Below, one piece after another: positions 1 to 35,438 of a stretch of DNA of 35,438 bases (its first letter is position 1; the number at the start of each line of letters is the position of its first letter). The notes below the pieces were generated by a model. The model made no database searches. It was not told the DNA's origin and saw only the letters and a program-made list of their open reading frames with translations. The stretch is from contig NW_021831736.1 of NCBI RefSeq assembly GCF_006345805.1, positions 1-35,438 on the forward strand, in the 5' to 3' direction. The stretch comes from Octopus sinensis (taxonomy: Eukaryota). The position numbers and the translations under genes are program-made.

Positions 1-209
1 GTCGCAGACTTTTTCTTTTGATATTTTTTTATATTCGTTTTCATCTCTTTGTAGATAAAATAACTTCGGTAGCTCTCCTCCTCTCTCTCTCTCTTATCTT
101 TCTCTCTCTATTATCTTTCTCTCTCTTTCTTTTCTCACTCTCTCTTCTCCTCCTCTTTTTCTCTCGTTCTTATTTTGTTCCCTTTTCTCATTTTGTCTCA
201 CATATTCTC

Positions 210-1031
210 ACACTGACTTACACTCATTCATTCATCCACTCACCAACTCAATCACTCATTCATTTGCTTACTCACTCACTCACTCACTCACTCACTCACT
301 CATTCACTCATTCACTTACTCACTCAACTCATCATTCACTCACTCACTCACTCACTCACTCACTCACTCACTCATTCACTAACTCACTCACTCATTCATT
401 TACTTACTCACTCATTCACTCATTCACTTACTCACTCACTCACTCATTCACTAACTCACTCATTCACTAACTCACTCACTCACTCACTCATTCACTCATT
501 CATTCACTCATTCACTCACTCAGTCACTCAGTCACTCATTCACTCACTATTCCCTCCCTCCCTCCCATCCTCATCCCTCTCTTCATCACTTACTCACTCA
601 CTCACTCATTCACTCACTCACTCACTCACTCATTCACTAACAAACTCACTCACTCACTTACTCATTCACTCACTCATTCACTCACTCAGTCACTCAGTTA
701 CTCATTCATTCACTATTCCCTCCCTCCCATCCTCATCCCTCCCTTCATCACTCACTCACTCACTCACTCACTCACTCATTCATTCACTCACTCATTCACT
801 CACTCACTCACTCACTCACTCACTCACTCACTCACTCACTCACTCATTCACTCACTCAGTCACTCAGTCACTCATTCATTCACTATTCCCTCCCTCCCAC
901 CCTCATCCCTCCCTTTATCACTCACTCACTCACTCACTCACTCACTCACTCACTCATTCCCTTCCCTCTCTCCTTCCCTTACTCACTCACTCACTCACTC
1001 ATTCCCTTCCCTCTCTCCTTCCCTTACTCAC
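210..1031. repeat. (ACTC)n/(TCAC)n microsatellite with embedded ~170-bp higher-order units
   Basis: Continuous CACT/CATT units; the block CAGTCACTCAG...CTATTCCCTCCCTCCCA(T/C)CCTCATCCCT recurs near 520, 690 and 860. Confidence 0.95.
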
Positions 1032-1335
1032 TCAAAGTCTCTGTTTGTTGGTTTGCTTGTTTCTTTCTCTTCATCCACCGATCCGTAGTTGTTACCGTGT
1101 TGAGTCAGGCGGAAAAATAAGGAAGATAGGCTTAAATAGGGGTTGAGATGAAGAGGGTGGTGGTGGTGGAGATAAAAGATAAGAGATAGGGAGAGAAAGA
1201 GGGAAACAAAGATAAAGAAGAGAGAAATGCGGAGAGAAGAGAGAGGCACAGAGAGAGAGAGAGAGAGAGCGAGAGACGGGTAGAGAGAAAGAAGACAACG
1301 CCACAGGTTGACGCTACGCATAGAAGTAAAAGCAA

Positions 1336-1385
1336 TAGTAGTAGTAGTGGTGGTGGTGGTGGTGGTGGTGGTGGTAGAGGCGGCG

Positions 1386-1416
<31 letters not shown>

Positions 1417-1580
1417 TGGTGGTAGAGGCGGTGGTAGTAGTAGTAGTAGTGTTGGTGTTGGTGGTGGTGGTGGTAGAGGCGGTGGCTGCGATAGTAGTAG
1501 TAGTAGTAGTAGTGGTAGTAGTAGTGGCAGTGTTGGCGGCGGTGGTGATAGTAGTAGTGGTTGTTGTTATCGTTGTTGCA
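1336..1580. repeat. (GTA)n/(GTG)n trinucleotide microsatellite
   Basis: Runs of GTA and GTG; source of the poly-V and poly-T ORFs. Confidence 0.95.
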
Positions 1581-1649
1581 GCTGCAATCAACAAGGGCCA
1601 TGAAATTCCCGCTAGGGGGAGGAATACAAGAATTAATAACGGATATTGC

Positions 1650-3190
1650 TATATGTATGTATGTATGTGTGTATGTATGTATGTGTGTATGTATGTATGT
1701 ATGTATGTATGTATGTATGTATGTATGTATGTATGTATGCGTGTGTGTATGTATGTGTGTATGTATGTATGTGTATGTATGTATGTATGTATGTATGTGT
1801 GTGTGTATGTATGTATGTATGTATGTATGTATGTATGTATGTATGTATGTGTGTATGTATGTATGTATGTATGTATGTTTGCATGTATGTATCAAGGTAT
1901 ATATGTATGTATGTACCTATGTATGTATATATGCATGTATGTACATATGTATACATTTCTTCATGTATGTACGTGTGTGTATGTTTGTATGTTTGTACGA
2001 GTGTATGTATTTATGTATGCATTCATTTATACATATATTAGTGAATATGTTTGTATGTCTATACATGTGTTCGTATGCATGTATGTATGTATGTATGTAT
2101 GTATGTATGTATGTACGTACGTACGTATGTATGTATGTATGTATATGTGTATGCATTTATGCATGTATGTGCGTGTATATTTGTATGTATGTACATATGT
2201 ATGACTGCATGCGTGTGTGTATGAATCTAAGTATGAATGTATGTACGCATGTATAAATATGTCTGTATGTATAAATATGTCTCTATATATGAATGCATGT
2301 ATGTAAGTATGTATGTATGTGTGTGTATGCATGCAAGTGCGTATGAATGTCTGCATAATGTATGTATGAATGTATGTATGAGTATATGTATTGTATGTAT
2401 GTGTGTATGTATGCATGCATATATATATATATATTATATATATATATATACACACACACATATATACATGTATGTATGTATGTATGTATGTATGTATATG
2501 TATGTATGTATTGTATGTATGCGTGTGTGTATGTATGTGTGTATGTATGTATGTATGTATGTATGTATGTATGGTGTGTGTATGTATGTATGTAGTATGT
2601 ATGTATGTATGTATGTATGTATGTATGTTGTATGTATGTATGTATGGATGTATGTTTGCATGTATGTATCAAGGTATATATGTATGTATGTACCTATGTA
2701 TGTATATATGCATGTATGTACATATGTATACATTTCTTATGTATGTACGTGTGTGTATGTTGTATGTTTGTACGAGTGTATGTATTTATGTATGCATTCA
2801 TTTATACATATATTAGTGTATATGTTTGTATGTCTATACATGTGTTCGTATGCATGTATGTATGTATGTATGTATGTATGTATGTATGTATGTATGTACG
2901 TATGTATGTATGTATGTATATGTGTATGCATTTATGCATGTATGTGCGTGTATATTTGTATGTATGTACATATGTATGACTGCATGCGTGTGTGTATGAA
3001 TCTAAGTATGAATGTATGTACGCATGTATAAATATGTCTGTATGTATAAATATGTCTCTATATATGAATGCATGTATGTAAGTATGTATGTATGTGTGTG
3101 TATGCATGCAAGTGCGTATGAATGTCTGCATAATGTATGTATGAATGTATGTATGAGTATATGTATTGTATGTATGTGTGTATGTATGCA

Positions 3191-3254
<64 letters not shown>

Positions 3255-3316
3255 TATATACATGTATGTATGTATGTATGTATGTATGTATGTATGTATG
3301 TATGTATGTATGTATC
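1650..3316. repeat. Degenerate (TATG)n microsatellite containing a ~780-bp tandem duplication
   Basis: The landmark GTTTGCATGTATGTATCAAGGTATATATG occurs near 1877 and 2655; the following ~600 bp are nearly identical. Confidence 0.95.
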
Positions 3317-3651
3317 AATGCTTGTATATATGCATGGATGCCTGTTTTTCTCTTTTAATTATTTGAATTCTTCCTACAAGGACGGAGCTGGTTTCTTCGC
3401 CTGAAACAAAGCTTCATCGTTGGAATTTGTATAAAAAAAAATTACACGATAGCTGTTACATGTTGGGCTTTGGAAATGTCTTCCATCTTCGTTGTTTTAC
3501 TTACAATCTGTCATCGGCGAAGGTATTATCTGTATGTATCTAAATCTAGTCATTCCTACAGGTGACATTGTACTAATATATTGTTTTAGCAACAATATAA
3601 TCAGTACGCGGTAGTACCTTCATGATATTTTGGGACAGCTACTGTATATGT

Positions 3652-4038
3652 AACGAGCAGTATCGCCCGGCGTTGCTCGGGTTTGTAAGGGAAATAACTA
3701 TATAAGCATTTTTAGAGAGTTATAGCCAAAAAATAGCAAAAAATGGAAAAAAAATGATGGTAAATTATTTTTAAAATCGTTGACTCATCGTAGACATTTT
3801 TAGAGAGTTACTTCCCTTATGTAATAGCGAAAAAATGCATTAAAATGGAAAAAATGATGGTAAATTTTTTTAAAATCATAGACTCATCGTAGACGCGCGC
3901 TAATACCCAGAAGGGCTCGATATGAATCACGACTATAAGATACCCGGTTTTGGTTAAACTGCACCGCAAAATGTGGGAGTAGTTAGGAATCTAAATCGTA
4001 GGAGACAGACACACAACTTGACTTTTATATATAAAGAT
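3652..4038 (+). mobile_element. Helentron/HINE-like non-autonomous element
   Basis: 5' end GCAGTATCGCCCGGCGTTGCTCGGG, internal ~95-bp direct repeat, 3' end TTTTATATATAAAGAT; these termini resemble DINE-1/Lep1-type elements (recognised from memory). Confidence 0.55.
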
Positions 4039-4221
4039 ATCTTCCATAGAAATGTGTTATGCAAAGTGTTTCTCTTCAAGTTTTCTCGTTGAAGTACGCG
4101 TATCCAGGAGAAAAGTCGCATGAATGAAAGTCTTTGGAATATTCTTTTTAGCCAGCAACATTAAAAATACTGAGTATACATGTAATACCACGATAACAAG
4201 AAAGGTGTTTTGACTCTGTAC

Positions 4222-4578
4222 GTACTCTTTACTCTCTTTTACTCTTTTACTTGTTTCAGTTATTTGACTGTGGCCATGCTGGAGCACCATCTTTAGTCGA
4301 GCAAATCGACACCAGGACTTATTTTTTTGTAAGCCTAATACTTATTCTATCGGTCTGTTTTGCCGAACCGCTAAGTTACGGGGACGTAAACACACCAGCA
4401 TCGGTTGTCAAGTGATGTTGGGGGGTGGGGGACAAACACAGGCACACAAACATATACACACATACATACATATATATATACATATATACGACGGGCTTCT
4501 TTCAGTTTCCGCCTACCAAATCCACTCACAAGGCTTTGGTCGCCCCGAGTCTATAGTAGAAGACACTTGCCCAAGGTG
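4222..4578 (-). mobile_element. SINE family A, 5'-truncated copy, fused to a + strand family A tail at 4581-4660
   Basis: Matches the full copy at 5678-6076 from the TTGGGCAAGTGTCTTC region to the TGAAACAAGTAAAAGAG tail. Confidence 0.85.
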
Positions 4579-4823
4579 TTCTGGGATCGATTTGTTCAAT
4601 TAAAGGCGGTGCCCCAGCATGGCCGCAGTCAAATGACTGAAACAAGTAAAAGAAGAAAAGAATAGTTAGATCTAGTTTCCTCAACTCGGTAATTCTATGT
4701 CTCATCTGCGATCTAAGATACCCATCAGGATTAGGGTGCAGAGTCACCAAAAAATTCTCAACTGAAAGAAAATACAGTCATAATCGGATCCAATGGACGG
4801 CCATATGAAGGCAAGTATAATAT

Positions 4824-5239
4824 TCTTTACTCTTTTACTCTTTTACTTGTTTCAGTCATTTGACTACGGCCATGCTGGAGCATCGCTTTTAGTCGAGCAA
4901 ATCGACTCCGGGACTTATTCTTTGTAAGCCCAGTACTTATTCTATCTGTCTCTTTTGCCGAACCGCTAGGTGACGGGTACATAAACACACAAGCATCGGT
5001 TGTCAAGCAATGCTAGGGGGACAAACACAGACACACAAACATATATACACACACATATATATATATACATATATACGACAGTCTTCTTTCAGTTTCCGTC
5101 TACCAAATCCACTCACAATGCATTGGTCAGCTCGGGGCTATAGCAGAAGACACTTACCCAAGATGCCACGCAATGGGACTGAACCCGGAACCATATGGTT
5201 GGTTAGCAAGCTACTTGCCACACAGCCACTCCTGCGCCT
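4824..5239 (-). mobile_element. SINE family A, full length, tRNA-derived head
   Basis: Reverse complement begins GGCGCAGGAGTGGCTGTGTGG (A box), has a GGTTCAGTCCC B-box-like motif, an internal (TA)/(TG) tract and an AAAGAGT tail. Confidence 0.9.
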
Positions 5240-5362
5240 GTTTACACATATCCATAAAATGGTGCACGGTGTGATTCCTAACAACCCCCAAAACTAGCTT
5301 AATCCTTTAGCATTCAAAGCGGTCATATCTAGCTAATATAGTCTTCCTGTTTTATGTTCAAA

Positions 5363-5593
5363 CCTATTTCTTTACTACCCACAAGGGGGCTAAACACAGA
5401 GAGGACACACAAGGACAGACAAACGGATTAAGTCGATTATATCGACCCCAGTGCGTAACTGGTACTTATTTAATCGACCCCGAAAGGATGAAAGGCAAAG
5501 TAGACCTCGGCGGAATTTGAACTCAGAACGTAACGGCAGACGAAATACAGCTACGCATTTCGTCCGGCGTGCTAACTGTTCTACCAGCTCGCC
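5363..5593 (-). mobile_element. SINE family B, tRNA-derived, ~230 bp (a further fragment at 5600-5670)
   Basis: Head GGCGAGCTGGTAGAAACAGTTAG, B box GAGTTCAAATTCC, conserved core GCCTTTCATCCTTTCGGGGTCGAT, tail GTGGGTAGTAAAGAAATAG. Confidence 0.9.
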
Positions 5594-5677
5594 GATGGAT
5601 GAAAAGGAAAGTCGACCCCTGTGGAATTTGAACTCAGAATGTAAAGACGGACGAAATGCCGCTAAGCATTGTATATA

Positions 5678-6076
5678 GGCGCAGGAGTGGCTGTGTGGTA
5701 AGTAGCTTGCTAACCAACCACATGGTTCCGGGTTCAGTCCCACTGCGTGGCATCTTGGGCAAGTGTCTTCTGCTATAGCCCCGGGCCGACCAATGCCTTG
5801 TGAGTGGATTTGGTAGACGGAAACTGAAAGAAGCCTGTCGTATATATGTATATATATATATATGTATGTGTGTGTTTGTGTGTCTATGTTTGTCCCCCTA
5901 GCATTGCTTGACAACCGATGCTGGTGTGTTTACGTCCCTGTCACTTTGCAGTTCGGCAAAAGAGACCGATAGAATAAGTATTGGGCTTACAAAGAATAAG
6001 TCCCGGGGTCGATTTGCTCGACTAAAGGCGGTGCTGCAGCATGGCCGCAGTCAAATGACTGAAACAAGTAAAAGAG
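5678..6076 (+). mobile_element. SINE family A, full length
   Basis: GGCGCAGGAGTGGCTGTGTGGTAAG (A box), GGGTTCAGTCCC (B box), TTGGGCAAGTGTCTTC, internal microsatellite, tail GACTGAAACAAGTAAAAGAG. Confidence 0.9.
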
Positions 6077-6730
6077 AAAAAAGATAAACGTTTTGTCCTG
6101 CATGTTCAAACCAGTCAGATGCAGCCTCCCACACCTACCCTAGAAGCTACAAGATAATGCATGGTTGATTTAAATCAGTGTGAATAAATAAGCATTACAT
6201 TAGACAGAGTAATCTCAATGCTAAAGGGTTAATGCGAATTTTACGGACGGAGAAAAACTTAAATGCGAACATTGATTTTTCGCTTCATGCCTTAATTTTC
6301 AATTTCAAATAATTCGTGTCACATGAGTGGTACACAGCAGCCCTGCGATTAAAAATATTATAACGAAGCATTTTTAATGCGATCATTATACGTCTTTTAT
6401 ATTATAATGTGTGAAAATATAATATAAGCAAATTTGATTTATTATACAATATCATAATAGAACGTATACCGCGACAGAAAACACAATATTCTCTGTAAGA
6501 GTAATTTTTATCCGTTTTCTGCCATAATGCTAATTCTACTTGAAATTTTCTATTCTGAACACAGCTTAAAATTAGAATGTATTCATGGAAAAGCAGAGCA
6601 GGAAATTAATTCATTCTCGCATTTGTTATGGCTTAATTTTCAATTTGAAACGAAAAATGCGCAACAGCAACTATTGTGTTTTTTCAAAAATATTCCAGTT
6701 TCTGCTACAAATTATAAGATAGAAACTGGA

Positions 6731-6885
6731 CTCTCTCGTTTACTCGTTTACTTGTTTTAGTCATTTGACTGCGGCCATGCTGGAGCACCGCCTTTAATCG
6801 AGCAAATCGACCCCGGGACTTATTCTTTGTAAGCCCAGTACTTATTCTATCGGTCTCTTTTGCCGAACCGCTAGGTGACGGGGAC
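6731..6885 (-). mobile_element. SINE family A, 3' fragment
   Basis: Near-identical to the 3' 150 bp of the other family A copies. Confidence 0.85.
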
Positions 6886-7002
6886 TCTTTACTTTTTTTT
6901 TTAACTGAGTTCGCTTTTTTTTGTTTTTTGTTTGTTTTTGTTACGTTGGTTATTGGCATTAAAAAATAACACACACACACACCACACACACACATATAAT
7001 CT

Positions 7003-7389
7003 TTTCTACTCTAGGCACAAGGCCCGAAATCTTTTGGGAGGTGGCCAGTCGATTAGATCAACCCCAGAACGCAGCTGGTACTTAATCTATCGACCCCGAA
7101 AGGATGAAAGGCAAAGTCGACCTCGGCGGAATTTGAACTCAGAACGTAAGAACAGACGAAATACCTATTTCTTTACTGCTCACAAGGGGCTACACACAGA
7201 GGAGACAAACAAGGACAGACAAACTGATTAAGTCGATTATATCGACCCCAGTACTTATTTAATCGACTCCGAAAGGATGAAAAGCAAAGTTGACCTCGGC
7301 GGAATTTGAACTCAGAACGTAGCGGCAGACGAAATACCGTTTAAGCATTTCGCTCGGCGTGCTAACGTTTCTACCAGCTCGCTGCCTTA
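7003..7389 (-). mobile_element. Two family B-related SINEs: partial variant 7003-7163 and full copy 7164-7389
   Basis: The core GAAAGGATGAAA(G/A)GCAAAGT(C/T)GACCTCGGCGGAATTTGAACTCAGAACG occurs twice. Confidence 0.85.
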
Positions 7390-7401
7390 CACACACACAC
7401 A

Positions 7402-7492
<91 letters not shown>

Positions 7493-7559
7493 GCATTAAT
7501 AATAAGGGAAATGGAGATTTGTATATCGATATTAATGTTTTATACTCTATGGAACCTTT

Positions 7560-7790
7560 GCAGTCCTCGACTGCTCTCGCACGAACGAGAATACTAAAAA
7601 CGAAGCCGACCGTTCTCAAAAAAGTAAAAAGAAAAATGATCCACAATCCTTGTCGATCCCAAAATCTACTCAGTTCGTGCCAGTCATGAGGCCAAACATC
7701 CCTGAAAGTTTCATCCGAATCCATCAGGCGGTTCTTGAGATATTTTGTCCACGGAGAAACAAACAAACACGACTAAAGCGGAGGTAATAA
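7560..7790 (+). mobile_element. Probable non-autonomous DNA/Helentron-type element fragment
   Basis: GAAAGTTTCATCCGAATCC...TTCTTGAGATATT...AAACAAACAAAC...GCGGAGGTAATAA resembles common invertebrate HINE/MITE 3' ends. Confidence 0.45.
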
Positions 7791-7875
7791 AATAAATATA
7801 AAGGTAATGATAGATATATCATAAATGAGTTTTGTGTGTATGAGTGCGTATGGGAGAGAGGAGAAAGAGAGGGGA

Positions 7876-7926
<51 letters not shown>

Positions 7927-8186
7927 AAGGGAATAAAAATAAGATAGGTGTAACGGTAAAAAATAAGAAAAAAAATAAAAGTAAAGGTGATGATATAGGA
8001 TATCCTGGGCCATAATAGATTCACTTGTGAACTATGCCAAAAAGAAGCCTTCTAATATTAATACATAATTCACCGCAATTACTAAATAAACAAAACGAAG
8101 CTTTTTCTAGATGTTGTCATAGGTTTTATCACACCTTTAAATTGTTCCATACAAAACCAACACGCATGACGCATCCACAGTCGTTA

Positions 8187-8235
<49 letters not shown>

Positions 8236-8332
8236 ATATATATATTATGTATGTATGTATGTATGTATGTATGTATGTATGTATGTATGTCCTCGCGTTG
8301 TTTTTTTTTTCTTGCTTGTTCATGTTTGGATT

Positions 8333-8399
<67 letters not shown>

Positions 8400-8400
<1 letters not shown>

Positions 8401-8596
8401 CGGAGATGTACTCGCATAGCAAGTAATTTGATCTGAGATCGTGTGCTGAAACGAAAACAATTGCAGCGTGGAAGGTGTTTATAAGCCATTTAAGAAACAC
8501 ACAAAAGCCGTTCGATTCACTTCAACATTTAAGTTTAATTTGTCAAAATATTTTCGTCGCTAAAATCCGCGACCTGTTCACCGACAAAGTCCGTGC

Positions 8597-8600
<4 letters not shown>
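8400..8600 (-). mobile_element. ~200-bp HHR-bearing cassette flanked by (TA)n on both sides (solo PLE pLTR or retrozyme-like unit)
   Basis: Unique sequence bounded by TA tracts, with an HHR fold at its 5' end on the - strand. Confidence 0.6.
8539..8588 (-). ncRNA. Minimal type I hammerhead ribozyme, G3-C8 variant with an extra G after A9
   Basis: - strand: UUUGUCG | GUGAACA | G | GUCGC-GGAUUUUA-GCGAC | GAAA-AUAU-UU | UGACAAA. Stem I 7 bp, stem II 5 bp, palindromic AAUAUU stem III. Confidence 0.75.
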
Positions 8601-8639
<39 letters not shown>

Positions 8640-8678
8640 GAAAGAAGGTTTGAAAATGCTATTTTAAAAGATGTTTAT

Positions 8679-8723
8679 TTACTTTACCGGTTTCACTCTT
8701 TGGAAAAAGATTGTCAAAAGTAA
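8679..8723 (-). ncRNA. Minimal type I hammerhead ribozyme, U3-A8 variant
   Basis: - strand: UUACUU | UUGACAA | UCUUU-UUCC-AAAGA-GU | GAAA-CCGG-UA | AAGUAA. Stem I 6 bp, palindromic ACCGGU stem III, GUA cleavage triplet; 2 unpaired nt (GU) before G12. Confidence 0.65.
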
Positions 8724-8769
8724 CATGTAGAAGTTTGGTTGCGTTAATTATTGGTTGTTACAAATTGCT

Positions 8770-9187
8770 ACATTACATATATACAGTCTTTGGTAACAAG
8801 GACATGTTAAGGACATAAAAAAGTTTAACAAGTTCCTTAAAATATTGGGCACAAAAGATTACAACATAAATAATCATTCTCAAGAACATGTTTATGATAG
8901 TTTCCAGAGGGAATTATTAAAAAGTTCAGTGGGATATTGGTATTGGTATTGTATCTGTATATTCAAACACGCACAGAATATTGGTTGACACAGAGTACTA
9001 CAATACATATATATACATTCTTTGGTGACTAGAGCATGTTGAGAACATAAAAAAGTTTAACAAGTTCATTGAAATATTGGGCACAAAAGATTACAACAAA
9101 TATATTAAACATTCTCAAGATAATTTCCAGAAGGAATTATTAAAAAGTTCAGTGGAATATTGGTATACACGCACAGAATATTATGAG
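8770..9187. repeat. Imperfect tandem duplication, period ~230 bp
   Basis: AAAGTTTAACAAGTTC...AAATATTGGGCACAAAAGATTACAACA...GAATTATTAAAAAGTTCAGTGG occurs twice. Confidence 0.9.
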
Positions 9188-9347
9188 TTCAAAAAGGTTT
9201 ACATTATAATAGTAGGGAAGCTAAAACTGACCTGTCCACCATGTTAACGTAAAAGGATATTATCTATTTCAAGGGACACTGTAGGTGTGTTTGGGTGGGG
9301 GGATGGAGGATTAATGTGGAACTGAAAAAAATTTATCCTTTTTGTCT

Positions 9348-9568
9348 CTGGCAGAAACGTTAGCATGCCGAGCGAAATGCGTAGCCGTATTTCGTCTGCC
9401 GTTACGTTCTCAATTCTAATTCCGCTGAGGTCGACTTTGCCTTTCATCCCCTCGGGGTCGATAAATAAAGTACCAGTTTCGCACTGGGGTCGATGTAATC
9501 GACTTAATCCGTTTGTCTGTCCTTGTTTGTCCCCTCTGTGTTTAGCCCCTTGTGGGTAGTAAAGAACT
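9348..9568 (+). mobile_element. SINE family B
   Basis: CTGGCAGAAACGTTAGC...GCCTTTCATCCCCTCGGGGTCGATAAA...GTGGGTAGTAAAGAA. Confidence 0.9.
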
Positions 9569-9574
9569 ATATAT

Positions 9575-9605
<31 letters not shown>

Positions 9606-9609
9606 TACA

Positions 9610-9644
<35 letters not shown>

Positions 9645-9770
9645 GTATGTATATGTATATGCATATATATATGCGTGTTTGTGTGTGTGCACGTATGTAA
9701 GTATATATGTGCGATTTATATCTACGCTTATGTGCGTATATGTATGTTTGTATGTGCATGTGTATTTATG

Positions 9771-9838
<68 letters not shown>

Positions 9839-9904
9839 TACTCTCTTCTTTTTCCCTTACCTCTCTATCAACACAAGTATCTTAGAAACCAGTTAGTTTC
9901 AACT

Positions 9905-10990
9905 CAATAATTTTTAGTTTTTGTAGTTGTTTAGATTTTAGTTTTCTTAGTTTGTAATTTTAAATTTAGGAGTTAAATCTTAATTTTCAATTTTAATTTT
10001 GAGTCTTAATTATAATTCTTAATCCTTCATCTCAAATAATTTAATTGATATTAAGCTTGAAATACAATTTTAAATGTCTGCACTAAACTATTGCCCTTAT
10101 AACCTTACCTAGATTGGCCTTCCACCCCGCACTCTACTGAAACTTTAACGGTTCATCTCTAACCCGCATACAATACTGGCATATCTATATCATCCATTTA
10201 CTTTCATTTATTTTTTATCTTTATTCTTAGTTTCTTCCCCTGTTCCCTCAATCTTATATCATAATATTTTTATTTCCTTTCTCCTCTATCTCTCTTTCTC
10301 CTCTCTCCCATACACACTCACTCACAAAACTCATTTATGATATATCTATCATTACCTTTACTTTTATTTTATTATTTTTAATGTGATTTTTATTTATATT
10401 TTTTATTTTATATATTATACTTATTTTTTACCCTTTTACCACTATCTTATTTTTCATTCCTTTCTCCTATCTCTCTTTCTTTCTCCTCCTCTCTCTCTCT
10501 CTCTCATACACCCATCCACAAAATCCATTCATGTCCATCATACTTTCTCGCTCTATATACACATTTACAATATGAATACATCATTCAAAATACTGCCAAA
10601 ATACTGCCTGAATTTACCTGGGATTTTAACAACAGACTTGTATCTTCATGGAAATACCAACCAGCATCCATATCCTCTGAAAAAAGATGAGTTGTGAATA
10701 TTATTCTAATGCCCATATTCTTTTAACTACTTTTACTCTTTATTCTTCTATATACTCCTTCATTCCTTTATTTTAATCCTTATGAACTGTGAATTTTATT
10801 CCCTGTAAACTGTAAATTTTTCTACGTCTAAAATATTCATATCTTGTCTCTGATGACGGGAAACCTAGTACATGGACATGCTAACCTACCATTTGGGTCA
10901 TCCCAGAAACAGCTGTAAGGCTTCAAAATCACTTTACCCTAATTAAATTATTCTAAGTGACTTGAGATTCTCGTTCTGCCTTGGTTTTGA
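9905..10990 (+). mobile_element. Internally deleted Penelope-like element: T-rich leader, decayed ORF start, possible GIY-YIG C-terminal remnant, HHR-bearing 3' end
   Basis: Decayed reading MSALNYCPYNL near 10075; SFKILPKYC segment near 10580-10610 loosely like PLE endonuclease C-termini; HHR at 10846-10921; microsatellites on both flanks. The ORF assignments are weak. Confidence 0.5.
10846..10921 (+). ncRNA. Type I hammerhead ribozyme with long stem II and palindromic stem III
   Basis: GUCU | CUGAUGA | C-GGGA...(39 nt)...UCCC-A | GAAA-CAGCUG-UA | AGGC. Perfect palindrome ACAGCUGU at 10909-10916; predicted cleavage 3' of 10917. Confidence 0.8.
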
Positions 10991-11127
10991 TTTTTCCTCT
11001 AATATAATATAATATAAAATAAAATAAAGTAAAATAAAATAATATAATATGATATATAATATAATATATATAATATAATATGATAATAATAATAATAATT
11101 ATTATTATATATATATATATATATAAT

Positions 11128-11164
<37 letters not shown>

Positions 11165-11699
11165 ATGTGTGTGTGTGTGTGTGTGTATTTGCAAGCGTCC
11201 ATAGACATGACGTTTCGATAAAAGTCTATTAATAAATCAATGAAAGGCTGTTTGATAAAACACCAGTTCGGGGAAAAGGTCTGCTCTGTCTGTCTGTTTG
11301 TGTGTGTGTGTATGTGTGCGTGTATATATATATATATATATATACACACACATACACACACATATATATGTATGTACATGTGTGCCTGTGCGAGTGTACT
11401 TTTGCGTGTGTGTGTGTATGTTTGTGTGCGTGTGTGTATGCATATGTATACAAGCACACAAACACATAAATATTCATAAACACAGCCACACGCACATGAT
11501 GAAGAAAGTAATGCAGCTACGCAATATAGACTGCTGGTAACACATAAACAGACCGACATTTATACAGAGAAATTCATACGACAGTTCTCCCATCTAGGAA
11601 GCCTGATGATATTTCTGTTGTTTAATTCCTGATCAGTTTTGTACTAGGAAATCAAAACGCTTAGTTGTGACTATCATGTTTTAAGTATAGATTTTATCC

Positions 11700-11898
11700 T
11701 TTCAAGTTAGGGCACAACCTTGAAGGGTTTTAGCCGAAGAAATAGATTCAGTATTTGTTTTTAAGTCTTGTACTTATTCTATAGGTTTTTTTTGCCGAAC
11801 TGTAAAGCTACGAGGACGTAAACATACCAACAGCGCTTGTCAAGTGGTGATGGGAGACAAACACAAAGACACACACACACACACACAACACACACACA

Positions 11899-11930
<32 letters not shown>

Positions 11931-12108
11931 AACATATACATACAACGGGATTCCAAACAGTTTCCATCTAGTAAATTCACGAACAAGGCATTGGTCGGCC
12001 CGGGGCTATAATAGAAGACATTTTCCAAAGGTGCAACTTAATGACACTGAACCCGAAACAACGTAGTTTCAGAGTAAGCTTTTGAACCACACGGCCATGT
12101 TTGCGCCT
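11700..12108 (-). mobile_element. Diverged SINE family A copy
   Basis: Head AGGCGCAAACATGGCCGTGTGG, internal (CA)n and family A body with many substitutions. Confidence 0.75.
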
Positions 12109-13221
12109 GTTTACAGAACTACATTGTCAACTGCGTTCATTTTTTTAAAAGACAGCAGAATGTAATATGAGTGGAATCTGCCTGCTGTTTCTGTCAAGTC
12201 GAGCAAGCGTGTATAAGTTCTGTCGTTGTTTTCTGTATATATCACAATGTAACAGTATCAGTTACTATGAAATCAAGTTGTTATAACATGTTTGATTTTA
12301 TCTGGCTCTCTAATGGCAGTCTCTCTCTTTTGATGGCCGCCATTTTGCCTTTCATGTTTCCCGTTTAAATGGAATGGACAGATGTTCAGTCATGCCAAAC
12401 TATTTGACTGATTCAAAAAGAGCACATACAAAACCTAATGTTATTTTATGTTGTCGTGTTTTTATTTTTGTCTTATTTTATCATATATATATATTTTTTA
12501 TTTTTGTTTTGTCTCTACGAATAAAATATTCTGTTTTCTCTTCTTCTGCTTCTACACCACACACTGTTTGAATTACATTGTCACACACCATCGGCCTGTG
12601 GTTTTATGATGTCACTACCCTTCCGCTGCTATTCACATTACAACCTCGATCGCCTACACCGCCATTAACATCCCTACTAATACAATTCTACATTCAATGC
12701 CCAAGATACTATTTCAATAGAGAGGAGCGAGACGGGTGACTCAAGACAGTTGTTACTGTATAAACCCCAATGAGATCTTGATCTAGCAGACCTAAGGCAC
12801 ATAATATTCGATGGTATGGCTGGGTGCGATCCAATAAATCTATATTATATATCTACTTAGTTTAAAACCATACTACACACATCGACAGACAGTGATTTAT
12901 TGTTTGAGCGGATTGTCTGTGTTACATTTTTTTCTACATTCTAATCTATTTCTGTATACTAGAGTTGTCGCATCCCTGCAGTAAAATGTAAGATTTGATA
13001 CCAAACCTTCCTGTTTTTATCTCGACTTTACTTTTTATTCACTTGAACAGTTAGTAAAAGTAGAGTGAGTAACACACTGGACTTGACAATGCTGTTCTCG
13101 TCGTAATTTTCACTTTGTGCCTAGTCAAAAGAAATTAAAAGAAAGAGAGTTAATCTGATAAATGGAGACTGTGAATAAATCTCAACATGAAGTGACTCAA
13201 ACTTACTTCACTTTCGATAGA

Positions 13222-13602
13222 GGCGCAATGGCCCAGTTGTTAGGGCAGCGGACTCGCGGTCATAGGATCGCGGTTTCGATTCTCAGACCTGGCGTTGTGA
13301 GTGTTTATTGAGCGAAAACACCTAAAGCTCCACGAGGCTCCGGCAGGGGATGGTGGTGATCCCTGCTGTACTCTTTCACCACAACTTTCTCTCACTCTTA
13401 CTTCCTGTTTCTGTTGTACCTGTATTTCAAAGGGCCGGCCTTGTCACTCTCTGTGTCACGCTGAATATCCCCGAGAACTACGTTAAGGGTACACGTGTCT
13501 GTGGAGTGCTCAGCCACTTACACGTTAATTTCACAAGCAGGCTGTTCCGTTGATCGGATCGACCGGAACCCTCATCGTCGTAACCGACGGAGTGCTTCCA
13601 CA
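13222..13602 (+). mobile_element. Full-length tRNA-derived SINE (family C) with a 13-bp target-site duplication
   Basis: A box TGGCCCAGTTGTTAGG, B box GGTTTCGATTC; CACTTTCGATAGA at both 13209-13221 and 13603-13615. Confidence 0.9.
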
Positions 13603-14094
13603 CACTTTCGATAGAAAATGGTCCTCATATTGTAGGAAAACAGATTCTTTTTGCATTGCTTGTCATATATAACTCCACTTGGGTAGGATCACTAAATGTG
13701 AGAAGGCACAAATCAAAAACTACTCTACGGAGGTCAGTTGGCTGAGACAAAACATTCTACTGTTTCTCGAGGTCTTGTTTGAACGTTTCCATCCTACCGA
13801 GGTTGATAAAATAAGTTCCAATAAATTATTCTATCGATTAAATCAACTAGACTGTCCTCTGACAATTATGACCTTGTGTCAATGCTAGAAATCATGATTG
13901 AAGTGGCGTGGGCCATTTGGAGTAAAGTGTTTTGGCTATGGACAAAAAGCGACCTGCTGGCCTCTTGGTGGGTTCCACGCTACTCTATCTGCTAACTTGC
14001 GTGACAATTTTTAGAAGCACTATACGAAAACAATTAAGTAATTATACAGGTAGTCATTTATGAAGAAAATTCGTAAAAACATATCCAACACGAA

Positions 14095-14095
14095 C

Positions 14096-14170
<75 letters not shown>

Positions 14171-14348
14171 TTTCTATAAAAAAAAAAGATGAACGAACTA
14201 GTGAGTTTAGTTTAATGGCCTACCAATGTATACAATGAGTTTCTTTGCCCTAGGCGTCGGGAAGACACTCGGCAAGAAATGGAAGCAATTTGAAAGAAGA
14301 AAAAAAACCCATACATAATAATAATATAATAATAATAATATAATAATA

Positions 14349-14413
<65 letters not shown>

Positions 14414-14459
14414 TAATAATGTGTAAAATAGCTATATACAATATATGTGTAGCTATTCT

Positions 14460-14505
<46 letters not shown>

Positions 14506-14510
14506 ATATA
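14095..14510. repeat. (AAT)n and (TA)n microsatellites around a short unique insert
   Basis: AAT runs at 14095-14170 and 14315-14420; TA run at 14461-14510. Confidence 0.95.
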
Positions 14511-15336
14511 TATACTTTGCTCTATTTTCACGTGTCATTTCTATATTATGTTTTCGCTCTGAAATTTACGCTTTCGTTTTCGTTTTGCTCTTTGCTAAAT
14601 TTGATATTTTCCAAATGTAAAAAATATTGTGATTAAATATGTATTAGTTATCTAACATATCTATTATCTTATAATTGTAAAATATAAAATATGCAAAACA
14701 AATATTTGAAATAAAAAGGATATTTTCAAGTACGAGAAAAATTTAAAAAATTTTTTAAAAGCTTTTTAAAATTCTCTTTTACAATTGTTTCATTTTTAGA
14801 AGTGCTTTCATCGGTGGGTTTCTTTAAGAACTTTTCTAATGTTGCTTTGAATCTTAGACTTCTATTCTACAGGGATCAGTTGTATTTCTGAGCATCTGCA
14901 AAGAGAGACTTGGTTTCTGTACAAGATTAAAAAGAAAGCATTGATGTACAATTGGACATTGATGCACGATTGAATTTATACCTTTACAATTCTTCGATTC
15001 CGTCACCATCTTCATTGGAACAAATTACTGTATTTTGATTTTTGTTTGATTAACACAGTCAATGATCTTTTGATCTGAAAAGGGTTTGAGTTAATTCAAT
15101 ATCATTGTCGACTGTAGTCCAATTACAGGTGCCATTATCCTCCAGACTATGAAAATAGATTTTCAGAAGAGATTATTTCTACGGTCTGCATTTCTCTTGT
15201 GATCTGACTTAACATCAAAACCTTAAACACTTTATTCCTTTTCATCATCAGAAATTAAATAGTTATTATAATGTGGATCCTCGTCCAATTGTACGTTATT
15301 GTCGGCACTGTAATATTCTTGTCGCCACTATTATGT

Positions 15337-15598
15337 TGTGGCGGTATTCCGTGTCTTGTTATCTTTGACTCGTCTATCGTGCTTTTGCTAATAGCTCCGC
15401 AAGACAAATGACTTTGGAACGTCTACCTTGACGGTAACTCGAACTCGTATATAACACGTAATTGACACTGACTCCAACTGAGAACTCATACAACGACTCT
15501 ACTACTACTGACCTACAACAACGACTGACTGTCTGACTTTATAGTGGCTGGTTCATGCCACTTTGTCACGTGTGATGGTAAGTACCATTTTCACTACA
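15337..15598 (-). mobile_element. LTR (262 bp) of a Ty3/Gypsy element
   Basis: - strand starts TGTAGTG directly after the polypurine tract AAAAGGGGATA and ends CGCCACA, giving TG...CA termini with imperfect inverted ends. Confidence 0.7.
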
Positions 15599-15699
15599 TA
15601 TCCCCTTTTAGTCTGTTTTCATTGGGAAGCAAGTAATTTTATTTTACTTTATTCACCCCTCTTCTATTTTTAACGTTTATTTTTCCAACTTAATATTTT

Positions 15700-16492
15700 T
15701 TTCCTTTTGGCGTCTATTTGTAGGAACTCTGTGTTCTTCCTTTTTCTTCCACTTATACGCGTGGGTTCAACTGCCTGTAACGGTGTTGGCACCTGAATGT
15801 GTCATACAGCTATTCCATAGGTTCTTCCAGTCTGTTTGGTTCATTTTCTATGAATCTCTTCTTCAATTGGTTTCTGTGTCTTTTTTCAATATTTTTTCTA
15901 CTTTTAATTCGTATATCATTTTCCTTTTGTACTTCATAATTTTGACTTCTTTCATTACTGTATTTCGTTTTAATACGACATCATGTACACCTTATCACCA
16001 ATTTTGAGAAAAATTGGGTTGTCTTTCCTGGTTCTTTTTCTCTCCTCGCCAGGTAACAGTTTATCAAAAACTGATTTCACCTTCCAGTTCTGCTGGTGAG
16101 CTTCCAGCTGGTGTATTGGGGTTCGATGTCACCCTGTATACCCATAGGAGTTGTTGCACAGCGACTTCGTCTGTGACTTCCTTTTTTGCTTTTCTCAAAG
16201 CTCTGTTAAAAACGTCCACAAAATGATCTGCCTGTCCATTTGATCTGGGATGGTAAGGCGCTATCGTTTTATGTTGTACCGTGAACATTTCGCAGAACTT
16301 TCTAAATTCACTGGACATAAATTGTGTTCCATTATCAGATACAATCACGTCTGTGATGCCAAATCTTGCGAATAATTCGTGCAAAAAATTTATTGCCGCT
16401 TCGGAGGTTGGTCCTTTGCACTTAACAATTTCCGGTCACTTTGTAAAACTGTCAACTATTACTAAATAGTAATAACCATTTAACGGATCCAC
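15700..16492 (-). pseudogene. Decayed Ty3/Gypsy integrase (rve core and C-terminus)
   Basis: PLNGYYYLVIVDSFTK*PEI...ELFARFGITDVIVSDNGTQFMSSEFRKFC...APYHPRSNGQAD: D,D(35)E-type integrase motifs with stops and frameshifts. Confidence 0.92.
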
Positions 16493-17094
16493 AATAGTAT
16501 TTTAAGAGCCCCTAAAGAGATTTTCCTTTAGATGTATGTATTATATATTGCAAGAAACAGCTAGGTTTCTTCCTCAGATATTTTACCTAGTTCAACCTAT
16601 ACAAGTTAATGTGTCAAAAAATAAAATACGAATTTTGAGAGAAGCATCTCTAAAACTAATTTCTTTTTAACAATAAAATTGCAATCAAAGGGGTCCATAG
16701 ATGAAAAATAGTCGAGAACCCCTGATTTACATGATTTACTGCAAAACTTTATAAGACTTTCGCCAGCAGTCGGCAAATTTTCATCACGCGATCTGATTAG
16801 TCCAATGTGAACCAATTTCGCCACTGACCAAAAACGATCCTCCTTTCAAGCTAAATACAATCAATTACATGTGGACATCTGATCAATTAAGCACCTATTT
16901 TCTATGTTTCTCCTCTTTTTCCACCTACTCACATCCCACTGCACATATGCTTATCTATCTGATAGTATATATATATACACATACATACATACTGAGTGCG
17001 ATGTGTAAATTGTCGCCATTTTATATTTTTAATTTTGCACATGCTCATTGTTTGTTTTTGATTTTGTTGACTTCACAGTATAATAAGTCAGTTG

Positions 17095-17790
17095 GGCACC
17101 GTCTGTGAGAAAAACAGCACCACGACGCAATTCACTCTGCCAGAAATTTGGAAACGACATGCTGTACTGCTTGGCATTCGCGCCGGAAGCTCCAGTACGA
17201 ACATTTCAGAGGATGTGGGTGTCAATCTGAGGACATGTACTGAGTATGATAAGAATCAAACATCACGTCAACATCATGGTGTTTGGAGTAATCACTAGTG
17301 ATGGCGGCGCTATGCCTCCATTAATCTTCCTACACGGCCTCAGACTCACCACAGAGGCCTACATCAAGTGCTTGCAGGAGGTAGTGCTGCTCTGGGTCAA
17401 GGGTCAACAGGGTGGCTGCTGGAAGACCCTATGTCTGGCAGCAGGGCCCTACACCATGCCATACAAGCAGGAGAACCTAGTCATGGCTGTCAGACAATTT
17501 CTGTGACCATATCATGTCTAATATCTGGGCACCTAACTCCCTAGACTGCAACTCATTTGATTATTATGTATATGGGGCGCAGAGACCATCCAGAAGAGTT
17601 GCGGGAGATTCCGAAGTCATCAGGAGGCCGTGGTTGAAGCCAATGCAATGGCGATTTTACTGAAAAAATTTACGCTTTAATATTTCAAGATATTTTAATG
17701 TAATTTTGGTAAATAAATCTGTTAAAATGAGATGTCAGTGTTATTTTCATTTTTGCATAATTTTGACGGCAGTTTATTCACCGCACCCTG
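17095..17790 (+). mobile_element. Deleted Tc1/mariner-superfamily (maT/DD37D-like) transposase relic
   Basis: IMVFGVITSDGGAMPPLIF...YIKCLQEVV...; later IWAPNSLDCNSFDYYV (decayed WPPNSPDxNPxDY); right end CACCCTG followed by TA. Confidence 0.8.
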
Positions 17791-18289
17791 TATGTGAGTG
17801 TGTTTGTGTGTATGTGTGTATATACGTATGACTGACTTTTTCAATTTTCGATTATTTTCGTCATTGTTACGGGGTCTTTGTTCACTTGCCCGCTTTCATC
17901 TTTGTGTTTAAAGTGAAACTGCCGTCCTATTGTCACCAGACAATCAGACTGATTTTTGCTTTTTTAAATCCCTAATGGCATGTCAGTTTTAGAGAATTCT
18001 AGATTATTAAGATTATCTCACCTGGTCATTTGGATTTGGTTGCCGTTACCACGAGGCATTTGTGTAATTTTCTCTCAAAAGGAAAATAATTTCAATAACT
18101 CATTTATTTTGTTTTGTATTCGTTTGATATATCTTTATTCATTAATATACGCACGCGCAACAGGCTTAGATTACAATCCTGATGTGTATGATATTTACAA
18201 TGTAAAAAATGTGTGCTTTTAAAAGTTTCTTTTGAAAACTTTCAATGTATGTATGCTTCTATGTACGTTTCAATGTGTATATTTGTGTT

Positions 18290-18500
18290 TGTGTTTTGTT
18301 TGTTTCCCACCACAATTTAATAACTGGTGTTGGTTTGTTTACGTTCCCGTAACTAGCTGTTCAGTAAAAGAGACTGAAAGGATAAGTACTGGGTTTTAAA
18401 AAATTTGAGTGCAGCAGTTGATTTGATCGACCAAGTCCTTCAAAGCGGTGCCCCAGCATGGCCACAATGAAATGGCTGAAACCAGTAAAAGATAAAGAAA
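18290..18500 (+). mobile_element. Diverged SINE family A, 3' half
   Basis: GTTTACGTTCCCGTAAC...GATAAGTACTG...GCGGTGCCCCAGCATGGCCAC...TGAAACCAGTAAAAGA. Confidence 0.7.
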
Positions 18501-18544
18501 AGATGTGTATATGCATGTGTAAGTTTGTGTGTCGGTAGTTAGGT

Positions 18545-18660
18545 ATGTGTGTGAGTGTGTGTGTGCGTGTGTGTGTGTGTGTGTGCGTGTGCGTGTGTGT
18601 GTGTGTTGTGTGTGTGTGCGTGTGCGTGTGTGTGTGTGTGTGGTGTGCGTGTGTGTGTGT

Positions 18661-18693
<33 letters not shown>

Positions 18694-18722
18694 CGTGTGC
18701 GTGTGTGTGTGTGTGTGTGCGT

Positions 18723-18784
<62 letters not shown>

Positions 18785-18835
18785 CGTGTGCGTGTGTGTG
18801 TGTGTGTCGTGTGCGTGTGCGTGTGTGTGTGTGGT

Positions 18836-18905
<70 letters not shown>

Positions 18906-18908
18906 CGT

Positions 18909-18971
<63 letters not shown>

Positions 18972-18988
18972 GTGTGCGTGTGTGTGTC
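18545..18988. repeat. (GT)n with interspersed GC, ~440 bp of alternating purine-pyrimidine
   Basis: Direct reading; Z-DNA-prone composition. Confidence 0.95.
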
Positions 18989-19105
18989 ATCGTAAAGTCA
19001 CTTGTACTGGAAGCTTTTCGTCTAATTGGAATGTAAGTGCCAGAAGTGTGACCGCAGCGTTGGGTTACATGTCATTGTTAAGCGGCAAACACACACGCAC
19101 ATACG

Positions 19106-19136
<31 letters not shown>

Positions 19137-20004
19137 GCACACACACAAAGTGACGAATGAAATATAATTTAAGAAACTAGAACGGGACATAAGCAGAAAT
19201 GTGTTAATGACAAAATAGAGCATCATCAGGTCGTTGACTTTTATACACGATTTAAGTACTCGAATGACAAGCGTTTATATTTCACTTCGTGTTTTGAACC
19301 AAACAATAAAATAACAAAATAGGGATGGGGAATTATGCATCACCAAAACTGTGAAAACTGGGTGAAAATATTGCATGAATGTGTTCTTATTGAAAGGTTT
19401 AGTCATACTTAAAAATTTTTTAATGGAAATGGATTTGTAGATCTTATTTGTTTCCTTGAATGTTTGTTGAGAAGGTTTAAGATACGTCGTGTTGTAAAAA
19501 AAAATTGGCTATTACCTGCGTGAAAGACTATCAGCCGACTTAAAAGCGTTGCAACATAGAGTGGGAGCTTTGATGAAACTTGTCAGAGAAGTCCTCTTGT
19601 AGCTGATACACATTGTATATTATTAAATATATACAATGTCTTTACTGGAAACGTTTTTGTGGTTTCAAGCACAATTATAAACTATTAATAGTTCCCAGAT
19701 GCTCAAATACACCTGATCAACACGGGATAAAAACAATTTAGTTATTGGTAAGTTCCATCGCCCAAAGCATTGACGGGGATAATGAAACTCGTGTTTTATA
19801 AGATACCAATGACTTCATGGCTGGATCACGAACATTTTTTAAAATTGATTTACAAAGGAATATGTGCCTACATCTCGACTTAATTTACGTTGTATGCTTA
19901 AGTCTTTAGATACAAAATATATCTTACTCCTTGGAATCTGTATGGCTCATCCCTATAAATCTGAATTTCAGATCGTGAAAATATTTAATCGTGTTGTTTA
20001 ACAC

Positions 20005-20290
20005 CCCATGTCACTTCTCTCACATCACTAATAAACTAAGGAATTATCCATAATGTTTTGATGTGGCTTTAGAAATAATTTCATGAAATGATTTATCAAC
20101 AGCGAAGTTTCTATCCCTAACGAGGGTAGTGCCTACTTTTGCCAACCTTGCCATGGCATTCTTGGAAGTCCAAATATACAAACACGCTAGATTGAAATTT
20201 GGAGACAACTTCCAAAAATACTTATTCACCAACTGGAAATGCTACCTGGATGGCTGTTTCATCCTGTGGCCACATAACCCTGAACAACTC
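20005..20290 (+). pseudogene. Decayed Penelope-like reverse transcriptase fragment
   Basis: VTSL near 20010 (motif A, DVTSLYTNI-like), PTFANLAMAFLE (motif B, APxxANLxM) and WKCYLDGCFILW (motif C, RYxDDxFxxW). Confidence 0.8.
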
Positions 20291-20839
20291 TCAAAATCGA
20301 CGAAGGCAAGTATTAAGGGCCGTTAGGCCAAGACGAATTGTAATGGGTAACGCCTGGAAGAAATTTTTTTCCAGGAAATAGAATAATAAGAAGAGAAGAA
20401 AATAGTAGAAGAAAATAGTAGAATAATTAGAAGAGTAGAAAATAGTAGAAAAAAATGTCGGGAGCCGAGATGTTGATTGTTTACTCTGTACGTCCACTCT
20501 GTCGTTGTTTGTTTGTTTAAAGCCTTAACTCTCCATGAATTTTATATTTAAAAAATTTCTTGATGCTGCTGTCTTATGAAGTTTCCCTATCTTGTCGCTA
20601 AAAGCACGAAATAGGTAATAATAAACAGTTCGACAACTGTACACAATGTGTATATTTTATTTATTCATAATCAAACGCAACGCAGCCTTGACCACAGCAA
20701 GTTCTTATATATATAAGTAGTTAAACTACATCAGCCGTAAGGGAATACATATCTATCTTATCTAACTCGTCCAGTGGAGCCCACTGTTGTTTGATGTAGT
20801 TTAACTCTTTTTTTTTCAAGGCTTGAGCACCAATTGAAA

Positions 20840-20932
20840 AATTCAAATTTGATTGCAAAGAATTCAAATTTGATTGCAAAGAATTCAAATTTGATGGCAA
20901 AGAATTCAAATTTGGTGGCAAAGAATCCAAAC
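20840..20932. repeat. 21-bp minisatellite, ~4.4 copies
   Basis: Unit AATTCAAATTTGATTGCAAAG with progressive 3' divergence. Confidence 0.95.
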
Positions 20933-20953
20933 TAGATCGAAAACATCTATCTA

Positions 20954-20998
<45 letters not shown>

Positions 20999-21476
20999 GA
21001 AATGTATTGTTGAAAATGCACCTAAATTTCAAAAACTCGTAAATGTTTAAAATACATTTATTTACATATACACCAAACTAGTTTCAAAATATTTTTTGTT
21101 TATCAATGGTAAAAGTTTAATATTAGAAAAACATCTTTAAAAGTTTCAATGTTGACAAATTAAAATGTTTCAATGTTGACTAAAATGTTTCAATGTTGAT
21201 AAATTAACATGTTTAAAAACAGAAGGTATAAGTCTGAATGTTCATAGCAGTCAATAAAATTAAAACTGAATATCATTTTGTTTGAATGTACAAAGTTCAT
21301 TAATTTTAGTGGTGGTCGACAAGTCATACTGAAAAAAACAAGTGTGAAATGAAAATAGTAAAAAAAAAAATAGGGAATTTGGTTTACAGTTTCTCTGATC
21401 ATCTTCTAATAGACGCTTTCGCTTGTAGTGGTATGTTTTGGGATCAGATGAATATATATATATATATATATATATT

Positions 21477-22130
21477 TCCACGAGCGGATCTGATTTTTGA
21501 TTCGTTAAAATACTGGTGACGTTTCTTTTTCCGTGGTCAAGCTTGTCGTTCTGCTTGGTTGGTTCTCTTGAAGAGTCATTTCATTGTATTCGCTAAAGTT
21601 CGGTTTTGATTGGTTTGGAGTTAGGTGACGTCAGCAACTAATGTTTGTAGAATTTCATTAGACTGGAGGTGGGTGACGTCGGCAACTGGTGTTTGTATGG
21701 TGATTTGGAGTTGCGGTTTCGGAACCCAGGTGGAAGATTGTTACTAAAGTTTAAAAAATGTTTTGTTGTTTTTTCCTGGTTGCTTTTTTTTTGTGTTGAA
21801 ATTGAGTCTTTTTTCTTTTCTTTTTACAGCTTTTTCTTCTTTTTAAAGGATATTCAGCTGTGGCTTATATTTTTAATCAGTATGTTTTCCTTATTTAAAC
21901 GGAATTGGGTTGAAGTGTTTCCAGTGCATTGATAGAGAGCTAAGATTTGGTATTTAGGGTTTATGTCTACGTGGCATCGGTCTAGGTGCTTGCTTACGGG
22001 AATTTTCCTAGTGGTGGGGTCTCGGATTTGTTGCCTGTGCACCGTAAGTCTATCCCTCAAAGTTAAGCTGGTTTGACCAAGGTAGTCACCAGCACAATCT
22101 CCACAGTTTTTTTTCAAGAGAGTCATACCA
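21477..22130 (-). mobile_element. Penelope-like element 3' fragment: GIY-YIG endonuclease plus pLTR/UTR, bounded by (TA)n
   Basis: ORF 21854-22126 [27 protein letters not shown]... fits the C-x2-C...Y(I/L)GQT...L..R...H pattern of PLE GIY-YIG domains. Confidence 0.85.
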
Positions 22131-22227
22131 TATACATATACTTATAATACATATATATTCATGATATATTTATATATACATATGTATATACATTCATATA
22201 TAATACGTACATATATAAAGTATAAAG

Positions 22228-22270
<43 letters not shown>

Positions 22271-22273
22271 TAT

Positions 22274-22333
<60 letters not shown>

Positions 22334-22399
22334 GTGTATATATGTATGTATATATGTATATATATGTGTGTATGTATCTGTGTGTGTGTGTGTGTGTCC

Positions 22400-22646
22400 A
22401 GTGGTTACATGCTAAAATCTATAACAGAAAGTAACATCAATGCAACAGATAATCTTTTTATTGACGATCTAAAAGTATGCACAGAGAATATTTGCAATGT
22501 CGAGAGACAGCTGAAAATACTAATAAATTTTCAGTTCGTGTAGAAATGGAACGCAGCCAAAAGAAACGTTCATATATATTAGCCGAACGGGGAAAATGCT
22601 TTCCAAGCTAAAATTATTTACACCGACGTTTTATCTATCTCTTGTT

Positions 22647-22680
<34 letters not shown>

Positions 22681-22890
22681 ATTGAGGAAAATATTTCACA
22701 CAAAGGTGATATGAACAAAGATGGAGTAACCAAACGCTAGTACATTAGACTTTTAATAATATGGCAGCTGGAGGCACCCTCTTGCAAGAACAATACATTT
22801 GTAATACCTGAACTTGTACAAAGATTCAGAATATTCGACAATGCCAGAGGAGATTTATAATTAGATTTCAACAATTTGACCTCATCGATA
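22400..22890 (+). pseudogene. Decayed non-LTR retrotransposon RT, R4/Dong-like
   Basis: GYMLK...[10 protein letters not shown]...QLKIL (F-x-DDLK motif C), then GIEENI...NKDGV...IW...N.FVIPEL, interrupted by (CA)n. Confidence 0.65.
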
Positions 22891-23221
22891 CAACATAATT
22901 GAAAAGAAGTTTCTTTCTCTCTGTCTTTCCCTTTCATTTTTCTTCTTCCTCTTTTCTCTTTCCTTTTTCTTTTTCTTTCTCGTCCTTCTTGTTAAAGTTG
23001 ACATCTTGAATGTCAATTTAGCATCAACCAAAGAACATCCGAAAATACATGCTTTTTTCTACTCTCTCCTCCTCTTATCCCTTCTTTTTTCTTTTCTCAA
23101 CTCCAGAAAACAGTGTTATTAGGGACAGCTAGGATACTTAGGAGAGTTCTTGACATCTAAGGCTACTTTTTGTAGCCCGATGTTAGGAATTTTTCTTTTC
23201 CAGCAGGCTGATCTGTTGTGT

Positions 23222-23229
23222 GAATGATG

Positions 23230-23288
<59 letters not shown>

Positions 23289-23292
23289 AATG

Positions 23293-23369
<77 letters not shown>

Positions 23370-23376
23370 AATAATA

Positions 23377-23428
<52 letters not shown>

Positions 23429-23992
23429 TACCCTGATGCAGTACCAGGCAGTGGCTCTCCTGGTTTCTAATCTAAGCTTATTGGAAGTGTTATCATGTAC
23501 TTTGTTTTGTCTTGGTATGAAAGATGGGCTACAGCAAATATTCTGCTCAATATTCTGCTCAATATCACAGATTTGCTTGTCAGTTGTTTGACCATAACCA
23601 GTTGAGCATGTCCCTTAGTGGCTGACGATATATGCATCTCTGATCATGAGCAAAAGTAGTGGGGGAGCATCATAGCCGTGTGTTGAAAGGAATTCTTAGA
23701 GGTTTGGATAATTCACCTTTGGAAACATGGGTGGTTCTTTCAACATCCTTAAACAATGCTTATTCATCGACCTTTTGAGCGGGATGGGTTACTCGACCAG
23801 AAGAAAATTCTAACTGAGCCCCACCTGCAAGGTCACGCGCTGTTTATCATGATATGAGATCACCATGTCGCGCACATATGGTTGTGATGCATGTGCCTGG
23901 TGTACCCTTATCAGACGGGTAGTCATGATGGGTATGCTGGGCTTCGTATATTTTACCCCAGTGTCACTTTGATGGCATGCACTGCTCTCTCA

Positions 23993-24052
<60 letters not shown>

Positions 24053-24132
24053 GATGATGATGATGATGATAATGACGATGGTAAAGATGATAATGTTGAT
24101 GTAAATTACTACTACTACTACTACTACTACTA

Positions 24133-24175
<43 letters not shown>
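23222..24175. repeat. (AAT/AAC/GAT/TAC)n compound microsatellite split by a ~565-bp interspersed repeat (23428-23993)
   Basis: AAT tracts abut both ends of a non-simple insert; the insert family is not identified. Confidence 0.8.
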
Positions 24176-24611
24176 GCCGTGTGAATCGGTTTCTTTCTCT
24201 GCGTTTTACTTCAATGATTCCATTCTGATTCATACGCCATTTCCAATCTTATCTGAGTAGATATAATCTCCAAATTCATTCACAGACCTCTATCAAACTC
24301 GCCTTAACCTATCCCCGCCCGCCCACCGCCCACACCTATCTTTAACAACGGTGATCGATAATCAATACTATCTACTCACACCCTTTACAATAATTTTCCT
24401 TCCTCATTTGTGTCACAGGAAATATCTAAATATTCATCAAGTACTAATACCCGCCTTGTGGCGGAATTGGTCTTAATGTTGGAGATGTTGGGGGCAGCGG
24501 TGCGTTGCGGTGTCTTTGCTTTGATCCCTTCGGTTAATGGGGTTCGCTAAGAACCATAGCAAGTAATTACGTCCAACCCACAACCGACCCCAGCCCTTAA
24601 CCATCACAACC

Positions 24612-24644
<33 letters not shown>

Positions 24645-24719
24645 GTGGTGTTGGTCGCCGTCGTCGCAGTCGTGGTCGTTGAGGGGGTCGTCATCGCGTC
24701 ATCGTCGTCGTCGTCGTCG

Positions 24720-24752
<33 letters not shown>

Positions 24753-24768
24753 CCATCACCATCACCAC

Positions 24769-24800
<32 letters not shown>

Positions 24801-24810
24801 CCATCACGAC

Positions 24811-24853
<43 letters not shown>

Positions 24854-24860
24854 GTCATCG

Positions 24861-24901
<41 letters not shown>

Positions 24902-24902
24902 G

Positions 24903-24940
<38 letters not shown>

Positions 24941-25013
24941 GTCATCATCGTCATCGTCATCATCATTGTCATCGTCATCATCATCAGCATCATCACCATC
25001 ATCATTGTCATCG

Positions 25014-25085
<72 letters not shown>

Positions 25086-25152
25086 GTCATCATCGTCATC
25101 GTCATCATCATTGTCATCGTCATCATCATCATCATCATCACCATCTTCATTG

Positions 25153-25183
<31 letters not shown>

Positions 25184-25215
25184 CGTCATCATCGTCGCCG
25201 TCGTCGTCATCATCG
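24612..25215. repeat. (ATG)n/(ATC)n microsatellite, ~600 bp
   Basis: Source of the poly-D, poly-S, poly-H and poly-M ORFs. Confidence 0.97.
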
Positions 25216-25353
25216 TTGCTTCCTTATCAGCCGCAGCTGCTACAGTTGCCGCCGCCGCCCTAAGTATTTGATATGTCTTCTGTCTCCTTAGTATAGACTC
25301 ATTTGTCTCTTACCTTGAAGATTGGGATATATGCGTAAAAATCACGAGTTTCT

Positions 25354-25925
<572 letters not shown>

Positions 25926-26173
25926 CGTGTCAGCGTGTGTGTAATAATACATTGCCCATAGCATTTCGGCTACTTTACGTCTCATGTTAATGTTAATAAG
26001 AGTGGGAACCATTATCAATAGCTGAATTAACAGAACATTGTCATCAGGCGTGAAAATATGATAATGTTTTATCTGTGGGGATATGCAGGCGGGGGGTGAT
26101 TTTTTTCTGCTATTTTAAATCATGCGTGCACAGACGACCGAACAATAACATACACACAGGCACACACACACAC

Positions 26174-26243
<70 letters not shown>

Positions 26244-26460
26244 CGGAAAGACTTACATGCACACTCACGTATTTTCTACCAATCAATGCATTCATTGGTG
26301 TTTAGTTTTCGTGGCTGCATGGTATTGCTGCCATTCAGGAAGATAGTATTGATGCGAATATCCGTTTGTATTTTATCGAATACGTGCAGTCAAGCCAATC
26401 AGTAACCGATCCTATATCAGGCTTCGTACATCCCATATGTGTACATATAAAAGATACAAG

Positions 26461-26543
26461 TTATATATACACACACACACACACCACACACACACCACAC
26501 ACACACACCACACCACACACACACACACACCACACACACACAC

Positions 26544-26602
<59 letters not shown>

Positions 26603-26741
26603 ATATATAATATATATATATATTTGTATTTGCGTGTAAGTGTACGTGTGTATGAGTTTCTGGAGTAACATATATGTTTGTATACACACACACACACCAC
26701 ACACCACCACACACACACACACATATATATATATAATATAT

Positions 26742-26786
<45 letters not shown>

Positions 26787-26887
26787 TATATATAGATATA
26801 TATATATATATAGATATATATATATATATATTGTATTTGCGTGTAAGTGTACGTGTGTATGAGTTTCTGGAGTAACATATATGTTTG

Positions 26888-26919
<32 letters not shown>

Positions 26920-26962
26920 ACACACACACACACACACCACACACACACACATATATATATAT

Positions 26963-27040
<78 letters not shown>
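26461..27040. repeat. CA/TA microsatellite with a ~205-bp tandem duplication
   Basis: TTGTATTTGCGTGTAAGTGTACGTGTGTATGAGTTTCTGGAGTAACATATATGTTTG is identical near 26625 and 26831. Confidence 0.95.
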
Positions 27041-27043
<3 letters not shown>

Positions 27044-27219
27044 GAGGGGTTGCTAAAAGGTTCCTGGAGGATCAGTTAATTATGATTTTATTCAACATAT
27101 TCCCCACTCAGATTCACATACTTATAGCAGCGGTCCTCCAGTTTTTCTAAGTCTCTGAAAGAACTCTATCTAGGCCTCTCACGACACTCTCTTATAACCC
27201 GGAAGTTTCCGCACACCCT

Positions 27220-27222
<3 letters not shown>
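27041..27222 (+). mobile_element. mariner-derived fragment
   Basis: TA+TGAGGGGTTGCTAAAAGGTTCC resembles mariner TIRs; TTATTCAACATATTCCCC follows, as in mariner 5' ends. Confidence 0.55.
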
Positions 27223-27259
<37 letters not shown>

Positions 27260-27933
27260 TGTATGTATGTATGTATGTATGTATATGTATATATATAAGT
27301 TCAGTAAAAATTTTGATTCAGATGAATATGGTACTTAAGTTGAAGGCATCAGAATTTAGTATGGCATTATCCATATAATTTAAAATAACGTGATTATAAT
27401 CAAAATAAGCAACAAGGATATCCAGAGTTAATGCAGTACGATCGTTTCATGCGACTCCACATAACTGAACAATGCAAACATTACATCAATTTAATATATA
27501 GAATTTAGTAAAACATGTTCTTTGTCTATCTCCTTATCCTCTTGGTGATTTTGGATAAAATCATAAAAATTAGTCCTTCGAATTTAACTAAATTCTATAT
27601 TTTTATGCAGCTGAAGATTGCTCTACATTTTGTATCTGAATGTGTATGTGTCTGTGAGTGTGTGTGTAGCTCAGTTTATGTTACTTATTCAACAGCCATA
27701 CCAGCAATCCAATGTCAACCCTTCGCCTTCTGCAACATTTCAACAGTTCATTTTCCCGTTTCCGTCTCCCATTGTAGCCCATTTGCGGAATGTCCCCATT
27801 TACGTACACTATCTCAATTACACCTACATTTAATTCGACTGTCAATCATACTATGGTTGACAGTCGAATGAATGTAGGTGAATGTGGATATTCTCCCCTT
27901 TACACCGACCGCTGTAAAGGGGAGTATATCCAC

Positions 27934-28136
27934 TCTCTTTACTCTTTTACTTGTTTCAGTCATTTGACTGCGGCCATGCTGGAGCACCGCCTTTAGTCGA
28001 GCAAATCGACCCCGGGACTTATTCTTTGTAAGCCCAGTACTTATTCTATCGGTCTCTTTTTTGCCCGACCGCTAAGTGACGGGGGACGTAAACACACCAG
28101 CATCGGTTGTCAAGCAATGCTAGGGGGACAAACACA

Positions 28137-28212
<76 letters not shown>

Positions 28213-28384
28213 CATATATACGACAGGCTTCTTTCAGTTTCCGTCTACCAAATTCACTCACAAGGCTTTGGTCGGCCCGAAGCTATAGCAGAAGACACTT
28301 GCCCAAGATGCCACACAGTGGGACTGAACCCGGAACTATGTGGTTGGTTACCAAGCTACTTACCACACAGTCACTCCTGCACCT
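27934..28384 (-). mobile_element. SINE family A, full length
   Basis: High identity to 4824-5239 and 5678-6076. Confidence 0.9.
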
Positions 28385-28560
28385 ATGGTGGCTTTTCTGT
28401 GCATTCAAACATCACTTACCCCTCAACCCAATTTTCCATGACAGGTTAGGGCCAGGATTCCTCCAAACGGACGCATGACATGTCGCTTAGTCGAATTTTG
28501 TCGTCAATGCTTCACTTTTCCGTATCATCTGTTTCAACATAACTGCAATATATATATATT

Positions 28561-28784
28561 TCTTTACTACCCACAAGGGGCTAAACATAGAGGGGACAAA
28601 CAAGGACAGACAAAGGGATTAAGTCGATTATATCGACCCCAGTGCGTAACTGGTATTTTATTTATCGACCCCGAAAGGATGAAAGGCAAAGTCGACTTCG
28701 ATGGAATTTGAAATCGGAACGTAACGACAGACGAAATACGGCTGCGCATTTCACCCGGCGTGCTAACGTTTCTGCCAGCTCGCC
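28561..28784 (-). mobile_element. SINE family B, full length
   Basis: High identity to 5363-5593. Confidence 0.9.
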
Positions 28785-28825
28785 CCCCTTAACTGTAATA
28801 TATATATACAACCTATACCATATGT

Positions 28826-28978
28826 CGGTGTGTTTACGTCCCCGTAACTTAGCAGTTCGGAAAAAGAGACCAACAAAATATTAGGCTTGGAAAAAAAAAA
28901 ACGATTAAGTGCTGGGGTCGATTTATTCAACCAAAATTTCTTCAAGGTGGTGGAACAAGTAAAAGATAAAAGATAAAG
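28826..28978 (+). mobile_element. SINE family A, 3' fragment
   Basis: GGTGTGTTTACGTCCCCGTAACTTAGCAGTTCGG...GGGGTCGATTT...ACAAGTAAAAGA. Confidence 0.75.
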
Positions 28979-29639
28979 GAATTATATCTGGCCTGTTAGG
29001 CCTACTTTTCATATCCACATTTTACAGAGGTTTTGACAGGAATACTCAGTATTCTTTGATATTTTGAGTAATTATGAGATACATATCGGTATTATATTAT
29101 TTTGTATTTTCGTTTTTAAGGGTACCCTTTATACGAGTTGCATTGTGTATAAAATTTAGGCTACGACATTGTGTCTCATGAGTAGACAGCACCATGATGA
29201 CATTTTTGGACAGCTGTTCATGATGTAAGTGATACTTTTCGATGTTAATTCCGGAGACTCTGTATCGGTTGTCACACTTAATGATTTATCTTCATACCTG
29301 TAGTTTTTCTGCAGCGATTATTTCATTATCCCCTGGTTCCTTATTGCAACAGCATATCCTTTAACATGATGCATAACACCATGTAGAACACCAGATACAA
29401 CACTTGACAGAACACAAATGAGAACATGAAGCACAACAACGATTAGTGTTCACACATCTTGTTAAAAAAAAAGCAAAACTAACTCTTCTGAAATTAAATG
29501 TTTCAATCTATTAAACATTTTGTTTCTCCCCTCTTTTAGGTTGATTAATATATTGGTTTCTGATGGTGGTGATCTAGCAAAACTATATCACACAGGCTGG
29601 GATTACTAACAGGATTAATATCATATCAACCATATTGGT

Positions 29640-29858
29640 TTCAAATATTGGCGCAAGGTCAGCTAATTCGGGGGAGGGGGTAAGTCAATTAAGTCGACTC
29701 CAGTGATATTCAGCTGGTATTTATTTTGTCGATCCCGAAAGGATGAAAGGCAAAGTCGATCTCAGCTTAATTGGAATTTGATCGCAGAACGTAAGCACGG
29801 ACGAAGTATCGCAAAGCATTTCGCCTGTCGTGCTAACGATTCTACCAGCTCGCTGCCT
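29640..29858 (-). mobile_element. SINE family B-related copy (another partial + copy near 30075-30230)
   Basis: Core CCCGAAAGGATGAAAGGCAAAGTCGA and head ACCAGCTCGCTGCC. Confidence 0.75.
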
Positions 29859-31399
29859 TTATCTTATCCATTATATTGTCATCCACCCAAATACTTAATA
29901 CTTCATCCCAGATCTTTTTTATTACAATTCCAGTCACAACTGGGGAGGATGAGGGTGAATAAAAATTGCGTTAAAAACAAAATTTTCGTACCGGAAAATG
30001 GATTTTTACATTAGTATAAGGCTACAACTTTACAGGGGAGGAGTGTGGTTAAATGAATTGAATGGTAGTATGGTACTAGGATGAGCTACTTTGCGTCATT
30101 TCTCCAGCTCTTTACGTTCTGAGTTCAATTTCCGCTGAAGTCGATTTTGCCTTCCATTCTTCCGGGGTTGATAAAATCGACTTGTTTCCTACCCTTAAAA
30201 CTGGTGACATTGTGCCAAAGTTTGAAAGAATTATTGGCACTTATTTTATTGGTTACTGAGAGACCACAAAACTTAATACAAGTAACGCCAGATATTGAGT
30301 TTATAATACGAGTGCATTAATGCCAGGATAAAATGATGAATAAAAACATTGTAAATGAAAGGTGTCAGATATCTCAGTCAATTAGTTACTGATACGAAAA
30401 GAATGGAAGCGGTGAGTCGTTGTTGTTGTTATTGTTTAACTACTCCAGTTCAATCCTGATCGTGCAAACTTGTGATTAATGATATTCCTGCCGCGACCAT
30501 CTTAATCTTTTCAAAAGCATATAGGACTGCATTATTTAATATGCCATTTTTTAAGATTATTTTTATTTAATACGGTGAAGAATTATATACAGCGAGAAAT
30601 ATGATCGCTATTTCTAACCACGTAGAGTCTCCCTTGTTGGCTCCTGAAAGACAGAAGCAGCTAGAGGTAGTGGCAAAGATGGGAGAGAAGAGCGAGAAAA
30701 CAAAACAAGTCGGTTAGACTCGTTATATGTCTCTAAGTAGGCTGGATTCGATGACAGCAGACGACAGCTTGGAACTCAGTGACACAAGATTGTAAAATAA
30801 CAGTAACAACACGAACAAAATCAACTTAATTGTAAGACACAGAACCATGGGTGGTGACAGTGAAATAATCACTTCTGTTATCATTGATTTATTTTCAAAA
30901 TATACTTAAACTGGGCATTCTATAGCTACATCAACCTCCTTTTCAGTACACTCTGGAGTCCCAATGTATGGAACGCCGTACGTAATATTTTAAATGTTTA
31001 AAAGGCATCAACACATTTACACACGTAAAGATTAACATCATCACGCAAAGAAAACCTCTGATAAATAAACATTATGTTTATGCGCGCGCGTACACACACA
31101 CAGACACACACACACAAACATGCATAAATACACTCACAAACATGCATAAACGCATAAACTCACCCACAATCAAACACTCACACACGCACGCATACACGCA
31201 CACGCACAATTATATAGATAACTATTCGTGGAAATACTTTTTGCAAAACGATTAGCGAGAAGACTCCAAAGTGAAAAAAAAAAGATAAAAAATAAAAGTA
31301 GTTATCTGATTTACTGCGATAAGATAGGTATGAAAAGCATCAGTTAACGCGAAGAGACACTTGAAAATATATTTGAAGCACACATTTGAAATAATGATA

Positions 31400-31447
<48 letters not shown>

Positions 31448-31454
31448 ATTATAT

Positions 31455-32723
31455 ATATAATAATAATAAATATTAGGGAATATATCCAAATTTACAGGGA
31501 AAAAATCAGATTTAGGATTAAATCAATTTTTATAGTAAAATATTTAAAATATTATTTGAGACAAAACCACTATTTTGCAAAACAAACAAGGAAAGACTTA
31601 ATCAATACATAAAAATTTAAATAGTCAAAAAAACCGCCACTACAATCGTTTCTTGTCTTGATCGACAATCTTCAGGTGGACTTCCATCTAAAAAATCAAA
31701 ATTTTAAATATAAAAATAATACTTTTAAATAATTAAAGTATAAATGAAAAATATAAGTATATATCCATATATAACCTAATATAATCCATATCGAAAATAT
31801 AGACTAATACACGAATTCCTAAAAAAAAAAAAACCAAAAAAAAAAACCCATGATAAAACAAAAACTCTTAAAAAACATATAACGATACAAATCTCCCTTT
31901 GCTAAACTCTATAACAAACCTATAAAGTAAACCCCCTAACCTAAACATTCACAACAAATACACAAACGTAAACCACAGACTCACGACTTATACACAATTA
32001 CCTATACTAACTTATAAACCTCAATATACACCAAAACCCACTCCTCACCACACAGACAAATTACACATACATCCCAAAACCTAAATAACAAACCCATATA
32101 CACATTCACACAAAAAACCCACACTCACACGAAACACTCACACAAAAAAGATACATATACTACCACACATATACGCCTATACATACTCCTAAACTCGAAC
32201 ATTATACAACAATACTTACACACCCACAAAAAACATTATATACATTTATTGAGCTTTAACTCACCTTAGCATCTCTAACAAAACAACTTGCAGTAACCCA
32301 ATCCCATCTCTATGCCTACCTCACTACTACACTATTCCATTCACATTCCAAGCAACGCTAGTCCACCACCCGGTGATTCACGTGGGCAAACGAACACCAC
32401 TCAAAAAATTATGAATGAAACAATGTAAAAAAATAACCAACACCTAAAATAGACAAAATACCACGAATTACCAAAAAAACCATGATAAACCAAAACTCAT
32501 AAAAGCATATAACGATAAATCTCCCTTTGCTAAACCCTATATCAAACTTATAGCAATCCCCCTAACTAAACATTCACACACAAAAACCCACACGTAAACC
32601 ACAGACCCAAGACATATACACAAACCTATACTAACTTATAAACCTCAATATACACCAAAAAACCACTCCCTCCCCACCAGAAACAAATTAACACAATACA
32701 TCCCAATCCTAAATAACAATCAT
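31455..32723 (-). mobile_element. Probable Penelope-like element arm: G/T-rich on the HHR strand, ~630-bp internal tandem duplication, ending in (TA)n
   Basis: HHR ~180 nt from a (TA)n tract; 31849-32095 is repeated at 32481-32720. No RT or endonuclease motif seen, so the family call is inferred from the HHR context. Confidence 0.5.
31637..31679 (-). ncRNA. Canonical minimal type I hammerhead ribozyme
   Basis: - strand: CCAC | CUGAAGA | UUGUC-GAUCAA-GACAA | GAAA-CGAUUG-UA | GUGG. All core nucleotides intact; GUA triplet; predicted cleavage between 31641 and 31640. Confidence 0.9.
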
Positions 32724-34114
32724 ATAATATAGGAGCTAATTGTTGTATTTATGCTCTAATGAGTTTAAAGAAATTTTATTTTATAAGTATGATAATTTAC
32801 TTAATACTGGGGAGGAGCGCAAAAAAATGTAGACACAAGTTACTTTACTTATATAATAAGTTTCATGATAAATAGCAATAATAGTTCCCTTTTAGGTTAT
32901 TTTAGTTAGTTTAAATTAGTTTAGATGATATTTTTGGTTATGTTGTCTAGGTTAATTATAGTTAGTCTTATTGATATTTCTTGTTTTAATTAGTTCATTT
33001 TAATGTATATTAATTTAGCAGTTTATGGTACGTTAAAACTTTAATAATTTATATTAGATTTTTTTATTTTTTTATTTTTTTTTTATTTATTTTATTTTAT
33101 TATGTATTTTTATTTTGCATTTGTTATATGTATTTTGAGGATATATTTATATGTTTTTGGGTGTTATTTAGTGGTGTTTTTATTGATTTTGTATGTATGT
33201 TGTGGAATGTTTAAGATCCTTTGTTTTTTGTTTTTTATTTGTATGTTGAATTGACAGATTTTATTGGGTATTCGTCTTTTATAATAAAGTACACACCCAT
33301 AACAATTAAAGTGCCCACTTCATTCGTTGTACTTGGGTTTGCATGTGAGCCTCAGCTATGCACCTAACGGCCACTCCAGCCCCACATGGATAAATAAACA
33401 CATACATCCCCTAAAAAATAATAATAAATAAAAAAAAAAAAAAAAAAAATGGGAGTAAGAGTAATCCCATCACACCAATTATATGTATACAATTATACAC
33501 ACTCGAATAATACATACTAGCCCTAAATACAGAACATACTAATAATCACCAACTAACCACCATCACAAATGAAACCCACACCCATACAATGACAAAAACT
33601 CCCCCATACCCTATTTACACCTACATAGTAATCCCAATATATTCTTCCATACATGGACGCAAGTGCGTGAAGCACATGAACAATTAGTACGTACAACCCC
33701 TAATACACATATATATACGTATCAAGTCGACCTCCACAGTGATAAGTTTACACACAATCACACCCAGATGGGTGAATTGCACAACCAGTGAATGCTACAC
33801 ATACGGGCGCGATTACATTGTTGCATATATCGAGCCAAAATAGTATGCATAGTACATGTGAGGGGTACACGTAAATGAAGTGGCGTGTGTACCCCCTGTA
33901 TTTATACCCGTGCGTTGAATATACACATGGAGACTACCATACAGGTACAAATGTGTTTAGAAATGGGAGCCCATCACTACACTAATGTATACTCTCACCC
34001 ATCCGCACGGATGTGTAAGTGTAATCTCGGTGTATATGTTGAGGCTTATATGTAGAGTTGTTGAAGGGAACGTCGTTGAAATTGTGAATGAATGGGTAGA
34101 GTTGGGAATTGTAA

Positions 34115-35438
34115 CCGGGTGGTGGACTAGTGTTGCTGGAATTGTGAATGGATTAGGGGGGGTAATGAGGTAGGCATTGAGTATGGGTTACTGGTAAGTT
34201 GTTTGTTAGAGTTGCTAGGGTGAGCTAAAGCTCATAAATGTATATAATTGATTTTTCATGATAGTTTTAAAGAATCCATTCATAATAAATTTTTTTTTAA
34301 GTAGCGTGGTTTGCTACGTGGAAATAGTTTTTAGTTCCATTTATTATATTCTCCATTCATACTATGAATGACGTTTACTTTCTATGGCCGCGTATTTTTT
34401 TTTACATTAGTTTTTCCATGGTAACGTAATTTTGTTTGGTTTTTTAACGGCTAAGAATCTAATTTCACTTCATAATTGTAACTGAATTGTAAGTAGTATT
34501 TGATTTATCCTTATGTCAATGTTATTTTTGATATTCTGGTTAATTACGATGTATTATTGTTGTTTTCATAAGAGTGTTTATGTATATGAGATTGGTTGTG
34601 AGGTTTAATTGTATAATAATTATTTATCTGTATGAGTGTGGGTGTAAATATTGTTGTATATACGAGTTTTAGTGAGTATGTATATGCGTATATGTGAGGG
34701 AGCATATGTATCTGTTGTGTGTGTGTGTTTTGCGTGGTGTGTGTTTGTGTGTTGAATGTGTATTTGGGTTTGTTATTTAGGATTTGGGATGTATGTGTTA
34801 ATTTGTCTGTGTGGGGGAGGGAGTGGTTTTTGTGTGTATATTGAGGTTATAAAGTTAGTATTGGTTTGTGTATATGTCTTGGGTCGTGGTTTACGTGTGG
34901 GTTTTTTGTGTGTGAATGTTTAGGTTAGGGGGATTGCTATATAAGTTTGTTATAGGTTTAGCAAAGGGAGATTTTATCGTTATATGCTTTTATGAGTTTT
35001 GGTTTATCATGGTTTTTTGGTAAATTCGTGGTATTTTGTCTATTTTAGGTGTTGTGTTATTTTTTTTACATTGTTTTCATTCATAATTTTTGAGTTGGTT
35101 CGTTTTGCCACGTGAATAACCGGGTGGTGGACTAGCGTTGCTTGGAATGTGAATGGAATAGTGTAGTAGTGAGGTAGGCATAGAGAATGGGATTGGGTTA
35201 CTGCAAGTTGTTTGTTAGAGATGCTAAGGTGAGTTAAAGCTCATAAATGTAATAATGTTTTTTTGTGGGTGTGTAAGTATTGTTGTATATGTCGAGTTTA
35301 GTGATATGTATAGGCGTATATGTGAGGGAGTATGTATCTTTTGTGTGTGAGTGTTTTGCGTGTGAGTGTGTGGTTTTGTGTGTGAAGTGTGTATATGGGT
35401 TTGTTATTATGGTTTGGGATGTATGTGTTAATTTGTCT
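34115..35438 (+). repeat. Inverted copy of the 31.8-32.7 kb arm, with the same ~630-bp period, running off the window
   Basis: 34770-35438 is the reverse complement of about 32054-32719; 34115-34255 is a more diverged copy of 35117-35255. Confidence 0.92.

What the first reader, a model, noticed from the sequence alone, without database searches (positions are those of the whole stretch)
8539..8588. Hammerhead ribozyme with a natural G3-C8 swap and an extra G in the catalytic core
Seen: a complete type I scaffold (7-bp stem I, perfect 5-bp stem II, GAAA, palindromic stem III) whose core reads GUGAACA rather than CUGANGA. Established: positions 3 and 8 form a tertiary Watson-Crick pair in the active fold, engineered G3-C8 double mutants recover activity, and an extra nucleotide between A9 and G10.1 is tolerated in the CChMVd (+) hammerhead. 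Inference: a functional variant that CUGANGA-based searches would miss, possibly fixed in a high-copy octopus element. Whether it has already been described needs checking.
Basis: partly seen in the sequence, partly recalled or inferred. Interest (0 to 1): 0.88.

Follow-up and report, generated by a model that had tools for sequence, protein, structure and literature searches.

The report
Penelope-element hammerhead with swapped core pair
The motif is the hammerhead ribozyme of a high-copy octopus Penelope-like retrotransposon, and its core base pair is naturally G3-C8 instead of the usual C3-G8, a variant that standard hammerhead searches miss and whose cleavage has not yet been tested.

Summary
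On the minus strand, 8588..8539 reads UUUGUCG GUGAACA G GUCGC-GGAUUUUA-GCGAC GAA AAUAUU U|UGACAAA.

It is not an isolated oddity. Window 8398-8599 is a 5'-truncated copy of a Penelope-like retroelement (PLE) inserted in a (TA)n microsatellite, and the motif lies on the element's sense strand about 140 nt from its 3' end. That is where PLE hammerheads are known to sit.

G3, C8 and the extra G are the family consensus: 1,310 of 1,494 genomic copies are exact, and none is a compensated C3-G8 revertant.

Related PLEs (24-57% protein identity) carry a hammerhead at the same place with the same layout. Most read CUGANGA plus one extra nucleotide, some read U3-A8, and three further families read GUGAACA as in octopus. 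Stems I and II covary, and the 3-8 pair is always Watson-Crick (about 12 C-G, 6 U-A, 4 G-C).

The "extra G" is the published hallmark of PLE minimal hammerheads, not a novelty. The palindromic stem III marks the dimer-dependent type.

Cleavage is untested. An engineered C3G/G8C double mutant of a lizard PLE hammerhead is published as partly active.

Verdict: a real hammerhead homologue and a new natural core variant of a known kind, of moderate interest.

The parts
8339..8397 (.). (TA)n microsatellite on the 3' side of the insertion (element sense); it is the target or duplicated target
   Evidence: Most copies are flanked by (TA)n on both sides. Copies in other contexts show AT-rich target duplications of about 10-16 bp.
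8398..8455 (-). 3' 'tail' of the PLE copy, about 57 nt, absent from the inverted partner arm in head-to-head copies
   Evidence: inverted arms end at CAATTG and lack this segment. PLE tails present at one end only are described in PMC8557442, and PMC11167929 explains them by two internal reverse-transcription start sites.
8456..8538 (-). PLE 3'-terminal region between the hammerhead and the tail
   Evidence: Conserved at about 96-100% in all copies.
8539..8588 (-). Hammerhead motif, type I, PLE minimal/dimeric kind. Stem I 8588-8582/8545-8539; core GUGAACA 8581-8575 (G3 = 8581, C8 = 8576); unpaired G 8574; stem II 8573-8569/8560-8556; GAAA 8555-8552; palindrome AAUAUU 8552-8547; U17 8546; predicted cleavage 8546|8545
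   Evidence: Homologous motifs in related PLEs. Covariation.
8589..8599 (-). Last 11 nt before the 5' truncation point of this copy; longer copies continue into the 3' UTR and ORF, or into an inverted arm
8600..8638 (.). (TA)n microsatellite on the 5' side of the truncated insertion

Best explanation
Window 8398-8599 is a 5'-truncated copy of a young, abundant octopus Penelope-like retroelement. The element encodes a reverse transcriptase followed by a C-terminal GIY-YIG endonuclease, and its sense strand is the window's minus strand. This copy was inserted by target-primed reverse transcription into a (TA)n microsatellite.

The 50-nt motif is that element's hammerhead. It is of the minimal, type I, dimer-dependent kind typical of PLEs. 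Stems I and II form within one RNA. Stem III is only the palindrome AAUAUU, so two copies (in a tandem transcript or in trans) must pair to build the active junction. An unpaired nucleotide sits between A9 and G10.1.

The particular feature is that the tertiary Watson-Crick pair of the core is G3-C8 instead of C3-G8. This state is the consensus of the octopus family and recurs in at least three related PLE families whose stems differ but still pair.

Shown here: the anatomy, the copy number, the PLE context and orientation, the homologous motifs in related elements, and covariation including the 3-8 pair.

Inferred: that the RNA self-cleaves after U17 (8546|8545). Cleavage is probably weak and dependent on a dimer or on the element's protein, as reported for other PLE hammerheads. 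It would trim transcripts that run through tandem or nested copies.

The window copy itself is a dead fragment with no promoter of its own.
For: Family and consensus
- At least 40 copies at about 100% identity, from 701 first-look candidates.
- 1,494 exact hits of a pattern anchored on stems I and II, against 0 for the reversed control.
- 1,310 of these have the exact core GUGAACA+G.
- 16 copies vary at position 3 and 44 at position 8. All are single changes, and none is a C3-G8 revertant.

PLE context
- Variable AT-rich target duplications of about 10-16 bp, 5' truncation, head-to-head inverted copies and a one-sided tail.
- Longer copies (about 2-3 kb held in the fetched loci) carry, on the same strand as the motif, an ORF with YVDD, CX3CxxC and GIY...YIG motifs.
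- Pfam GIY-YIG matches at E = 4.4e-4, just under the curated cut-off.
- 135 homologues were found, one named 'GIY-YIG domain-containing'.
- A profile of the family hits reverse transcriptases in the PDB at E = 3.3e-4.
- All these traits, and (TA)n targeting, are described for PLEs in PMC8557442.

Homologous hammerheads just 3' of the ORF, sense strand, in relatives
- L071: UUCUCA CUGAAGA G GCCGCC..GGCGGU GAA AAUU U|UGAGGA. L072, L074, L075 and L076 are similar.
- U3-A8 forms: L078, L081, L082, L084, L092, L118.
- G3-C8 forms: L073 (UACCA GUGAACA G GUCACA GUAG UGUGAC GAA AGACU U|UGGUG), L077 and L083.
- P0001 (octopus) and P0002 (L073) are sister proteins with SH-aLRT support 98.

Covariation over 12 families
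- 97.7% of cells are paired, against 65% in shuffles (0 of 500 shuffles reach the observed value) and 32-43% when partners are slid.
- 9 of 11 pairs change on both sides.
- The 3-8 pair is C-G in 5, G-C in 4 and U-A in 3, and never unpaired.
- A relaxed scan that leaves positions 3 and 8 free gave 24 hits in 281 kb, all Watson-Crick at 3-8.

Literature
- PLE minimal hammerheads have a conserved nucleotide between 9 and 10.1, G10.1-C11.1 and a palindromic 15.2-16.2. A natural U3-A8 covariant is known (PMC4209133).
- In a lizard PLE hammerhead, C3G and G8C each abolish cleavage, and the double mutant partly restores it (PMC11167929).
Against: - No cleavage data exist for this RNA.
- PLE minimal hammerheads cleave poorly in vitro (PMC4209133). 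The engineered G3-C8 form is only partly active, and hammerhead mutants do not impair PLE insertion in vitro (PMC11167929). Catalysis may therefore be weak or dispensable.
- 25 octopus copies carry G3 with G8, an unpaired state. This may be a small subfamily that spread with a broken pair.
- The minimum-free-energy fold extends stem I with a G3.U17 wobble, which would compete with the G3-C8 pair.
- Stem I is a plain helix with no obvious partner for loop II.
- In head-to-head copies, a read-through transcript would lock the motif into a roughly 145-bp hairpin.
- The nearest-neighbour energy of the double hammerhead (-27.2 kcal/mol) is no better than that of two monomers (-29.4).
- Stem pairing in the covariation table is partly built in. 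Eight motifs were found with a descriptor that requires stems, and I registered four by eye.
- Rfam models give no hit.
Confidence: 0.78

Rival explanations
1. The fold is conserved but not as a catalyst. It would be a hammerhead-derived structure kept in the PLE 3' region for another role, such as recognition by the element's RT/EN or placement of the reverse-transcription start, with cleavage lost or irrelevant.
For: - Hammerhead catalytic mutants do not affect PLE insertion in vitro, no RNA-seq ends were seen at the cleavage site of the lizard element, and that ribozyme needs the protein to cleave (PMC11167929).
- Whole PLE clades thrive without hammerheads (PMC8557442).
- 25 copies with unpaired G3/G8 exist.
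Against: - A role in protein binding alone would not obviously require positions 3 and 8 to stay Watson-Crick through three different pair types.
- It also would not explain why U4, G5, A6, G12, A13 and A14 are kept in nearly all families. Among 22 families, L085 has G at position 4 and L084 has C at position 9.
- The engineered G3-C8 PLE hammerhead does cleave (PMC11167929).
Confidence: 0.18
2. A chance look-alike: an AT-rich repeat that happens to contain UGA..A and GAAA between two short helices.
For: No Rfam hammerhead hit even at E<=10. Two core positions differ from the textbook consensus.
Against: - 0 hits in 20 Mb of simulated sequence.
- The descriptor finds only this family and canonical PLE hammerheads in real octopus DNA.
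- The motif lies on the sense strand at the site where related PLEs carry a hammerhead.
- Rfam also misses those canonical relatives.
Confidence: 0.02
3. A foldback/MITE-like DNA palindrome or a tRNA-derived SINE, in which the apparent hammerhead is a by-product of a long inverted repeat.
For: About 15% of loci in the first 100 pattern hits are near-perfect palindromes of about 300 bp. There are weak resemblances to polymerase III A and B boxes in the arm (my reading).
Against: - The palindromes are the head-to-head 5'-truncated pairs typical of PLE insertions (PMC8557442).
- The same 200-bp module is the 3' end of copies 2-3 kb long that encode RT and GIY-YIG.
- Target duplications are long and variable, not TA or fixed-length.
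- T4 runs inside the arm would stop polymerase III.
Confidence: 0.02

Closest known systems
Minimal type I hammerheads of Penelope-like elements (Cervera & De la Pena 2014, PMC4209133; Lunse, Weinberg & Breaker 2017, not readable here)
   Same: - Location in the PLE terminal repeat/3' region on the sense strand
- Open stem I
- Unpaired nucleotide between A9 and G10.1
- G10.1-C11.1 pair
- Very short, palindromic stem III, implying action as a dimer
- Thousands of dispersed, mostly truncated copies
   Different: The core reads GUGAACA, not CUGANGA. The 3-8 pair is G-C.
U3-A8 covariant hammerheads of Schistosoma Cercyon PLEs (PMC4209133)
   Same: A natural change of both partners of the 3-8 tertiary pair in a PLE hammerhead. 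U3-A8 also occurs in relatives of the octopus element (L078, L081, L082, L084, L092, L118).
   Different: U-A can be reached from C-G by two transitions through a U.G wobble. G-C needs two transversions through an unpaired state.
Engineered C3G/G8C double mutants (Martick & Scott 2006, as cited in PMC11167929; Anolis PAc PLE hammerhead, PMC11167929)
   Same: The same two core substitutions. They show that a G3-C8 core can cleave, and that each single change is inactivating.
   Different: Those are laboratory constructs with partial activity. Here the state is natural, is the consensus of more than 1,300 copies, and is shared by several PLE lineages.
CChMVd (+) hammerhead with an extra A between A9 and G10.1 (De la Pena & Flores 2001, cited in PMC4209133)
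   Same: An extra unpaired nucleotide at the same place in the core.
   Different: That is a viroid type III hammerhead. In PLE hammerheads the extra nucleotide is the rule rather than an exception.
Canonical-core PLE hammerheads in the same octopus genome (L031, L034-L037)
   Same: Same architecture, and a place about 190 nt from a 3' end that abuts (TA)n in L036/L037.
   Different: A different PLE lineage, with CUGAAGA, no extra nucleotide, and scores over the Rfam RF00163 cut-off.

Membership tests
Hammerhead ribozyme (type I, PLE minimal kind) | Three-way junction: stem I and stem II around the core, stem III or a palindrome that can form it in a dimer | tested here: met
   Stems I (7 bp) and II (5 bp) are the minimum-free-energy fold. 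AAUAUU is self-complementary.
Hammerhead ribozyme (type I, PLE minimal kind) | Invariant core nucleotides U4 G5 A6 A9 and G12 A13 A14 | tested here: met
   Read directly at 8580-8578, 8575 and 8555-8553.
Hammerhead ribozyme (type I, PLE minimal kind) | C at position 3 and G at position 8 (textbook CUGANGA) | tested here: not met
   G3 (8581) and C8 (8576), in the window and in the family consensus.
Hammerhead ribozyme (type I, PLE minimal kind) | Positions 3 and 8 able to form a Watson-Crick pair | tested here: met
   G-C here. Across related families the pair is C-G, U-A or G-C and never unpaired.
Hammerhead ribozyme (type I, PLE minimal kind) | A15.1-U16.1 pair and a non-G nucleotide at position 17 | tested here: met
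   A 8552, U 8547, U17 8546.
Hammerhead ribozyme (type I, PLE minimal kind) | G10.1-C11.1 closing stem II | tested here: met
   G 8573 pairs with C 8556.
Hammerhead ribozyme (type I, PLE minimal kind) | PLE hallmarks: one unpaired nucleotide between 9 and 10.1, and a palindromic 15.2-16.2 (PMC4209133) | tested here: met
   G 8574 and AUAU 8551-8548. Every relative in which I registered the motif has one extra nucleotide at this place: G in L071-L076, L083-L086, L091, L093, L094, L097 and L099; A in L077, L078, L081 and L082; U in L092 and L118; C in L090.
Hammerhead ribozyme (type I, PLE minimal kind) | Match to curated covariance models (Rfam RF00163 and relatives) | tested here: not met
   No hit at the gathering score or at E<=10. 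The models also miss the canonical-core relatives at E<=5, so the test is uninformative for this subclass.
Hammerhead ribozyme (type I, PLE minimal kind) | Site-specific self-cleavage after position 17 | not testable with these tools
   Needs transcription and cleavage assays or RNA end mapping.
Penelope-like retroelement (EN+, C-terminal GIY-YIG) | Single ORF with a reverse transcriptase followed by a GIY-YIG endonuclease and a Cys-rich linker | tested here: met
   - The 433-aa ORF in L070 has YVDD, CQSNCAVC and VYQIKC...SYIGETSRS.
- GIY-YIG Pfam E = 4.4e-4, under the cut-off.
- The family profile hits PDB reverse transcriptases at E = 3.3e-4.
- Pfam RVT models do not hit.
Penelope-like retroelement (EN+, C-terminal GIY-YIG) | Insertion signature: 5' truncation, variable target duplications, inverted head-to-head copies, a one-sided tail, microsatellite targets | tested here: met
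   as described in PMC8557442 and PMC11167929.
Penelope-like retroelement (EN+, C-terminal GIY-YIG) | Assignment to a named clade (Neptune, Nematis, Hydra, Penelope/Poseidon) | tested here: inconclusive
   Short ORFs in relatives (547-740 aa), (TA)n targeting and a sea-cucumber homologue recall Hydra. The linker is of CX3-5CxxC type, as in Neptune/Nematis. No reference PLE sequences were available for a tree.

The most novel reading that the evidence does not exclude
G3-C8 hammerheads are an active, selected natural class carried by a subclade of Penelope-like elements in octopus and in other, unidentified marine animals. Censuses based on CUGANGA or on Rfam miss them entirely. Their origin required passage through an unpaired 3-8 intermediate, which was tolerated because PLE mobility does not strictly need cleavage.
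Probability: 0.5. Interest if true: 0.6.

Novelty: new variant of a known kind. Interest (0 to 1): 0.5.

Why it matters
The C3-G8 tertiary pair is the feature that reconciled hammerhead structure with biochemistry. Natural covariation at it has so far been reported, in what I could read, only as U3-A8.

A G3-C8 core that is the consensus of more than 1,300 copies and recurs in several retroelement lineages would be natural genetic evidence for that pair in its most demanding form, two transversions.

It would also show that hammerhead counts in animal genomes are underestimates, because descriptors fix CUGANGA. It offers a ready-made natural system (G-C, C-G and U-A versions of one ribozyme in related elements) for asking what the identity of this pair does to rate, folding and protein dependence.

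It also bears on the open question of what hammerheads do for Penelope-like elements.

Tried and rejected
- Rfam at the gathering score and at E<=10 gave only TA-repeat artefacts (miRNA-like hits) and no hammerhead. I then found that Rfam also misses the canonical relatives.
- I first read the locus as a foldback/MITE palindrome, then as a SINE with A- and B-box-like words. Both were dropped once longer copies showed an RT/GIY-YIG ORF on the motif's strand.
- Unmasked BLAST of the loci was swamped by microsatellites and was repeated with masking.
- I looked for a C3-G8 or otherwise compensated subfamily inside the octopus family and found none.
The upstream repeat, the promoter and the G3/G8 copies could therefore not be examined.
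- Pfam does not recognise the RT of this family.
- Cofolding of two copies does not favour the double hammerhead over alternatives, so it is uninformative.
- Lunse et al. 2017 is not held in the library. Full-text searches for a natural G3-C8 hammerhead found only engineered ones.
- Relatives L079/L080, L087 and L088 showed no recognisable hammerhead in the flank available.

Full report
**1. The observation.** On the minus strand, 8588..8539 reads UUUGUCG GUGAACA G GUCGC GGAUUUUA GCGAC GAA AAUAUU U UGACAAA. The predicted cleavage site lies between 8546 and 8545. Stems I and II are the minimum-free-energy fold of the 50-mer (-13.9 kcal/mol, z = -2.9) and of the 204-nt sense RNA of the whole repeat copy. 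Rfam gives no hammerhead hit at the gathering score or at E<=10; the weak hits there are artefacts of the flanking TA repeats.

**2. A high-copy family whose consensus has G3, C8 and the extra G.** The genome is 2.7 Gb. The 201 bases 8399-8599 recur at about 100% identity in at least 40 places, from 701 first-look candidates. A pattern anchored on stem I and stem II, with the core left free, has 1,494 exact hits against 0 for the reversed control. Of these, 1,310 carry exactly GUGAACA+G. Sixteen copies differ at position 3 and all keep C8. Forty-four differ at position 8 and keep G3. No copy is a compensated C3-G8 or U3-A8 revertant. The window copy differs from the consensus only at 8582, which turns the innermost stem I pair from A-U into G.U.

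**3. What the repeat is.**
- Copies are flanked by (TA)n. Where the target is not a microsatellite, they are flanked by AT-rich target duplications of about 10-16 bp and variable length (L003, L042, L047, L054, L055, L056). This points to reverse transcription at the target.
- Many copies are near-perfect palindromes: the 145-bp arm, a short variable centre and an inverted arm. The 57 bases 8398-8455 are present at one end only.
- Other copies run on past the centre into an element of which about 2-3 kb is held in the fetched loci.
- On the strand that carries the motif, that element has an ORF with YVDD, a CX3CxxC linker and VYQIKC...SYIGETSRS. This is a reverse transcriptase followed by a GIY-YIG endonuclease.
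- Supporting scores: Pfam GIY-YIG at E = 4.4e-4, just under its cut-off; a homologue named "GIY-YIG domain-containing protein"; and a family profile that hits reverse transcriptases in the PDB at E = 3.3e-4.
- RT plus a C-terminal GIY-YIG nuclease, 5' truncation, head-to-head inverted copies, a one-sided tail and (TA)n targets are the published signature of Penelope-like elements (PMC8557442). The tail is explained by two internal reverse-transcription start sites (PMC11167929).

The window therefore holds a 5'-truncated, 200-bp PLE copy in a TA microsatellite. The motif lies on the sense strand, about 140 nt from the 3' end.

**4. What is known about hammerheads in such elements.**
- PLEs carry hammerheads in their terminal repeats.
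- The metazoan ones are minimal type I motifs that seem to work as dimers. [quoted passage not shown]
- A natural U3-A8 covariant exists in Schistosoma, and in vitro activity is low (PMC4209133).
- The motif here has every hallmark, so the extra G is ordinary for this class.
- In the Anolis PLE hammerhead, C3G and G8C each abolish cleavage and the double mutant partly restores it. Cleavage needs the element's protein, and it is not needed for insertion in vitro (PMC11167929).
- The same octopus genome also holds canonical PLE hammerheads that pass the Rfam cut-off. In L036/L037 these lie about 190 nt from a 3' end abutting (TA)n.

**5. The comparative test.** The ORF has 135 homologues at 33-57% identity in the protein search, mostly on marine metagenome contigs of 2-3 kb. 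I fetched DNA for 13 of them and 36 further loci (24-54% identity) from a metagenome scan.
- Canonical cores sit just 3' of the ORF on its strand. L071 reads UUCUCA CUGAAGA G GCCGCC GAAG GGCGGU GAA AAUU U|UGAGGA. L074 and L075 read the same with GUUGCC/GGCAAC and GCUGCC/GGCAGC. L072 reads GUCG CUGAAGA G GCCUCA GGGG UGAGGC GAA AGCU C|CGGC. L076, L090, L091, L093, L094 and L097/L099 are also canonical.
- U3-A8 cores occur in L078, L081, L082, L084, L092 and L118.
- G3-C8 cores occur in three further families. L073 reads UACCA GUGAACA G GUCACA GUAG UGUGAC GAA AGACU U|UGGUG and ends in (TA)n. L077 reads UCCA GUGAACA A GUGCCA GUAG UGGCUU GAA AGCU U|UGGA. L083 reads UUUCC GUGAACA G GCUUC AUAAA GAAAC GAA AAUUU U|GGAAA.
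- The protein of L073 is the sister of the octopus protein (SH-aLRT support 98). The other two lie in a different clade. The node joining them is unresolved, so I cannot count the origins.

**6. Covariation.** I used a trimmed, equal-length alignment of 12 families.
- 97.7% of cells pair, against 65% in shuffles (0 of 500 reach the observed value) and 32-43% when partners are slid.
- 9 of 11 pairs change on both sides.
- The 3-8 pair is C-G in 5, G-C in 4 and U-A in 3, and never unpaired.
- One caution: eight motifs were found with a descriptor that demands stems, and I registered four by eye, so the stem figures are partly built in.
- Positions 3 and 8 were left free. Even so, all 24 hits of a relaxed scan over 281 kb are Watson-Crick there. 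Three of these hits look spurious (L072 minus, L076 minus, L075 position 1422).
- With L084-L086 read by eye, the census is about 12 C-G, 6 U-A and 4 G-C families.

**7. Chance.** The descriptor gives 0 hits in 20 Mb simulated from the window's trinucleotide statistics. It finds only this site in the window. In 477 kb of octopus loci it finds only copies of this family and canonical PLE hammerheads. Rfam models fail on the canonical relatives too, with no hammerhead hit at E<=5 in 51 kb. This shows why the whole subclass, and not only the G3-C8 form, escapes standard annotation.

**8. How it most likely works.**
- Shown: a hammerhead homologue, in the sense strand of a PLE 3' region, with a maintained G3-C8 pair.
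- Inferred: in transcripts that contain two copies (partial tandems, nested insertions) or between two RNAs, the AAUAUU palindromes pair to form stem III. The G3-C8 pair then forms in place of C3-G8, and the RNA cleaves after U17. Cleavage is probably slow and helped by the element's protein.
- All four G3-C8 families have U, not C, at position 17. This fits the remark that an engineered G3-C8 variant does worse with C17 (PMC3884650), but four cases prove little.

**9. Evidence against strong activity.**
- The G3.U17 wobble appears in the minimum-free-energy fold.
- Stem I is plain, with no evident partner for loop II.
- The double hammerhead gains no energy over two monomers.
- In head-to-head copies the motif's complement is transcribed first and would sequester it.
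- 25 copies have G3 with G8.
- The window copy itself is a dead fragment.

**10. Novelty.** PLE hammerheads, the extra nucleotide, dimer dependence, U3-A8 covariation and the engineered G3-C8 rescue are all published. I found no report of a natural G3-C8 hammerhead in the open full-text library. However, Lunse et al. 2017 could not be read and supplementary lists were not checked. I file this as a new variant of a known kind. The probability that it is a true hammerhead homologue under selection for the 3-8 pair is high. The probability that it cleaves measurably is about 0.55-0.65.

Noticed in passing
G000 genome-wide; one example in L056 about 1560-1600: Among copies that differ at core position 8, C-to-G dominates (25 G, 13 U, 6 A), giving an unpaired G3/G8. 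In L056 the G8 arm starts 8 nt from the inverted junction and otherwise matches its partner arm at 123 of 125 positions. This may be a small subfamily or a recurrent junction-associated change.
   Followed up: partly
L031, L034-L037 (G000 C13:29988995, C5:30250304, C4:156829443, C16:25146363/25146794): A second PLE lineage in the same genome has a canonical CUGAAGA hammerhead without the extra nucleotide and scores over the Rfam cut-off. In L036/L037 it lies about 190 nt from a 3' end that abuts (TA)n.
   Followed up: partly
G000 C1:71455794/71455878 and C1:123918744/123918845: Two hammerhead copies lie on the same strand only 84-101 nt apart. Such direct tandems could supply the dimer partner.
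   Followed up: no
L077 1945-1975, L078 2820-2860, L082 3165-3190, L083 2450-2530, L084 2400-2470, L086 3070-3110, L087 1725-1800: Repeated TGACGTCA palindromes (CRE-like) lie between the ORF stop and the hammerhead in several related PLEs. They may be part of the internal promoter of the terminal repeat.
   Followed up: no
L071-L076: Rfam hammerhead models give no hit at E<=5 even for the canonical-core minimal hammerheads of these PLEs, so this whole subclass goes unannotated by Rfam scans.
   Followed up: yes
L086 about 3160-3210: This hammerhead has a canonical CUGAAGA G core, but the sequence after stem II reads GAAUAGCUAUC, so position 15.1 would be U with a palindrome UAGCUA. It may be a flipped 15.1-16.1 pair.
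   Followed up: no
L068 290-1000 and L070 equivalent: In the octopus family, about 1 kb of 3' UTR between the ORF stop and the hammerhead is filled with (GTAT)n/(GT)n-like arrays. In relatives the hammerhead follows the stop codon within 0-110 nt.
   Followed up: no
L068 1506-1508: This copy has an in-frame TAG inside the GIY-YIG domain (VYQIKC*EGAC) where L070 reads CAG (Q). It is an ordinary decayed copy, not a recoding signal.
   Followed up: yes
L028 1250-1290 and 1905-1925: This insertion and its TA/CA-rich flanks sit between inverted repeats GACGTTAAACGATGATGAT... and ...ATCATCATCGTTTAACGTC, as if the PLE landed in the microsatellite core of another inverted-repeat element.
   Followed up: no
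window 8380-8422 and 8587-8646: Weak Rfam matches to mir-297, mir-1277, mir-466 and others are produced by the (TA)n hairpins and are far below the gathering scores.
   Followed up: yes
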